DNA of 64,000 bases from Deinococcales bacterium (GTDB lineage: Bacteria > Deinococcota > Deinococci > Deinococcales > JAAFIG01): the NCBI GenBank assembly GCA_043778225.1, contig JAYWGM010000051.1:1-64000 (forward strand). Reading direction: 5' to 3'. Below are positions 1 to 64,000 of this stretch, piece after piece (position 1 is the first letter of the stretch; each line of letters opens with the position of its first letter). A model generated the notes under the pieces. The model saw only the letters and a program-made list of their open reading frames with translations, was not told the DNA's origin and did not search any database. Position numbers and translations under genes: made by a program.

Positions 1-137
1 CAAAGGTCATCAGAGGTAACTTTGAACGGCTTTTTATGCTCGATTGAAGCCAAGTGATTAGAAATTATTTCAACCCCTGCACAGGTAGCGGAAAGACGGA
101 TTACAATTGCTTGGCGGTATTTAGCGTAAAACATGGT

Positions 138-1097
138 ATGAAACCATTCCTAGGACTTTTGCTGCTGTTGCTTGCCGCTTGTGCGCCTGTGGCTCGAGAT
201 GCCAGCGCCCCAACTCTCGAGACACCACCAGCCCCGCGCATGGCTGGCATGACCTCAAGTAGCTATATTGTTTTGGCGGGGCAACGGGTCTATTACGAAA
301 CTGGCGGCACGGGTACACCTGTGGTTTTTGTGCATGGCATTGGCGCAGGGAACTCGATGCACTTGTATCGCCGCAACACCGAGGCACTTGCCAAACAACA
401 CCGAGTCTATGCTTTTGATTTTCCTGGGTTTGCCCGTTCTGGGGCATTGCCGATTCAGTACACCAACGACCTTTATGTGCAGGTTCTCGAGCAATTTTTG
501 CGCCAAGTGGTGCGTGCGCCAGCCGCCTTAGTTGGTGGCAGTTATGCTTCGGATTATATTATTCGGGTGGCGGTCGAACAGCCCGAATTGGTCAGTAAAT
601 TACTCCTTTCTAATCCCAGTGGCTATGGTTTTTCCGAGGCGGCTCGAGCGATTCGTCAATCTGGTAATTCGCGCCGTGACCCCGCCCAGTTCGAGCGTTT
701 TGCCAATACTCCACTTGGCGCATTGGTTTTTCAGGTTTTGAGTGGCGAAGGCGGATTGAATTTCTTTTTGTACAACTATGTCTACCTCGATGTCAATTTG
801 GTTACGCCCGAACTGACTCGCACCTACCAGCAAAATCTTGAGGGAGCAAATAAAGCCTTTGCGCCGTTTTCTTTTTTTAGTGGCTTACTCGACCAAGATG
901 TCAGCCAACTCTGGGGACAAGTTAAGCAACCAACCTACATGGTTTGGGGTTCAGATGATATTTTTACACCAATTTCCGAGAGCCGCTATTTTCTCGAGAC
1001 TCGCCCTGTGCCATTTGCGGTACTCAAAGCCAGAACCGTTCCATACGATGAGGATTTTATTAAATTCAATGCCATTGCCCTAAAATTCTTAAAGTAG
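138..1097 (+). CDS. Alpha/beta-hydrolase-fold lipoprotein
   Basis: Lipobox LAAC after MKPFLGLLLLL; VVFVHGIG, AFDFPGF and GGSYA nucleophile-elbow motifs. Start moved to ATG 138. Confidence 0.8.
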   Translation: MKPFLGLLLLLLAACAPVARDASAPTLETPPAPRMAGMTSSSYIVLAGQRVYYETGGTGTPVVFVHGIGAGNSMHLYRRNTEALAKQHRVYAFDFPGFARSGALPIQYTNDLYVQVLEQFLRQVVRAPAALVGGSYASDYIIRVAVEQPELVSKLLLSNPSGYGFSEAARAIRQSGNSRRDPAQFERFANTPLGALVFQVLSGEGGLNFFLYNYVYLDVNLVTPELTRTYQQNLEGANKAFAPFSFFSGLLDQDVSQLWGQVKQPTYMVWGSDDIFTPISESRYFLETRPVPFAVLKARTVPYDEDFIKFNAIALKFLK

Positions 1098-1130
1098 TGT
1101 TTACGGTGCTGGCGACTCGGCTGTGTTTTT

Positions 1131-2912
1131 CTAGAACCAATTCTCGTTCATCTCAAGGGTGGTGCTGTCAAAACTGCTGAGTAAATTGCTCCACAAGGCA
1201 ACTTTAGGCAATTCGTACTTAAAAAAGTATTTAGCGGCTTGAATCTTGCCATTGTAAAACTCAGAATCTCTGGCAGTTGCACGGTTCTGTAAAGCAATTT
1301 GAGCAACGGTTGCCTGACGCAACCACAACCATGCCACAACGGTATGCCCCAGCATCTCGAGGTAGTGCCAAGCATTGGCAAGGCGCATTTCGGGGCTATG
1401 TTTGGCGCTCATCAAGGCAAAAGTGGTTTGTTGCACCACATCGAGTGCATTTTCTAAAGCATCGGCGAGTTCAAATAAATTGGCGGCTCGAGCTTCGGAG
1501 GTACTGGCTTTGATTTGCGTCGCCAGCAATTTTAAGCCAGCCCCATCGAGCATTGGCACTTTTCGCCCCAATAAATCCAGGGCTTGAATGCCATTTGTGC
1601 CTTCGTGGATTGGGTTAAGGCGGTTGTCGCGGTAAATTTGTTCGACTGGGTATTCGCGGGTGTACCCATAGCCGCCCAAAATCTGAATTGCGTGGTAATT
1701 GGCTTCTAAACCATAGTGGGTACTCCATGCTTTGACAATTGGGGTCAGCAACTCGAGCAAAGTGTGGGCAGCTTGGCGCTCGGTGGCTTCAGGGTGGGTT
1801 TGATGCTCATCTACCAACCGTGAAGCGTATAGACACAGGGCTAAACCACCTTCGGCAAGAGCTTTTTGCGCCAGCAGCATTCGTCGTACATCGGTGTGTT
1901 CGATAATTCGCACTTGGGCTGCCAAGGGGTCTTTGTTGCCTGCGTGTCTGCCTTGTCGCCGCTCGAGCGCATAACCAAGGCTATATTCGTAGCCAGCGCA
2001 CGCCAGCGCCGCCCCGCCCATGCCAACCCCAATACGGGCTTCGTTCATCATCTGAAACATATAAGGTAGCCCTTGATGTGGTTGCCCAACCAGTTCGGCA
2101 TGGCAATCATCGGATTCGCCCAAAGACAGCAGCGCATTGGTTGTGCCACGGTAGCCCATTTTATGATTTAACCCCGCCAAGTTGACATCGTTTGCCACAA
2201 GTTGCCCGTTCTCGAGCCGCTTTTTTGGCACAATAAATAAGCTAATGCCTTTTACACCAGCCGGTGCATCGGGCAGTTTTGCCAGCACCAGATGCACGAT
2301 GTTCTCGGCTAAATCGTGGTCGCCAGCCGAAATCCACATTTTACTGCCTTTAATGCGGTATGTGCCATCCGAGTGTGGTGTGGCTTTGCTATAAATATCG
2401 GCAAGACTGCTGCCCGCGTGTGGCTCGGACAGACACATTGTGCCAAACCACTGACCAGTCAGCATTTTATGCCAGTATTTTTCTTTTTGGGCTGGTGTGC
2501 CAAAACTCGAGATTAAATTTCCAGCCCCGACCGTTAAAAAGGCATAGCCAGTCGTGCCGCAGTTGGCAGCCAAAAAGGCAGCTTGGCAAGCATTCCAAAG
2601 CAGATTCGGTAACTGCATTCCACCGACTTCAAAATCGGCATGAGCCGCAAAAAAACCAGCTTGGCGCAATTTCTCGAGGGCTTGCCCGACTTCGGGGATA
2701 ATTTTAATGACACCATCCTCGAGGTGCGGTTCTTCGAGGTCGGCTTTACGGTTGTGCGGCGCAAATTCTTTTTTGGCAAGTTCTAAAGAAACCTCCAAGA
2801 CTCCATCGAAGACACTTTTATCGTGGTCAGCAAAGCGAGTACGGGTGGTGAGGCTACTGAGGTCAAAGAGTTCATAAAGCATAAACTCGAGATTTCGTTT
2901 GTTGAGGGACAT
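1131..2912 (-). CDS. Acyl-CoA dehydrogenase (long, about 590 aa type)
   Basis: GTMCLSEPHAGS, GSKMWIS, KMGYRG, IQILGGYGY and IHEGTNGIQ motifs; TAGACT box 6 nt before ATG. Confidence 0.95.
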   Translation of the reverse strand: MSLNKRNLEFMLYELFDLSSLTTRTRFADHDKSVFDGVLEVSLELAKKEFAPHNRKADLEEPHLEDGVIKIIPEVGQALEKLRQAGFFAAHADFEVGGMQLPNLLWNACQAAFLAANCGTTGYAFLTVGAGNLISSFGTPAQKEKYWHKMLTGQWFGTMCLSEPHAGSSLADIYSKATPHSDGTYRIKGSKMWISAGDHDLAENIVHLVLAKLPDAPAGVKGISLFIVPKKRLENGQLVANDVNLAGLNHKMGYRGTTNALLSLGESDDCHAELVGQPHQGLPYMFQMMNEARIGVGMGGAALACAGYEYSLGYALERRQGRHAGNKDPLAAQVRIIEHTDVRRMLLAQKALAEGGLALCLYASRLVDEHQTHPEATERQAAHTLLELLTPIVKAWSTHYGLEANYHAIQILGGYGYTREYPVEQIYRDNRLNPIHEGTNGIQALDLLGRKVPMLDGAGLKLLATQIKASTSEARAANLFELADALENALDVVQQTTFALMSAKHSPEMRLANAWHYLEMLGHTVVAWLWLRQATVAQIALQNRATARDSEFYNGKIQAAKYFFKYELPKVALWSNLLSSFDSTTLEMNENWF

Positions 2913-3006
2913 GAGGCTAGTCTACTCGAGTTTACAAAGTAAAAATCGTGTTAAAAGTCCAAAATTTAAGCGGTCACAAGTTCAGCTTTAAGTTCAAGCT
3001 CATGCG

Positions 3007-3174
3007 CTAGGCTGTTGGCTTTGGCTTGTAAGACTCGAGCATTGGCGCAAAAAGCTCGGCTTCAATATCTTCAATTTCTTCCCAATGTTTGCTTGTCCTA
3101 AGTTGCCTGATTCGCTCTAAAGTTTGGTGAGCGCTTTGCTCGAGTTCACAAATCGCAATTTCTTTTAAGTTCAT
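3007..3174 (-). CDS. Small 55-aa acidic protein, possibly an antitoxin-like remnant
   Basis: Read manually: MNLKEIAICELEQSAHQTLERIRQLRTSKHWEEIEDIEAELFAPMLESYKPKPTA. Its ATG overlaps the upstream stop (ATGA). Confidence 0.4.
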   Translation of the reverse strand: MNLKEIAICELEQSAHQTLERIRQLRTSKHWEEIEDIEAELFAPMLESYKPKPTA

Positions 3175-4286
3175 GATGTCCTCGAGAATACTTGGGATAA
3201 CTCAGACTGCCCACCTAACGCCAATTGCACTGCCATACGACCAAAAATACTGCCAACCACATTTCCTGTGCCACTGTAACCGCCCAACGCCCAAACATCT
3301 TGGCGAACTTCTTGCAGAACTGGCAACAACCCACTCGAGTACGAAACACTGGCTGCCCAACGGTGGGTGATTTCGGCACGTATACCTAAATCCAAACGTA
3401 GAAATTGCTCGAGGCGGCTTTGTAGCGCATCAGTTGGCGAATCTTCAAGTGTCCATTCGTCGGCTTCAAATTGGTCGCGCAAACCACCCAAGACCACCCG
3501 ACCATCGGGCAGTTGTTGCCAGTATTCGTAACCATACCGAGCATAAATCGGTCTCGAGAAACGCGGCTCGGTTGGGGACGTGCCAAGCATTTGCAGCCGT
3601 GCAGTGCGAACCTTTGGCGCAAGCTCTGGGAAAATAGTCTCGAGTTTGCCGTCTATCGCAACAACAATTTTTTTGGCTCGGATGGTAAAAGCCAGACCAC
3701 GCACCGAGCCAGCTTGAATTTCTAAAGCCCGTGTCGCCTCAAAAAGCCTTGCGCCTTTTGCCAATGCCAGCCGCGCCAAATTACGCACCCGAGCCAATGG
3801 ATTCATGGCGCAGTCGGCTGGAAAAAGCAGCCCAATCCCTTCTGTGCCTTGGTAAGCCTCGACCGGAAAACCATCTGCCTCGAGTGCCTTTTTTTGCAAA
3901 GCGCAATCGGTCTGTTCTTCGAGGGTCATGGCAATTCGTAGGCTGCCCGTGTGGCGAATATCGTTGGGGGTCAGACTTTTGATGATTTCTATTTCCTCGA
4001 GCGTTGCGCCGTACATTTTAGCGGCTCGAGAACGCCCATGGGCAGCCACAACATCGTGATAAAAATCTTTCAGCCCAGCCAGCACAAAGCCGCCATTTCG
4101 CCCCGCCGCCCCCGCCCCAACGGCTGTTGCATCTATGCCAATCACATCTGCGCCTAGGTTTAATGCCTCGAGTATCGCGCTCAGTCCACTGCCGCCTAAG
4201 CCAATCACACAGAGGTCGCAAGTTGCGTCGGTCTCGAGTGGTGCTAAGGTATCCCAAAAGTGGTCGTTCCAAAGTGGCTGATTCAT
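3171..4286 (-). CDS. FAD-dependent oxidoreductase (DAO/PuuB-like)
   Basis: VIGLGGSG Rossmann motif, GAAGRNGG, C-terminal GGYSGTG. Confidence 0.9.
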   Translation of the reverse strand: MNQPLWNDHFWDTLAPLETDATCDLCVIGLGGSGLSAILEALNLGADVIGIDATAVGAGAAGRNGGFVLAGLKDFYHDVVAAHGRSRAAKMYGATLEEIEIIKSLTPNDIRHTGSLRIAMTLEEQTDCALQKKALEADGFPVEAYQGTEGIGLLFPADCAMNPLARVRNLARLALAKGARLFEATRALEIQAGSVRGLAFTIRAKKIVVAIDGKLETIFPELAPKVRTARLQMLGTSPTEPRFSRPIYARYGYEYWQQLPDGRVVLGGLRDQFEADEWTLEDSPTDALQSRLEQFLRLDLGIRAEITHRWAASVSYSSGLLPVLQEVRQDVWALGGYSGTGNVVGSIFGRMAVQLALGGQSELSQVFSRTS

Positions 4287-5308
4287 TGTCGAATATAAAT
4301 TTTATCATTTTTGTACAGCCCAATCGCCAATTCATTAACAATTCGGTACTTCAAAAATCCGACCCAGTACGGACTTGGCAAACCCGATTGCTTAATGTTA
4401 CTGAGGTACTGCGGCATAATTCTAAGCAGCACTTGCTTTGCCATGTTTTCTTCGCGCTCTAGGTTGCCATCGGCGGCAAAAACAAATTTGGCTGGATGGA
4501 TGCCATCAAAGTGTCCAAAGGCAATTGAACTCGAGGTTAAAAAACTGGCATCAAGTTGGTACAAGAAATTTCGCAGCAGCATATTTTTTTGCACATCATA
4601 TTTTTGTAATTCCGCCCAAGGTAGGTTGGGTGTGCTTTTTATAAGACGCGAAACCCAGTCAACCGAAGCTCGAGTTGCCACTTCAACGGCTTGTAGGTTC
4701 AGTGGGCGATGCGATGCGTCTTTATTGAGGTCGTCGTGGTCTGGTTTTCCGGGCGCAGACCCGGCTGGATATGCGCCCGTGTCTAAACTCAATTTAGCCC
4801 GTTCGCTGGGGCTGATGGCAAACCAAATCGGGATTGGTTTCTGACCGAGTTTGGTGTAGCTCTCGAGCCAATTGGAATGCGAATAAAAGTCTTGTACCAC
4901 GTGTAAACTTGCACCTAAGATATTAAACAATACCACCAACCGATAGCCCGCAGGTAGGCTCTTGTCCGAATTGTACATTTGCAATGTTCGGATGGTGTTG
5001 TTCAATAAGTATTGCCAGTTGTTTTCGATGTTTTTCACACCAAATACTGCATCAAAGTGCATAAAGTCATAACTCGGTTCGCTTGGGAACGGCATTTGGC
5101 GCAAAATTGGATAGGCTTCGGAGTACGATTCTTTGACCGAAATAAAATCGGTAAAATAGTTCGAGACTTGGGTTGCCAGCCGCGCATCCGCCGAAAAACC
5201 ATTTTGGGTCATCGCCACTCGAGTAGATTCGGCGTGCCACCACGTATCAAACGCTCCAGCCCAACCAGAAAAAACCAGCACCGACAAGACCGACAAGATT
5301 TTTTTCAT
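4283..5308 (-). CDS. Secreted Het-C/VWA7-N-like (Zn phospholipase C-like helical fold) protein
   Basis: Signal peptide MKKILSVLSVLVFSGWAGA; MHFD and LHVVQDFYSHSNW motifs, DLNKD; TATGCT box before ATG 5308. Confidence 0.65.
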   Translation of the reverse strand: MKKILSVLSVLVFSGWAGAFDTWWHAESTRVAMTQNGFSADARLATQVSNYFTDFISVKESYSEAYPILRQMPFPSEPSYDFMHFDAVFGVKNIENNWQYLLNNTIRTLQMYNSDKSLPAGYRLVVLFNILGASLHVVQDFYSHSNWLESYTKLGQKPIPIWFAISPSERAKLSLDTGAYPAGSAPGKPDHDDLNKDASHRPLNLQAVEVATRASVDWVSRLIKSTPNLPWAELQKYDVQKNMLLRNFLYQLDASFLTSSSIAFGHFDGIHPAKFVFAADGNLEREENMAKQVLLRIMPQYLSNIKQSGLPSPYWVGFLKYRIVNELAIGLYKNDKIYIRQ

Positions 5309-5391
5309 CTGTTTAGCATAGACCAAAATCATTTTGATGCCATGAAGTTTTTCAAGTCAAACGCCTCTGCAAGACTGCCTAAAATAAAGCG

Positions 5392-5946
5392 GTGCAAAAT
5401 GGCATCGAAGAATTACAAAAAGAATACCAAGATTATGTGATGGCGCATCGGGTGCGAAAACTGTTGGGCGGCAAACTCGAGCCAAGCGTTTTTTTGAAAC
5501 TTTCTTTGTATGCTAAGCGGCGGCTTGAGCGGCAGCGCTTGGCTCGAGAACTGGTGACAGTCAAGCCGTTTAGACTCGAGAATCTGGCGCGGGTGGACGA
5601 TTTTACTGACCAGTTGTGTTTTGGGATGTGGCGCAACCCACGTGAAATCAACGATTTTTTAAGTGCCGTTTGGCGGCGCGGTGGGCATCGTATTTTTGAA
5701 CATGGCTCAGAATTTGCCAGCCTCATTTTGACCCAAACCGAACGAGAGAGGTTAGATAGGCGTGGTCTCGAGGTTCACGAGTTTTATATGGCGTGTTTAC
5801 AGGTCGGTGCAGCCGCTTTTAGTGCCGAAGAAATGGGTTTGGCGGTCGAGCGGGTCGAGCGCCTAGCCAATGCTTTACCAATTTTTATTGACCAGTTAAA
5901 CCACGACCTCGAGCCAATCGAGTTCAAGCTCGAGGATTTACTCTAG
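5392..5946 (+). CDS. Hypothetical protein
   Basis: 184-aa ORF with TAAAAT box before the GTG start and typical codon usage. Confidence 0.7.
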   Translation: MQNGIEELQKEYQDYVMAHRVRKLLGGKLEPSVFLKLSLYAKRRLERQRLARELVTVKPFRLENLARVDDFTDQLCFGMWRNPREINDFLSAVWRRGGHRIFEHGSEFASLILTQTERERLDRRGLEVHEFYMACLQVGAAAFSAEEMGLAVERVERLANALPIFIDQLNHDLEPIEFKLEDLL

Positions 5947-8154
5947 CACCAGCCTATCACCCTCGAGCTTGACGTTTAGTTGCCCGCCGTTTTTCAGGCT
6001 GCCAAATAAAATCTGGTCTGCCAGAGGTTTTTTAAGAAACTCCTCGAGAACCCGCGCCAGTGGTCGTGCGCCAAAAAGTTTATCGTAGCCTTTTTTACCC
6101 AGCCAGTCTTTGGCTTCTTGGCTGACCTGCATTTCGATTTTCTTCTCGAGCAATTGGTTTTGCAACTCACGCAGGAATTTTTCGACGATTCCGCCCATCA
6201 CTTGGCTCGAGAGTGGGCTAAAGGGCATAATTGCATCCAAACGGTTGCGAAATTCTGGAGTGAAAAGGCGCTTAATTGCGTCGTCCGAAGCGGCACTGTT
6301 GATGCCACCAGTAAAACCAATGCTGTTGCTCGAGGCTTCGGATGCGCCAGCGTTGGTGGTCATGATTAAAATCACGCTGCGAAAATCCACACTTTTACCG
6401 TTGTGGTCGGTTAATTTACCGTAATCCATGACCTGCAACAAAATACTGAATAAATCTGGATGAGCTTTTTCGATTTCGTCGAGCAGCACCACACTATGCG
6501 GGTTTTGATTAACTGCATCGGTCAAAAGTCCGCCTTGGTCAAAGCCGACATAACCTGGAGGTGCGCCAATCAGACGGCTGATGCTGTGTTTTTCCATGTA
6601 CTCGGACATATCAAAGCGCAAAAAGTGAATCCCCAGTTGCTTGGCGAGTTGCTTGGCGAGTTCGGTTTTGCCGACCCCCGTTGGACCAGCAAAAAGGTAC
6701 GAACCAATTGGTTTTACGGGGTCACGCAGTCCAGCCCGCGCCAGTTTAATCCCAGCCACGACGTTTTGAACTGCTTTGGGTTGCCCGTAAACTTCTTTAC
6801 TCAGGCTCGCCTCGAGGTTTTTAAGGACTTGGGCATCGTCTTTAGAAACGGTTTTTTCGGGGATTCGCGCCAGTTTAGCCACCACAGCTTCGATATGCGA
6901 CTCGAGAATCAGTTTGGCTTTTTCTTTTTTTGGTTTTAAGCTCTGGGCAGCCCCAGCTTCGTCTATCACATCTATGGCGCTGTCTGGCAGTTTGCGGTCG
7001 GCTAAGTGCCGTGCTGCCAAGTCGACTGCTCGGACAAGCGCTTCTGGGCTGTACTTTAACCCATGATGCCCTTCAAACCTCGAGCACAGCCCCTCGAGTA
7101 TTGCGATGCTGTCCTCGCGGCTTGGTTCTGGGATGTCTATTTTTTGAAAGCGGCGCGAAAGCGCACGGTCTTTTTCAAAACTTTTGTACTCGCTGTAGGT
7201 GGTTGCACCAATACATTTTAGGCGGCTGGTTAAGGCTGGCTTTAAGATGTTGCTGGCATCCATGCTCGAGCCACTGACCGCCCCAGCACCCACGACCGTA
7301 TGGACTTCATCTATAAATAAAATCGCGTTGCTGTGGGCTTGAAGCGCATTCATGACGGCTTTCAGGCGCTCTTCAAAATCGCCGCGAAAACGTGTCCCAG
7401 CCAAAAGTGCGCCCATATCAAGCACAAATAATTCTGCACCCAGTAATTTTTCGGGGACTTCTTTTGCCACAATGCGCTGCGCCAGTCCCTCGAGAATCGC
7501 GGTTTTACCGACCCCCGGGTCGCCGACCAAAAGCGGATTATTTTTTAAGCGCCGCGACAAAATCTGCACCACCCGCTCGAGTTCGGCAGCCCGCCCAATC
7601 AAAGGGTCAAGTTCGCCTTTTTGAGCTTTGGCGGTTAAATTTTCGCAGTAGGCATCCAGTGGATTATTGGCAACGCTACCGCCTTCATCTTGGTCTGGGT
7701 AGCCTTGGCTCGAGTTATCGCTTTCGGCTGCAACACCCTTGGGGGACACCCCTCTCGAGATGGCGCTGGTGACATCAAGCCGTGTTAAACCAAAAGTCTC
7801 GAGTAGGGCTAAAGCCCTTGATTGACGTTCATCAAAAACACTGACCAAGACATTTGCGCCATTGGCAGCGTCGCGCCCAGCCGCCCGCATCGAAAGCATG
7901 GCACGTTGTAGGGTGCGGTGAAAAGCCGATGTTGGGGTGGGGACTTCGGACTCGAGGGGTTCGGCTTGGTCAAGCAGTAAATCGAGTTCTTGGCGAAAAC
8001 TGGTAAAATCTAAGCCGCAACGGGTCAGCACCAATTTGGCATCGTCATCATCCAAAAGCGCCCAAAGCAGATGCTCAAGCGTCACATATTCGTTTTGGCG
8101 TTCTTCGGACAAGCTCATGGCTCGAGTAATCGTGTTTTGCAGGGTTGGGGTCAT
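5938..8154 (-). CDS. clpA: ATP-dependent Clp protease ATP-binding subunit ClpA
   Basis: Clp N-domain and two AAA modules ([16 protein letters not shown]), [13 protein letters not shown] loop, no ClpB M-domain, 738 aa. Confidence 0.93.
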
Positions 8155-8215
8155 GTGGGTATTGTAACGATTTCTAGGTTAGCTGTTGTTCTTTAGTACA
8201 CATCTGGCTAAAGAT

Positions 8216-8464
8216 TTATCGGATGGTCGAAATTTCTGTACCAGCCCAGAGTTTTAAGAGTGCCAGCACTTGATTTTCGTCTACGCGCAAAGTCTCCGAG
8301 CCGTTACCGACATACCAAGCCTCGAGCGGTTCATTGCGTCTGCCACTGGTGCGGATAAAAACCAGTTCTAGGTTTGCCTCGAGCTTAACTCGAGCATATG
8401 CCCGAGCGCCTTTGAGTGGCATGGCGCAGGCGGCGAGAAAATCGGCTGGGGTTGGTGGGTTCAC
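8216..8464 (-). CDS. Hypothetical protein
   Basis: 82-aa ORF with TATTCT box upstream of GTG; not recognisable as ClpS. Confidence 0.5.
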   Translation of the reverse strand: MNPPTPADFLAACAMPLKGARAYARVKLEANLELVFIRTSGRRNEPLEAWYVGNGSETLRVDENQVLALLKLWAGTEISTIR

Positions 8465-8487
8465 GATGGGCAGAATACACCTAATGC

Positions 8488-9522
8488 TTAGCTAATTTCC
8501 TCACCTGTTTCTTTTTTGGCGTATTTTTCGGAGATCAATTTTACTGCTAGGTCGTGATGATCACTATTCAAACGTGGTTGGGCTGGGACAAGCACCACGC
8601 CTTCGCGGATGTGTAAGCCCCGACCCGAAACGGTTTCGAGTCCTTCTTTGAGCCGTAGGATTTGCTCGAGGTCAAAAGCACCCCGATAGAGAATCGGCAC
8701 AAAATGCTGCTTACACCATTCAGGTAATGTATCGTATTCAAGAATAGCACCATTGTGAATGACCTTAAAGATTCTGAGTGTTGGTTTTTGAAAACCATAC
8801 GAAAACCCTTTTTGAATAGGTAACACCTCGGCAAAAATTTGTACTTCACCGTGCTTAAAGGCTTGATTGATTGCCTCGAGCAAATCCGTATGATGAGCGG
8901 CTTGCCAATAGGTATTGCCTGCACTTTCGCGTAGACCTAAGCCTTTTTGTGATAAACCCTTAGAAGTTACAATCCAATCAAAATTGGTGTTTCGATAGTA
9001 CACGCCTTGTGAGCCATGGAGTTTTTCGGTTACAAGCACTTGTTCGCCATTTGTAAATTCATTCTGGTAAATACCAAACTGCTCGACATCGTGGTAGGTA
9101 AATAAAGCTGTGGTTTTGCTTAATAGACTCTCGACTTCCCCCGCAAGATGGGTTGGAATTGGGGCTTCATAAAAAGTAATTCCCAAAACTTCAGAAATAT
9201 CCTCATCAAAAGGCAAATCTTCAAAGCCTGTATTGGGAATAATGACCCCTTGGGAAATTTCGCCACGAAGTCGAATCACACCAACACGGTTTTTTTCTGT
9301 ACCATGCAAGTACGACACACCAGTATCAGAATTGATGTAGCGCGAAGCTAAATGAAGCGGCAATAAAGATCTTTCGGGCGCAACGATGATAATGTCGCCC
9401 TCGGAGTACAAACCCTTTTGTACCACCAATTGAAACGGACCGACTTTACAAAGCTCAAGCCGTTCTGCACGGCTATGTGGAAATAGTTTCGCATGGGCTT
9501 TGACTACCATTCGTTGTGCCAT
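8488..9522 (-). CDS. ATP-dependent RNA ligase, DRB0094/Rnl5-like family
   Basis: N-terminal OB-like segment (HSRAERLELCKVG...RLRGEISQG), nucleotidyltransferase motif I TEKLHGS, motif IV REGVV, motif V KLIS; AT-richer than neighbours. Confidence 0.85.
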   Translation of the reverse strand: MAQRMVVKAHAKLFPHSRAERLELCKVGPFQLVVQKGLYSEGDIIIVAPERSLLPLHLASRYINSDTGVSYLHGTEKNRVGVIRLRGEISQGVIIPNTGFEDLPFDEDISEVLGITFYEAPIPTHLAGEVESLLSKTTALFTYHDVEQFGIYQNEFTNGEQVLVTEKLHGSQGVYYRNTNFDWIVTSKGLSQKGLGLRESAGNTYWQAAHHTDLLEAINQAFKHGEVQIFAEVLPIQKGFSYGFQKPTLRIFKVIHNGAILEYDTLPEWCKQHFVPILYRGAFDLEQILRLKEGLETVSGRGLHIREGVVLVPAQPRLNSDHHDLAVKLISEKYAKKETGEEIS

Positions 9523-9611
9523 AAAATAATCTCTCTTTCTGATGCCAAGCATCAAGCCAACAGCCTAATGCAAAAAGGCTTTCTGAAAATCGGCTAAGTG
9601 GCTTACGTCAT

Positions 9612-9743
9612 TAGACCTCTTGCATAAGTCCATTACGTTACAAAAACAGGGCGACCACAAGGGTCTACGAAAAACCATGTTCCAAACGTAGGGGTGGGTC
9701 TTGTACCCACCCGCGTGAGAGAACTACTTATGCAAGAGGTCTA
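9612..9743. mobile_element. MITE-like element with 18-bp terminal inverted repeats and internal GTAG REP-like hairpins
   Basis: TAGACCTCTTGCATAAGT (9612-9629) and its exact reverse complement (9726-9743); internal GTAGGGGTGGGTCTTGTACCCACCC hairpin near 9688-9712. Confidence 0.75.
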
Positions 9744-11222
9744 TTGTTCGAGTTGTATTGGGGCTTGCCCAGTAATTTCTGCACCGCCCAGAATCTCGAG
9801 CAGTGCCGCAATTGCCTCTGGGCGGTAGCCAAAAGTAATCAGCGCAGGCGACGGCACATCCTGCACGTTATAGGCATTCCAGAGCGCCAAGTGCAGCTTT
9901 GGCTTGGCAGCTTGCACCAAGGCTTTGACCTCACTCGAGAGACGGCGGCGGGTGGTGCTGGCAAAAATGATTGGCTGTCTGGCTTGTTGGACTTTTTCGA
10001 GCGCTAAAAGTGGGTTTTTCTGGTCATAAAAAATCGCTTCAATCTGGTAGAGACCCGAAAGGGCTGACAGTAAACTCGAGCCAGAGATGCCTAACTCCGA
10101 AACATTTTCGGATTGAACTTCTTCGGCAACTAAAAGCACCAGACTCGAGCCAAGGGCTGGCAGCACGGGGTTTTGGTACGCCGCAATGCCGCGCTGCCAA
10201 GCGGCTTGCATGGCTCTCGAGTCGGTTTGCATGGCTTCTTGGTTATACTCGAGTGGCGCAATCGGGAAACGCTGGGCGAGGGCTTGTAGCCGCTCACCAC
10301 TTTCCAAGATTCGTTGACTCGAGATTCGTCCGTCTTGTTCGGCAGCCTCGAGTGCCAAAAAAGTCTGAATTTGCGATTCACGACTTCCAAGGGCTTCAAT
10401 CATGTCTGCCCCTGCCAAAAGGCTTTGGATGGCTGCCTCGCCTCGCCCATAGTTTTTGTCGATCGCATCCATGCCCATGCTGTCGGTCACAATTACGCCC
10501 GTGTAGCCAGCCCGTTGGCGCAGTAAGCCCGTCAGAATTTTTTCCGACAACGTGGCTGGAAACTCGGGGTCTATGGCTGGATAAATAATATGCGCTGTCA
10601 TGATGCTGGGTAGGTTAGTAGCCACCGCCGCCCGAAACGGCACAAGTTCGTATTCCTCGAGACCCTCAAGGTTGCGGGTCACGGTTGGCAGGGCAAGGTG
10701 CGAATCCAGATGGGTGTCGCCATGTCCGGGAAAATGTTTAGCACAAGCTGCCACTCCAGCTTGCATCAGCCCTTCTGCCCAAGCCAAACCAAGGGCAGCC
10801 ACGTTTTTTGGGTTCTCGCCAAAACTGCGGTCTGAAATTACTGGATTAGCGGGGTTGTTATTGACATCCAGCACGGGTGCAAAATTCCAATTGACCCCCA
10901 AAGCCCGCAGCCCGCGCCCGACCAGTCCGCCGATTGCTCGAGCCAATTCAGCATCGTTGGATGCCCCAAGGCTCATGGCGCTGGGGGCATAGGGCAGAAA
11001 GTTGGTGCGCCAAACGCCGCCGCCTTCCATGTCTATGGCAAGCAGTAAATCGTTACCCAATAAGGCTTTTAACTCGAGAATCAGATTTCTGCCTTGCTCG
11101 AGTGAAATTAAATTTTTGCGAAAAAGGATGATTCCACCCGGTTTATAGCGTGCCAAATGCGCTTTTGTCTCGGGGGTTAAAACTGTATCTGCAATATCCA
11201 CCATCACCAATTGACCAATCAT
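9741..11222 (-). CDS. nagZ: GH3 beta-N-acetylhexosaminidase
   Basis: IDMEGG, NFAPVLDV, KHFPGHGDTHLDSH and VTDSMGM motifs; start moved to ATG 11222 (TATGCT box). Confidence 0.9.
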   Translation of the reverse strand: MIGQLVMVDIADTVLTPETKAHLARYKPGGIILFRKNLISLEQGRNLILELKALLGNDLLLAIDMEGGGVWRTNFLPYAPSAMSLGASNDAELARAIGGLVGRGLRALGVNWNFAPVLDVNNNPANPVISDRSFGENPKNVAALGLAWAEGLMQAGVAACAKHFPGHGDTHLDSHLALPTVTRNLEGLEEYELVPFRAAVATNLPSIMTAHIIYPAIDPEFPATLSEKILTGLLRQRAGYTGVIVTDSMGMDAIDKNYGRGEAAIQSLLAGADMIEALGSRESQIQTFLALEAAEQDGRISSQRILESGERLQALAQRFPIAPLEYNQEAMQTDSRAMQAAWQRGIAAYQNPVLPALGSSLVLLVAEEVQSENVSELGISGSSLLSALSGLYQIEAIFYDQKNPLLALEKVQQARQPIIFASTTRRRLSSEVKALVQAAKPKLHLALWNAYNVQDVPSPALITFGYRPEAIAALLEILGGAEITGQAPIQLEQ

Positions 11223-11262
11223 CGCACAAGCATAACCAAAATACGTTAGACTGCACGCACTT

Positions 11263-11625
11263 GTGGAACTCGACCAGATTCTTGCACATTTAGTAGCAAA
11301 CACCGACGGCGCACTTGGGGCTGCCCTTGGTGGTATGGATGGCTTATTGATTGAGCAGTTCAGCAACGATGCTAAACTCAATTTAGCCAATGTTGTTGCC
11401 GAACACAGCAATTTGCTCCGCAGCATCAAAATTGCCTATGCGGTCAGCCTTGGGGCGGGCGAAGTCGGCGAAATTTTAATCACCTCCGATAAACTGCTCG
11501 GGTTCACCAAACGAATCTCTGATGATTTTTTTGTGACCCTGATGCTCGAGCCAAACGGTAACATCGGCAAAGCCCGTTTACTCTTAGACCAAGCCGTTCG
11601 TGGCTTGAAAGGAATGCTGACCTAA
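11263..11625 (+). CDS. Roadblock/LC7 (MglB-like) protein 1
   Basis: GAALGGMDGLLIE and GNIGKARL motifs, 120 aa. Confidence 0.85.
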   Translation: MELDQILAHLVANTDGALGAALGGMDGLLIEQFSNDAKLNLANVVAEHSNLLRSIKIAYAVSLGAGEVGEILITSDKLLGFTKRISDDFFVTLMLEPNGNIGKARLLLDQAVRGLKGMLT

Positions 11626-11975
11626 TGTCCAAATGGCTGACCACACTGGCTTCAATGCCCTATGTCCTGACAGCTGTACTGGTCAGCGATAGTGGACTCG
11701 AGATTGAAGCAGTTGGTGGTGCGGTTATCTCGAGCCAAGTCTTGGCTGCCGAAACCGCCAGTTTAGTACGTGCCAGCAGTGTGGCGGGACAGAACTTGGG
11801 TGGCGGCAAGTTATTTCGTTGGAGTTTTACGACTGACCATTTTGAAGTCATTTCTTTGCGGGTTGGCTTGACCCATTCTTTGACGGTCGCTATTCAGCGC
11901 GGTTCTGACCCACGTAATTTACAAGTCGAAATGGCGCGGTTATCGTTGCAGTTGGTCTCGCAACTCGAAATCTAG
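11625..11975 (+). CDS. Roadblock/LC7-like protein 2
   Basis: AVLVSDSGLEIE...LAAETASL pattern; 1-nt overlap with the previous gene. Confidence 0.75.
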   Translation: MSKWLTTLASMPYVLTAVLVSDSGLEIEAVGGAVISSQVLAAETASLVRASSVAGQNLGGGKLFRWSFTTDHFEVISLRVGLTHSLTVAIQRGSDPRNLQVEMARLSLQLVSQLEI

Positions 11976-12009
11976 ATATTTTGGCGCATTTTAAGGATAA
12001 ACTAGACTT

Positions 12010-12369
12010 ATGGACATTCACGCATTACTCGAGGAAGTGCTGGGCATTAAAGGCATCACCAGCGTGGCTTTGGTCTCCGAAGATGGCTTTGTGATTGAAT
12101 CGGCAACCGCGCCCGGTAATACCGTAGACCTCGAGTTTCTGGGTGGGGTGGTCACCTCGAGCCTAGCTGCTTCTCAAGCCTTGGCTGAGTTTTTTGGCAA
12201 AGGCGAAGTCAGTCAGGTGATGGTCGAATTTGAAGAAGGACCAGTGCTGCTTGCTCCTGTGGGTGGTGCAAGTATGTTAGCAACCCTCGACAGCGCCCAA
12301 AATCTAGGACGGGTGCGTTTCCAACTTAAAAAATACTTGCCCCGTTTGGCTGAAGCTGCTAAAAGCTAA
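12010..12369 (+). CDS. Roadblock/LC7 protein 3
   Basis: VALVSEDGFVIES, QVMVEFEEG and NLGRVR motifs. Confidence 0.88.
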   Translation: MDIHALLEEVLGIKGITSVALVSEDGFVIESATAPGNTVDLEFLGGVVTSSLAASQALAEFFGKGEVSQVMVEFEEGPVLLAPVGGASMLATLDSAQNLGRVRFQLKKYLPRLAEAAKS

Positions 12370-12444
12370 TCACTCTTTTTACCCAGTCCAAAATTCCCAT
12401 TTCTTCCCCTGCGTTCTCACCCGTCAAGATGCTAGGCTGGTCTC

Positions 12445-12825
12445 ATGAATGCGATTCCAACGCTATCGCACCTCGAGTTGTTCGCCCTGCGCGAACGCCT
12501 CTCGAGCCGTTTGCGTGAATTTGGCATTCGGGCGCAATTGCCAAAACTCGAGCTACCAAAATTGGCGGCGCTGGCAGAACTGGTCGAAGCCCATGTGGTG
12601 CAGGTTCAGTCTTCCAATACTTTTGGGCGGCGCTGGCTTAAAAGCGTGCTGCTCAGTCTGATTGTTCTGCTCGAGCAATGGCGGGAAAGTCCCAAAGAAA
12701 CTGCCGACAATCAAGGCGAAACCCAAGACATGGTTGTGCAAATTAGCCGTCTCGAGTTCCCTGTTGGTAATTTGGTCTTGCTTGGGCATCATGCTCGGGT
12801 TTTGTGGTGTTGCTTTCGGAATTAG
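12445..12825 (+). CDS. Hypothetical protein
   Basis: 126-aa ORF with TAGGCT box 6 nt before ATG. Confidence 0.5.
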   Translation: MNAIPTLSHLELFALRERLSSRLREFGIRAQLPKLELPKLAALAELVEAHVVQVQSSNTFGRRWLKSVLLSLIVLLEQWRESPKETADNQGETQDMVVQISRLEFPVGNLVLLGHHARVLWCCFRN

Positions 12826-12888
12826 GAAATGGGTTTCTCTCTTTTCTCTCAACTTCCCTCTTTTCTCTTCTTTTGAAAGGTCAAACCC

Positions 12889-13962
12889 ATGAATACCCTC
12901 ATTTATCCGCCCCGCGAAATCATCGAAGCCGAACGCCCTCCGCGCCCCGCTAGTTTGTTGTCGCACTCTTACCGCGACCGTTTAATCGAACGCGGAATGC
13001 TGGCACTTTACCGTTGGTACACCAGCCGCAGCCAAGAAACCCGCAATTGGAATGTGGATTTTGGCTTTGATTGGCGCAACATGAACCAGAATTTATCCGG
13101 CACAACCAAACAAGTCCTCAAAGGCTTTTTTGCAGTCGAGCAATTTGTTCCCGATTATGTCTCTAAAGCCCTTGATTTGGTGCGTCGCAGCCACGGACGC
13201 AGCCACTTCCAGATTCGTTGGGGCAGCGAAGAAGAAAAACACGCCGACACTTGGGAAAACGCGGTCTTGTTCTCGAGAAGCCAAACCCCAGCCGAGTTAG
13301 AAGAATACAAATTCCAGCTTCGCAAAAAAGAATGGGAACTGCCATGGGAAGACCCACTGCATTTATTGCTTTATACGGTTTTCCAAGAACGTGCCACGCA
13401 ACTCAATTACATCAATATGGGTAAAATTGCTTCGGGCTTAAAGCCGGGCTATGAATCGGATAAGTGCGATGTGCTGGCTAAAGTTGCCCTGACGATCGCC
13501 ACCGACGAAGCCGCCCATTACAATTTTTTTCTCGAGGCAGCCCGTCTGCATATGTATTACTATCCACTCGAGACCCTAGAAGCCATCCGCGATGTGGTCG
13601 AACACTTTGCAATGCCCGCCCAAGCCCTGATGCCAGACTGGCGCGAGTTCTTTGAAGCCGCCTATAAGGCTGGTGTCTATGGACCTCGAGAATATGCCCG
13701 CGATGTTGTGGCGGTCGGCTTTAAGCAATTTGGGATTGAAAGCCGCAAGAGTTTAGAAGCGGGTATTCTCAAAACCCGTTTAATTCCAGACGAAGAAGGG
13801 CAGATGCGAAACAGTGCCATTTGGGAAACCTTTGACCCAGACGGTATTGTCGAAGATGTCAAACGCCTTTATGCCAAGGTACAGGGTTTTGAAGATAAAT
13901 ACGGTATGACCGAGATTGACCCAACGCACTTTGTCGAAAATCCGCTTTGGAAAGCTGTTTAG
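12889..13962 (+). CDS. Acyl-ACP desaturase-like ferritin-fold di-iron protein
   Basis: WGSEEEKH, FQERAT and IATDEAAH di-iron motifs, FAMP; AAAGG RBS. Confidence 0.85.
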   Translation: MNTLIYPPREIIEAERPPRPASLLSHSYRDRLIERGMLALYRWYTSRSQETRNWNVDFGFDWRNMNQNLSGTTKQVLKGFFAVEQFVPDYVSKALDLVRRSHGRSHFQIRWGSEEEKHADTWENAVLFSRSQTPAELEEYKFQLRKKEWELPWEDPLHLLLYTVFQERATQLNYINMGKIASGLKPGYESDKCDVLAKVALTIATDEAAHYNFFLEAARLHMYYYPLETLEAIRDVVEHFAMPAQALMPDWREFFEAAYKAGVYGPREYARDVVAVGFKQFGIESRKSLEAGILKTRLIPDEEGQMRNSAIWETFDPDGIVEDVKRLYAKVQGFEDKYGMTEIDPTHFVENPLWKAV

Positions 13963-13970
13963 AATAGTCG

Positions 13971-13998
13971 AAAAAGCCCACTCGAGTGGGCTTTTTTT
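13971..13998. terminator. Bidirectional intrinsic terminator centred on CTCGAG
   Basis: AAAAAGCCCA-CTCGAG-TGGGCTTTTTTT between convergent genes. Confidence 0.85.
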
Positions 13999-14001
13999 GA
14001 T

Positions 14002-14373
14002 TTATCCTAGTTTCTTGAGTCTTTCGGCGGCTTCGCTTGGCTCGAGTTCGCCTTTTTCAAGCGCCCGTAAAATCGCTTCTCGAGCTTCGTTGCCCTCAAG
14101 TTCGGGTTCATAACCCAATGCCCTGAGTAACCCATCAAACCGAGCGCGGATGGTTGGATACGACAAGCCTAGAATCCGTTCAACTTCTTTAAGGTTGCCA
14201 CGAACTTTAATGTACAAGCGCAAAAACTCGAGTTGGTCTGGGGCAAGCAAGGCAAATTCGTTAAGCCGAAACGTGCCTTCGATTTGTACTCCAGATTCTG
14301 GGAAAACCAGTTTTGTGACCAGTGGTGTTTCGCTTGAGCCTTGGAACTGGGTTGGTAAGTCAAGAATCATCAT
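14002..14373 (-). CDS. DUF2089-family HTH protein
   Basis: RGNLKEVERILGLSYPTIRAR helix-turn-helix and C-terminal SHOCT-like helix; N-terminal Cys knuckles not present. Confidence 0.85.
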   Translation of the reverse strand: MMILDLPTQFQGSSETPLVTKLVFPESGVQIEGTFRLNEFALLAPDQLEFLRLYIKVRGNLKEVERILGLSYPTIRARFDGLLRALGYEPELEGNEAREAILRALEKGELEPSEAAERLKKLG

Positions 14374-14383
14374 TATTTATACC

Positions 14384-14992
14384 TTACTGGACGCTGATGC
14401 GGATTATATCGCCGTCGGCTGTGGCGATGTCCACCAGGTTGCCTTCAGGTAAATCGCCCTTGAGCATTTCGGTCAGGGTTTCCATGTCTAAGCCCTGTTC
14501 GCTCATGGTGCGCTGGGCATCTTTTGGAATCAGTTTCATGGCAAAGTTTGCTAAGCCAATCGGGATATTAACCCGAACGTTATCGCCGTCGCTGGTGGTA
14601 ATTTCGATTTTAATCAGGCGGACATTGCCACTGGGTTTAGGACTCGAGTTGCGGCTGCTCCAGTCGCCATTCCAGTTGCCGCTCCATTTATTGCCACTCA
14701 CGCCGGCTCGAGACAAGGCATCTTCAACAATTTTACCGACATCTTTGCCATTGATTCTGACCCCCGTCCGAAACGACCCACGCTTGGGTTCTTCGTCGTC
14801 TTCGCCAGCCTCGAGAACCTGAGCCAACGCATCGGCGCTCATGCCTTCATCCATCATTGCAAAAAGCCGTTCCCAAGTGCTTTCTGGTAATTTTTTAAGG
14901 CTGCTCGAGAGTGCTTGGAGCAGTTTCACCGCATCGTCTTTAGAAATTTTGCCTTCTTTGGCAAGTTGTAACACCCGTTCAATTTCGCTCAT
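14384..14992 (-). CDS. SHOCT-like/YvlB-N domain protein
   Basis: VLQLAKEGKISKDDAVKLLQAL start and VRVNIPIGLA C-terminal domain; AAGGAGG RBS. Confidence 0.75.
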   Translation of the reverse strand: MSEIERVLQLAKEGKISKDDAVKLLQALSSSLKKLPESTWERLFAMMDEGMSADALAQVLEAGEDDEEPKRGSFRTGVRINGKDVGKIVEDALSRAGVSGNKWSGNWNGDWSSRNSSPKPSGNVRLIKIEITTSDGDNVRVNIPIGLANFAMKLIPKDAQRTMSEQGLDMETLTEMLKGDLPEGNLVDIATADGDIIRISVQ

Positions 14993-15066
14993 GATAAGCC
15001 TCCTTATGTTGAGAGGAAGGAGAAAAGAGAGAAAAATCCCTTTTAACCTTTTGCCCTTTTGCCCTT

Positions 15067-16029
15067 TTATTGATTTATGCCGTTAATTGCCACAATATCC
15101 AGATTACCGGCGGTCAACGAACAGGTTAATTTGGCTCGAGCCGCGCCAAGTCGCCCTTCGAGGTCGCCGCCAACAAATTTCTTTTCGGTTTGGGTCAAAA
15201 TAAAGCCTCGAGCGCTGACATCTCCGGCAGTGGTACTGGCTTTAAGGGCAACACTCGAGCCAGCTAAAAGTTGGATATTGACATTACCAGCTAAGGCTTT
15301 GACGCTCGATTCGCCATTTTCGAGCTTGGTTTTGATTTTAATATCGCCAGCTTTGGCATTGACCATAAAACTGCTTGCGCCTTCAAGGGTAATATCGCCA
15401 GCGCTGATGTCTATTTGTACCGTACCGTGAACCTCAATCACATCGAGGTCGCCAGCCACCAGATTAATCTCGAGATGGGCTAAGTTTTGCGGCACACGAA
15501 CTTCGAGTTGAATTGGTAAGGCGCGTCCGATGGTTTTAATCACGGTGTTCAGCCAGCCAATTTCGGTTGGGTCTTCGAGGTTGCCATGAGCCACAATTCG
15601 AGCGGTTTCGTGGCTATGGGTGGTCTCGAGTGTGCCATTTTTGACCACAGCTTCGATTTGGGTTAAGCCAGCCACCCCACGGACGTTAATATCACCACTG
15701 TTGGCGGTAATCTCGAGCTTTTGGATACTGCCAGTTAGGGTGGCATGACTTGGGCTGCTGATTGGTGCAGGTGGTGGCTTTACGGTCACTTCGATTTTCG
15801 GTGGGGCTGGTGGGGCTGGCGGGGCTGGGGCAACGACTGGGGCTGGAGGCACAACTGCTGGTGGAACTGGAATTTTGGGCGGTGGCGGTGGTATTGGCGC
15901 ACTGCCGGTCAGGGCTTCGGAGGTGGATTCGCCGCTTGGCTCGAGGGCGCGAAGCAGTTTATTGGCTTCCTCGGGGCTGATTTTGCCTTGGCGTAAGAGA
16001 TTTTCGATGCGCTGCCGAAATGGATCCAT
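15067..16029 (-). CDS. DUF4097 beta-strand repeat protein with SHOCT-like N-terminus and Pro-rich linker
   Basis: LLRQGKISPEEANKLL start, repeated AGD(I/L/V) beta turns, AAGGAG RBS. Confidence 0.8.
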   Translation of the reverse strand: MDPFRQRIENLLRQGKISPEEANKLLRALEPSGESTSEALTGSAPIPPPPPKIPVPPAVVPPAPVVAPAPPAPPAPPKIEVTVKPPPAPISSPSHATLTGSIQKLEITANSGDINVRGVAGLTQIEAVVKNGTLETTHSHETARIVAHGNLEDPTEIGWLNTVIKTIGRALPIQLEVRVPQNLAHLEINLVAGDLDVIEVHGTVQIDISAGDITLEGASSFMVNAKAGDIKIKTKLENGESSVKALAGNVNIQLLAGSSVALKASTTAGDVSARGFILTQTEKKFVGGDLEGRLGAARAKLTCSLTAGNLDIVAINGINQ

Positions 16030-16187
16030 AGATGCTCCTTTGAATATCGGTCTTTCTAAAAAATAATGTAAAACAAAACTTACTATTTGTCAAGTATTAT
16101 TTTATAATTAAGAATTATCCCGACAAATTGCTCATTGTAGGCATCAAGCAATTACAAAAGGCAATAAACACCGTAGACTGTCCAAAG

Positions 16188-17387
16188 ATGTTTGACCCCG
16201 AAACCTTCCACAACCTTCACCTCGAGATGTGCCGCAAACAATTATGGGCGGGTTTTGCACCGCTCGAGATTCCATTGTTGATTTGGGACGGAATTCATAC
16301 CTATGCTTTTCATCATCCCAACCCACCCGCCCCGTTTGAACCAGAATGGGATTGGTATGTGATGTCTGGACGGGCCGAAACGATGGTTGGCAACAGCACT
16401 GGAACACTCGAGTTTCTACCAATTGCCACGGTGATGGCGGTTGGATTAAGCAGTCAAGCAGCCGCAGCTTTAGCCATCCACGAAGCCTTTCATGTTTTTC
16501 AAAATATGCAGTACCCACGCTGGAGTGCCAATGAACTCGAGGTGCTGCGCTATCCAATGCTCGATGTTGATGGGCTGGCTTTGCGGCGGCTCGAGACTCG
16601 GGCGCTTTCTCGAGCCATCACCCTCCAAGACCTAGGTTGGGTTCGGGCTGCCTTAAAAGCCAGAGCTTCCAGATTTGCACGGCTCGAGGAACGCCAACGA
16701 ATTTTTGAACGCGAGCTAGAACGCATTGAAGGGACGGCTTTTTTTGTTGAAGGGCGGGTCAAAGAAGAAGCCTTTAGCTTATCCGAAGAAGATTTTGCCC
16801 CCCAAGATGTCCGCCAGCGCTGTGCGGTCATCGGGCGGGCTTGGATGGAACTCCTGACCCGCTTTGCGTCGCAAAGTGTGCGTGGACTTGGCAGCGAATA
16901 TATCGATCTGCTGCTCAAACCCGTGGCAAAAACTGCCCCAGAACGTCCTCTGACTTTTTCGATTCTCGAGTACGAACGCGAACGCGCTCGTCAGGACATC
17001 GAAATCCTAAAATTACTGCGCAAGACCAAACGCCTTGAGTTTTTTGATGGCTTTGGTTTTCTGCTGGAGATTACTTCAGGTACGCCACTGCAACCCCAAG
17101 GCTTTGACCCAATAAACCTTGAAGCCCTCGAGACTGGCGAAGTGCTGCATAGTCGTTATTTACGACTTGGTGATGCCAACGGTTGGCTCGAAATGCTCGG
17201 CGCAAGCTGTCTGACTTTTGGCGCGGACCATCCGTGGTTGGTCACAAAAATGTACATCAAACTTCCAAATGCTCCCAGCGTCACTCGAGGTGCGATTTTG
17301 CGGGTGCAACACGAGCAGCTTAAATTTGAGTGGAAAAACGCCCAACTCGAGCTTTTAGACCGTGCCATGCGAATCACCATTCCCTAG
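16188..17387 (+). CDS. Hypothetical HExxH-motif protein (possible metallopeptidase)
   Basis: AIHEAFHVFQ and a downstream EGTA; TAGACT box before ATG 16188. Confidence 0.6.
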   Translation: MFDPETFHNLHLEMCRKQLWAGFAPLEIPLLIWDGIHTYAFHHPNPPAPFEPEWDWYVMSGRAETMVGNSTGTLEFLPIATVMAVGLSSQAAAALAIHEAFHVFQNMQYPRWSANELEVLRYPMLDVDGLALRRLETRALSRAITLQDLGWVRAALKARASRFARLEERQRIFERELERIEGTAFFVEGRVKEEAFSLSEEDFAPQDVRQRCAVIGRAWMELLTRFASQSVRGLGSEYIDLLLKPVAKTAPERPLTFSILEYERERARQDIEILKLLRKTKRLEFFDGFGFLLEITSGTPLQPQGFDPINLEALETGEVLHSRYLRLGDANGWLEMLGASCLTFGADHPWLVTKMYIKLPNAPSVTRGAILRVQHEQLKFEWKNAQLELLDRAMRITIP

Positions 17388-17474
17388 CGCCACTCGAACA
17401 CACAATTGTTTAGCGCCACTCGAACACACAATTGTTTAGCACCACTCGAACACACAATTGTTTAGCGCCACTCG
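17385..17474. repeat. 26-bp tandem repeat (3 full copies plus a partial)
   Basis: TAGCGCCACTCGAACACACAATTGTT at 17385, 17411 and 17437 (one substitution), partial at 17463. Confidence 0.95.
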
Positions 17475-17950
17475 CGCACAGTGCTGACATTAGGGCTGTG
17501 CTTGTCGTAAATCACGGTTACGCTTGGGGTTTTTTGGCGCAATTGCTCGAGAAAAAAGTGACGAATACTTTCGCGTCCCTCGAGAATGGTGTTGTCCATC
17601 AACTCGAGCCGTTCTGGAATTTCACGTTCAAATTCATGGCTGGTGACGGCACTTTTGATGCTCGAGTCTGGCAGCTTGCCACTTTCTAATGGCAAGGTAA
17701 TTTTATAATTTTCTTCTTTGACTTGAAATTCATAAACCGCGTTGAGCATCAAACGGATTTGCCCACCTGCACGGGTCAAAAAGCGCACATTGAGGCTCTC
17801 GAGGGTGGCTTGGGCAGTTGGTCCTGTTTTGCGTAAAAGTTTATCGCGGCGTGTGCCAAACCATTTTCCGCTTGGGAATTTGAGGGCATAATACAAGGCA
17901 ATTGCAATAAAGAGACAAACCAAGACCGCCAATAACCACAAAATATCCAT
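17462..17950 (-). CDS. Membrane-anchored hypothetical protein
   Basis: N-terminal TM helix; ATG 17950 lies just after the upstream stop. Confidence 0.7.
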   Translation of the reverse strand: MDILWLLAVLVCLFIAIALYYALKFPSGKWFGTRRDKLLRKTGPTAQATLESLNVRFLTRAGGQIRLMLNAVYEFQVKEENYKITLPLESGKLPDSSIKSAVTSHEFEREIPERLELMDNTILEGRESIRHFFLEQLRQKTPSVTVIYDKHSPNVSTVREWR

Positions 17951-17951
17951 T

Positions 17952-18239
17952 TTAGCTTTTGACAACAACTTTTTGCGGTTTACGAGCCAAAGATTCGGCT
18001 TTCATGATTTCGCTCTTTTCGGCAACACCGACATACAACTTACCTTTTTTCTCGCCAGACAAAGCAAATTCACGTATGATAAAACCACAAATGACAATAA
18101 AGCCAGCCAAGATAACACCCAAGACCAAGGCTTCTGCGCCTTTGCCCGAGACTGCGCCAATAAATCCAGAAACCAAGCAAAATAGCGCAAGTGCGGCGGT
18201 TAAATAAGCACTGACCTCGTATAAGCGTCTTAAAATCAT
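17952..18239 (-). CDS. Small two-TM membrane protein
   Basis: Two hydrophobic helices; AAGGAG RBS. Confidence 0.7.
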   Translation of the reverse strand: MILRRLYEVSAYLTAALALFCLVSGFIGAVSGKGAEALVLGVILAGFIVICGFIIREFALSGEKKGKLYVGVAEKSEIMKAESLARKPQKVVVKS

Positions 18240-18312
18240 GATTGCTCCTTAAAAAAACTTCTGTCCAAAAGTTTAGCATTTGTGGCTCGAGACGAACATC
18301 CCACCCAATTGA

Positions 18313-18358
18313 TTTCTATATCTTGTAGTTGTTTACAAATCCGTCCTATATCTTGTGC
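18313..18358. promoter_or_regulatory. Tandem NrdR-box-like sites
   Basis: CTATATCTTGT at 18316 and 18346 (30-bp period), close to the NrdR core CwAtATaTwG. Confidence 0.5.
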
Positions 18359-18653
18359 TTTACTTTATTAAATTTTTGAGACTGTTCTCAACTCGAGATG
18401 AGAGTGAACCTCGTTTCCTTGGCACTTCTCTCAGAATTGAGATGCGATACCCAAGCCCTAAAATCGACTTTTTGGACTCGAGTTTGCCATAAAGGCACAA
18501 AGCTCATGAGAGCAAAGCGAAGAATTTCTCAGAACAACCTTAAAGCCACTCTCTAAACTCCCTGACGATAACTGAGCCTTCCAAGCTCGAGTTTTTCTAA
18601 GCTCGCCCATTCATGCGAGTTTGCACCGAGCTTGCTTGGTACAAGGAGTAACA

Positions 18654-19589
18654 ATGTTGAACCAAATAAGGCGCGTTTTAGCGCTGACAATCACAGTAAT
18701 TGGTTTTGGAATATGTTTTGCCCAATCCGACGATGGCACACTGCTCTCGCCGAATTTGCCTTTGCCAGCCCCGCTTCACTTTTTGCCAATTGGCATTAAG
18801 CCACAAGCCGCACCTACCCCAAGCAGCGCTCAGCCTGTTGTACCACCCGTCGTGGCAGTAGCTACGCCAACCCCAATTGCCAAGCCGCCGGCAGCCTCTG
18901 TGGTAGCCCCAACTGCCAGCAGCCCAGTCAGTGCGCGTGAGCCAGCCGCCAAGCCAGCCGAAGCACCTTCTGGGCTGATTATGCCTATCTCGATTAGCCC
19001 AAGCACCAACGTTGCTAAGCCAATCGCTGCAACTCCAGTTCCGGCTCGAGTGGTTGCTGTTGCACCCAAACCAGCCCCCAAGCCAGCCAGTGTTGCAACA
19101 ACTGTCCCTAAACCAGCCCCGAAACCTGTTGTGGCAGCTAAGCCTAAACCGCCAGCCCCCAAGCCGGTGGCGGTCAAACCAGCCCCCAAGCCATCTCCAG
19201 TGGTTCGGGCTACTTCAAGTCGTTCTTTACTGACCATCACTGCCAAAAGTACGGCGTATAATTCCTTAGCGAACCAAACCGACAGCACTCCATTTGTGAC
19301 CGCGACTGGCGCTCGCACTCGCTTTGGGGTGGTGGCGCTCTCGAGGGATTTACTGCGCCGCATTCCTTATGGTTCGATTGTCCGCATCGAAGACCTTGGA
19401 AATTGGGGAAACGGACGTGGACGTGGTACATACAACCGAATGTTGGCTGGTGTAAATTTTGTGGTCGAAGACACCATGAATGCCAGAAAACGCAACACCG
19501 TGGATGTTTGGATGCCAACCCGCCGTGGGGCGATTCAATGGGGCGCACGGCAAATCCGTGTGACTGTGATTCGTTTGGGCAGAAGATAA
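18654..19589 (+). CDS. Secreted 3D-domain protein with Pro/Ala/Lys-rich linker
   Basis: Signal peptide; STAYNS..QTDSTP..TATG, VALSRD and VEDTM..TVDVWM 3D motifs; AAGGAG RBS. Confidence 0.88.
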   Translation: MLNQIRRVLALTITVIGFGICFAQSDDGTLLSPNLPLPAPLHFLPIGIKPQAAPTPSSAQPVVPPVVAVATPTPIAKPPAASVVAPTASSPVSAREPAAKPAEAPSGLIMPISISPSTNVAKPIAATPVPARVVAVAPKPAPKPASVATTVPKPAPKPVVAAKPKPPAPKPVAVKPAPKPSPVVRATSSRSLLTITAKSTAYNSLANQTDSTPFVTATGARTRFGVVALSRDLLRRIPYGSIVRIEDLGNWGNGRGRGTYNRMLAGVNFVVEDTMNARKRNTVDVWMPTRRGAIQWGARQIRVTVIRLGRR

Positions 19590-19609
19590 AAGTAAACTCT
19601 AAAACAATC

Positions 19610-19637
19610 TGCCTCGAGTTTGCTCGAGGCATTTTTT
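19610..19637 (+). terminator. Intrinsic terminator built from two CTCGAG sites
   Basis: TGCCTCGAG-TTTG-CTCGAGGCA-TTTTTT. Confidence 0.75.
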
Positions 19638-21150
19638 ATTCCCATTCAATCGTGGCTGGCGGCTTAGAAGTAATATCGTAAACCACCCGATTGACTTCTG
19701 GTATAGCATTGACAATTTTGTTGCTCACAAACTCGAGAAAATCGTGTGGCAGCCGCGCCCAGTCTGCCGTCATGCCATCAATGCTGGTGACTGCCCTGAG
19801 TGCCACCAAGTAACTGTAGGTGCGACCGTCTCCCATCACACCGACACTTCGGACTGGAGTCAGCACCGCCAAGGCTTGCCAGACGACATCGTATAAATTC
19901 CATTCTTTTAAGCCAGCAATAAAAATTGCGTCCACACGCTGCAAAATATCGATTTTATCGGGCGTAATATCGCCCAGAATCCGAATGCTCAGTCCGGGTC
20001 CCGGAAACGGATGGCGCATCCGAATCGCTTCGGGTAAGCCAAGCACTTTGGCAATTTCGCGCACTTCATCCTTAAAAAGTAAGCGAAATGGCTCGAGCAA
20101 TTCAAATTTTAAGTCGTCGGGCAGACCACCGACATTATGATGGCTCTTGATGTTGGCTGCGCCAATGCCGCCAGCACTTTCAATCACATCTGGGTAGAGT
20201 GTGCCTTGTGCCAACCAACGGTAGCCCTGAGACTCGAGCGCCCGAGCTTCACGCTCAAAGACCCGAATAAATTCTCGCCCAACGATTTTGCGTTTGGCTT
20301 CGGGGTCTGTTACTCCCGATAAAGCCGATAAAAACGGCTCGGAGGCATCCACCACCCGCAAATCGGCATTGCCAAGCGCAGCCTCGACCTCGGTGCGTTC
20401 GTTTAAGCGCAACAAACCATGGTCTACAAAAACCGCCGTGAGTTGCGAACCAATCGCCTTTTGCAGCAGCAACGCCAGCGTACTCGAGTCCACGCCGCCA
20501 GAAACCGCCAGCATGACTTTATCCGAACCGACTTTAGCGCGAATATCGGCGATTAAATCCTCGACGATATGTTCGGCTGTCCAATCGCGGGTTACACCTG
20601 CAATTGCCAAAAAATTTTCGAGAATCTGCGTTCCTTTGGGGGTATGCACCACCTCGGGGTGGAATTGTAAAGCAAAACGTTGAGCAGCGACATTCTCAAA
20701 ACCAGCGATTGTTGTATCGGCTGTGCTGCACGTGACCAAATAGCCACTTGGCAAACTTTTGACGCTATCGCCATGACTCATCCATGCTACAAAATCGGCT
20801 TTGACACCCGCAAACAACGCCCCTGTATAACTTTGCAGCACACTTTTGCCGTACTCGCGCACACTCGAGGAAGCCACCACCGCACCCATGTTTTGCGCTA
20901 ACAACTGCATTCCATAGCAAATACCCAGAATCGGCACAGGCAACTCGAGAACACCCGCACTGGGCTTAGGTGCATTATCGTCGTAGACACTGTTTGGACC
21001 ACCCGAAAGCACAATTGCCTTTGGCTCAAGCGCCAGAATTTCCTCGAGTGGCGCGTTCCCAGATAAAATCATGCTAAACGCATTTAATTCACGGAAACGC
21101 CGAGCAATTAAGCGCGTGAACTGAGAACCAAAATCAAGAATCACAATCAT
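19636..21150 (-). CDS. guaA: GMP synthase (glutamine-hydrolysing)
   Basis: [44 protein letters not shown]. Confidence 0.98.
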
Positions 21151-21249
21151 GTGTCAGAGTGTACCTTGTTTCTTGAGTCACCACAAAAGTAAGTTTTAGG
21201 TTACTAAAATCCATCAAAATGCACACATAACACGACTATGCTCAAAAGT

Positions 21250-21687
21250 ATGAAGAAACTTTTCCTTGCCATTTCAATGCTCAGCACGCTGGCACTGGCA
21301 ACACCACCAGAACCCAAAGACCAAACCCTAACCAGCTTGACCAAACTCGAGAACCTTTGGAGAGCCAAAAAAATTCTGAACTACAGCTTTACGCTCGAGC
21401 GTTCGTGTTTCTGTGCGCCTCGAGTGGTCACCATGACTTTCACAGTTAAAAATGGCAAGAGTCAAATTAGCAATCTGACCAAAGGACAGAACATCAAGGA
21501 CTGGATGATTTACTCGAGTATTGAAAAATCGTATGCCCAAATGCGAATCCTACTCAAAAAAGGTGGACGGGTTGCACTGGTTATGGATACCAAAAATGCG
21601 ATTCCGAACCAAATTATTTTTGACCGAAAAGTCAACGCTACCGACGATGAACTTTACATCACCATCTCGAGTTTCAAGAAGCTGTGA
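21250..21687 (+). CDS. Secreted protein, DUF6174-like
   Basis: Signal peptide; W...YSFTLERSCFC and D....TDDE motifs. Confidence 0.65.
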   Translation: MKKLFLAISMLSTLALATPPEPKDQTLTSLTKLENLWRAKKILNYSFTLERSCFCAPRVVTMTFTVKNGKSQISNLTKGQNIKDWMIYSSIEKSYAQMRILLKKGGRVALVMDTKNAIPNQIIFDRKVNATDDELYITISSFKKL

Positions 21688-21698
21688 ATAGAGTTTGT

Positions 21699-22322
21699 TT
21701 AAGGCTTTATTTCGTCAACATTCTCGAGATTTGATTCTTTCTTTTCGATAAAAACACCAATGCGCGTGCTTTCACCTGATTTCCCACCGTCATATTCTTC
21801 AAATTCAGGTTCGGACTCGAGCCAACGCCGTGCAAAGAACAGCAGCAATTCTCGGGCGAACAGCATAAAAGTGAGCAATCCAAAAGCATCTACTTGTAAT
21901 CTGAAAATGGTGACAAAGAACAGCATTCCTACAATCACACCGTCAGAAACAGCCGCTAAGGCTCGAGTCCAGATTTCAAAGGTGCGTTCATCCATTTTGT
22001 CTTGTTCGGCAAAGAGTGTCAGGAGCATTGCCCCAGCAATCCAAAGGTAAGCAAGGTTTTGACCAATTGCGAAACCAACAATGGCAACGGCAGCCGTACC
22101 AATCAGAACCCGAGGTTGCACAAGGCGGTCACTGAGTTTTCTGGCATCTACATTAAAATCAAGGCTGCTTTTACCATCGCTTGAACGCCTTATAAAACGC
22201 CGAGTTAAAGCTGTTGGAGATACAACCAGAAGCACTGACGGAACAGTAATTGCCCGAGTTAAAAAATAAAAAACAAGGTAGAAATTTACAAAGAAAAGCA
22301 GTGTTCCAAGTAAGAAATTCAT
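21699..22322 (-). CDS. Membrane protein
   Basis: Several TM segments; ATGA overlap with the upstream HTH gene. Confidence 0.7.
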   Translation of the reverse strand: MNFLLGTLLFFVNFYLVFYFLTRAITVPSVLLVVSPTALTRRFIRRSSDGKSSLDFNVDARKLSDRLVQPRVLIGTAAVAIVGFAIGQNLAYLWIAGAMLLTLFAEQDKMDERTFEIWTRALAAVSDGVIVGMLFFVTIFRLQVDAFGLLTFMLFARELLLFFARRWLESEPEFEEYDGGKSGESTRIGVFIEKKESNLENVDEIKP

Positions 22323-22519
22323 GCGGTTGTCTCCTCGAGAAAAATCTCTTCGATGCGTTGATTGAACAATTTGGCTAATTTGAATGCCAGTGGCAAACTT
22401 GGGTCGTATTTGCCAGTCTCGAGGGCGTTAATCGTTTGGCGGCTTACGCCAAGCGCATCGGCAAGGTCGGCTTGGGATAATCGTTTAATGGCGCGAAGTT
22501 CGCGGATTCGGTTTTCCAT
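22319..22519 (-). CDS. XRE/Cro-C1 helix-turn-helix regulator
   Basis: LSQADLADALGVSRQTINALETGKYDPSLPLAFKLA. Confidence 0.95.
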   Translation of the reverse strand: MENRIRELRAIKRLSQADLADALGVSRQTINALETGKYDPSLPLAFKLAKLFNQRIEEIFLEETTA

Positions 22520-22522
22520 GGT

Positions 22523-23644
22523 TCATCCTGCTTGCGCCCAGACTCGAGCGGCAGCAATTCGTTTTTCGATGCTTGGATGGTCATGCAGCCAAATCTCAAC
22601 CCATTCTGGTGGGTTTGGGTCGCGCAGATTTTCGACCGCTAAGACCCGAAAAGCACTTTCAAAAGCACTGGGGTTTTGGGTAATCTCGAGTGCATAGCGG
22701 TCGGCACGGTATTCCATACGGCGCTTATAGGCGTTAATGCCCAGACTGCCAATTTGTCCGATAACCGTAAACGCCAGCATAAACAGTGGCAGCGTGGCAA
22801 TGTCGCTTGCGCCTTGTAAACCAAACTGCGTGCCTAGGCTCGAGAATAAAAGCTGGGAAATACCAATAATAATCATGATTTGCGTGGCGGACAAGACAAT
22901 CAGCATTGGCACATCGCGGTGAACTTTGTGTCCGAGTTCGTGCGCCAAGACCATTTCGACACTTTCGGGCTGCATTTTCTCGAGCAGTGTATCGGAAATA
23001 ATCACTTCTGTGCCAAGTCCATCGGGCGATAACGAGGCATTCATGCCTTTGGTTTTAGCAGAAACCTCGAGCTTAGAAACTTTACTGAGTTTAACACCAG
23101 CTTTTTTGAAAACCGCTTGGATGCGTTGCTCGAGGTCTGGGTTGTTGATTGGGCTGGATTTATGGTTCAAGCGTGCCAGTTTGGGCGATAAAAACAAAAT
23201 AACCGTAAAAAGCAGCGCGATTAAGCCCAGTGCCATCGGAAACCAGAGGCTCGGGAAACTGCGAAAAATCGTGTATAACCCTAAAAAGACCAAGCTCATG
23301 ATGACCGTATTGACTGCCAAGCCTTTGAGGTTATCAAGCAACCAGCCCGAAAAATTTTGCTTGAGGATGCCATATTTTTTGCCCTCAAAATAGCCAAAAT
23401 AAAGCTCGAGTGGAAAATCAAAGCAAAACAGTATGATTTGAAAGACCAGTATAAAAAAAATAGTCGGCAATAAAGCATTGCCACCCAAAGCATCGCGCAG
23501 AGCAGCCGATAAACCCGAAACCGTAAATAGCGTCAGCATCAACAACGATAGTCCAAGACCAAGCGCCGCGCTGACCACCAGATTTTGTTCTCGGGCTTTG
23601 GCTTGCTCGAGTTGCTCGCCCTCTAAAATTGGTGTGTTGGTCAT
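22523..23644 (-). CDS. M48 (Ste24-like) membrane zinc metalloprotease
   Basis: AHELGH, EYRADRYA and HPSIEKRI motifs; TM helices. Confidence 0.92.
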   Translation of the reverse strand: MTNTPILEGEQLEQAKAREQNLVVSAALGLGLSLLMLTLFTVSGLSAALRDALGGNALLPTIFFILVFQIILFCFDFPLELYFGYFEGKKYGILKQNFSGWLLDNLKGLAVNTVIMSLVFLGLYTIFRSFPSLWFPMALGLIALLFTVILFLSPKLARLNHKSSPINNPDLEQRIQAVFKKAGVKLSKVSKLEVSAKTKGMNASLSPDGLGTEVIISDTLLEKMQPESVEMVLAHELGHKVHRDVPMLIVLSATQIMIIIGISQLLFSSLGTQFGLQGASDIATLPLFMLAFTVIGQIGSLGINAYKRRMEYRADRYALEITQNPSAFESAFRVLAVENLRDPNPPEWVEIWLHDHPSIEKRIAAARVWAQAG

Positions 23645-24657
23645 GAGCTACCGACTTTCTCGAGAATGGTTTCTATATTGCCTTGCCAAGCAATACTGGC
23701 AATGTAGGGCTTAAAGCCCATTTCAGTGTTGATTTTGAGCATCGGGGCGTTGCTGTCGGCGTTGCCTGTACGAATAAATTGAGCTTCAGGGTTGACCTCG
23801 AGTAAACGCTGGATATTGGCGGCTTTGAGCCAGCGTCCCAAGCCATGATTACGATGCTCGGGCAGTACGCCTGTGCCACCTTGGGAGACAATGCCAGGAC
23901 GGCTTTTACCCCAACCGAGTTCGTTTAAGCCAACCAAAGTACCACTCATGTGTCGTACCACGGCGGTTAAAGCATCTCGGTTGCCGGCTTTTCGCATGGC
24001 TTCTTGCTGACGAAGCATTTCTGGGGTGAAATGAAAATCTTCTACATCTAGATCATCTTTTGGGGCAGTGTTCATGACGTTGCCCAATTTGGCATATGCC
24101 ACCAAATCTGTTTCTGGAATGTCACCGTGCCAAATTTCTAAGCTGTACTGGCTGGGTTGCCGAGTTGTCCAAGTGTTTAGTAAGTCATTGGGTAATTCGG
24201 TAATTTTAAGTTGATTAACATGATTTACCAGCCCCTTGGTCAGCCCGTATTTCTCGAGAAATGGTTGACCCGCAGACACACGGTCAGTGCTGTCGGTAAT
24301 CAGTAGCGTCCGTCCGAGTTGCTGGCTGTGCTGCGCGGCTAAACGGAGCAATTTTGTGCCGATGCCTTGGCGACGCAAATGCGACTCAACAACCAATTCA
24401 AGTTGAACAAGGTGTTGATTGGTGTCCATATTTAGAATTTGCAATGTGGCATGAGCGCCAACTCCATTTGCATCAGCTACACTCCAAGTTTCAAGGTCAA
24501 GGATGGGTGGGATGTGTGCCATTTGTGCCACCATTTCTTCGGGGTTTCGAGCAGGGTCGTCTGGATGAGTTTCGAGCCGATGGCGATTGCCGTGTTCGAC
24601 AACAGCGCGAATAAAATCGGGGGTGAAATCTGTTTTGCTGCGGTGTTCGATGTTCAT
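23641..24657 (-). CDS. Tandem-domain GNAT acetyltransferase
   Basis: RRQGIG and RNHGLG acetyl-CoA motifs, TGNADSNAPMLKIN..MGF; start 24657 with AAGGAG RBS and ATGA overlap. Confidence 0.88.
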   Translation of the reverse strand: MNIEHRSKTDFTPDFIRAVVEHGNRHRLETHPDDPARNPEEMVAQMAHIPPILDLETWSVADANGVGAHATLQILNMDTNQHLVQLELVVESHLRRQGIGTKLLRLAAQHSQQLGRTLLITDSTDRVSAGQPFLEKYGLTKGLVNHVNQLKITELPNDLLNTWTTRQPSQYSLEIWHGDIPETDLVAYAKLGNVMNTAPKDDLDVEDFHFTPEMLRQQEAMRKAGNRDALTAVVRHMSGTLVGLNELGWGKSRPGIVSQGGTGVLPEHRNHGLGRWLKAANIQRLLEVNPEAQFIRTGNADSNAPMLKINTEMGFKPYIASIAWQGNIETILEKVGSS

Positions 24658-24920
24658 GATGCTCCTTGTGGCTCGAGGGTGGTGGTCAGGGCTGCCCATG
24701 CGGTGCGAAGGGCGTATTTGGCGGCTTTGAAGCGACCCAAGCCCGTAGGTGCTGCTTTAAGCGACCCAAGCTCGAAGGTGCTATCTTTGGGGTCAAGAAG
24801 GGTCAAGAAAGCACGGCGAAGGTTTCTGGCACGGGCTTGGCGTTGTGGCTCGAGCAGCACAAAGACTTGGGCTTGATAAATCAGGGTCTCGAGTTTTACG
24901 GGGTTGGTATAGACATTCAT
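24654..24920 (-). CDS. Small hypothetical protein carrying a repeat-derived segment
   Basis: AAAGGAG RBS; first gene of the GNAT-M48-HTH operon; contains LLDPKDSTFELGSLKAAPTGLG. Confidence 0.55.
   Translation of the reverse strand: MNVYTNPVKLETLIYQAQVFVLLEPQRQARARNLRRAFLTLLDPKDSTFELGSLKAAPTGLGRFKAAKYALRTAWAALTTTLEPQGAS
24729..24809. repeat. Degenerate copies of the dnaX intragenic repeat
   Basis: GAAGCGACCCAAGCCCGTAGGTGC and TCTTTGGGGTCAAGAAG match the 39-bp unit at 61141-61306. Confidence 0.75.
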
Positions 24921-25050
24921 GGAATTCACTCCTTTGGACTTCTCTTCTTCACTAAAGTGTAAAAGAAACTTGGCTAAATGTCAAGTGTGCTTGTCAAAAA
25001 GTCAAAGAAGCACGACACAAAATTTGGGGAAGCACAGGACTTGCGGGGGC

Positions 25051-25079
25051 TTGTCAGAACCCCTAACTTTATGTATACT
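25051..25079 (+). promoter_or_regulatory. Sigma70-type promoter of tRNA-Pro
   Basis: TTGTCA-17 nt-TATACT. Confidence 0.75.
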
Positions 25080-25112
25080 CCTCGCCGCCAGAGATGGTTT
25101 ATCCCAAAGGTT

Positions 25113-25189
25113 CGGGGACTAGCGCAGTCTGGTAGCGCATTTGGTTTGGGACCAAAGGGTCGGGGGTTCAAATCCCTCGTCCCCGACCA
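25113..25189 (+). tRNA. tRNA-Pro(UGG)
   Basis: CGGGGAC/GTCCCCG acceptor stem, anticodon loop TTTGGGA, GGTTCAAATCC T-arm, encoded CCA. Confidence 0.97.
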
Positions 25190-25197
25190 CAAAAAAG

Positions 25198-25223
25198 AAA
25201 CCTGCTTAACGGCAGGTTTTTTT
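25198..25223 (+). terminator. Intrinsic terminator after the tRNA
   Basis: AAACCTGC-TTAACG-GCAGGTTTTTTT. Confidence 0.85.
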
Positions 25224-25276
25224 CTTTTGAATTCTTGACTACCGCCGATTTTTTAGCTCAAGTGTTAGAGTAGAGC

Positions 25277-26422
25277 GTGAATCCTTCACTGACCCCCTTA
25301 GTTACTGTTGCCACCTATGCAGTCATGATTGCCATTGGGGCAATGAATGCCAGTTACGGCTCGGTGCTACCGTTTCTCGAGCGCCAATTTGTGGTCACCA
25401 GTGCCGAAATCGGTTTTTTAAGCACCGCCCAAACGATTGGTGGGGTGCTTGGAAATTTAAGCACTGCCTTTCTCGAGAAGCGTTTTACAGCTGGGCAACA
25501 AATGTTTGGTGGTGGAGCAGGGTTTGCTTTTGGGGCAGTCTTTTTTGCCTTGGCAATGACTTTTCAACTTGGTTTTTTAGTGGCATTGCTGGCGCTTTTT
25601 ATCATGGGTTTAGGGTTGGGTTTGTTCCAAGTTAATTTTGCCAATATCTTCTCGAGGGGCTTTGGAGCGCGTTCGGGTGCGGTGATGTCGGTCATGAGTA
25701 CCGCTTTTGCAGTGGGTAGTGTGGCTGGTCCACTATTGGCGGTACGACTTGGTGGGGCATATGCGTGGTTGCCAGTGGCTTTTGGAGTCCTGACTTTGGG
25801 TTGTGCGCTCCTGATGCGACCAGCCAAAAATTCTGAACCCGCCACTGCCGAGGCTCGAGGCGGAATTAACCTCGACAGTTGGTTATTTGCGATTATGATT
25901 GCCTTGTACGTTGTGGCAGAACAAGGTGCGGGTTTCTGGGGTGTGACCCATTTGGTTTCGATTGGCTGGAAACCCGAAGCCGCCGCCGTGGTTTTCTCGA
26001 GCTTTTGGCTGATGCTGTTGGTTGGGCGTTTGGTTGGTGCGGCAGTCGCCACAAAATTCTCGAGCGAACAAGTGGTTATTTTTGGTTTGCTTGGTTCTAG
26101 CTTGGCTTTTTTGCTCACCAATGTGGCTGGTTTGGCTGCTCCAGCCTATTTGTTAGCTGGAATTTTATTTGCGCCAGTTTTTCCTTTGGGCTTAACGTGG
26201 TTAGCCAAAGGCAATCCCTCGAGTCTGGCAACCACCCAGTACCTAATTGCTGGCAGTGTCGGGGCAGCGATTGGAACGCCGCTTGTGGGCGGCTTAAAAA
26301 CAATCTTTGGTGATGTTGCCATTCCGATTGCCTTAACCGTGGCTTGTGGGTTGTCTTTGGCGGTGGCGCTGGTCTTGCGGGTACGGCAAACTCGTGGGCT
26401 ATCCAGTACACTTAAAATATGA
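25277..26422 (+). CDS. MFS transporter
   Basis: About 12 hydrophobic helices in 381 aa, FucP-like pattern. Confidence 0.88.
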   Translation: MNPSLTPLVTVATYAVMIAIGAMNASYGSVLPFLERQFVVTSAEIGFLSTAQTIGGVLGNLSTAFLEKRFTAGQQMFGGGAGFAFGAVFFALAMTFQLGFLVALLALFIMGLGLGLFQVNFANIFSRGFGARSGAVMSVMSTAFAVGSVAGPLLAVRLGGAYAWLPVAFGVLTLGCALLMRPAKNSEPATAEARGGINLDSWLFAIMIALYVVAEQGAGFWGVTHLVSIGWKPEAAAVVFSSFWLMLLVGRLVGAAVATKFSSEQVVIFGLLGSSLAFLLTNVAGLAAPAYLLAGILFAPVFPLGLTWLAKGNPSSLATTQYLIAGSVGAAIGTPLVGGLKTIFGDVAIPIALTVACGLSLAVALVLRVRQTRGLSSTLKI

Positions 26423-27168
26423 AGCGATTTATTGAGTTTTCTGAAATTCCCGAGCAAGCAGTGCTGCTCGATGCTCGAGCCAAAGCCGATTACTTGGCTG
26501 GGCATATGCCAATGGCACGCCATGCCGAATTTCTCGAGAAATTTATGATTCGTAACCCCGAACAACTCGAATTTTTTAACCTGACGCTCGAGGCTTGGAT
26601 TCGAGGCTTGGGCTTGACTGGCACGGAGCAAATCGTGCTGTACGATGCCGGGCGCGACACCCGAGCCTCAAGAGCAGCATGGGCGCTCGAGTATGCTGGA
26701 TTTAGCGTACAAGTGCTGCGCCAAGGGATAGAAGGCAAGCTCGAGACGATAATCCCCAAATTAAAGCCCAGTCAATTTGTGCTTTTGCCCAACCGAGCTT
26801 TGTTGGCAACTGCCGAGGATGTGCTAAGCGGCAAGGCACTGGTCTTGGATGCTCGAGACAACCTCGAGTTTGCAGGGCAAAAAATCCCGCCGGGGGCAAC
26901 TCGAGGTGGTCATATTCCCAAGGCACTACATCTGGATTGGCAAAAACTGGCTGACCAAGATGGGATTTTGGCTGGCAACCAAATTGATGCGGTTCTCGAG
27001 TCAATCCCCAAGAACCGCGAAATTATTGTTCATTGTCAATCTGGGGCGCGTTCGAGTGTGCTTTTTTTGGCGCTTCGTGAACGTGGGTATACGGTCAGTA
27101 ATTATCTTGGCAGCATGAACGAATGGCTCAACGACCCAAGTTTACCGGTCGATCATTTTGGCGCATAG
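26419..27168 (+). CDS. Tandem rhodanese sulfurtransferase
   Basis: LDAR..GH(M/I)P twice, active-site HCQSGARS, YLGSMNEW. Confidence 0.9.
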   Translation: MKRFIEFSEIPEQAVLLDARAKADYLAGHMPMARHAEFLEKFMIRNPEQLEFFNLTLEAWIRGLGLTGTEQIVLYDAGRDTRASRAAWALEYAGFSVQVLRQGIEGKLETIIPKLKPSQFVLLPNRALLATAEDVLSGKALVLDARDNLEFAGQKIPPGATRGGHIPKALHLDWQKLADQDGILAGNQIDAVLESIPKNREIIVHCQSGARSSVLFLALRERGYTVSNYLGSMNEWLNDPSLPVDHFGA

Positions 27169-28421
27169 CCATTGTTGGCGATCAAATCGGCATCAATTAT
27201 TTTGGCGGCTTTGCTGAGTACAAACTGCGGATTTGTGCCACTCGAAATCGCCACCACCGCGTCCGAAAAGGCTTTGGTAATAACTGGGTAAGCGGGTGTG
27301 GCTGGACGCTCGAGTGAAACGCCACTTGCAAGCTGCTGGACATACAAGCCCAATTCGCCTTTTGGTCCATAGTTTTTGGATTTGGCAATGCTGCTTTTAC
27401 GGCTTGGGACTGTGCCACTTAAATCGCTCATGCTTAAAACGCTTGGCGAACTAACCAAATAATTTAAGACCTTAGCGGCAGCATCTGGCGTTGGGCAACT
27501 GCTCGAGATGCCAAAATTCCAACTGCCACTGGCAGTCACGGCTTTTTTGCCAAAGCGCGGCATTGGAATCAAGACCAAATCGCTTTTCAGGGCTTTTTTA
27601 TAATCCACATATGCCCAGCTTCCAACATACGAAAGGGCGGCTCTGCCTTTGATAAAATCTTGGTCAGATTTGGTATTGACATTGACGTACCTCAGCATCT
27701 TTTGAAAATAGGTCATGCCAGCCACAGCCGATGCACCATCTAAAGTGCCAGTGGCGGTTTTATAGGTGCTGCGATTGATTAAGTCGCCACCAAACGACTG
27801 CATAATTGGCGCAAAACCATAGGTAAACCATTCGCCCTTTCCATAGTTAAATTTCATATCGAGCGGATACTGACGACCACGTTTTTTAAGATGCTCGAGA
27901 ATCGCCATAAATTTATTGCCACTCCAAGCTGTCTCGAGTGAATTGGGGATGCCAATGCCCGCAAAACGCAAAACCCGACGGTTGCCCCAAAGCGCTAAGC
28001 CACTTTCAAATTGTCCAAGGCTGTAGAGTTGCTTATTGTACGTACCTTGATTGATGATGCTCGGTAAAAAGTCGGCTTTATCTTCAGCACTGATGTACTT
28101 ATCGATTGGAATCAGCTTATTGGTGTAGACATAACTGTACAAATTTGGTCCATCGAAATCTAAGACACAGGGCAACGAATCGCCAAGCGCGGCGGCTTCG
28201 ACTTGTTCGTTGTAGCCACCTTGAGGCAAACCGACCAAATCAATTTGAATTTCTTGATTGGTGTCGTTAAATTTTTTAACCAAGGCATTAAAGGCTTTTC
28301 CTTCGGCGCTGGTATCGCGGCTCGAGTGAACCCAGAGCGAAACCACGACCGGACTGGCGTTTTGGGCAATCACAACTGCACCAAAAGCCGTGGCTAGACC
28401 AAGTAAAACAAACTTTTTCAT
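27153..28421 (-). CDS. Sugar ABC transporter substrate-binding protein (orphan in this window)
   Basis: Signal peptide; LPCVLDFDGP, GSWNFGI and RPATPAYP motifs; AAGGAG RBS. Confidence 0.85.
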   Translation of the reverse strand: MKKFVLLGLATAFGAVVIAQNASPVVVSLWVHSSRDTSAEGKAFNALVKKFNDTNQEIQIDLVGLPQGGYNEQVEAAALGDSLPCVLDFDGPNLYSYVYTNKLIPIDKYISAEDKADFLPSIINQGTYNKQLYSLGQFESGLALWGNRRVLRFAGIGIPNSLETAWSGNKFMAILEHLKKRGRQYPLDMKFNYGKGEWFTYGFAPIMQSFGGDLINRSTYKTATGTLDGASAVAGMTYFQKMLRYVNVNTKSDQDFIKGRAALSYVGSWAYVDYKKALKSDLVLIPMPRFGKKAVTASGSWNFGISSSCPTPDAAAKVLNYLVSSPSVLSMSDLSGTVPSRKSSIAKSKNYGPKGELGLYVQQLASGVSLERPATPAYPVITKAFSDAVVAISSGTNPQFVLSKAAKIIDADLIANNGYAPK

Positions 28422-28548
28422 GAAGACTCCTTAATCTTTTGAGAGATGCGAACAGAATACTCGAGAAAAAGCAAAGCCAGTGTGCAAAAAGCACATCAAG
28501 TGCAAAATTTGATACCAACAACACCAAAAATCATGGATAATACTTTTT

Positions 28549-31500
28549 ATGACACCTCAACTTCAGTTGCGCTTATTTGGCACAGGTGAAGTGCGGCTTG
28601 ATGGCTCGGTTCTCGAGGTCGGATACCGTAAAACGCTGGCACTCTTGGCATTCTTGGCGCTCGAGGGCGAAACAGCCCGCTCTAGCCTAACCACCTTGTT
28701 TTGGTCAGACAACACCGAAGAAGCGGCACGGCGCAATCTGCGACGTGAATTGTACCGATTGCGCGAGGCTGGACTGCGCGACTACCTCGAGGCGAGCAGC
28801 GATAACTTGCGCTTGGTTGGCAGCACCGATGTCGCCCAGTTCGAGGCTTTGATTGGCGAGGGTCGGCTTGAACCAGCCATTTTGTTGTACCAAAACGAAT
28901 TATTGGCGGGTTTGCGGCTCGAGAATGCCCCAGAATTTGAAACATGGCTCGAGCTGCGGCGCGATGGTTTAGCCGCAATGCTCCGTAAAGCCCAACTTGA
29001 GCAAGCCGAACACCTTGAGACCCGAGGCGACTGGCATGGAGCGCTTGGGCTTCACCAGAAGGTTCTCAAATCGGACCAATTACAAGAACGTCAGCACCAC
29101 GAAGTCATGCGCCTGCACTATTTGCTGGGTCAACGCGAAGCTGCCCTATCGCAATTTGAGCAGTGTAAACAAATGCTGCACAGCGAACTTGGACTCGAGC
29201 CATTGCCCGCGACACTGCACTTAGCCCAGCAGATTCGGTCAGCCCAAAGCCTGACTGCCAGTGTTGCAATACAGCTGGTGGCAACCCAACAACTGAATGT
29301 ACCGCTCATTGGGCGTGAAGCGGCACTCAAAGCCCTCGCCTCGAGCAGTACGCCCCTGACCTTGGTGCTGAGCCAAGCGGGTGGTGGTAAAACTTTTTTA
29401 CTCGAGAAATTTGCACCACACGCCCTGCGAATTTGTTTTCGGGCGGTCTCGAGCCAGACTCCGTTGTATGCGATTGCCGAAACCATCCGCCAAGCCCTCA
29501 ATAACCCCGATTTCCAAGCCCGCTTTGAATTGCTTGAACCGATTTGGCAACACGAAGCTGCTCGGCTTGTACCAGAACTTGCCGTTGGCAGTAGCCAAGC
29601 ACAAGAGCGCAGTTTGTTGCTCGAGGGATTGGCACGGGTGCTTGAATGTCTAACCGACCAAAGCCTGATTTTTGAAGATATTCACTGGGCAGACAACAGC
29701 AGCCTAGAACTGATGGTGCATTTGTTGCGCCGCAGCACCCGAGAAAGTAAGCAACAACGCTTGATTGCCACAGCCCGACCCGATGAAATCAGTGCCGAAA
29801 CCCAAGGGCTGCTCGAGTTGCTGGCTGAAGATGGTTTAAGCACCAGTATTGGTTTATTGCCACTGTCCGAAGTCCACGTCAGCCAACTGCTGCACAGCCT
29901 TGGCGGAAATAGCAGCCCAGAATTCTCGAGCCAACTCTGGAGCATCACGGCTGGCAATCCATTTTTTATACTCGAGACAATCCGCTTATTATTTGAACAA
30001 AATAAATTTGGCGTACTGGGGCAGCCGATTCCAATCCCGCCCAGTGTGCTTAGTGCTGTGCTGCAACGTATAGATAGACTTGGCTCGGCAACCAGACGCT
30101 TACTTGAAACCGCCGCTCAGACCGAAGATGGCTTTATGCTCGAGGAAATCCAACCTGCCACGGCGCTCAATCAATGGGAAGGCTTAGACGGACTCGAAGA
30201 AGCTGTCAGCGCCCAAATTCTGATACGCCTCGAGACTGGATTTGGTTTTGCCCACGACTTGGTGCGCCAAGCCTTACAAACCACCCTCAGCCCAGAACGA
30301 AAGCGCCTGATTCACCATAAACTGGCGGCTTCACTCGAGCAGCAAAAAGCCAACCCAGTTAGAATTGCCTCGCACCTCGAGCAGGCAGGCAAGGCACTGG
30401 CAGCCGTGCCGTGGCGCATGAAGGCAGCCGAACAGGCTACTCGAGTCTATGCCCATAAATTGGCGCTTGAGCAGTACGACCAAGCACTCGAGAACGGCGC
30501 TCCAAATGAACTGGCACTCGAGATTTTAGAAACCAAATTAAGCATCTGGGAAATGCTCGGTCAAACCATTCCTTGGCAAACAGACCTTGAACGTTTGGCA
30601 TTGCTCGTCACCAAAATCGGGACTGTAACCGCCCAAAGCCAATTGCATTTGGCTCGAGTCAGACTGGCGTTGCAGCAACGAGAATTTGAAACGGCAATTC
30701 GGGTTGCAACACTGGTGATAAATGCTCGAGTAACAAACGAAATGACCGCTCAGGCTCAGGCACTGATCGGAACGGCTTTGGTGCAACAAAGTCGTCTCGA
30801 GGCAGCCGAAAATCATTTAACTCAAGCCCTTGACTTACTGCCAGAAACCCATATTTTACGCAGTAAGGTACTGAACCAACTTTTTCAAGTCGCATTTGAT
30901 GCAGGCAACACCGAACAAGCCGAACGGCATTTAGCCTCTGCTTTGTACTTAAATCAAACCATGCGGAACCTGCCAGATGAACTTAGTACCCTCGGCAACC
31001 AAGGCAAAATGGCACTGAACAAAGGCGATAATGCAGCCGCAGTCCGCATTTTTGAAACAGCTTTAGAAAAAGTAAAACCAATCAACAATCCAACCCTAGA
31101 ACGCTCACTAACCATGGGACTGGCTACCGCTTACTCGAGAATGCACCGCACCAATGAAGCCTTAGAATTACTGGCAAAGGCATTAGAATTAGCGGAATTG
31201 ACCGAGGCTGTGGCAGCACAAGGTGGTATTTATCACACCATTGGCGCAGTCCACCGACGCTTAACCCAATTTGGAAAAGCAGTCCAGCATTACCAACTTG
31301 CACTCGAGTTGGCAGACCAAGTGCAACAGCACCCTGCACGAATTTTTCGTAGATTAACCTTAGCCGATTTATACTTGGATTTAGGTCATTACAATCAGGC
31401 ACTGCCATTACTTATAGAAACACAAAGCATCATCAAAAAAACAGGGGTATGCACCGAAGCCATTTGGTGTCAGGTTTTACTTGGCAAGCAACAACGATTA

Positions 31501-31944
31501 GCAAAGCAAATTAAAGCCTCACTCATCACCCTCGAGATGCCCGAACCAAGCAACCCACTTGACCGCATTATTTGGCTGACCGAACTGGCATTAACCCAAT
31601 TAGCCGCCAAAAAATACACAAGGGTTTTAGAACTTCTAAAAGGCGAAGATGCACCACCAAACACCATGCTGCAATTACTTGATATTCGTTTACAAGCCTT
31701 AATCGCCCTAAAAAAACCATTGGCAGAAGAACTGTGCCAAATCACAACGCTCGAGTCAGAATTAACACCATGGTTTTTACTGCAATACCATCAGGCATTA
31801 GCCCGAACGCACACGCACACCCAAGAAACCAAATTAGCAAAGCAGCACCAAGCCTTGGCTCGAGAACAAACACAAGTCATGGCAGATTCGCTAACTTATT
31901 ACCCAGATTTGAAAAAAAGTTTCCTCGAGTTTCATCAAACCTGA
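28549..31944 (+). CDS. SARP/AfsR-like regulator: wHTH-BTAD-AAA-TPR
   Basis: LRLFG..., AARRNLRRELYRLR, BTAD (ERQHHEVMRLHY, ELGLEP), P-loop SQAGGGKT, FEDIHWAD, GNPFF, C-terminal TPRs. Confidence 0.9.
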   Translation: MTPQLQLRLFGTGEVRLDGSVLEVGYRKTLALLAFLALEGETARSSLTTLFWSDNTEEAARRNLRRELYRLREAGLRDYLEASSDNLRLVGSTDVAQFEALIGEGRLEPAILLYQNELLAGLRLENAPEFETWLELRRDGLAAMLRKAQLEQAEHLETRGDWHGALGLHQKVLKSDQLQERQHHEVMRLHYLLGQREAALSQFEQCKQMLHSELGLEPLPATLHLAQQIRSAQSLTASVAIQLVATQQLNVPLIGREAALKALASSSTPLTLVLSQAGGGKTFLLEKFAPHALRICFRAVSSQTPLYAIAETIRQALNNPDFQARFELLEPIWQHEAARLVPELAVGSSQAQERSLLLEGLARVLECLTDQSLIFEDIHWADNSSLELMVHLLRRSTRESKQQRLIATARPDEISAETQGLLELLAEDGLSTSIGLLPLSEVHVSQLLHSLGGNSSPEFSSQLWSITAGNPFFILETIRLLFEQNKFGVLGQPIPIPPSVLSAVLQRIDRLGSATRRLLETAAQTEDGFMLEEIQPATALNQWEGLDGLEEAVSAQILIRLETGFGFAHDLVRQALQTTLSPERKRLIHHKLAASLEQQKANPVRIASHLEQAGKALAAVPWRMKAAEQATRVYAHKLALEQYDQALENGAPNELALEILETKLSIWEMLGQTIPWQTDLERLALLVTKIGTVTAQSQLHLARVRLALQQREFETAIRVATLVINARVTNEMTAQAQALIGTALVQQSRLEAAENHLTQALDLLPETHILRSKVLNQLFQVAFDAGNTEQAERHLASALYLNQTMRNLPDELSTLGNQGKMALNKGDNAAAVRIFETALEKVKPINNPTLERSLTMGLATAYSRMHRTNEALELLAKALELAELTEAVAAQGGIYHTIGAVHRRLTQFGKAVQHYQLALELADQVQQHPARIFRRLTLADLYLDLGHYNQALPLLIETQSIIKKTGVCTEAIWCQVLLGKQQRLAKQIKASLITLEMPEPSNPLDRIIWLTELALTQLAAKKYTRVLELLKGEDAPPNTMLQLLDIRLQALIALKKPLAEELCQITTLESELTPWFLLQYHQALARTHTHTQETKLAKQHQALAREQTQVMADSLTYYPDLKKSFLEFHQT

Positions 31945-32345
31945 TTTTCAAATGGATTCAAAACGGGGATGCTAAAAGGTGCAAAATCAGTCACATTTCG
32001 TGTCACAACAATTAAATTATGGACAATGGCGGTAGCAGCAATCATCGCATCTTCGTATAACTCGTCGGATTTATGGTGCATCAACCTTGCCCAGCACCTA
32101 AATTCTGCACCTGCCATTGGAATAACATTATAAGCATTTGAAATTAACTCGAGCCATGCCTGTATCTCCTCGGCTTTAAGTCGGTCTTTGTCTCGGGTGA
32201 TTTCAATTCCAGCTTGAATTTCGGCTAAAGTCACAGCCGAAAGAAAAAGTCGGGCATCGTCAATTGGTTTTATCCACGCCAGTACCGCGCCATGTGGTTT
32301 TGGTTTACGAAGCTCGGAAACAACATTTGTGTCTAGTAAAAACAT
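31935..32345 (-). CDS. vapC: VapC PIN-domain toxin
   Basis: FLLDTNVVSE, DAMIAATA, VTRNVTDF. Confidence 0.93.
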   Translation of the reverse strand: MFLLDTNVVSELRKPKPHGAVLAWIKPIDDARLFLSAVTLAEIQAGIEITRDKDRLKAEEIQAWLELISNAYNVIPMAGAEFRCWARLMHHKSDELYEDAMIAATAIVHNLIVVTRNVTDFAPFSIPVLNPFENQV

Positions 32346-32626
32346 TATTGAACCACTTCGATTTTCCGCCTTTTAGCATTTCCACGACTTGGAATTAAAA
32401 AATCGGTTCTACCTTTATCAGATAATAAAAGTTCTTTGAGTGTAGGTTGTGCCACCGATTTTAACCTTCGCCACTCAGCCATTGGCACAAGTACCGCCGT
32501 TTCCAAACCGCGTTTTGTAACAATTTGCGGACCATTTGTTATGCACTCCTCGAGTAATTCACTAAATTTTGCCTTGGCATCTTGCACTGCCCAAGTTTGC
32601 AATTTTGGTTTGTTCAGACTAGTCAT
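32345..32626 (-). CDS. Phd/YefM antitoxin
   Basis: WAVQDAKAKFSELL...GPQIVTKRG. Confidence 0.92.
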   Translation of the reverse strand: MTSLNKPKLQTWAVQDAKAKFSELLEECITNGPQIVTKRGLETAVLVPMAEWRRLKSVAQPTLKELLLSDKGRTDFLIPSRGNAKRRKIEVVQ

Positions 32627-32634
32627 ATGACTAG
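32619..32634. promoter_or_regulatory. Palindromic operator over the antitoxin start codon
   Basis: Perfect 16-bp palindrome CTAGTCATATGACTAG. Confidence 0.65.
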
Positions 32635-32726
32635 CTTATACCAATTTAAGCAAAATACTCAAATTCAGGCTTAAAGCCCACAACTCGAGCCTAAGAAATA
32701 CGTGCTTAACAGCCTGACCTATTTTT

Positions 32727-32760
32727 CGCAACGCTCTCGCAACGCCTCGTTTTGTAAGGT
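32727..32760 (+). promoter_or_regulatory. 11-bp-period direct repeat plus -10 box (SARP-type promoter)
   Basis: CGCAACGC at 32727 and 32738, 9-nt gap, TAAGGT at 32755. Confidence 0.65.
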
Positions 32761-32804
32761 GTGCCTTGGAAAAGTTCAAATTCAGGGTTACTCGAGGAGA
32801 AATT

Positions 32805-35800
32805 ATGAAAAACGTTGTTCCTAAAGTTATGACCAGCATAGCAATTCTGGTGTTTGGATTATTAGCCTGTACCAATCCACCAGCACCACCACCAGCCAAT
32901 CAAATTCCAGTGGCGGCGTTTACTGCGGCTGCGCCAACGGTAAAAGCAGGGGATGCGCTGCTGTTCACCAGTTCTTCGAGTGACCCTGATGGCGATGTTC
33001 TGACCCAATCTTGGGACTTTGGCGATGATACTCGCGGCGGCGGACCCAGTATCGCTCATGTTTTTCCAAGTGCAGGGGATTTCACGGTCAAACTTCTGGT
33101 TGCTGATGGCAAAGGCGGCTCGAGTAGTACCACACAAAGTATTACGGTAACGGCAGGAGCGCCTTTGGGGGCAGATGTGACCGTGATTGGCACGATTACC
33201 GATTCAGCAGGCGTGGCATTGGCTGGGGTCAGTGTCAAACGTGGCTCGAGTATACTTGGAACAACCGATGCCAACGGTAGTGCCACGATAGCCATTCCCA
33301 CTGGTGCTTCGCAGACGTTACTGCTCTCAAAAGATGGTTATGTGGATCAAGTTCTGGCACTCGAGTTTCCAGTCAGCAACGACCCAAGTAACGGCACTTT
33401 TAATGCGGTGCTGCTAACCGCAGGCACAGTTCAAACCGTCAATGCCAGCACAGGCGGAATGCTTAAAGCTGAGGATAACGCCATGCTGCAATTACCTGCG
33501 GCTGGTCTCGAGACGGCAAACGGCGCACCTGTCACGGGTGATGTTCAGGTCAGTATCACACCGCTTGACATCAGCAACCCAGACCGAGCGCGGGCGTTCC
33601 CCGGGCGGCTCGAGGCGGTCACAACCACGGGCGAGGATGTAGGCATTGTTTCACTGGGTATGACCGATTTTACACTGACCCAGAATGGTCAGGAAGTGAA
33701 CTTGAAACCCGGCTCGAGTGCCAAAGTGCATATTCCGCTCTATGCCAATGTCAATTTGGATGGCAGCCCAATTAACCTTGGTGACACCATGCCACTTTGG
33801 TCAATGAGCGAAAAAACAGGCGAATGGGTGCAAGAAGGTCTGGGCGTAGTGGTGGACACGGGCAATGGTTCTCGAGCGCTCGAGGCAACCGTGACGCATT
33901 TTTCGATTTGGAACGGTGATAAAGTGTTTGACGATGCCCGACCCAAGCCCAAGTGCAAAACTCCAAATGGAGTTGTGGTCACCAATCGGTTCACCAAATG
34001 CTACTGGTACTTAAAAATCAAAGACCTTGAGGAAAACACTGAATTTGGCAATAGCCAGATTCGACCCCAAAATGTTCCCATTTCTCGCCAGCCTGCTTGG
34101 GCTGAAGCTGGTGTCACCGACTTTGACGTTGCACCGCCGCAGCCGTTTATTGTTCCTGCCAACGAAAAAATGGACGTTTCTGTATGCGCTGAGGTGGATG
34201 GCAAAAGGTATTGCGCGAGTACCGTTAGAACCTTTGCCAGCAACAGCAACGATGACCTCGACATCGTGATGCTGCCGATAGAAACTCAACCCGTCACATT
34301 GCCTTTTGATGCCTCCAAGAGCATTTCAGATGGCATCATCAGACGGTATGAACTTGTCACCACCAGCGCCCCCAACCTGTTGTCGGTGCGGCTTGAGCCG
34401 ACTGGTAATGCAAATGTCAAGGTTACGATTTATAACACAGTGAACACAGCAATCGCTGTCAAATCTCAGACGGGCAACACCCCACTTGACCTGACGGCAC
34501 TTTTGCCAACAGCAGGCAAATACTTTGTTGATGTCACTCCAAGCGATACTTCGCAAGGCAATGTCCGAACCATCATTCAAACTGTTGGTGTCGAAGCGGT
34601 CACTTTGCCGTTTGATGCGGTGCGGAATGTCGCCAAAACCCAGCGTCTCGAGTTTAACGCGCTCAGTTCTGAAATCGTGACCATCAACTTAGATCGCACC
34701 CAAGGCTCTACCTTGAGTGCCACGGCGCGGTTATTTGATGGCAACGGCACGGCACTGACCACTGGCACAGTCAATACCACAGCGCTCACACTCGAGAAAC
34801 CACTGTTGATTTCAGGCAAGCACATCCTCGAGATTGCACCAACTGGTGGCTCGAGTGGCGATGCACGGGTCAGAATCAGTACCCGACCCAATACAGGTGC
34901 AACTTGGAAACCGTTTTATCAAGTGGCGGATACGGACATCTTGCAAAGCACCCTGACCAAGCCGTGTTTTGCTTCGGCAAGCAATGCCACAGGGCGTACT
35001 TTGATGGCATGGATGGAAATTAAGCTAAACCAAAGTACCTTGAGGGTCAGTCAGTACGACCCTGTTGCCAATTCATTCAATGCAGCCACCACGCTGGCAA
35101 CCAACAATAGCAGTCCATACCGTTGTCAAATCGCTGTCTCGAGCAATGGCGATGCGATGATTGTTTGGTGGCTCAGGGCTGGCACAAACACCAAAGATAT
35201 TTTCTGGGCGCGGCGGGCAGTTGGCTCAAGTGCATGGTCTACGCCTGCGATTTTGGCAACTGCCAGTACAAACTATTTGTTGAACCGCCCTTCGGAATTA
35301 CAATTGGATGCCAATGGCAATGCCAGTCTGGTCTGGCTCGAGCAGCACGCGCAAGGCACAAGCTCGCAACTCAAGACCTCGAGGTACAACCCAGCCACGG
35401 ACACTTGGACGACATCGGTGTTGGTTGCACCTGTGCCTGAGACAAAACTGAGCATTCCAAGTCTTTCCAGCGATACCGCAGGCAACCAGATGGTGCTGTA
35501 CCGAACCGCCAATCAAGGGGCGAACTCGGCGTACCCAAGTGACGGGGTGTACGTGCAGAAGTACGATTTAGCAAGCAGCACTTGGCTTGCCCCAACGTTG
35601 GTCAAAGCCACCCCAGCACCATTCGAGAATCAAGTCACCAGCGACCAAATCACACCGATGGTCTTACGGATTGGCGCAGGTGGTCATGCCATTGCAATTT
35701 GGCAAGAACAGATTCAAGGTCTCGACAAATATGGCAGTGCCAAAATGAACCTAAGCACAGGTGTTTGGACAACCTTACCGAACATCTCTGCAAATGGTGT

Positions 35801-36209
35801 TCCAGCCCTCGGCATCAGTGCAGCAGGTGTTGCTACCACAACGGTTTACAGCAACCGAAGCAGTTTGGCTGGTCAAGGGCAATACCAAGCCAGAACGATT
35901 GGCGCATTAGACGCGGCTTGGAGTGCGCCAACGGTGCTACTGCAAAACGATGGCGGTGGTAACGACATCAAACTTGCAATGAACCCAAGCGGTGATGCCG
36001 CTACCGTATTTTGGACTGGACTTGGCTTTCAATTCGCCTCGCGTTCCTCGAGCGGCAACACATGGGCAGCCACCAGCAAAATCAGCGAATCAAACAGTGC
36101 TTCAACCGTCAGCCTAGACAACAACGGGCAAGCCTTGATGGTACGCACAGTCAAGCAAACAGCACCTGATGTGTCCATCCTCGAGTATCAACGTATCAGT
36201 GTTCGCTGA
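32805..36209 (+). CDS. Large surface lipoprotein: PKD, carboxypeptidase-regulatory-like, HFS-motif domain, C-terminal beta-repeat region
   Basis: GAGGAG RBS, lipobox LLAC, PKD WDFGD, VTHFSIWNGD, C-terminal repeats (D..GNA.LVW, W.....L). Confidence 0.85.
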   Translation: MKNVVPKVMTSIAILVFGLLACTNPPAPPPANQIPVAAFTAAAPTVKAGDALLFTSSSSDPDGDVLTQSWDFGDDTRGGGPSIAHVFPSAGDFTVKLLVADGKGGSSSTTQSITVTAGAPLGADVTVIGTITDSAGVALAGVSVKRGSSILGTTDANGSATIAIPTGASQTLLLSKDGYVDQVLALEFPVSNDPSNGTFNAVLLTAGTVQTVNASTGGMLKAEDNAMLQLPAAGLETANGAPVTGDVQVSITPLDISNPDRARAFPGRLEAVTTTGEDVGIVSLGMTDFTLTQNGQEVNLKPGSSAKVHIPLYANVNLDGSPINLGDTMPLWSMSEKTGEWVQEGLGVVVDTGNGSRALEATVTHFSIWNGDKVFDDARPKPKCKTPNGVVVTNRFTKCYWYLKIKDLEENTEFGNSQIRPQNVPISRQPAWAEAGVTDFDVAPPQPFIVPANEKMDVSVCAEVDGKRYCASTVRTFASNSNDDLDIVMLPIETQPVTLPFDASKSISDGIIRRYELVTTSAPNLLSVRLEPTGNANVKVTIYNTVNTAIAVKSQTGNTPLDLTALLPTAGKYFVDVTPSDTSQGNVRTIIQTVGVEAVTLPFDAVRNVAKTQRLEFNALSSEIVTINLDRTQGSTLSATARLFDGNGTALTTGTVNTTALTLEKPLLISGKHILEIAPTGGSSGDARVRISTRPNTGATWKPFYQVADTDILQSTLTKPCFASASNATGRTLMAWMEIKLNQSTLRVSQYDPVANSFNAATTLATNNSSPYRCQIAVSSNGDAMIVWWLRAGTNTKDIFWARRAVGSSAWSTPAILATASTNYLLNRPSELQLDANGNASLVWLEQHAQGTSSQLKTSRYNPATDTWTTSVLVAPVPETKLSIPSLSSDTAGNQMVLYRTANQGANSAYPSDGVYVQKYDLASSTWLAPTLVKATPAPFENQVTSDQITPMVLRIGAGGHAIAIWQEQIQGLDKYGSAKMNLSTGVWTTLPNISANGVPALGISAAGVATTTVYSNRSSLAGQGQYQARTIGALDAAWSAPTVLLQNDGGGNDIKLAMNPSGDAATVFWTGLGFQFASRSSSGNTWAATSKISESNSASTVSLDNNGQALMVRTVKQTAPDVSILEYQRISVR

Positions 36210-36305
36210 CTTCAATTCTCTTGAGGCTCGCGCCTGAAAAACTCGAGCCTCAAAGCCTGATTCGCAATTTCGAGTTTAACGTGTTTGACAACATAACCCA
36301 TTTTT

Positions 36306-36339
36306 CGCAACGCTGCCGCAACGCCTCTTTTTGTACGGT
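36306..36339 (+). promoter_or_regulatory. Second copy of the direct-repeat promoter
   Basis: CGCAACGC at 36306 and 36317, 9-nt gap, TACGGT at 36334. Confidence 0.65.
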
Positions 36340-36380
36340 ATGCCTTAGAAAGTTCAAATTCAAGGAAACTCGAGGAGAAA

Positions 36381-39300
36381 ATGATGAAAAACGTTGTTCC
36401 AAAAGTCGTGACTGCCACAGCAATTCTGGTGTTTGGGTTGTTGGCGTGTACCAATCCACCACCGCCGCCAGTAGCCAATAAAAATCCTGTAGCGGCGTTC
36501 ACATCGGCTGCACCTACGATTAAAGCAGGGGACGCACTGCTGTTCACCAGTTCCTCGAGTGACCCTGATGGTGATGTTCTGACGCAATCTTGGGATTTTG
36601 GCGATTCTACCCGTGGCGGAGGCTCGAGTATCGCCCATGTCTACCCGAGTGCTGGGAGTTTTACCGTGAAGCTGACTGTGGGTGATGGCAAAGGCGGCTC
36701 GAGCAGTACAACCCAGAGCATTACCGTAACGGCTGGCGAACCTCTTGGCGCACCGCTCGAGGTCAGTGGTGAGATAACAGATACAAGCGGTTTACCACTG
36801 GCTGGTGTAGCCGTAAAACTAGGCTCGAGTACGCTAGGCACTTCGGATGCCAACGGAAAAGTCATGGTCAGTATTCCAACCGGACCTTCACAAACCCTAA
36901 TGCTTTTTAAGGAAGGTTACACCGACCAAGTTGCAGCCCTTGAGTTTCCAATTGGCTCGAGAAGTAGCAATGCGTTCTTTAAGATGTCCATGCTGACCCA
37001 AGCACCTTCTCAGCCACTCAGTGCCACCACAGGCGGTGCAATAACTGCTAAGGACAATGCCAAACTCGAGATTCCAGCCAATGGACTCGAGACCCAAAAT
37101 GGTACTCCAGTCACAGGAAATGTGCAGGTTAGCATTACACCGCTTGATGTCAGCAACTTGGCGGTACTAGCCGCCATGCCCGGACGACTCGAGGGCATGC
37201 AAACCGATGGCTCGAGTGCTGGGATTGTTTCGCTGGGCATGACCGATTTTTCTTTAAGCCAGAACGGTCAGGATTTGAACCTTAAACCCGGCTCGAGTGC
37301 CAAAGTACGAATTCCGTTGTATGCCGATACCGACGAAAGCGGCAAGGTACTGGTGCTGGGCGATACCATACCGCTTTGGTCTATGAGTGAAACCACGGGT
37401 GAATGGGTGCAAGAAGGCATTGGAACAGTGGTGGATGCTGGGAATGGCATCAAGGCACTCGAGGCGACAGTCACGCATTTTAGTTTATGGAATGCCGACC
37501 ATATTTACGATGAGAATTTACAAAATCCCAGACCCAATCCGCCTTTGCCACCATTACCTGTGGTCAAGCCTAAATGCAAAATACCCCCCGAGATAGAAGC
37601 CCAGTTGGATACAGATGCTAAGAAAGCCGTATTTTGCTTATTTCTATCAGAAGCAGTGGACATATTTGGTACTGATGGACCGAATCCAAATGGTGCATTG
37701 CGTCCACAAGCAACCACGCCACGCTTACCAGCTTGGTCAGCAAGGGCGACTCTGCCACTTGCAGGCGGTACAGACTTTGGGCTTGTACCTCCAAACAGAA
37801 AAATTAGGTACACCGCTTGTGTTTTTGTGATTGGCAAAGAGTTATGCGGTAGTGAAGTCAAAACATTACAACGCGGTACAACCACCGCATTCGATATTCT
37901 GATGCTACCCATTCAAGAAGAAACTGTAACCGTCCCGCTAGACATTACGCGCAGTCTGACAAGTGCAAAAAGACGATTTACGTTTAATGTCACCATTCCA
38001 ACTCAACTATTCTTTAGTCTCGAGCCGAGTGCTGGTTCGACCTTAAACGCCACAGTGGATTTATTACAAGGAAATGACAAAGTTGTCTCAGGTAACATTG
38101 CATCAACCACTTTAACTTTTAATGCAGAGGTCGTAGCTGGCAAGTACACACTCGAGGTAGCGCCTTTGGCTGGGGCAACAGGTAATTTGCGAATTCAGAT
38201 TCAACCAATTGTCAATGAAAGTATAACCTTACCGTTTGATTCGACCCGTGGTGTTACAAAAACCCAAAGATTTGAATTTGATTCTGCCACCAGCCCAAAT
38301 GGTATTTCGGTCTTACTCGAGCGCGGTGCGGGTTCTGGCTTTACTGGCACAACTTCACTGTTTAATCCAACTGGCACGGTCATGGCTTCAGGTGCAATTG
38401 GTGCAACTGCGCTGAGTTTTGATGTGCAATTAAGCGCTACGGGTAAGCATATTCTCGAGGTTAAACCCGCGATTGGCTCGAGCGGTGATGTGCGAATCAA
38501 AATTGTCAGAAAAGACATTGCCAATACGATTGCTTTTGATACGGATTTAGATGTGCCTCAAGTTGCCAATAAGGTAGACATTTATAGCTTTAATGCCACT
38601 CAAGGGCAGCAAGTCAGCCTCGGTTTTGCATGGTCTCAAGGGGCTGGTTTTAGCAGCGATTACCCTGGTTTACGCAAGCTCAATGCTGCAAACGGAATTG
38701 CTCCTAACAATGGTATTTACACTTTGCAAACGGCTGGTGTGTATCAAATTACAATCAAAAACTTTGCAAACGCCACAGGAACATATCGGTTGCGTTTGAA
38801 CACCGTTCAAAATTTAACTACCCTAAATACGCTTGACCCGCTAACCGAAATTACAACCTCGCTGAATCTGGGCGAAGTCAGGCGCTATGTTTTCAACCCA
38901 CCACTGACTTTAGGCGAAGTTGTTGCGCTGCGCTTGGAAACCGCTTCGATTAACGCCCCAACCAGTGCCTATTTTCGTGGATTTCCACAGTCTGGATTGG
39001 TGGGTAACAATCCAGTGTCCATAGAAGCTGGCAAAGCTCCACAAAGTAAATTGAGCGAATTCACCTTTATCCCAATCAGCACCGATACTTACTGGTTGTA
39101 TCTGGATGGAAACGGTTCTCAAAACTTCCCCGTAATCGGACAAATCGGTGGGCAGTTCACACTGGGTATTTTCAGACCATCAGCCCAAGCCTTGGCATTG
39201 GACTCGAGTGCATCGGGCAGCATCAACCCAAATACTTTGCTAACACATCGCGTCAATGTTTCTGTGGCTGGTTCGTACTTGTTGCGGGCAGTCATCGCGG

Positions 39301-39881
39301 CTCAAAACACGGTCACGGCAGACATCTGGAATTCGGATGCGCCAAGAATCGTGGGCAATCAGTACCTCGTGAACAAAGGGGAATTTGGCAGCCCGCTCAA
39401 TTTCAGTGGCGCAGAGATAAAAGGCGGCTTAAAAGTTGGCAATCACACGATCACGATTCACAACAAACGGATTGACAATAACAACCCAATCAACACACCA
39501 ACCAATTACAACGTTTCGCTCGTCACGCTCGAGAATCCAACCGATTTAGCCATTGGTGCGCCCGCCGCGAATGGTCTGATAGATGTGGCTGGTGAACGCG
39601 ATTACTACCGCTTTAACGCCACTGTTGGACAGGCATTCACGATTACCGCCACCAGTCCAGCCTTCACTGGCACAATCCGCATTCACAAACTCAGTGCCAC
39701 CAAGGATTTTACGACCTTCGAGACCTTCAATATTCTTGGTGGTAATCCAGTCAAGGCACTCGGTACGCATACCTTCACCATTCCCAATGTGAGTTACGGC
39801 GGAACTGGCACGTACATCATCGAAATAGATGCGACTGCCGCTCAAACAGGCGCATACAGCGTGGCGCTGACCTCGCCGTAA
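36381..39881 (+). CDS. Paralogous large surface lipoprotein with PPC/Ig-like C-terminal modules
   Basis: N-terminal about 370 aa closely similar to the 32805 gene; VTHFSLWNAD; C-terminal D(I/Y)Y.FNAT.GQ modules. Confidence 0.85.
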   Translation: MMKNVVPKVVTATAILVFGLLACTNPPPPPVANKNPVAAFTSAAPTIKAGDALLFTSSSSDPDGDVLTQSWDFGDSTRGGGSSIAHVYPSAGSFTVKLTVGDGKGGSSSTTQSITVTAGEPLGAPLEVSGEITDTSGLPLAGVAVKLGSSTLGTSDANGKVMVSIPTGPSQTLMLFKEGYTDQVAALEFPIGSRSSNAFFKMSMLTQAPSQPLSATTGGAITAKDNAKLEIPANGLETQNGTPVTGNVQVSITPLDVSNLAVLAAMPGRLEGMQTDGSSAGIVSLGMTDFSLSQNGQDLNLKPGSSAKVRIPLYADTDESGKVLVLGDTIPLWSMSETTGEWVQEGIGTVVDAGNGIKALEATVTHFSLWNADHIYDENLQNPRPNPPLPPLPVVKPKCKIPPEIEAQLDTDAKKAVFCLFLSEAVDIFGTDGPNPNGALRPQATTPRLPAWSARATLPLAGGTDFGLVPPNRKIRYTACVFVIGKELCGSEVKTLQRGTTTAFDILMLPIQEETVTVPLDITRSLTSAKRRFTFNVTIPTQLFFSLEPSAGSTLNATVDLLQGNDKVVSGNIASTTLTFNAEVVAGKYTLEVAPLAGATGNLRIQIQPIVNESITLPFDSTRGVTKTQRFEFDSATSPNGISVLLERGAGSGFTGTTSLFNPTGTVMASGAIGATALSFDVQLSATGKHILEVKPAIGSSGDVRIKIVRKDIANTIAFDTDLDVPQVANKVDIYSFNATQGQQVSLGFAWSQGAGFSSDYPGLRKLNAANGIAPNNGIYTLQTAGVYQITIKNFANATGTYRLRLNTVQNLTTLNTLDPLTEITTSLNLGEVRRYVFNPPLTLGEVVALRLETASINAPTSAYFRGFPQSGLVGNNPVSIEAGKAPQSKLSEFTFIPISTDTYWLYLDGNGSQNFPVIGQIGGQFTLGIFRPSAQALALDSSASGSINPNTLLTHRVNVSVAGSYLLRAVIAAQNTVTADIWNSDAPRIVGNQYLVNKGEFGSPLNFSGAEIKGGLKVGNHTITIHNKRIDNNNPINTPTNYNVSLVTLENPTDLAIGAPAANGLIDVAGERDYYRFNATVGQAFTITATSPAFTGTIRIHKLSATKDFTTFETFNILGGNPVKALGTHTFTIPNVSYGGTGTYIIEIDATAAQTGAYSVALTSP

Positions 39882-39936
39882 GCAATTTACTCGAGGCTCG
39901 AGGATTGAAAACTCGAGCCTCACTTTAGGAGAACCC

Positions 39937-41367
39937 ATGAAACGATACGCGATTCTTTTTGGCATTGTTGCCCTTGCTGCTTGCACCCCACGACCAACCT
40001 CGAACATCACTGCCATCACCGTGACCGCTTCGCAAGTTGCACTGCGCGGCGGTAACTCGAGCCAATTGCAAGCCAATGTGTTTGGTGATGGTGCATTTGA
40101 CCCAACCATCACTTGGATGCTCGAGCCAAGCGGCTTTGGGACGCTCTCGAGTGGTGCTGGGAATAGTGTTTTGTACACCGCTCCAACCAATAGCACTGGG
40201 CGAGTGGTGCGAATTACTGCCAGAAGCGTTGAAGCTGATAAGCGGCAACAGACCGTGTTTCTAAGTGTCAATCCAAGACAAGCCAGTCTTGCGGCTGGTG
40301 GCGCACATTCGCTTGCCCTAAAAAGCGATGGAACAGTGCTTTCATGGGGTTGGGATGGCGATGGTCAACTCGGCGATAACCAAGCCCTCGAGCCAAAAGC
40401 CACACCCGTCAATGTCAATCCAGCCACTGGCATTGTAGCTATTGCAGCCGGTGGGAATCATTCGCTTGCCTTGAAATCTGATGGGACGGTTTTGGCTTGG
40501 GGCAGAGACAATGCTGGTCAACTGGGTAATGATCTGGCACTCGAGGATAAACCCAAACCCGTTTCGGTCAGTGGTCTGACTGGTATCATTGCTATTTCGG
40601 CTGGGTATGCACATTCTTTAGCCTTGAAATCCAATGGCACAGTCTACGCTTGGGGTGATGATGCCGACGGTCAACTGGGCGATGACCCTGTGTTACTCGA
40701 GCAACCTCTGCCCGTTTTGGTCAGTGGAGTCAATACCATTGTGGCAATTGCGGCGGGTGGCTCGCATTCCTTAGCCTTAAAGTCCGATGGCACTGTGCTG
40801 GCTTGGGGCAACGATGCCAATGGGCAACTTGGCAACGATGCGGCTTTTGCCAATAAGCGCACTGCCGAAGCTGTCAGTGGTGCGACGGGTATTGTTGCGG
40901 TGTCCGCAGGAAATTCGTATTCGTTTGCAATAAAGTCCGATGGGTCTTTACTGGCGTGGGGCGATGACGAAAATGGTCAACTTGGCGATGGTGTTGTCAG
41001 TACCAATCAACCCACACCAGTAGCTGTGCCAGCCGCCAGTTTTATTGTGGCGGCTCAAGCTGGACGCGCCCATTCGCTTGCCTTAAAATCTGATGGCACG
41101 ATGCTGGCATGGGGCAGTGATACCAATGGACAACTCGGTGATGACGCAGCACTGGTTTCTCGAGCCATCCCCAAAGCTGTTGCACTGGCTGAAGGTGTTG
41201 TGGCGATTGCTGTGGGTAATCGGCATTCTTTGGCGCTGAAACAGAATGGCACATTGCTGTCTTGGGGGGCTGACATCAACGGCGAACTTGGCGACGACAT
41301 CGCACTCGAGAATAAACCTCTGCCTGTTTCGGTGCTGCTCGGGGCAAACATCATTCGTCTACCTTAG
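39937..41367 (+). CDS. RCC1-repeat beta-propeller lipoprotein
   Basis: Lipobox LAAC, Ig-like segment, seven HSLALKSDGTVLAWG.D..GQLG-type repeats. Confidence 0.92.
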   Translation: MKRYAILFGIVALAACTPRPTSNITAITVTASQVALRGGNSSQLQANVFGDGAFDPTITWMLEPSGFGTLSSGAGNSVLYTAPTNSTGRVVRITARSVEADKRQQTVFLSVNPRQASLAAGGAHSLALKSDGTVLSWGWDGDGQLGDNQALEPKATPVNVNPATGIVAIAAGGNHSLALKSDGTVLAWGRDNAGQLGNDLALEDKPKPVSVSGLTGIIAISAGYAHSLALKSNGTVYAWGDDADGQLGDDPVLLEQPLPVLVSGVNTIVAIAAGGSHSLALKSDGTVLAWGNDANGQLGNDAAFANKRTAEAVSGATGIVAVSAGNSYSFAIKSDGSLLAWGDDENGQLGDGVVSTNQPTPVAVPAASFIVAAQAGRAHSLALKSDGTMLAWGSDTNGQLGDDAALVSRAIPKAVALAEGVVAIAVGNRHSLALKQNGTLLSWGADINGELGDDIALENKPLPVSVLLGANIIRLP

Positions 41368-41442
41368 CGCTTTTGCTCGAGTTTTCATGACAGCCAATTC
41401 CTAAGGACACCTAGGCTGCCAATTCTCGAGTAGATTGCAGAG

Positions 41443-41799
41443 GTGTACAAATTCAAAGGCTGGCAATGGGGACTGATTATTGGTGGTCTGATGCTGTACT
41501 TTGTTTTTATCACTTTTCAGGTTTACGGCAATTTCTATCTGGGCTATCCACCCTACACCCCAGCTTTTTTAAGCCACACCAAACGCCCACTCGAGCGCAC
41601 TTTTGAACTGGCAAAACCAAGCAGTTTGCGGGTCTGGGGAACATTGCAGCAGGGGCGTATCAGCTTAAAAATAAATAAAATAACCAAGCGCGAATGGGTG
41701 GACGACTTTGACCTGCGCCTGACTTTAGCGGCTGGTACACAAAATCTGCGGATTGAAATGCAGGAAGCCACAGGGGTCTTAAACTATACCCTCGAGTAA
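41443..41799 (+). CDS. Membrane-anchored hypothetical protein
   Basis: N-terminal TM helix; TAGATT box before GTG. Confidence 0.6.
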   Translation: MYKFKGWQWGLIIGGLMLYFVFITFQVYGNFYLGYPPYTPAFLSHTKRPLERTFELAKPSSLRVWGTLQQGRISLKINKITKREWVDDFDLRLTLAAGTQNLRIEMQEATGVLNYTLE

Positions 41800-41815
41800 A
41801 AGGTAGACTGCCCTC

Positions 41816-42556
41816 ATGACCATCAGCGCAGTTGTCCTCGGTGGAGGACACCCCAACGACCCACTGGCACAACAAGCCAATGTTTCTGTTAAGGGCTTAA
41901 TCCCGATTGCAGGGCAAGTCATGGCGGCGTATGTCCTCAAAGCCCTGCGGGCGGGTGGTGTGACCAAAATTATTTATGTCGGCGCAGTCAGTGCCGAACT
42001 CGAGCCACTGATTGACCTTCACATTGCCGCCAAAGGCACGATGCTTGAGAATCTACAAGCTGGACTCGAGCCGCTTCAACTCGAGCCTCGGGTGCTGATT
42101 TCGACCGCCGATATTCCCTTGTTAAGCCAAGCTGCGGTCAAAGATATTCTGGCTCGAGACCCCAAAATTGGTTTGGTCTATCCTGTGGTCTCTAAAATAG
42201 CTGCCGAACGCGATTTTGCTGGCGGCAAGCGCACCTATGCTCGCTTGCTTGAGGGAACATTTACGGGCGGTAATCTTTTTTTACTCGAGCCAAGTTTGAT
42301 TGCGGCTTTTTTGCCGCGCCTCGAATACATTCTTAAAAACCGTAAAAACGTGATTGCCTTGGCTGGAATGTTTGGGCTTGGCGCACTTTTTAAGCTGGCT
42401 ATTGGGCGTTTAAGTATTACCGAACTCGAGCAGACCGTCTCGAGAATTTTAGGTGTTCCCGCCAAGGCACTGATTACCGATTTTGCCGAAATTGGCTTTG
42501 ATGTTGATAAGCCCGCCGATTTAGCGATTGTTCTCGAGCATCTGGGGAGGCGCTAA
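41816..42556 (+). CDS. MobA-like NTP-transferase family protein
   Basis: AVVLGGG, KGLIPIAG, TADIP, DVDKPAD. Confidence 0.85.
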   Translation: MTISAVVLGGGHPNDPLAQQANVSVKGLIPIAGQVMAAYVLKALRAGGVTKIIYVGAVSAELEPLIDLHIAAKGTMLENLQAGLEPLQLEPRVLISTADIPLLSQAAVKDILARDPKIGLVYPVVSKIAAERDFAGGKRTYARLLEGTFTGGNLFLLEPSLIAAFLPRLEYILKNRKNVIALAGMFGLGALFKLAIGRLSITELEQTVSRILGVPAKALITDFAEIGFDVDKPADLAIVLEHLGRR

Positions 42557-42611
42557 AGCCGCTTGCCCACAAAAGTACACAAAACGGTGCTTATTGTGGC
42601 AAAATGGTTTT

Positions 42612-43436
42612 ATGAATCTAGCAGCCTTTATGGGTGAGTTCAAAGCCGAAGCCTATGACCACCTTGAAAAGTTGGATCAAGGTTTGTTGCAACTCGAGCG
42701 TGACCCCAGCAACCACCAACTGATTCGTGGCTTATTTTTAAGTATGCACACGATTAAGGGTGGCGCAAGTATGCTCGAGCTTAAAGCCTTAAAGCACCTG
42801 ACCCACGCCTTTGAGGATGTACTGGCGCGACTTCGTGACCAAGGCGAAGCCTGTGACTCGAGTACCGCCACGCTGCTTTTGCGGGCTTTGGACATGGTGC
42901 GAGAAATTATTGACACCGACCCCAATATGGCAACCATGCCGCCTGCCGTTGAGGACATGACCGCTAAACTGCGGACTCGCGCCAGTGGAGTAATTGTGAC
43001 GCTCGAGCCAAGCAGTTCGTTAAGTGGTCTCAAGGTTTCGTTGGTCGATGCTCCTGTACCAGCCGAGGTGGCAGCCCTGACCAAATCAAATCTGGCGTTG
43101 CTGCTTGAGCCTTCCGAAACCGCCCGCACGGTCATGACCCAACAACTCCAAGAAGCCGGCTGGACAGTTCAGGGCTTTAGCCACCTCGAGGAATTTCAAG
43201 CCAAAGTTTCGATGGCTGGTTTATTGGTTGTGCCACTCGAGCCAAGCGGTGGGATAGATGGTCTGGCATTGGCTCGAGACTGGCTGGCATTTGGCACAAA
43301 AACCCCGATTTTAATTACCGCCCTCGAACTCAGCAGCGCCCAAGAAGCCGATGTAAAAACCCTTGGGGTACAGTATCTGCCAAAACCAAGTTGGCGCGAG
43401 ACCCACTTAACCGACTTGGCGAGGAGCTTAGCGTGA
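42612..43436 (+). CDS. CheA-P1-like Hpt domain fused to a degenerate receiver domain
   Basis: LFLSMHTIKGGA..LTHAFED Hpt motif; C-terminal REC-like fold (GIDGLAL, TPILITA, YLPKP). Confidence 0.75.
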   Translation: MNLAAFMGEFKAEAYDHLEKLDQGLLQLERDPSNHQLIRGLFLSMHTIKGGASMLELKALKHLTHAFEDVLARLRDQGEACDSSTATLLLRALDMVREIIDTDPNMATMPPAVEDMTAKLRTRASGVIVTLEPSSSLSGLKVSLVDAPVPAEVAALTKSNLALLLEPSETARTVMTQQLQEAGWTVQGFSHLEEFQAKVSMAGLLVVPLEPSGGIDGLALARDWLAFGTKTPILITALELSSAQEADVKTLGVQYLPKPSWRETHLTDLARSLA

Positions 43437-44398
43437 TTGAAGAGCGACGAATCCTGATTATCGAAGACAGTTTGCTGATGCGTAATCTGCTGGTTGGCTT
43501 ACTCGATGGGGCTGGTTATGGCGATATTCGGGCGGTTGGAACACTCGAGCAGGGTCTGCGCTTACTTGGTTTACGCAGCGAACCGGGCGAACATTTTAAT
43601 TTAATTTTGATGGATAAATTACTGCCCGATGGTGACGGCATTGACGGAATCCGAGAAATCCGCCAAGTGCCACACCTGACCGAAAAACCAATTATTGTCG
43701 TGACGGGTTTTGACGACCGCGAAACGTTGCGTGAAGCCTTTGACGCTGGTGCAAGCGACTTTATCAATAAGTCCTTTGATGAAACCGAATTGTTGGCTCG
43801 AGTCCGCAGTGCCTTGCGTTTGGATGCTGCCATCGAAGCTGCCAAAGAACGCGAAGCTGATTTGCGCCGTTTAACCCGTGAACTCGAGAAACTGTCGTAT
43901 ACCGATGGTCTGACCAAAGTCACCAACCGCCGTGGTTTTGACGCGGCGCTCGAGCGGGCTTGGAATGAGAGTTTGGAGCGCCGTAAGCCTTTAAGTGTCG
44001 TGATGCTCGATGTTGACCATTTTAAGAAGTACAACGATTCGCTTGGACACCAGCAGGGCGATGAATGCCTCAAAGCCGTGGCTCAGGCACTCGAGCAGCA
44101 AGTTGATGCCAGTGGCGAAGCCCATATGTTGGCTCGTTATGGCGGTGAAGAATTTGCCGCGATTTTACGGTGCAATGCCAGCACGGCGCAGTATATTGCC
44201 GAAAAACTGCGCTCGAGTATCCAAGAATTAGAATTGGTACATCCCAATTCGACGGTCGGCAGTTTTGTCAGCATCAGCGTTGGGCTAACGACGTTAATTC
44301 CCGACGAACACAACAACGCCGCCAACTTAATTGCCACTGCCGATTCAGCCTTGTATCAAGCCAAGAACACTGGGCGCAATCGTGTGGTGGTGAAATAA
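43433..44398 (+). CDS. Response-regulator diguanylate cyclase (REC-GGDEF)
   Basis: LILMDKLLPDGDG receiver; TDGLT..NRR, DVDHFKKYND, RYGGEEF; GTGA overlap with the Hpt gene. Confidence 0.93.
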   Translation: MIEERRILIIEDSLLMRNLLVGLLDGAGYGDIRAVGTLEQGLRLLGLRSEPGEHFNLILMDKLLPDGDGIDGIREIRQVPHLTEKPIIVVTGFDDRETLREAFDAGASDFINKSFDETELLARVRSALRLDAAIEAAKEREADLRRLTRELEKLSYTDGLTKVTNRRGFDAALERAWNESLERRKPLSVVMLDVDHFKKYNDSLGHQQGDECLKAVAQALEQQVDASGEAHMLARYGGEEFAAILRCNASTAQYIAEKLRSSIQELELVHPNSTVGSFVSISVGLTTLIPDEHNNAANLIATADSALYQAKNTGRNRVVVK

Positions 44399-44423
44399 CT
44401 GCTCAAAAGCGTTAGCATAAGCC

Positions 44424-44717
44424 ATGTTCTCTTTTTTCAAAAAACGCCAAACCACGCCCCAATTCTTAAAATTCGATGGGCAGAATGCTTATCGGGTGCG
44501 TGTCCGTACCGCCAAACGCGGCGAGATTGTCGAGATTCGCTTTACCCGCAGTGGCGACATCTCGAGTGATGCGGGCGGTTATTATGTGCGTAAGGGCGTG
44601 GTCGGACCGACCAGTTTTGACCGTGCGACCCTCGAGATTCGTTTTAGCAGTGGCTACAGTAAACCAGTTATCACCATAGATGGCGGCGAAGCTGTACCAG
44701 TAGACCAGTGGGAATAA
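44424..44717 (+). CDS. Hypothetical protein
   Basis: 97-aa ORF with TAGCAT box 5 nt before ATG. Confidence 0.65.
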   Translation: MFSFFKKRQTTPQFLKFDGQNAYRVRVRTAKRGEIVEIRFTRSGDISSDAGGYYVRKGVVGPTSFDRATLEIRFSSGYSKPVITIDGGEAVPVDQWE

Positions 44718-45442
44718 GTCTCGAGCCGATGGCGGGTCTCGTGTCACCCTCGATGGCGGGTCTCGTGTCACCCCCGATGGCGGGTCTCGTGTCACCCCCG
44801 ATGGCGAGTCTCGAGCCGATGTGGAGTTTAGAAAGCCAGCACTGGGCAAATGGTTTCTGGTTAGTGGCTGGCATAGATGAAGCCGGACGTGGCGCATTGG
44901 CAGGACCGTTGGCGGTGGCAGCCGTAATCCTGCCGCCAGACCTAAAACCACGGGCATACCGAGATTCTAAAAAGCTCTCGAGCCAGCAACGACAAAAGTT
45001 AGCGTTCGAGATAAAGTGCGAAGCCTTGGCTTGGGCAGTCGAATTTGCAACGGCTGCCGAAATAGACCAGTACAATGTGCTACAAGCCACGCACCGTGCT
45101 GCCGCTCGAGCCATCAGCCAACTTAGCCCTAGCCCCGATGCTTTAATTACCGACTACTTAAAACTGCAAACCGATTTACCACTCTTTGCACCAGCCAGAG
45201 CCGACTCGAGCAGCTACAGTGTGGCGGCTGCCAGTATCTTAGCCAAGACGGCTCGAGATGAATACATGACTAGGCTGCACCAACAAAACCCAGAATATGG
45301 TTTTGCCCAGCACAAAGGTTATGGCTCGAGTCAGCACCTTTTAGCCCTCGAGCAGTGTGGCGTGACTGAACAACACCGAACAACCTTTGCGCCTGTGGCA
45401 CTGCTTTTTGGTGGCTTATTTACAGCACCTCGAGAAACCTAG
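44708..45442 (+). CDS. rnhB: Ribonuclease HII with repeat-expanded N-terminus
   Basis: AGIDEAGRGALAGP, RDSKKL, VAAASILAK, HKGYG; start could be 44708 or 44819. Confidence 0.93.
   Translation: MGISLEPMAGLVSPSMAGLVSPPMAGLVSPPMASLEPMWSLESQHWANGFWLVAGIDEAGRGALAGPLAVAAVILPPDLKPRAYRDSKKLSSQQRQKLAFEIKCEALAWAVEFATAAEIDQYNVLQATHRAAARAISQLSPSPDALITDYLKLQTDLPLFAPARADSSSYSVAAASILAKTARDEYMTRLHQQNPEYGFAQHKGYGSSQHLLALEQCGVTEQHRTTFAPVALLFGGLFTAPRET
44717..44821. repeat. 24-bp in-frame tandem repeat flanked by 15-bp direct repeats
   Basis: Three GATGGCGGGTCTCGTGTCACCCYC units between two AGTCTCGAGCCGATG copies (44717 and 44807). Confidence 0.9.
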
Positions 45443-45965
45443 GTGGCACAACATCGGCTAACCAAACACCATTGTCTGAGCAATAAAATTTGTGTCCAGT
45501 GCGGTGCATCTCGAGCGCCCGAACTTTTAGAATCACAGCTTTTCCATGCCGACTGCCGACTTTATGGGCGGTTTGGGTCTCGGCAGACAAATGCACATGA
45601 TGGCGCTGCATTCGTTCTAAACCAGACTCGAGAATGGCTGTCAGTGCTTGGGCGGTTGTGCCATGAAACAGAATCTCTGGTGGCTCGAGCGGCGTTAAAC
45701 CAAGTTCGACTGGCACACTATGCCCTTGACTGGCACGAATGTTTTCTTTGGTTTGGTCAAAGGCAAAGCGTTGTTTATCATTTTTTTGTACCACCTCTTC
45801 GAGTTCGGCTCGAGTAAGCGTAAAACCTTTACGATTAAGGGCTGAAAGAAGGCTATCTACGGCAACCCAACCACTGACCGAAAGCGCTAACCCAAGGCGT
45901 TCTGGCTTGTGACGCAGGGCTTTAGACATGGTTTTGCTGATTTGTATGAGACGTTGGTTTTCCAT
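45420..45965 (-). CDS. kptA: RNA 2'-phosphotransferase (Tpt1/KptA)
   Basis: LRHKP, DKQRF, IRASQGHS, FHGT, RHHVHLS, NGVWL. Confidence 0.95.
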   Translation of the reverse strand: MENQRLIQISKTMSKALRHKPERLGLALSVSGWVAVDSLLSALNRKGFTLTRAELEEVVQKNDKQRFAFDQTKENIRASQGHSVPVELGLTPLEPPEILFHGTTAQALTAILESGLERMQRHHVHLSAETQTAHKVGSRHGKAVILKVRALEMHRTGHKFYCSDNGVWLADVVPPRFLEVL

Positions 45966-46052
45966 AAGTCTATTCTGAGGCTTCTCGAGTCAAAAGTATT
46001 GTGCATCATGGCTTAGGTTTATCTAAGTGCGATAGACAATCGGGGTCAGATT

Positions 46053-48935
46053 TCAAAGTCCGACTTCCAAGCCTCGTTTTTGGGCAATCAGCACGGCTTC
46101 TTGGTACTCAGCTTGAGCCATCGGGTCGGGCGATTGCTGGTTTTTGACCAGTGGTAAAAGCTGCTCAAGTTGGCTTTGTGAACCATATTTTAAGATTGCA
46201 ATGGTTGCCCTGATTTGGGCAAATGGCACTTGGGTTTGCAGCGCCGCTTCTAAGCCATGCTGTATGGCTTTTTCTATTTTCTCGTGGCGCTCGAGACGGT
46301 GGTACAATTCGCACAAACGTCCCCATGCCAAAGTGCGGCTGGTGATGTCGCCGTTGAGGGCATTATCCTCGTACTGCTGAACAGCTTCTTGGTCGCGCCC
46401 CAAGCGCATCAGGGTAGCTGCATAGCCATTTCGCAAATACTGGGTGTTAGAAAATTGTCCGTAAGACAGTGCTTCTTCGGCAATCTGGATCGCTTCTAGG
46501 TTGCGGTTGGCGTAATTAAGCGCCCACATCATTTGAATACAGACACTCACTTGGGCATAGCGAGCGGAGGTGCGTCTTGCCATATCCAAGGCTTGGAAAT
46601 GCAGTTCTAGGGCTTTTTCATAATGCTCGGTATCGTCGTAAATCGCCGCTAAACTCGAGAGAATAACAGCTAAATCGCCGCTTTCGCCGTATTGAGCTAA
46701 GCGCAAACGGGCTTTTTCGAGCAGCGCTATGGCTTCTGGGTAACGCTGCTGGGCTTCAAAAATATCAAAAGCGATTTCTTCAAAGTGGCTTTGGGTGTAC
46801 TCAAATTGCTCGAGTAGCGGTAAAGCATTTTGGATACACTGGGCAGCGTTTTGTAAATCGCCTTTGGCATAATGCCACTCGGCTTGAATTCGCCATGCCA
46901 TCGCTCGGTCGCGCACTGAACCAAGCAGCAATTGCTCGGACAGCGCCAAAGCAGCTTGGTACTGATGCAATTGCAAATGACACAAGGCACTTTGCGCCAC
47001 TGCCTCGAGTAATTGTGGTGCTATTTCTAAAACCCGATTCAACACATTGAGCGCTTCTTGTGGCAAACCAAGCCGTTGCAATTCCAGACTTTCCTCGAGC
47101 AGCAAGGGCAGGGCTTTTTTGGCTTGTCTGGCTTGTAGATAATGCTCGGCTCGAGCCAAGCGCGGCAGGCTTGGTAAACCACCCGCCCGTTCGTGCCAAT
47201 TGCTACGACGCACTGCCGACAGGCTACGGTAAACACTCTGACGCAGTAAATCGTGAATCAACTGCCCATCGCGGGTCATGGCAGCAAATTCAAGTTCCTC
47301 GAGTGCATCGAGCAAGGCTGATTGAGTCATGCCAGTCAGGACAATCAACTGGTCGTGGTCAATCTGTTTTAAGACACTGGCTGCGCCAAGCAGGCGCTGC
47401 GTGGTTTTTGATAAACGCAGCACTCGGGCAAGAATTAGTTCTTCGATGCGACCAGGAACAATAAATTCGCTGTAATCGAGGGTCAGGTTGTCGAGCGCAC
47501 TTTTCCAGTTATTTTCGGCAACCCGCAATGCACCACGCAAAAATAAATCGCGGATAATCTCGAGCATAAAAAATGGATTTCCAGCCGTATGACGAAATAA
47601 AAATTCGCTAAAAACAGGATATGAGCTTTCTGTGCCAATCAGACTCGAAAGCAGCAAGGTAGCCTCGGCTAAGGAAAACGGCAAAAGTAAAATTCGTTGG
47701 GCTTGCCACGCGGTCAGGCAGGACTCGAGTTGGGCTGAGGTTTCGTGTTGGCGCAGACTTGCTAGGCAGCGTATTTTGGCTCGAGCCACAAAAAAAGTCA
47801 GGAATTCAAGGGTTGCAGGGTCGCTCCATTGTAAATCATCGAATAGCACTGGGCTTGACTCGAGTTCTAAAAGACGAGCAAAAGCCTCGAATAAACGCAT
47901 TTTACCGCTTTGTGGGTCTATGTTGGCGGCATGGCTCGAGAATCTTGGTACAACTCGTCCGATGTCCTCGCTATAAACCCCAAGTGAGTTAGCGTTTTCG
48001 GGGGTGTAGGCAGCCTCCGCCCAAGCGATTAAAGGCGCATAGCTCAGACCTTCTAAGCCCTCAATACAGCGCAAAACCCGAGCATCGGCAAAAACCTCGA
48101 GCAGTAAGCGGGTTTTACCAACGCCTGGCTCACCCATGACCACCAGCAATTTGGCGTGGCTTTGCTGGATTTGTTGCACTTGGCTGGCTCGAGCCACCAA
48201 ACGCGGTGGGTGTGCAACCAAGGCTGGGATGCTTGGCGCAGTCGGTAGTGTGTCGGGCAAGCGGGCTGCCAAAATCATTTGATACAGTTCTTGAGTGGCT
48301 GCTTTGGGAGCTTGGGCAAACTCTGCTTGTAATACATCCTCAAATTTTCGATATGCCAAAAGTGGTAGCTCGCGTTCACCAGACAGATAGGCAGCTTGTA
48401 AATAGAACTGCAAAATGGTTTCATCAAATTCGTCGTGCTGCCATAAACGCCACAATAACTGGGCAGCGCTGCTGGCTTTTTTTTGCTGCATCAGCCCTTG
48501 GCTTTGCGCCAACATGGCTTCGCGCCATGCCCCCTCGAGTCGGTTGCGCTCGAGCGTTAACCACTCGTCAAAAACAAAACCTTCGATACTGGCGTTGGGT
48601 AAAAGTGGGGCTTGGTATAACTCAAGTGCCACGCCCCAATCGGTTCTGCCGAGTGCATTTTGAAAGGCTTGGACATCGGTTGGAACACAAAAACGCAGAC
48701 GTTGTGGTTCGACCTCGAGTGCCTCTGCCCACGGTAAGGCTTTGGCACGGTTCAAAAGTAACCGTAAATAATGCCGTGCCACAGGTTCGGGACTGTCTGG
48801 ACGCAACAGCCTTGCGACCTGAAGACGTGAGACCCAAGTTTGTTGCAACGCCAAATAACACAAGAGCAAAACAGGTTTAGTCAGCCCTTGTTCGTGTCCA
48901 AAAAATTGTGGTACGTGGCTCAATAGAGAAAGCAC
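46053..48935 (-). CDS. Second SARP/AfsR-like BTAD-AAA-TPR regulator
   Basis: BTAD region, GEPGVGKT, FDDLQWSD, GNPFF, HDLLRQ, C-terminal TPRs. Confidence 0.88.
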   Translation of the reverse strand: MLSLLSHVPQFFGHEQGLTKPVLLLCYLALQQTWVSRLQVARLLRPDSPEPVARHYLRLLLNRAKALPWAEALEVEPQRLRFCVPTDVQAFQNALGRTDWGVALELYQAPLLPNASIEGFVFDEWLTLERNRLEGAWREAMLAQSQGLMQQKKASSAAQLLWRLWQHDEFDETILQFYLQAAYLSGERELPLLAYRKFEDVLQAEFAQAPKAATQELYQMILAARLPDTLPTAPSIPALVAHPPRLVARASQVQQIQQSHAKLLVVMGEPGVGKTRLLLEVFADARVLRCIEGLEGLSYAPLIAWAEAAYTPENANSLGVYSEDIGRVVPRFSSHAANIDPQSGKMRLFEAFARLLELESSPVLFDDLQWSDPATLEFLTFFVARAKIRCLASLRQHETSAQLESCLTAWQAQRILLLPFSLAEATLLLSSLIGTESSYPVFSEFLFRHTAGNPFFMLEIIRDLFLRGALRVAENNWKSALDNLTLDYSEFIVPGRIEELILARVLRLSKTTQRLLGAASVLKQIDHDQLIVLTGMTQSALLDALEELEFAAMTRDGQLIHDLLRQSVYRSLSAVRRSNWHERAGGLPSLPRLARAEHYLQARQAKKALPLLLEESLELQRLGLPQEALNVLNRVLEIAPQLLEAVAQSALCHLQLHQYQAALALSEQLLLGSVRDRAMAWRIQAEWHYAKGDLQNAAQCIQNALPLLEQFEYTQSHFEEIAFDIFEAQQRYPEAIALLEKARLRLAQYGESGDLAVILSSLAAIYDDTEHYEKALELHFQALDMARRTSARYAQVSVCIQMMWALNYANRNLEAIQIAEEALSYGQFSNTQYLRNGYAATLMRLGRDQEAVQQYEDNALNGDITSRTLAWGRLCELYHRLERHEKIEKAIQHGLEAALQTQVPFAQIRATIAILKYGSQSQLEQLLPLVKNQQSPDPMAQAEYQEAVLIAQKRGLEVGL

Positions 48936-48962
48936 AAATCTGATTATTGCTGCTTTGGCAAT

Positions 48963-49148
48963 TTAACGCAAACCCGATTTGTTTTTGCGTTGCTTGAGGT
49001 GTTCTTGGGCTTGCTCGAGCGAATCAAACTCGAGTTGCTGCCCAGACAGTAAATCCAGCAAGCAGACGTGTTCGCCACTGGCATTTGGCTCAAGCCTGAG
49101 TAGGTAACTCGAGCTTTGCAGCTTTTTGGATTTTTTGGTTAGGGTCAT
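48963..49148 (-). CDS. Small protein upstream of the BTAD regulator
   Basis: SYLLRLE...LLDLLSGQQLEFDSLEQ..EHL; leaderless-type start at 49148. Confidence 0.65.
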   Translation of the reverse strand: MTLTKKSKKLQSSSYLLRLEPNASGEHVCLLDLLSGQQLEFDSLEQAQEHLKQRKNKSGLR

Positions 49149-49153
49149 GGGGT

Positions 49154-49188
49154 AGTTTCTCATAGCAAGCGTCTCAGGTGCGTCTCAG
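49154..49188 (-). promoter_or_regulatory. 11-bp-period direct repeat plus -10-like box
   Basis: On the minus strand CTGAGACGC twice (49188-49180, 49177-49169), 9-nt gap, GAAACT, 5 nt, ATG. Confidence 0.6.
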
Positions 49189-49231
49189 CTAAAAAGTCAT
49201 CACTCATCCGACTCGAGGTAGACTAGCCCCA

Positions 49232-50293
49232 ATGAGTTTACGAGTGACCCCAATAACCAATCCCCTCGAGTGGGATGCTCTTGTCCAAAGTTTTACCTTT
49301 CACAGCGCCCTCCAAGGCTGGGGCTTTGGCGAAGCGCGGCGCGTGACGGCTTGGACTCCGCACCGCCTAAAACTCGAGCGGGATGGCGTGGTTTTTGCGG
49401 CTGCCCAAGTGCTGCGGCGCTCACAATACGGACTTGGTTATTTATATTGCCCAAGGGGACCTGCCCTAAACAGTCTCGAGGATTTACAAGATGTGGCAGC
49501 AGCCTTAAAGTCGTGGGCAAAAATAACCGATGTCAGCCTAAAAATCGAGCCATGCGTACCGATTCCATCGGTTGGCGACCCAAGCATCATGCCCAAACAG
49601 ATTGGCGTTTGGAGTCTAGCCGAAACCATCCAGCCTGCCCACACGGTTTTAATCAGTCTCGAGGAAACCGAAGAAACCCGCCTTGCAGCCATGCACCAAA
49701 TGGCAAAACGCAACACCAAACAAAGCCTAAAAGAAGGTGTGACCGCCGAACCGGACGACGATTTTGAAGCCTTCTGGGAATTGTTTAGCGAAACCAACAC
49801 GCGCTCGAAATTATTACAACGCTCAAAAGCCTATTACCAAGCGATGTTGCTCGAGTGCGCTAAGTACGGTGGTGAAGCCAGAATCATCAATGCTCGCTGG
49901 AATGGCAAGGCATTGGCAACTTGTTTTGTGATTGGGCTGGGCAATGAATTGTGCTACTTGTATGGCGGCAGCATCCGAGCCGAACGTGAAGAAGGGCAGC
50001 GCGACCCAAAAGCCCCCAACGGCGCGTACTGGGGCATGATACGGTTTGGTCTCTCGAGAAAATATAAGACTTTGGATTTGTACGGCATTCCTAAGCGGAT
50101 TGACGAAAGCACAAGCGAAAAAATCAGCAATGGAGTCTATGAATTTAAGATGCGGCTTGGTGGGCAAATGGCATATTTTCCAGCTTATGAAATTGCGCTT
50201 AATCCACTCTCGAGTGCGGTCAATACTGCCTTGCGCTGGCGGCGCAAAGCCATGAATCGTAAAGCTCGAGGCACAGATGATGATGTCCTATAA
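49232..50293 (+). CDS. FemABX-family peptidoglycan peptidyltransferase
   Basis: LQGWGFGE, YCPRGP, KIEP, YLYGGS, LDLYG, GVYEFK..GG. Confidence 0.88.
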   Translation: MSLRVTPITNPLEWDALVQSFTFHSALQGWGFGEARRVTAWTPHRLKLERDGVVFAAAQVLRRSQYGLGYLYCPRGPALNSLEDLQDVAAALKSWAKITDVSLKIEPCVPIPSVGDPSIMPKQIGVWSLAETIQPAHTVLISLEETEETRLAAMHQMAKRNTKQSLKEGVTAEPDDDFEAFWELFSETNTRSKLLQRSKAYYQAMLLECAKYGGEARIINARWNGKALATCFVIGLGNELCYLYGGSIRAEREEGQRDPKAPNGAYWGMIRFGLSRKYKTLDLYGIPKRIDESTSEKISNGVYEFKMRLGGQMAYFPAYEIALNPLSSAVNTALRWRRKAMNRKARGTDDDVL

Positions 50294-50433
50294 TCGAAAC
50301 TTGAGAAGTGGCTGGACACACAAAGTACCTTGGCAAATGAAATGGGCGTACAACAAAGCCTGATTTCTAAAGTGAATTACAAAATTATTTTTAAGTCATT
50401 AAGCCAAAGCAGGCTGCTCGAGCCTCAAACGTA
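50294..50433 (+). pseudogene. XRE helix-turn-helix gene remnant
   Basis: In frame after the Fem stop, with no own start: TQSTLANEMGVQQSLISKV. Confidence 0.4.
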
Positions 50434-50659
50434 AGGTAGCAATTCTAAGTAATCCAAATGCAATCAGTACAGAAGTTGTACAAGTAAACCTTGAGCTTCA
50501 AAAGATTTGACCGCTAAATGATGTTTGTCTGTTGCGTCTCTTTTTGTAACTCGAGGAGACCATGATTTTATTGTGGCATAAAAGCAGGTCTATGCAAAGG
50601 CTCGAGATGAAGCAAGCTGCTCGAGTGCTAAAACCAAAAAAGTCGAGTACAATCTAATC

Positions 50660-50890
50660 ATGACATTAACCCTTGAGAATCCGGAACTAGAAGCTCGATT
50701 GCTCGAGGAAGCCATAAAACGTGGTTTGAAACCTGAGGAAATAGCTCTTGAAACACTACAAAATTCATTCGTACCAATCTTGCATCATGATGCTGATTTT
50801 CTCATTGGTATTTGGAACGAAACCGAATACCAAGATTTTTTATTGCACACCAAACAATTTGAGCAATTAGATGCGGTTCATGAACGATGA
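50660..50890 (+). CDS. Putative antitoxin
   Basis: 76 aa, RHH-like N-terminus, acidic tail; ATGA overlap with the PIN gene. Confidence 0.7.
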   Translation: MTLTLENPELEARLLEEAIKRGLKPEEIALETLQNSFVPILHHDADFLIGIWNETEYQDFLLHTKQFEQLDAVHER

Positions 50891-51306
50891 ACACTCGAGT
50901 CATTTTTGATACCAATGCGTACAGCAATTTATTCCGAGGTCAACCCGATTGTATCGAAATCCTGCGCCTATCACCAAGAATCGCTGTGCCTGTTATAGTC
51001 ATGGCAGAACTACTCAGTGGTTTCCAAAACGGTAATCGGTACGCTCAAAACCTTGCCAAACTCGAGGAATTCTTAGCTTTACCTCGAGTAGAACTAATTT
51101 TCCCTAACCAAGAAACAGCTTTTATTTACTCGAGCATCAATGTAGCACTTGGGCAAGCAGGGCAGATAATACCAACCAACGACCTTTGGATAGCAGCAAT
51201 GGCTGTTCAGCATCAGAATCCACTTTTTACTTTTGACACGCATTTCTCGAGGGTAGAAGGATTACGATTTGGTTTAAGTGCAACGGAAATTGGTTTAAGG
51301 AAGTAA
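50887..51306 (+). CDS. vapC: VapC PIN-domain toxin
   Basis: IFDTNAYS, IPTNDLWIAA, FTFDTHF. Confidence 0.92.
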   Translation: MNTRVIFDTNAYSNLFRGQPDCIEILRLSPRIAVPVIVMAELLSGFQNGNRYAQNLAKLEEFLALPRVELIFPNQETAFIYSSINVALGQAGQIIPTNDLWIAAMAVQHQNPLFTFDTHFSRVEGLRFGLSATEIGLRK

Positions 51307-51352
51307 AGCAGATTTTTTCTTCACTTGAGCGCAAGCAAATCATAAAAACAAA

Positions 51353-51751
51353 TCAAGCGCTAAGTAGCTTCAAACCCTCCACGCCCAGAAAATCGTTTTT
51401 ATCAGCCGTCAACAATGGTATGCCTGAACTCAACGCAGTGGCTGCAATCCACGCATCTGCTCCTGCTATTGGGTAGCCGTTGCGTTTGGCACTGATGTTC
51501 ACTTCTACCCAAGCTTGAGTGACGGTTTCATCATGTGGTAAGAACCCAAATCGTGATTCTATCCAACGTTCTAACTTGGCTTGATTGGACTTTGACCAGT
51601 ACGCTGACCATACAAGTAATTCGGCTCGAGTTTGAAATGAAATAATTTTGCGGCGATTCTCGAGGACGATACGAAATGGTTCACTTTGTGGTGTTTGACG
51701 AAATAAATAACTGACAACGTTGGTGTCTACAATTGCCGTTTGTGGGGTCAC
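51353..51751 (-). CDS. vapC: PIN-domain toxin
   Basis: IVDTNVVSY, ADAWIAATAL, LLTADKNDF. Confidence 0.9.
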   Translation of the reverse strand: MTPQTAIVDTNVVSYLFRQTPQSEPFRIVLENRRKIISFQTRAELLVWSAYWSKSNQAKLERWIESRFGFLPHDETVTQAWVEVNISAKRNGYPIAGADAWIAATALSSGIPLLTADKNDFLGVEGLKLLSA

Positions 51752-52008
51752 ATTGCATCCTTTGGAATATCAAATTCAGGAGCGTCAGGGTCTGTTCCTT
51801 CTAAAAACTCTTCCCAAGTTGTGATTGGTGCGTTCAGAATTGCGTTTCGAGTGGCTTCATCAAGGTGCGCGTATTGGGCTACTTCTAAGGCTCGCTCGAG
51901 TTCGGCTTGTGATGGTTGCTCGAGACTTAAAAGCAGTGCTTTTGCCAATTCTCCACGTTCAGTAAGTGGTAATTGCAGTGCAGCGTTTTTCATTTCAATA
52001 AGGCTCAT
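51748..52008 (-). CDS. Putative addiction-module antitoxin
   Basis: ALQLPLTERGELAKALLLSL N-terminus; GTGA overlap with the PIN gene. Confidence 0.7.
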   Translation of the reverse strand: MSLIEMKNAALQLPLTERGELAKALLLSLEQPSQAELERALEVAQYAHLDEATRNAILNAPITTWEEFLEGTDPDAPEFDIPKDAM

Positions 52009-52080
52009 GCTTATATTGTGTCACAAAATTTGTTTTTTGCAAATACAAACGGCAGTCTATTGCTCGAGAAAACCGTACAG

Positions 52081-52096
52081 TCGGTCATCTGACTGA
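52081..52096 (+). promoter_or_regulatory. 7-2-7 inverted repeat upstream of the kinase-regulator operon
   Basis: TCGGTCA-TC-TGACTGA, upstream of TAGAAT (52119). Confidence 0.6.
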
Positions 52097-52132
52097 CCCC
52101 GCGTTCATATCAAGCAGTTAGAATCAGCCACA

Positions 52133-53602
52133 ATGAAAGCCCCCATGCTGGCTCTGATTTCTGTGTTGCTATTTGTTGCTATTGTCATTCTTGATTTATT
52201 AACCCCACAGCGTCTTGTTGCGGCAATTTTACTAAATATCCCAATTGCCCTGTCTGGCTTGGTACTTAAACGCCGTTTTACTTTTGCTTTGGTGCTGATT
52301 GCCGTGGCAATGGATGCCATAGCTGGGCTGATTAACGCCTCCTCAGAAGGTGGTTTTGATTCGGTTAGTATCCTAAACCGTGTTTTGCTGGCAATTTCTT
52401 TTATTCTGGTGGGCTTTATGACGGTGCAACTGACCTCATTCTCGAGTCGGCTCGAGAAGGCGCGGCTCGAGGAAGCCCGTTTGCGGCGTGAACGTGACCG
52501 TGAACGAATTGCCGCGATTGGACAAGAACCTTCACTCGAGGCTGCCCTGCATAAAGCTGCCGAGGTGCTGGCGCAGTGTTTTGAGGCTCGAGGGGTGCTG
52601 CTCTCCAGTGCTGGTATGAGTCAGTTCAGTCCGCCTCGAACGGCTTTTCCGGCGACCCAAAGCGCTTGGAGCATCGGCAGTGCTATTCCTTCGCGGCTGC
52701 TTGGTGCGCCACCCAGCCAAACAATAGCTTGCCCAGCGCCCAGCGAGTTTGGCTTAAATGCCAATCATGCCTTGATTGCAGGTTTTGAATGGGCGGGTCA
52801 TGCGCCAATGCTGTTGGCGTTGCTCGAGCCACAGAGCCAAACTGAGTCGTTGCAGTCGTTATTGCCAACCCTGCGGGATGCGTTAGAACGTGCCGAACTG
52901 AGCCAGCGTTTGGAGCGCAACCGCACCGAACTCGAGCGCCGCGCCGAAGTCATCCGCGATTTGGTCTATGCTTTTAGCCATGATCTCCGCACGCCTTTGG
53001 TTGCCAATGGGATGAATATGCGTCTGGCACTCGAAGGTGCGTTTGGCGAATTACCCGAAGCCTATTTGCGGACGTTGCACAATGGTATCGAAGCCAACGA
53101 GGATTTACTGACCCTTGCCGATTCGTTGTTGGTGTTGGCAAAACTCGAGTCCGAACAAATTCAAAGTACGCCCCAAGCCGTCAATCTCGAGAATGCGGCG
53201 CGGTCAAGTGCAGCGCGGTTGCCGCAAAGTCAATTTATTTGGCAAGTCAGCGGCGAAACAGACGTGCTTGGGAATCCTGCCGATTTGCGCCGAGTGATTC
53301 AGAATTTACTCGAGAATGCAGCCAAGTATAGCCCAGCCAACAGCCAAATCGAAATTAAACTCGAGCCACACGAAAATGCAGTTCGGCTTGAAATTTCAGA
53401 CCGAGGACAAGGCGTGCCTGTCGAACTCGAGCCACGTTTATTTGGACGTTTCTCGAGTGGTAAAGCTGGTGGTGGGACTGGACTGGGCTTATATTTGTCT
53501 AAGCGGATTTCTGAAAGCCATGGCGGACGGATTGGCTATCATCCTAGGGTTGGCGGCGGCAGTGTTTTCTGGCTCGAGTTACCCAAAGCTGGTGTGGCAT
53601 GA
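52133..53602 (+). CDS. Membrane sensor histidine kinase
   Basis: N-terminal TM helices; FSHDLRTPL, NLLENAAKY, DRGQG, GTGLGL. Confidence 0.93.
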   Translation: MKAPMLALISVLLFVAIVILDLLTPQRLVAAILLNIPIALSGLVLKRRFTFALVLIAVAMDAIAGLINASSEGGFDSVSILNRVLLAISFILVGFMTVQLTSFSSRLEKARLEEARLRRERDRERIAAIGQEPSLEAALHKAAEVLAQCFEARGVLLSSAGMSQFSPPRTAFPATQSAWSIGSAIPSRLLGAPPSQTIACPAPSEFGLNANHALIAGFEWAGHAPMLLALLEPQSQTESLQSLLPTLRDALERAELSQRLERNRTELERRAEVIRDLVYAFSHDLRTPLVANGMNMRLALEGAFGELPEAYLRTLHNGIEANEDLLTLADSLLVLAKLESEQIQSTPQAVNLENAARSSAARLPQSQFIWQVSGETDVLGNPADLRRVIQNLLENAAKYSPANSQIEIKLEPHENAVRLEISDRGQGVPVELEPRLFGRFSSGKAGGGTGLGLYLSKRISESHGGRIGYHPRVGGGSVFWLELPKAGVA

Positions 53603-53649
53603 CATTCAAGGCTGGTGTGGCATGACATTCAAAGCTGGTGTGGCATGAC
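53584..53649 (+). repeat. 23-bp tandem repeat at the kinase/regulator junction
   Basis: CAARGCTGGTGTGGCATGACATT at 53584 and 53607, partial at 53630. Confidence 0.95.
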
Positions 53650-54271
53650 CTACACAGTCTTTTTGGTTGAAGATCATGCGTTTACCCGCGATGGTCTGCG
53701 AGTGGCACTGCAACGCGACCCAAATCTACAAGTGGTTGGCGAAGCCCGAAGCGGCGAAGAAGCCCTCGAGCAGTACCCTAACTTTAAGGCGGATGTGGTT
53801 GTGATGGACATTGGCTTACCGGGCATAGATGGCATCGAAGCCACCAAACGCTTAAAAACCCTCTATCCAAACCTCAAAGTCGTGATGCTGACCGTCCATC
53901 AACTCGACCAAGAAGTGCTGGCAGCCTTGGCAAGCGGTGCAAATGCCTACTGCCTAAAAAGTACCGACCCTTCGAGTTTACGCCTAGCGGTGCAAGCTGT
54001 GGCGATGGGTGGCGCGTATCTTGACCCACAAATCGCCCATGTGGTTTTAAACCGCATTACGCCAATCAATCAAGACAGTGCAGTGCTATCGCCTCGAGAA
54101 CTCGAGGTGCTGCGTCTAATTGCCGATGGACTAGGCAACAAAGACATTGCGCTGCGGCTCGAGATTAGTTTAAGTACCGTCAAAACCCATGTCGAAGAAA
54201 TTCTAGTGCGTTTGAGTGTTTCTGACCGTACCCAAGCCGCCGTTAAAGCCCTACGGCGCGGGATGATTTAG
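53645..54271 (+). CDS. NarL/LuxR-family response regulator
   Basis: VEDH, VMDIGLPGIDG, LSPRELEVL..G.GNKDIA..TVKTHV; start ATG 53645. Confidence 0.95.
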   Translation: MTYTVFLVEDHAFTRDGLRVALQRDPNLQVVGEARSGEEALEQYPNFKADVVVMDIGLPGIDGIEATKRLKTLYPNLKVVMLTVHQLDQEVLAALASGANAYCLKSTDPSSLRLAVQAVAMGGAYLDPQIAHVVLNRITPINQDSAVLSPRELEVLRLIADGLGNKDIALRLEISLSTVKTHVEEILVRLSVSDRTQAAVKALRRGMI

Positions 54272-54441
54272 CCACGCAGCAAAGAAAATACCATTGCTGC
54301 CACAAATATCCCAACCAAGCTACTGATAAACCATTCGGTCAAGTTTGGTTTCTGATTGACTTCGCGGCGCAGACCAGCCAAAAAACCTCGAGTGGCAAGA
54401 ATTCCAAAGCTGGCAGCACCAATCACCAAAAACATATTCAT
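54268..54441 (-). CDS. Small two-TM membrane protein (57 aa, below the ORF-track cutoff)
   Basis: MNMFLVIGAASFGILATRGFLAGLRREVNQKPNLTEWFISSLVGIFVAAMVFSLLRG; TAGAAT 6 nt before ATG. Confidence 0.6.
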   Translation of the reverse strand: MNMFLVIGAASFGILATRGFLAGLRREVNQKPNLTEWFISSLVGIFVAAMVFSLLRG

Positions 54442-54498
54442 GACCAAATTCTATTTTTTACTGGTCAAACGCACCATCGGTCACTCGAGCGGGGAGGG

Positions 54499-54514
54499 TC
54501 AGTCAACTGACCGA
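54499..54514 (-). promoter_or_regulatory. Second 7-2-7 inverted repeat
   Basis: Minus strand TCGGTCA-GT-TGACTGA; extra half-site at 54477-54483. Confidence 0.6.
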
Positions 54515-54519
54515 GGTCT

Positions 54520-55575
54520 TCAATCATCGGCAATAATGTACACATCTATCCCCGTGCTGCGCCGCAGGATTTCCAAAACCACCGAGCCAGAGATAATTTC
54601 CTTAAACCTCGAGCGGTGCGATTCGCCAATAATAACTTGGGTGGCGTGTTCGGCTTTTAGGTATGCCACCAGACTCGAGGCGGTGTCTGTGCCGTCTAGA
54701 ACTGTCCAAGTTGCCTTGAATTCTCGAGCCAGATGCTCGAGTTCGTTCAAAACATCAAATTCTGGTTGCTTATAAGCACGGTTTTTAATATGCACCACCA
54801 ATAAATCGCCTTTTAAGCGTTGCACCACCCGAGCGCCACGGCGAATCAGCCGAGCATCGTGCTGTTCGGCGCGGACTGCCACCACAATTCGTTCTTTTAC
54901 GCCGCGTCCAAGGATTTCGGCTGGATTAATCGGTTCTTCTTCGACCACATCGGCAGTGCGACGCAGTGCCAATTCGCGCAGCACCGCCAGATTCTCGACC
55001 GTAAAAAAACTGGTCAGGGCTTGGTCTATTTTTTCTTTGGCATAGATTTTTCCAGCCCCGAGGCGGTCACGCAGCGCCTCGGGTGAAATATCGACAATCA
55101 CCACTTCGTCTGCCTCGAGTACCACTTGGTCTGGGACTCGTTCGCGTACCCGAACACTGGTTAAGCGTGCGACTTCATCGTTGAGGCTTTCAAGATGCTG
55201 GATATTGAGGGTGCTGATGACGTTAATCCCAGCTTCTAAAATTTCTTCGACATCCAAGTAACGCTTGGGGTGCTTAGAAGTTGGCACATTGCTGTGTGCT
55301 AGTTCATCCACCATCACCCATTCGGGGCGGCGCTCGAGAATACCAGCCACGTCGAGTTCGGTTAGGGTTGTGCCTTTGTAGAGAATCTCGAGCCGAGGAA
55401 AAATCGGTAGGTCTTGGGCGGCGGCTACGGTATCTTTACGTTTATGGGTCTCGAGTAAACCAATAATTGCATCCAGCCCATCGGTGCGTAAATCGCGGAT
55501 TTCATGTAATGCCCGCACGGTTTTCCCGACACCAGCCGCCATGCCCAAATAAATTTTGTGTCTACCGCGAATCAT
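54520..55575 (-). CDS. kdpD: Stand-alone KdpD N-terminal sensor plus Usp domain (split KdpD)
   Basis: RGRHKIYLGMAAGVGKT, VDELAHSN, NIQHLESLND, LRELALR, Usp domain; no TM or kinase part. Confidence 0.85.
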   Translation of the reverse strand: MIRGRHKIYLGMAAGVGKTVRALHEIRDLRTDGLDAIIGLLETHKRKDTVAAAQDLPIFPRLEILYKGTTLTELDVAGILERRPEWVMVDELAHSNVPTSKHPKRYLDVEEILEAGINVISTLNIQHLESLNDEVARLTSVRVRERVPDQVVLEADEVVIVDISPEALRDRLGAGKIYAKEKIDQALTSFFTVENLAVLRELALRRTADVVEEEPINPAEILGRGVKERIVVAVRAEQHDARLIRRGARVVQRLKGDLLVVHIKNRAYKQPEFDVLNELEHLAREFKATWTVLDGTDTASSLVAYLKAEHATQVIIGESHRSRFKEIISGSVVLEILRRSTGIDVYIIADD

Positions 55576-56260
55576 GAAGAATCTCGAGTAGTACCGCAGG
55601 CTCATCGCCAATAATGCCGTCCACGCCCATTTCGAGTAGCTTAGCCGCAATTTCTGGGTCGTTGACCGTCCAAGTATTGACTTTCCAACCGCGGGCATGG
55701 GCATTTTTGACCAGTTCTGGTGTGACTTGGCTAAAATGCGGATGAATCGCATTGACCCCCAAAAACGGCGCTAAGTAACCATGATCCAGCCACCAATTTT
55801 TCTGAGAATTATAAAAAAGCAGCCCAGTCTCGAGTCCGGGGGCAAAACGTTTAATACGCCATAACGAAACTGGATTAAAACTCGAAATAATAATTTGATT
55901 GCCCAGTCCACTGCGTTCGACCAAGGTTGCCACGCCATGTTCGCGTCTGTCAGTAGCAAGCGTCTCGAGTTTAATTTCGATATTGACAAACGCACCTGTG
56001 GTTTTAGCCCACGCCAACACTTGCTCGAGTTTTGGGACAGCATAGCCATCAGGTAGGCGCAACTCGGCAAAATCCAGTGCCGCAATGGTGCGCCCATCGG
56101 GCAAATGGAAATCGTGATGGACAACCAAAACGCCGTCCCGAGTGCGTTGTATATCGAGTTCGATACCACCTAAACCAGCTTCTAGGGCAGCTTCAAAAGC
56201 TGGCATGGTGTTCTCGAGATGCACCCGATTTGCGCCGCGATGACCGAGTAAAAGTGTCAC
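55562..56260 (-). CDS. Glycerophosphodiester phosphodiesterase
   Basis: GHRGA, ENT, IELDIQ.TRDG..VVHHD, WTVND. Confidence 0.93.
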   Translation of the reverse strand: MTLLLGHRGANRVHLENTMPAFEAALEAGLGGIELDIQRTRDGVLVVHHDFHLPDGRTIAALDFAELRLPDGYAVPKLEQVLAWAKTTGAFVNIEIKLETLATDRREHGVATLVERSGLGNQIIISSFNPVSLWRIKRFAPGLETGLLFYNSQKNWWLDHGYLAPFLGVNAIHPHFSQVTPELVKNAHARGWKVNTWTVNDPEIAAKLLEMGVDGIIGDEPAVLLEILHDSR

Positions 56261-56343
56261 ACTAGATTCTAACCCATGCTTAGGGGCTATACTATGGCTA
56301 TGTACACTCGTAATTTGTATAAAAATCGTATGGGGAGTCCATC

Positions 56344-57525
56344 ATGATTGACCAAGATTTACGCGAAGCTGGCATCCAACCCGAAGACATCGAAACTAGG
56401 CTCGAGGGGCAAGGTGGAAAAGTTTTAATCATCACCAGCCGAGAATTGGTCTACTACGACAATTCACGACTACAACGCGGCAGGCTGCGTGAAATCGTCA
56501 ATGTGAAGACCGCTAAAACAGGCGAATTAACCGTTAAATCGCCTACCGAAACCCTGATAGATGGCAGTATTAAGGGCTTTGACTTAGCCGAACTCAAATT
56601 CTTTTTTGAAACTGTCAAGGGCGCGATTGCTCGAGCCAAAGCCAGTGCGACCGGCACAGATTTTCCAGCCCCCAAAGCCGCTATCCCAGAACCTATTACT
56701 GCCCCTCCAGCCCTTGCTTCAATGTGGGATGAAACACCAGCCCCAGCCCCGTCATGGGATGCTGCCCCACCACCATCTTGGGATACTGTGCCTCCAGCCC
56801 CATCGTGGGACACCACGCCGCCCACGCCCCCCAACACTTGGATGCCAGAAAAACAGACTTTTGAGGTTGGACCCGATGTCGTGGCGCACAATCCACAAAA
56901 AGATTCTTGGGCAGACTTGGATTCCGAACTCAATCCAGCCAAATCGGGCAGTCTGCCGGGTTTACTCAATGCCTCGGCAATGATTCCAGCCCCTAGCCCT
57001 GTCTTCCCAAGCAAAGCCCCCATAGACCCGTTTGCCGACCTTGCCCGCAATGCGCGTCCCAACAGTGGCGATGACTGGGGCAACTCGAGCAGTCCACCAA
57101 TCAACCTCAAACCTGATGCCAAGCCAGACATCGGCGCGACAGGTGTGATGGTTGCCTCGAGTGCCAGTGGTGAATGGGGCGGCGAAATTATGGATGCCAG
57201 CACCGCCTTGGATGCCAAAACTCCTAAGTCTGGTAAAGGTCAAACCATGCGCTTAGGCGACAACACGGCAGCAATCGAAGGGATTGCCCGTTGGCTAAGG
57301 ATTCTATCGATTGTGTTTTTGATTGTTGGTGCAATTTTACCAGCTTCAATTTTAATCGAAGCTGATTTTTCACCCAGTCTCAATCAATTGGCTCTGATTA
57401 TTGTCTCGTTCTTTGGTGGCTTATTATTGCCACTGATTGGCTGGGGCGTATCCGAACTCTTGGTCAGTTGGGCAAAAGCCGCCAGCGACTTGCGTTCGAT
57501 TCGTAAAGCCACGCTTGGGCATTAA
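56344..57525 (+). CDS. Hypothetical protein: PH-like N-domain, Pro/Trp-rich disordered linker, two C-terminal TMs
   Basis: GGGGAG RBS; repeated SWD..P motifs; hydrophobic C-terminus. Confidence 0.75.
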   Translation: MIDQDLREAGIQPEDIETRLEGQGGKVLIITSRELVYYDNSRLQRGRLREIVNVKTAKTGELTVKSPTETLIDGSIKGFDLAELKFFFETVKGAIARAKASATGTDFPAPKAAIPEPITAPPALASMWDETPAPAPSWDAAPPPSWDTVPPAPSWDTTPPTPPNTWMPEKQTFEVGPDVVAHNPQKDSWADLDSELNPAKSGSLPGLLNASAMIPAPSPVFPSKAPIDPFADLARNARPNSGDDWGNSSSPPINLKPDAKPDIGATGVMVASSASGEWGGEIMDASTALDAKTPKSGKGQTMRLGDNTAAIEGIARWLRILSIVFLIVGAILPASILIEADFSPSLNQLALIIVSFFGGLLLPLIGWGVSELLVSWAKAASDLRSIRKATLGH

Positions 57526-57559
57526 AAAAGGAGCATCATCACGATGCTCCAACTTTTTT
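57524..57559. terminator. Bidirectional intrinsic terminator
   Basis: AAAAAA-GGAGCATC-ATCAC-GATGCTCC-AACTTTTTT. Confidence 0.85.
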
Positions 57560-57682
57560 CTGGCTTGGCTTGGTCTTGGTTAAACTCCAAGCGCTTTTGC
57601 TGTCCTCGCAACGATAAGTCTCGAGGACAACACGGGTTTCGGGTTTAGTGGCAACAATAGTTGTTCGTAAAGTCTTTGTCAT
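57539..57682 (-). CDS. Micro-ORF C (47 aa)
   Basis: MTKTLRTTIVATKPETRVVLETYRCEDSKSAWSLTKTKPSQKKVGAS; overlaps micro-ORF B in the +1 frame, no own RBS. Confidence 0.45.
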   Translation of the reverse strand: MTKTLRTTIVATKPETRVVLETYRCEDSKSAWSLTKTKPSQKKVGAS

Positions 57683-57767
57683 GGTGTCGGTGGCGATCAG
57701 AGACGCGGAGCGCAGCGCGGATGAGAACGAAAGAATGATGTTTGATGGTCGGTTCTCTATTGGTCAT
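57645..57767 (-). CDS. Micro-ORF B (40 aa, His/Cys-rich)
   Basis: AAGGAG 6 nt before ATG; MTNREPTIKHHSFVLIRAALRVSDRHRHHDKDFTNNYCCH. Confidence 0.55.
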   Translation of the reverse strand: MTNREPTIKHHSFVLIRAALRVSDRHRHHDKDFTNNYCCH

Positions 57768-57787
57768 GACAAGCTCCTTATGATCAT

Positions 57788-57814
57788 AAAAAACCTCGGC
57801 GGGTAAGCCGAGGT
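57788..57814 (-). terminator. Internal terminator/attenuator hairpin
   Basis: Minus strand ACCTCGGC-TTACCC-GCCGAGGT-TTTTT between micro-ORFs A and B. Confidence 0.75.
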
Positions 57815-57832
57815 CATCTTTTAAGTAAAAAC

Positions 57833-57928
57833 TTAGATGGGTTCGGCAAAAACAAAATCGGCGGACAGGCGAAAACCTCGAGCCTCGAGTGCGCTGGGTT
57901 GGATAAATAAATTGTTGACCATCTGCAT
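57833..57928 (-). CDS. Micro-ORF A (31 aa)
   Basis: AAAGGAG 5 nt before ATG; MQMVNNLFIQPSALEARGFRLSADFVFAEPI. Confidence 0.55.
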   Translation of the reverse strand: MQMVNNLFIQPSALEARGFRLSADFVFAEPI

Positions 57929-57977
57929 TCACGCTCCTTTTGGATTTTCTGCGCCAAAGGCAGATTTGAGTACGCCA

Positions 57978-58006
57978 AGTGTACTAAGCCAAGTGCATTT
58001 GTGCAA
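57978..58006 (-). promoter_or_regulatory. Sigma70-type promoter of the micro-ORF unit
   Basis: Minus strand TTGCAC-17 nt-TACACT. Confidence 0.7.
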
Positions 58007-58089
58007 GCTACGCCAAAGGGCTTAGAGGACGGTTAAAAGGGGAAAAGGTTAGAAGGTAAAACCAATTTGACCTTTTAATCCTAAATCTT

Positions 58090-59028
58090 TTAGTATCCTT
58101 TTGCTCGGTCAATCAGATTCTCGAGGGGCTTACCCGCCATAAAGTTCTGAGCGTTGCGGCGCAGTAGGCTTTCGGCTTTGCGGTAAAAATTGGGTCCTCC
58201 ACCAGCAATATGTGGCGTTAAAATCAGATTCTCGAGTTTCCAAAGTGGGGAGTCTTCGGGCAGAGGTTCGGTTTGGGTCACATCCAGAGCCGCACCGCTC
58301 AGATGTCCAGACTCGAGGGCAGTCAGCAAATCGGTTTCGATAATCGCACTACCGCGCCCGACGTTGACCAGCCATGCACCTTTTTTGAATTGGGCTAGGC
58401 GCTGGCTCGAGATAAAACCGTGGGTCTCGGGGGTGTCGGGCAGCACCAAAATAACCGCATCAAAATTGGGCAGAATGTGGTCTATGTTCTCGAGTGCATG
58501 AATGGTGTAGGCTTGGTGCTGACGACCCGAACGGGTTACACCTTCTACGTCACAACCAAAAGGCACAAGGCGTTTGGCAATCTCGAGTCCGATGCTGCCA
58601 AACCCAACAATTAAAATTTTTGCACCCTCGAGCGTTAAAAAATCCTTACCCGTCAAGGCGTGCTGATACGCGCCTCTGTCCCATTTGGCATGGTGTTGGG
58701 CATCGCGGAAATGATGCAGACGGCGCACCCCAGCTAGTAACAAACTGACCGCCAATTCGGCGGTTGGGGCATCGTGCAGACCCTTGCCATTAGAAATCAG
58801 GATGTCTGCTCGGGGTGATAAATTCAGCACATGATCTACACCCGCCGAGAGGGTCTGAAGGTACTTTAGATTTGGCATTTGCAATAATGGCGCAAGCCTT
58901 TGCTTACCCCAAACAACCAGCGCATCGGTATTAAAAGCACTCAGATCATCTCGAGAACCAAAACGAACCACTTCAAGCGGAAAATTCTCGAGTGATAGCG
59001 GCACAGAATCTGGAATCAGAATTTGCAT
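58090..59028 (-). CDS. D-2-hydroxyacid dehydrogenase family protein
   Basis: SAGVD, GFGSIG, NVGRG, AALDVT..EPLP, TPHIAG; start ATG 59028. Confidence 0.92.
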   Translation of the reverse strand: MQILIPDSVPLSLENFPLEVVRFGSRDDLSAFNTDALVVWGKQRLAPLLQMPNLKYLQTLSAGVDHVLNLSPRADILISNGKGLHDAPTAELAVSLLLAGVRRLHHFRDAQHHAKWDRGAYQHALTGKDFLTLEGAKILIVGFGSIGLEIAKRLVPFGCDVEGVTRSGRQHQAYTIHALENIDHILPNFDAVILVLPDTPETHGFISSQRLAQFKKGAWLVNVGRGSAIIETDLLTALESGHLSGAALDVTQTEPLPEDSPLWKLENLILTPHIAGGGPNFYRKAESLLRRNAQNFMAGKPLENLIDRAKGY

Positions 59029-59055
59029 CTGACAATTGTATGCGTATACTCGAGC

Positions 59056-59925
59056 ATGATGCAAAAGTTTTTGGCAACAATCCTGCTGGTTTTTTTAAGT
59101 CACTCGAGTGACAGCGCCTCGAGTCCAGTGCTGCTGGCGGTTGGCGACATTGCCACTTGTGGTAACGCTGGCGCGAGCATCACGGCTGGAATTATCAAAA
59201 AGCAACTCGAGTCACACCCCAATGCTAAACTGGCAATTCTGGGCGATATAGCTTATGAGCGCGGCACAGATGCCGAATTTAAGTGCTTTGACGCGGCGTA
59301 TGGAGAATTTAAGAACATTTCCTATCCGTCGCCCGGCAACCACGAGTATTACACCCCCAACGCGCTTGGGTATTACTCGTATTATGGTACTCGAGCCGGC
59401 GACCCAAAACGTGGCTACTACACTTATAAAATTGGCGCATGGCGGATTTTTGCCCTGAACAGCAATTGCGCCCCAATTGGCGGCTGTGACGCAAAAAGCC
59501 CTCAAGTTAAATGGCTACAAGCCACATTGGCACAAAACCCGAGCGACTGCGCCCTTGCCTACTGGCATCACCCCAGATTCTCGAGTGGCAGACACGGCAA
59601 TAGTAGCTTTATGCAGGACATCTGGGCAGTGCTGGCAAAAGCCAAAGTGGATGTCGTGCTGTACGCTCATGACCACACCTACGAGCGCTTTGTACCGCTT
59701 GATATGAACGGTAAACCAGACCCCAAAGGGACTCGAGCTTTTGTGATTGGCACAGGCGGACGCAGCCTTTATCCGTTCTCTAATCCCAATAAAAACAGTG
59801 CAGTTAAGCAAAATACCGACCTTGGAATTGGTAAATTTACCCTCGAGCCAAACGGTTACAGTTGGGAATTTCTGAGTGCTTTGCCAAATGGATTTACCGA
59901 TAAAGGCAGTGCCAAGTGCAATTAA
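59056..59925 (+). CDS. Secreted calcineurin-like metallophosphoesterase
   Basis: Signal peptide; AVGDI, LGDIAY, PGNHEY, WHHP, AHDHTYER. Confidence 0.92.
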   Translation: MMQKFLATILLVFLSHSSDSASSPVLLAVGDIATCGNAGASITAGIIKKQLESHPNAKLAILGDIAYERGTDAEFKCFDAAYGEFKNISYPSPGNHEYYTPNALGYYSYYGTRAGDPKRGYYTYKIGAWRIFALNSNCAPIGGCDAKSPQVKWLQATLAQNPSDCALAYWHHPRFSSGRHGNSSFMQDIWAVLAKAKVDVVLYAHDHTYERFVPLDMNGKPDPKGTRAFVIGTGGRSLYPFSNPNKNSAVKQNTDLGIGKFTLEPNGYSWEFLSALPNGFTDKGSAKCN

Positions 59926-60347
59926 AGCCGTAAATTATGATGGTCTGCCATTAAACAACGACTCTGCACGACTTCGATTCCCGCCTTGAGCAACTTGGCG
60001 CTAAATTCTGGGTTGTGAATGCCAAGCTGTAACCAGACCAGTTTTGGCAATGGCTGCATCGCTAGAATATCCGATAAATGTTGCTCGAGAAATTCGGCAC
60101 GCCTAAACATATCGACAATCTCTATCGGTTCTTGTAGTTCGGCTAAGGTGGCTTTGACTGGCTGATTAAACATTGTTGTCCCAACCAAGGACGCATTGAC
60201 TGGCAAAATTTTGTAGCCAGACTCAAGCATATACTGCGCCACATAATGGGCTGGTTTTTCGGGATTGGCACTGACCCCAAGCACGGCAATGGTTTTAGCC
60301 GATTCAAGCACCTCCCGAACCTCGGACAAGCCAATTCGTTCAAGCAT
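59922..60347 (-). CDS. CoA-binding protein (YccU-like)
   Basis: TIAVLGVS..PEKPA, PVN, VDMFR, VWLQLGI. Confidence 0.92.
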   Translation of the reverse strand: MLERIGLSEVREVLESAKTIAVLGVSANPEKPAHYVAQYMLESGYKILPVNASLVGTTMFNQPVKATLAELQEPIEIVDMFRRAEFLEQHLSDILAMQPLPKLVWLQLGIHNPEFSAKLLKAGIEVVQSRCLMADHHNLRL

Positions 60348-60870
60348 TGGGCATCACCTTTGGTTTTTTTGGTCCTCGAGTTCCGATGTAAACACCAAGC
60401 GCCAAAACAACCAAAGCGGCAATTCCCCAAATCGGACTGGCATCGCCGCCAGCTTTACCCTCGGTGACAGAAAAACGCAAAGGCTGTGTCTGACTCGAGC
60501 CAACTGGCACGAGCTTAGCATCCTCGGGCTGCAGCACATCTAAGTCGAGTGCCGAAGTCCATGTCCGATTGGCTTGGTACATCCGCACCGTTACAATATG
60601 GGCATAAGGTAACTCGAGTGGCAACTGAGCCACATAGTCTGTCCCTTCACGGCGCATCGCATATTCGCCCATCACCCGACCGCCTCGGGTGATGTTCAGC
60701 GTTACGGTTTGCAAATCGGTCATTCCGGGCGAGACCCGAAACTCGAGTTTCTGTCCTTGTAGCACCGTCAAGCCACGCTCGAGATTGGTGGCTGGAGAAA
60801 TTTTTAGGCTGGCTTCTTGTGCCAAAGCGGTGGTAGAAAAAAACGCCAAGATGATCAATAGTATTTTCAT
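60340..60870 (-). CDS. Secreted protein with C-terminal membrane anchor
   Basis: Signal peptide, beta-rich domain, C-terminal TM followed by a basic tail. Confidence 0.7.
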   Translation of the reverse strand: MKILLIILAFFSTTALAQEASLKISPATNLERGLTVLQGQKLEFRVSPGMTDLQTVTLNITRGGRVMGEYAMRREGTDYVAQLPLELPYAHIVTVRMYQANRTWTSALDLDVLQPEDAKLVPVGSSQTQPLRFSVTEGKAGGDASPIWGIAALVVLALGVYIGTRGPKKPKVMPNA

Positions 60871-60890
60871 GTTTTACTCCAGAATCTAGG

Positions 60891-63281
60891 TCACTCTGCA
60901 TCGTCGGTAGGGATAACCGCCGCCACAATTTCGGTTTCGTCGGTCAGTACGGCTTTGACCTCGAGCCGACCAACTTCACGCACCCGATGTGCAAACAGCT
61001 TATTCAACAAACCATAATTCGGATGTCCCGCAAGGCTCGAGACCACCTTTTTTGGCGCGATAGGCTCAAGGTCGCCAAAATCCATCTCGAGCGCTGCAAG
61101 TGGTGGCGCATCGGGTAGCGTTTCTAAATCAAAAGTCTCGAGCGACCCAAGCCCGTCAGGTGCATCTTTAGGGTCAAGAAGCGACCCAAGCGACCCAAGC
61201 CCGTGAGGTGCATCTTTAGGGTCAAGAAGCGACCCAAGCCCGTGAGGTGCATCTTTAAGGTCAAGAAGCGACCCAAGCCCGTGAGGTGCATCTTTAAGGT
61301 CAAGAATGTCTGTGGTCAAGACTGCTACTGACTCCAACTCAAAAGACGACCCATACTCTGTGGGCAATGGCGCATCATCATCAAAGGGAGGTATATCTTC
61401 ATAGACCGAAGGCTCGTCAACTGGCTCGAGAAACACCATCGGTTCTGGCTCGAGAGGCGCTACTTTTTCTGGCTCGAGAGCTGCCACAAATTCGGCTGGG
61501 CTAAATAAGCCAGCTTTGGCTTGGCTACTACCAAGTGCATCAAAAGCCAAATCTGAAGCGACTTGAGACGCAGACTGACTGATTGGCTCGAGCAGTAGAA
61601 GCTCGAGAAGTAATTTTGCTGGTGGAGCTTGGATTTGACTTGACGCGGGTTCTGGCTGTACAGGCAATGGTAAAGCCTCGAGAACCGCCGCCACAACTCG
61701 CGCCGCAGGTTGCGAGGTCGTTGGGTTATGAAGGGCTCTTGAATTTTTTTTTGTGCCGTCTGGCATCACCAATTCAAGTGCCACACCATGCCCAAGCACT
61801 TGCTGGGTTAAGGCTGCTAATTCCTCGAGCTTAGAAGCCACTTGCTCGGCGTGCCATTTGTTCTTGGGGTTGCTGTACTCAATCACCAAAGTATCGGCGC
61901 TCAGATGCCCAACCGCTTCTTTGAGAATCGCCCTAAGCCGCAAATCGGCTTTGAGAATCACGTCTGCCCAGCCTTTAGAGCCTAAAGGCGCAACTGCCTT
62001 TGGCGCTTCTGGGGCGGCTCGAGGCGGAGCGGATGGTGCGGTTTCAAACGGCGGCTCATCCGATTCCAAAACAGGCACAACCGGACGGCGCGGCGCTCGA
62101 GCCGTCGGGTCAAATTCTGGCACAGGGCGCTGCCCACTGGCTTTTAAGCCCTCGTCTACCACTTTTTGGAATGCCCCACGGACTTGCTTCTCGAGGTTTG
62201 CCACCCGAGATTCAAGGGCGGGCGAAACCGTGCCTGTTTCTGTTGCCGTTTCTGGCGCAAGCATGGCTTTGGTAAACGCCATTTCTAAAGCCATTAAATC
62301 CGAAGCCCGAGCAAAACGCCCGTCTTCTTCGTCAAGCGCCCGAATCAGGCGCAGCAAATGCACTTCGCCAAAAGTTTCGGCAACATTTTTAGACAAGCCA
62401 AGCTGGGCGTGTAACTGGTCACGCAAGGCAATTTTGACCCGTTCGGTGATGGTGCGTGGCGCAAAACCATCCGAATAAAAGGCAGTTAAATTCTGCATTA
62501 GGCGCTTGGTGTCGCCTCGAGCCAAGGACATCGCTAAGGCTTCTACACGGTCTTGAGGCGGTAAACCCAGCGCTCCTTCGACCATCTCGAGCGTTAAATT
62601 AGGTTCGCCCGAAGCCAGCAGCCGCTCGAGTAAACTTTCGCCGTCGCGCATTGCCCCATCGGCGGCTCGAGCAATTAAGTTTAAGGCTTGCGGCGAAGGA
62701 TTGACCCCTTCCGCCATAGCGGTTTTTAAGAGTTTGCCTGCAATTTCATCCGCCGATAAACGCCGAAAACGGTAATGCTGGCAACGACTAAGAATCGTGG
62801 CGGGTAAGCGCTCTGGTTCGGTCGTGGCAAGCACAAAAACCGCATGGCTCGGTGGTTCTTCAAGGGTTTTTAAGAGTGCATTAAAAGCACTTTTACTCAT
62901 CATGTGGGCTTCATCGAGGATATAGACTTTTTTATCGCCACGCATCGGTTGTAGGGCTACTTTTTCGCGCAAGTCTCGGACATCATCAACGCTGTTGTTG
63001 CTGGCGGCATCAATCTCGAGAACATCGGGATGTCTGCCAGCAATCACGCTTTTGCACGAGTCGCACGTGCCGCATGGTTTGACCCCCAGCGTTTCGCAAT
63101 TGACGGTCATGGCAATCAGCCGCGCCGTGGTGGTTTTGCCTACGCCGCGTGGACCGCTAAACAGATAGGCATGACCAATTCGCCCGCGTTCCAAGGCTGG
63201 TCGCAGCACATCTTTAACGTGTTCTTGCCCAACGACTTCATCCCAGTGGATTGGTCTCGAGCGTTGATAAATCGCGGTCAT
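60891..63281 (-). CDS. dnaX: DNA polymerase III subunit gamma/tau
   Basis: AYLFSGPRGVGKTT, Zn-binding Cys cluster, EIDAAS, DEAHM, SRC motif; long acidic C-terminus. Confidence 0.96.
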   Translation of the reverse strand: MTAIYQRSRPIHWDEVVGQEHVKDVLRPALERGRIGHAYLFSGPRGVGKTTTARLIAMTVNCETLGVKPCGTCDSCKSVIAGRHPDVLEIDAASNNSVDDVRDLREKVALQPMRGDKKVYILDEAHMMSKSAFNALLKTLEEPPSHAVFVLATTEPERLPATILSRCQHYRFRRLSADEIAGKLLKTAMAEGVNPSPQALNLIARAADGAMRDGESLLERLLASGEPNLTLEMVEGALGLPPQDRVEALAMSLARGDTKRLMQNLTAFYSDGFAPRTITERVKIALRDQLHAQLGLSKNVAETFGEVHLLRLIRALDEEDGRFARASDLMALEMAFTKAMLAPETATETGTVSPALESRVANLEKQVRGAFQKVVDEGLKASGQRPVPEFDPTARAPRRPVVPVLESDEPPFETAPSAPPRAAPEAPKAVAPLGSKGWADVILKADLRLRAILKEAVGHLSADTLVIEYSNPKNKWHAEQVASKLEELAALTQQVLGHGVALELVMPDGTKKNSRALHNPTTSQPAARVVAAVLEALPLPVQPEPASSQIQAPPAKLLLELLLLEPISQSASQVASDLAFDALGSSQAKAGLFSPAEFVAALEPEKVAPLEPEPMVFLEPVDEPSVYEDIPPFDDDAPLPTEYGSSFELESVAVLTTDILDLKDAPHGLGSLLDLKDAPHGLGSLLDPKDAPHGLGSLGSLLDPKDAPDGLGSLETFDLETLPDAPPLAALEMDFGDLEPIAPKKVVSSLAGHPNYGLLNKLFAHRVREVGRLEVKAVLTDETEIVAAVIPTDDAE
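61141..61306. repeat. 39-bp in-frame tandem repeat inside dnaX (about 4 copies)
   Basis: AGCGACCCAAGCCCGTGAGGTGCATCTTTARGGTCAAGA units encoding LLD(P/L)KDAPHGLGS. Confidence 0.95.
61744..61752 (-). other. A9 slippage site in dnaX
   Basis: Nine A on the coding strand at codons 510-513; one extra A gives TAA at 61728-61726. Confidence 0.7.
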
Positions 63282-63344
63282 GGTTTCATCCTATCTTTTC
63301 CTCATGAAACAGGTAATTTGTCTTTCTGGGTACTTGATTTTGGC

Positions 63345-63372
63345 TTGACAAATTCAAGTTTGGGTGTATCAT
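63345..63372 (+). promoter_or_regulatory. Sigma70-type promoter
   Basis: TTGACA-16 nt-TATCAT. Confidence 0.7.
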
Positions 63373-63378
63373 CTGGCT

Positions 63379-63437
63379 AGAGAGGGCTGTGCATATAAAA
63401 GCCGCCCACCCGCCACTTATTAAGGTGGCGGTTTTTT
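63379..63437 (+). ncRNA. Candidate small RNA of about 60 nt
   Basis: Lies between a near-consensus promoter and the terminator CCGCCAC-TTATTAAG-GTGGCGG-TTTTTT, with no convincing ORF. Confidence 0.55.
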
Positions 63438-63998
63438 ATTTTCTAACCACCGATTGAGTGCAGTAATTTGATACTCCTGTAAAAGTGGTCTATAGATGCT
63501 TTGATTCGCAAGGTAAAAGATGTGCCGTAAAAAAGTAAAAGCATTAAAATTCAAGTTGTTTTCTGATTGGAATTGCAGTACCATCGCAAAGTTTGTTTCA
63601 TAGAACACAATCAAATCAGCAAGACTAAGCTCAGTATTTGTGGTTCTTAACTCATTGAAAAATCTTTCGATGGCTTTGATTTTAAAGTGTACATCGGGGA
63701 ATTTATTCCATAAAAATCCTGTGAGAGCAACAGTATCTAAACTTAGGGTAGATGATTTTTGATTGATAATATCATCGAATATTATTTTCTCGGCTGCTTG
63801 CAAAAAAACAGTATTTTCGTTTTTTATGGTCATAAATTCTCTATCTGCCAGTTCAAAGAGTGCAGATAGAACATTGATTTTTCGTTTTAGTACGAGGGGG
63901 ATTTCTTTTTTGTACTTTATTTTATGGTCTACAACGCTCCAAGAGTCTTGAATGATTGTTCTGATCTGAATTTCAAATTTTATGTCTGGGAATTGCCT
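63420..63998 (-). CDS. RelA/SpoT-domain alarmone synthetase-like protein, 5' part outside the window
   Basis: The frame of the 137-aa track ORF stays open to the window edge and reads FEIQIRTIIQDSWSVVDHKIKYK; AT-rich. Confidence 0.8.
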   Translation of the reverse strand, partial: RQFPDIKFEIQIRTIIQDSWSVVDHKIKYKKEIPLVLKRKINVLSALFELADREFMTIKNENTVFLQAAEKIIFDDIINQKSSTLSLDTVALTGFLWNKFPDVHFKIKAIERFFNELRTTNTELSLADLIVFYETNFAMVLQFQSENNLNFNAFTFLRHIFYLANQSIYRPLLQEYQITALNRWLENKKPPP

Positions 63999-64000
63999 AT

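Follow-up and report, generated by a model that had tools for sequence, protein, structure and literature searches.

What does the minus strand of this contig encode in a stretch that appears to be free of genes? The stretch lies within a window of 64,000 nt (the whole piece of DNA analysed) and contains a conserved operon of three small ORFs, here termed A, B and C, whose presence is confirmed (Table 1). A first-pass annotation of the same sequence had proposed a self-contained, unannotated small-ORF transcription unit in this gap. Each element that it listed is present, on a minus-strand reading, where it was proposed to be, and no large gene follows on that strand, as had been observed. The self-contained character of the unit is also supported, since A-B-C is found in at least three different genomic neighbourhoods.

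Table 1. Features of the A-B-C unit, in minus-strand order (positions are those of the window)
Feature	Position	Strand	Details
Operator-like inverted repeat CTAAGCC-N4-GGCGTAG	58008..58025	-	directly upstream of the -35
Four TTGGC words	58016-58012, 57992-57988, 57978-57974, 57957-57953	-	read in the sequence
Sigma-70-like promoter (predicted from sequence)	57978..58006	-	TTGCAC 58006-58001, 17-nt spacer, TACACT 57983-57978
ORF A Shine-Dalgarno, AAAGGAG	57940-57934	-	precedes the first ATG by 5 nt and the conserved second ATG by 11 nt
ORF A, leader peptide	57833..57922	-	29 aa from the conserved ATG, 31 aa if from 57928; ends FAEPI
Candidate antiterminator (predicted fold)	57807..57847	-	GCCGA 57847-57843 pairs with UCGGC 57811-57807
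Intrinsic terminator 1	57786..57815	-	stem 57815-57792, 9 bp, 6-nt loop; T-run to 57786
ORF B Shine-Dalgarno, AAGGAG	57774..57779	-	read in the sequence
ORF B	57645..57767	-	40 aa; 6 His and 2 Cys in G000
ORF C	57539..57682	-	47 aa; basic, Thr/Lys/Pro-rich; core motif A-W-S-L-T-K-T-K-P
Local hairpin inside ORF C	57598..57632	-	7 bp
Terminator 2, bidirectional	57524..57550	-	stem 57550-57530, T-run to 57524; called on both strands

The unit is single-copy in its own genome. The ORFs, ribosome-binding sites and their order, on whose conservation the first-pass annotation had staked its proposal, are kept in 16 of the 19 genomes of an uncultured Deinococcales family, namely in all eight of genus g1, both of g3 and all six of g5. 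Among genomes of the same genus the block 58025-57500 is syntenic with 68-90% identity, and the architecture recurs in two genera beyond its own, which together argue that the unit is more than a chance arrangement. Searches of two g2 genomes, G008 (74% complete) and G012 (87% complete), did not turn up the unit; in G012 the contig stops 318 nt past the dehydrogenase gene. Genera g2 and g4 are represented by one or two MAGs apiece. A blastn search with the g3 unit gave only chance matches on CTCGAG-rich stretches. The word CTCGAG is hyper-abundant, and it may alone account for shared 'ARG' and 'LE' residues. Pfam and NCBIfam searches with A, B and C returned zero families at E-values up to 10. 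A match to a known RNA family had also been considered, and none was obtained from an Rfam scan of 57300-58300 in E-value mode; the two best matches, for which the thresholds are 42 and 50 bits, scored 19.5 and 18.8, and they span the terminator hairpin only. The fold of the whole 5' region is not special (z = -1.44).

The transcript would start at the promoter with its operator-like palindrome. This promoter was missed by a consensus promoter scanner because its -35 matches at just three of six positions. It is nearly invariant across seven g1 sequences, and its g5 counterpart is 100% identical in 6/6 genomes. Among the TTGGC words in g1, the second and third are invariant, the first varies in G003, G004 and G005, and the fourth is absent in G006 and G007. 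The palindrome, generalised as TA(A/C/G)GC-N6-G(C/G)(G/C/T)TAG, is present in every unit read, and in G006 and G007 both half-sites are altered together (CTACGCC...GGCGTAG) such that the palindrome is preserved. No regulon is apparent in the unit's own genome: there are 15 loose matches to the palindrome, five sites with at most one mismatch against a rough chance estimate of 2-3, and operator, -10 and terminator occur together, as the full architecture, at the A-B-C locus only.

The first cistron of this transcript would be a leader peptide, ORF A (29 aa), and terminator 1 begins 18-25 nt after it. The terminator stem is invariant in g1 and shows compensatory and G-U changes in g5. In 17/17 genomes the last codons and stop of ORF A are predicted to lie in a hairpin with the upper part of the terminator 1 5' arm, which makes it a candidate antiterminator. 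In the unit of the window it encloses CAUCU/AGAUG and AAGU/ACUU helices, within which the ORF A stop codon falls (57835-57833). As long as the 3' arm of the terminator has not been made, this hairpin is the fold of lowest energy in 14/14 genomes and likewise in G009, G010 and G013. Antiterminator and terminator share 4-6 nt of the terminator 5' arm and are predicted to be mutually exclusive. The outer antiterminator helix is GCCGA/UCGGC in g1, CCGUCG/CGGCGG in g5, CCGCCG/CGGCGG in g4, and GCGC/GGCG and CCGCC/GGCGG in g3; it thus varies from genus to genus along with the terminator, always with the ORF A stop inside the hairpin. Since the helices are invariant within genera, the covariation rests on few between-genus changes, noticed post hoc. 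Shuffled sequences fold as well in 0-8 of 300 cases in 13 of 16 genomes and in 5/200 cases in G013; support from shuffling is weak in three of 17 (G011, 17/300; G017, 51/300; G009, 48/300). The terminator is preferred over the antiterminator in all full-length folds and the outer antiterminator helix comprises only 4-6 bp, so that a switch between them would have to be kinetic.

The reading that we favour as probable is a ribosome-sensing transcription attenuator that gates ORF B and an effector, ORF C, within a stand-alone small-protein operon that would be under tight control. A ribosome reaching the ORF A stop would melt the hairpin, whereupon terminator 1 would form and transcription would end after ORF A. 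Without ribosomes, or with ribosomes that move slowly or stall at an earlier point of ORF A, the antiterminator would persist and polymerase would read into B and C. ORF B, with its strong RBS, would then probably deliver ribosomes to ORF C, which in g1 has no Shine-Dalgarno sequence, and ORF C would be the conserved product of the operon. From the sequence, B and C appear to depend on read-through of terminator 1, as the gap from its T-run to the ORF B RBS is short (about 7 nt in G000, about 8-25 nt in most units and up to about 55 nt in G007) and no conserved promoter hexamers are seen there, although a promoter buried within ORF A or terminator 1 is conceivable. The first-pass annotation had judged the locus to be 'not a normal leader attenuator'. 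For ORF A this judgement is not supported, given the predicted overlap of the antiterminator with the ORF A stop in all 17 genomes, and it is further countered by a homologue of the leader in g4 that precedes a large ABC-2 exporter operon.

In this g4 genome, G010, a DrrA/DrrB-like ABC-2 exporter takes the place of B and C behind homologues of the promoter, 5' leader, ORF A and terminator. The cargo of one candidate attenuator module is thus swapped, three genera having small-protein ORFs and the fourth an ABC-2 exporter. Descent of B or C from the g4 ABC genes as remnants was considered and rejected (BLASTP E = 3.8, hhalign E = 0.73). Exporters of this class are known cargo of attenuators of this kind, bmrBCD being an example (PMC4191407). 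As the published account of bmrB-bmrCD in Bacillus subtilis (PMC4191407) presents that system, it resembles the present unit in its promoter with separate and tight control (proposed for the present unit), in a translated leader ORF with alternative stem-loops, in its intrinsic terminator and in downstream genes that are transcribed on read-through only, the last being a prediction here; the likeness extends to the g4 leader, which also precedes an ABC exporter. The two differ in that the g4 exporter is of the ABC-2 (DrrAB-like) type, unlike BmrCD, and in that the cargo in 16/19 family genomes is not a transporter; it consists of two overlapping ORFs of 37-56 codons. Leader-peptide attenuation has been predicted for 14 genes of Deinococcus deserti, with leaders that are leaderless as PMC4007540 describes them, whereas ORF A has a Shine-Dalgarno sequence. 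Amino-acid attenuators of the trpL/hisL type likewise combine a leader ORF with a terminator and an antiterminator that compete for one strand, and the position of their leader stop lets the terminating ribosome mask the antiterminator, as is predicted here. Unlike these, ORF A has no run of codons for a single amino acid, two N-terminal Asn codons being the only hint, and no 1:2 'pause' hairpin was found, so that an untranslated transcript should read through and not terminate.

The same parts may also be read as two unregulated small-protein transcripts, in which terminator 1 is leaky, the ORF A mRNA is the main species, B and C come from constant low-level read-through, and the stop-codon hairpin has no switching role. 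The thermodynamic dominance of the terminator, the short outer antiterminator helix, the inspection of ORF A for sensing codons, which found none, and the weak shuffle support in G009, G011 and G017 would all suit such an arrangement. We nevertheless regard it as unlikely, because in four genera, whose stems differ, the final part of ORF A repeats the sequence at the top of the terminator 3' arm, and because the same leader stands ahead of the g4 exporter operon, where conservation of a merely leaky terminator would be strange.

ORF A itself was first described as a 31-aa frame. That frame is present (57928..57833), but the start that is conserved lies at the second ATG (57922) and makes the peptide 29 aa long; in place of the first ATG G004 has ACG, and G006 and G007 lack it. 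ORF A is open in 17/17 genomes read (13/13 tabulated, together with G001, G009, G010 and G013), starts with ATG or GTG after a Shine-Dalgarno sequence, and ranges from 26 to 58 aa across genomes. Its pN/pS values, 0.63 in g1 and 0.69 in g5, indicate weak constraint, and five columns are invariant in g1. The earlier suggestion of sensor peptides at the locus is plausible for ORF A, which may be a sensor or leader peptide. No known stalling motif and no single-amino-acid codon run was found in it, and an Asn-Asn pair near the N-terminus in most genomes is the sole hint of sensing codons. The C-terminus (…PI stop) is conserved and overlaps the antiterminator strand, for which reason its conservation may reflect a constraint on the RNA. 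Descent of A and B as paralogues was rejected (hhalign probability 0.15%).

ORF A, or ORF A with the terminator 1 RNA, could itself be the product, either a trans-acting leader peptide or an attenuator-derived sRNA, with B and C secondary. Trans-acting attenuator RNAs and leader peptides exist, as reported in PMC6614838 and PMC7298713; as in rnTrpL/peTrpL of Sinorhizobium meliloti, the terminated leader transcript of the present unit, and its peptide, could be products in their own right. The present locus has no sequence relation to that system. Conservation within the unit is highest in the promoter, 5' leader and terminator 1, and the invariance of the terminator stem in g1 exceeds the needs of a plain terminator, both of which would fit an RNA or peptide product. 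The poor conservation of the peptide, in its few invariant columns as in its length, and the location of amino-acid constraint in ORF C make this improbable.

Under the attenuator reading, the cistrons gated by terminator 1 are B and C. An AAGGAG-type site lies 6-8 nt before the ORF B ATG in every intact unit. ORF B is open in 12/12 tabulated genomes and also in G009 and G013; in G002, on a contig with a coverage of only 1.9, it has no intact start. Its pN/pS is 0.70 in g1 and 0.80 in g5, and its sequences cannot be aligned between genera. ORFs A and B would thus seem to be maintained as frames and not as sequences. ORF B is probably an upstream or coupling ORF for C, the start of which it overlaps by 35-55 nt.

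The RBS-less 47-aa ORF C in the +1 frame, as first described, is borne out, and its frame is open back to a TGA that overlaps the ORF B ATG. ORF C is open in 14/14 tabulated genomes, together with G009 and G013, measures about 36-56 residues, and retains its own ATG in 16/16 units. A Shine-Dalgarno sequence is missing before it in g1 and g3; in g5 it is preceded by a GAGGA of its own. Across the family the core motif is W-S/T-L/I-T-K/R, in which W and T are invariant. In both genera examined ORF C has the lowest pN/pS among the three frames, at 0.50 (g1) and 0.39 (g5), with shifted frames at 0.66-0.97; among the three ORFs, clear amino-acid constraint appears to act on ORF C only. The stop codon of ORF C (57541-57539) lies within terminator 2, which also serves a convergent plus-strand gene ending at 57525. 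The hairpin within ORF C that the first-pass annotation called strong is present, with 7 bp, but is not conserved, relatives carrying in-frame indels at that site.

ORF C has few matches elsewhere. A profile searched against 1.84 billion proteins gave three matches, all in the same clade, a word-index homology search gave none, and the ESM Atlas gave no usable match. The motif as a degenerate DNA pattern matched five stretches in metagenomes, four of them inside unrelated larger genes; on the soil contig L030 an ORF ends in a nonapeptide resembling the motif, probably by chance. In the genome collection the pattern matched seven stretches, six in the same Deinococcales MAGs and one, a chance match, in Neisseria. 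The motif strings are absent from papers in a full-text literature search. The AlphaFold2 model has no helix and no confident fold (pLDDT 63, pTM 0.13). These comparisons suggest that ORF C is a new basic small protein, found only in this uncultured family of Deinococcus relatives.

Translational coupling through an overlapping upstream frame is the arrangement in hok/mok. In g1 and g3 the RBS-less ORF C similarly starts inside an upstream ORF with a strong RBS. Unlike the hok/mok product, ORF C is basic and hydrophilic and not a membrane toxin; the locus differs also in that no antisense RNA is evident and in the separate GAGGA of g5. Predicted structure does not hide the ORF C start (mean unpaired probability 0.20-0.76, the same as the rest of the transcript), and coupling from B to C is for this reason something that we only infer.

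The first-pass annotation had raised other roles for these peptides, namely a B-C fusion made by programmed frameshifting, RiPP precursors processed in trans, or metal-binding peptides. In each g1 genome the C frame remains open through almost the whole of ORF B, and in G002 the frame of C holds the N-terminal part of B, as a fusion might require, but on the low-coverage contig noted above. Relative to B, ORF C is shifted by +1 in g1 and g3 and by +2 (= -1) in g5, no shared slippery site is seen, and a C ATG is kept in all 16 units, preceded in g5 by GAGGA; a frameshift fusion is therefore unsupported. The six His and two Cys of ORF B in G000 might have suggested metal binding, but the Cys and most of the His are not conserved, only two His being invariant within g1, both of which overlap the ORF C start. 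Nor do the neighbouring genes speak for RiPP precursors. In the three contexts inspected no maturation or modifying enzyme is adjacent; the neighbours include a 2-hydroxyacid-dehydrogenase-like gene with a Pro-rich membrane protein, permease-like and cysteine-desulfurase-like genes, and others, all names resting on a reading of translations and not on family searches. We consider this group of explanations very improbable.

That the three frames are translated is suggested by the pattern of indels. In MAFFT alignments 15/16 indels inside the ORFs are in frame, against 7/30 outside (Fisher p = 4.9e-6), with 3/3 in g1 and 1/2 in g5 for ORF A and 5/5 in g1 and 2/2 in g5 for ORF B. This count excludes, for g1, the part of ORF C that follows the stop of B; there MAFFT gives gap runs of 5, 10, 13, 22, 3 and 3 nt, and the net differences between sequences are 15, 18, 27, 3 and 3 nt, all in frame. 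The sense frames are open in 13/13 (A), 12/12 (B) and 14/14 (C) genomes and other frames are mostly closed. In g5 the +2 frame gives lower pN/pS values (0.53 and 0.69) than the sense frames of A and B, and codon periodicity is weak for A and B, with none in codon-position variation for B. A non-coding RNA or type I toxin-antitoxin locus with incidental ORFs, to which this weak periodicity and the openness of antisense frame -1 (10/13 genomes over ORF A, 11/14 over ORF C) might point, is scarcely credible given in-frame indels confined to the ORFs, conserved pairs of Shine-Dalgarno sequence and ATG, an ORF C motif kept in G002 through four synonymous base changes, the lack of an Rfam family at threshold, and the absence of any hydrophobic peptide or of a predicted helix in ORF C.

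Leader-peptide attenuators are normally recognised through the enzyme or transporter that they control. Here a conserved switch would control just two tiny overlapping genes, and annotation accordingly sees an empty gap of 560 bp. The organisms are uncultured and the family is narrow; within it, ORF C would represent a new small-protein family whose expression would be guarded at three levels, which suggests a potent or condition-specific function. The Deinococcus phylum is known for leaderless mRNAs, and the unit offers a test case there for translation of an overlapping ORF that has no Shine-Dalgarno sequence. More tentatively, and with the odds against it, the leader may be a portable translation-stress switch that is joined to an exporter in one genus and elsewhere, via an obligatory upstream frame, to ORF C, a small effector made only when ribosomes falter, which might bind ribosomes or nucleic acids. 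If so, ORF C would correspond, on the scale of a peptide, to a resistance or tolerance gene that can be induced.

A gap of 564 bp (57526-58089) separates two convergent genes; the unit lies within it, and every element listed for it in the first-pass annotation is found in place on the minus strand (see table). Judged from sequence, it is probably a leader-peptide attenuator controlling two small overlapping genes instead of the usual enzyme or transporter. The original observation stands in full; its interpretation was only partly right. The conserved start of ORF A, the leader, is the second ATG (57922), giving 29 codons. Terminator 2 is common to the unit and the convergent plus-strand gene, whose product combines a Pro/Trp-rich region of PAPSWD-like repeats with a hydrophobic C-terminal part. 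A search against known ncRNAs (Rfam) brings no family near its threshold, and no tRNA lies near the unit, the only one of the window being far off. An upstream extension of the ORF B frame, running across terminator 1 as far as a GTG at 57932, is seen in this genome (G000) alone and forms a 95-aa ORF (57645-57932, minus strand); it is incidental, with stops present there in relatives. A short dispersed repeat lies at 58014-58082, just upstream of the conserved block, with seven other partial copies (~30-65 nt, 78-94% identity) on other contigs of the same genome. Relatives have TTTGCC-type low-complexity repeats at its place.

Features of the A-B-C unit, its flanking genes and its genus g4 homologue (genome G010, sequences L073 and L078)
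Feature	Position	Strand	Description	Basis
324-aa gene	ends 58090	minus	putatively 2-hydroxyacid-dehydrogenase-like	reading of translation
TTGGC words	around promoter	minus	four copies	sequence reading
Promoter	58006-57978	minus	TTGCAC, 17-nt spacer, TACACT	sequence reading
ORF A		minus	AAAGGAG, then 31 codons ending FAEPI	sequence reading
Terminator 1	57815-57786	minus	GC hairpin and T-run	
ORF B		minus	AAGGAG, then 40 codons with 6 His and 2 Cys	
ORF C		minus	47 codons, +1 frame, without ribosome-binding site	
Local hairpin	57632-57598	minus		
Terminator 2	57550-57524	minus	includes last stop codon	
393-aa convergent gene	56344-57525	plus	ends 57525	ORF list
G010 leader and exporter	L073 3020-3400; L078 440-2221		genus g4	

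The unit is single-copy in its own genome. Within the same genus (g1), conservation and synteny extend over the block 58025-57500, with identity of 80% in G003, G004 and G005, 75-90% across pieces in G001 and 68% in G007; the match in G006 is patchy, and G002 has a divergent, non-syntenic copy. With the copy of the g5 genome G015 as query, the unit is recovered from all g5 genomes. Searches with a six-frame profile and with the operator word (a TAAGC-N6-GSBTAG-type inverted repeat) recover it from both g3 genomes, G009, where it is syntenic with g1, and G013. Conservation in relatives, proposed at the outset as a check, amounts to 8/8 genomes in g1, 2/2 in g3 and 6/6 in g5, all of them kin and hence non-independent; neither of the two g2 genomes (74% and 87% complete) yields the unit. 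Neighbouring genes are unlike between g1/G009, G002 and g5, so the unit is self-contained, as had been proposed.

ORF A is open at the homologous position in 13/13 tabulated genomes and in G001, G009, G010 and G013, ORF B in 12/12 and in G009 and G013 (not in G002), and ORF C in 14/14 and in G009 and G013. A Shine-Dalgarno sequence always precedes ORFs A and B at working distance. In frame-blind MAFFT alignments, 15 of 16 gap runs within ORFs are divisible by three (g1: ORF A 3/3, ORF B 5/5, B/C overlap 2/2; g5: ORF A 1/2, ORF B 2/2, overlap 1/1, ORF C 1/1), against 7/30 in promoter, spacer and 3' segments (Fisher p = 4.9e-6). This count leaves out the g1 ORF C segment past the B stop, where MAFFT runs are 5, 10, 13, 22, 3 and 3 nt; net differences between sequences there are 15, 18, 27, 3 and 3 nt, all in frame. 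Over ORF A the antisense -1 frame is open in 10/13 genomes and over ORF C in 11/14, never in all.

Constraint on amino acids, as seen in substitution patterns, is clear for ORF C alone. Its pN/pS of 0.50 (g1) and 0.39 (g5) is in both genera below that of either other frame, and in G002 the core motif is preserved via four synonymous changes. Constraint is weak for ORF A (0.63 and 0.69) and ORF B (0.70 and 0.80); in g5 another frame has a lower pN/pS over both. ORF B displays no third-position excess and is unalignable between genera; the ORF B of G002 is odd, on a contig with coverage of 1.9. With such weak constraint, A and B resemble frames whose translation is needed, rather than proteins needed as products. 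The 'ARG' and 'LE' residues that are shared may be a DNA-level effect of CTCGAG, present in three copies within the unit and abundant genome-wide. No other hexamer comes close to CTCGAG in over-representation: it has 24,877 copies in the 4.03 Mb of G000 against 931 expected from base composition (26.7-fold, one per 162 bp) and 428 against 15 expected within the window.

The distance from the end of the terminator 1 T-run to the ORF B ribosome-binding site is ~7 nt in G000, ~8-25 nt in most other units and up to ~55 nt in G007. In G001 only (sequence L005), a 58-nt insertion with CTCGAG lies between the two. Alignment of the units reveals no conserved promoter-like sequence between terminator 1 and ORF B. 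There appears to be no room for a promoter of B and C, so terminator 1 must be read through if they are expressed. Folding of the transcript at the stage when the terminator still lacks its 3' arm predicts one extended hairpin in 14/14 genomes; it encloses the ORF A stop codon and pairs the final ORF A codons with the top of the terminator 5' arm. The same hairpin is predicted in G009, G010 and G013. Dinucleotide shuffles fold as well in only 0-8 of 300 cases for 13 of 16 genomes, the others being G011 (17/300), G017 (51/300) and G009 (48/300); G013, folded separately, gives 5/200. This candidate antiterminator tracks the terminator stem genus by genus: the outer pairing is GCCGA with UCGGC in g1, CCGUCG with CGGCGG in g5, CCGCCG with CGGCGG in g4 and, in g3, GCGC with GGCG (G009) or CCGCC with GGCGG (G013), a between-genus covariation spotted post hoc. 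Inner helices vary yet stay paired, e.g. AAGU/ACUU versus AGGU/ACCU in G006. With the 3' arm included, the fold of every genome prefers the terminator.

By these predicted folds, the layout of ORF A and terminator 1 is that of a ribosome-dependent attenuator, contrary to the initial view that this is not a normal leader attenuator. A ribosome at the ORF A stop codon would open the 5' strand of the hairpin, letting the terminator form; with no ribosome there, the hairpin could keep the 5' arm and polymerase would pass. We infer this direction of the switch. PMC4007540 gives leader-peptide attenuation as predicted in Deinococcus.

ORF C starts within ORF B, the two overlapping by 35-41 nt (g1), 35-47 nt (g3) or 49-55 nt (g5). 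Its offset relative to ORF B is +1 in g1 and g3 and +2 in g5, where it has its own GAGGA; a conserved frameshifted B-C fusion, as once suggested, is thereby excluded. ORF B fits an upstream ORF delivering ribosomes to ORF C, and since predicted structure does not conceal the ORF C start, we infer rather than read off such coupling. The product of ORF C (36-56 residues) is basic and Thr/Lys/Pro-rich, with a W-S/T-L/I-T-K/R core; it matches no protein family, lacks an atlas neighbour and is modelled without a confident fold (pLDDT 63, pTM 0.13, secondary structure absent). Its profile finds three matches only, all of this clade, among 1.84 billion representative proteins. Across 301 genomes sampled from the whole order it finds nothing convincing outside the family, with three matches at E = 0.001-0.006 and none in f2 (0/96) and f5 (0/68). 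An ORF in high-GC DNA of a soil metagenome contig (L030) ends in nine residues that nearly match the ORF C core; by our own estimate, about one match to the pattern is expected by chance.

The promoter is the most conserved stretch of the unit, 100% identical across the six g5 genomes. Directly upstream of the -35 lies the inverted repeat, both half-sites of which are altered together in G006 and G007, which suggests a dedicated regulator. Searching the unit's own genome for a regulon of the operator word found none. In G008-G013 the word has 0-4 matches per genome versus 13-43 for a reversed control, several-fold rarer; these genomes may avoid words that contain TAG.

The module has a clear homologue in G010 (g4), one gene past the same dehydrogenase gene. 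This homologue comprises operator word, promoter, 5' leader with ribosome-binding site, 34-codon ORF A, antiterminator and a terminator that is almost the same as in g5. Its downstream cargo, which starts 145 nt past the ORF A stop codon, consists of an ABC ATPase and an ABC-2 permease; among protein families these match DrrA and DrrB best, each below the curated cut-off. Neither ORF B nor ORF C resembles these proteins, and the other 18 family genomes hold no close orthologue of the ATPase (E up to 1e-60). As a homologous leader precedes an exporter here, the leader reads as a regulatory module with variable cargo, and the exporter may have been acquired and put under a resident switch. The g4 cargo belongs to a class with established ribosome-mediated attenuation, that of bmrB-bmrCD, which PMC4191407 describes as induced by protein-synthesis inhibitors, with a separately repressed promoter. 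The unit would thus represent a known type of control, leader-peptide attenuation, that is new in its cargo of two small overlapping genes, and ORF C a new small-protein family of narrow distribution.
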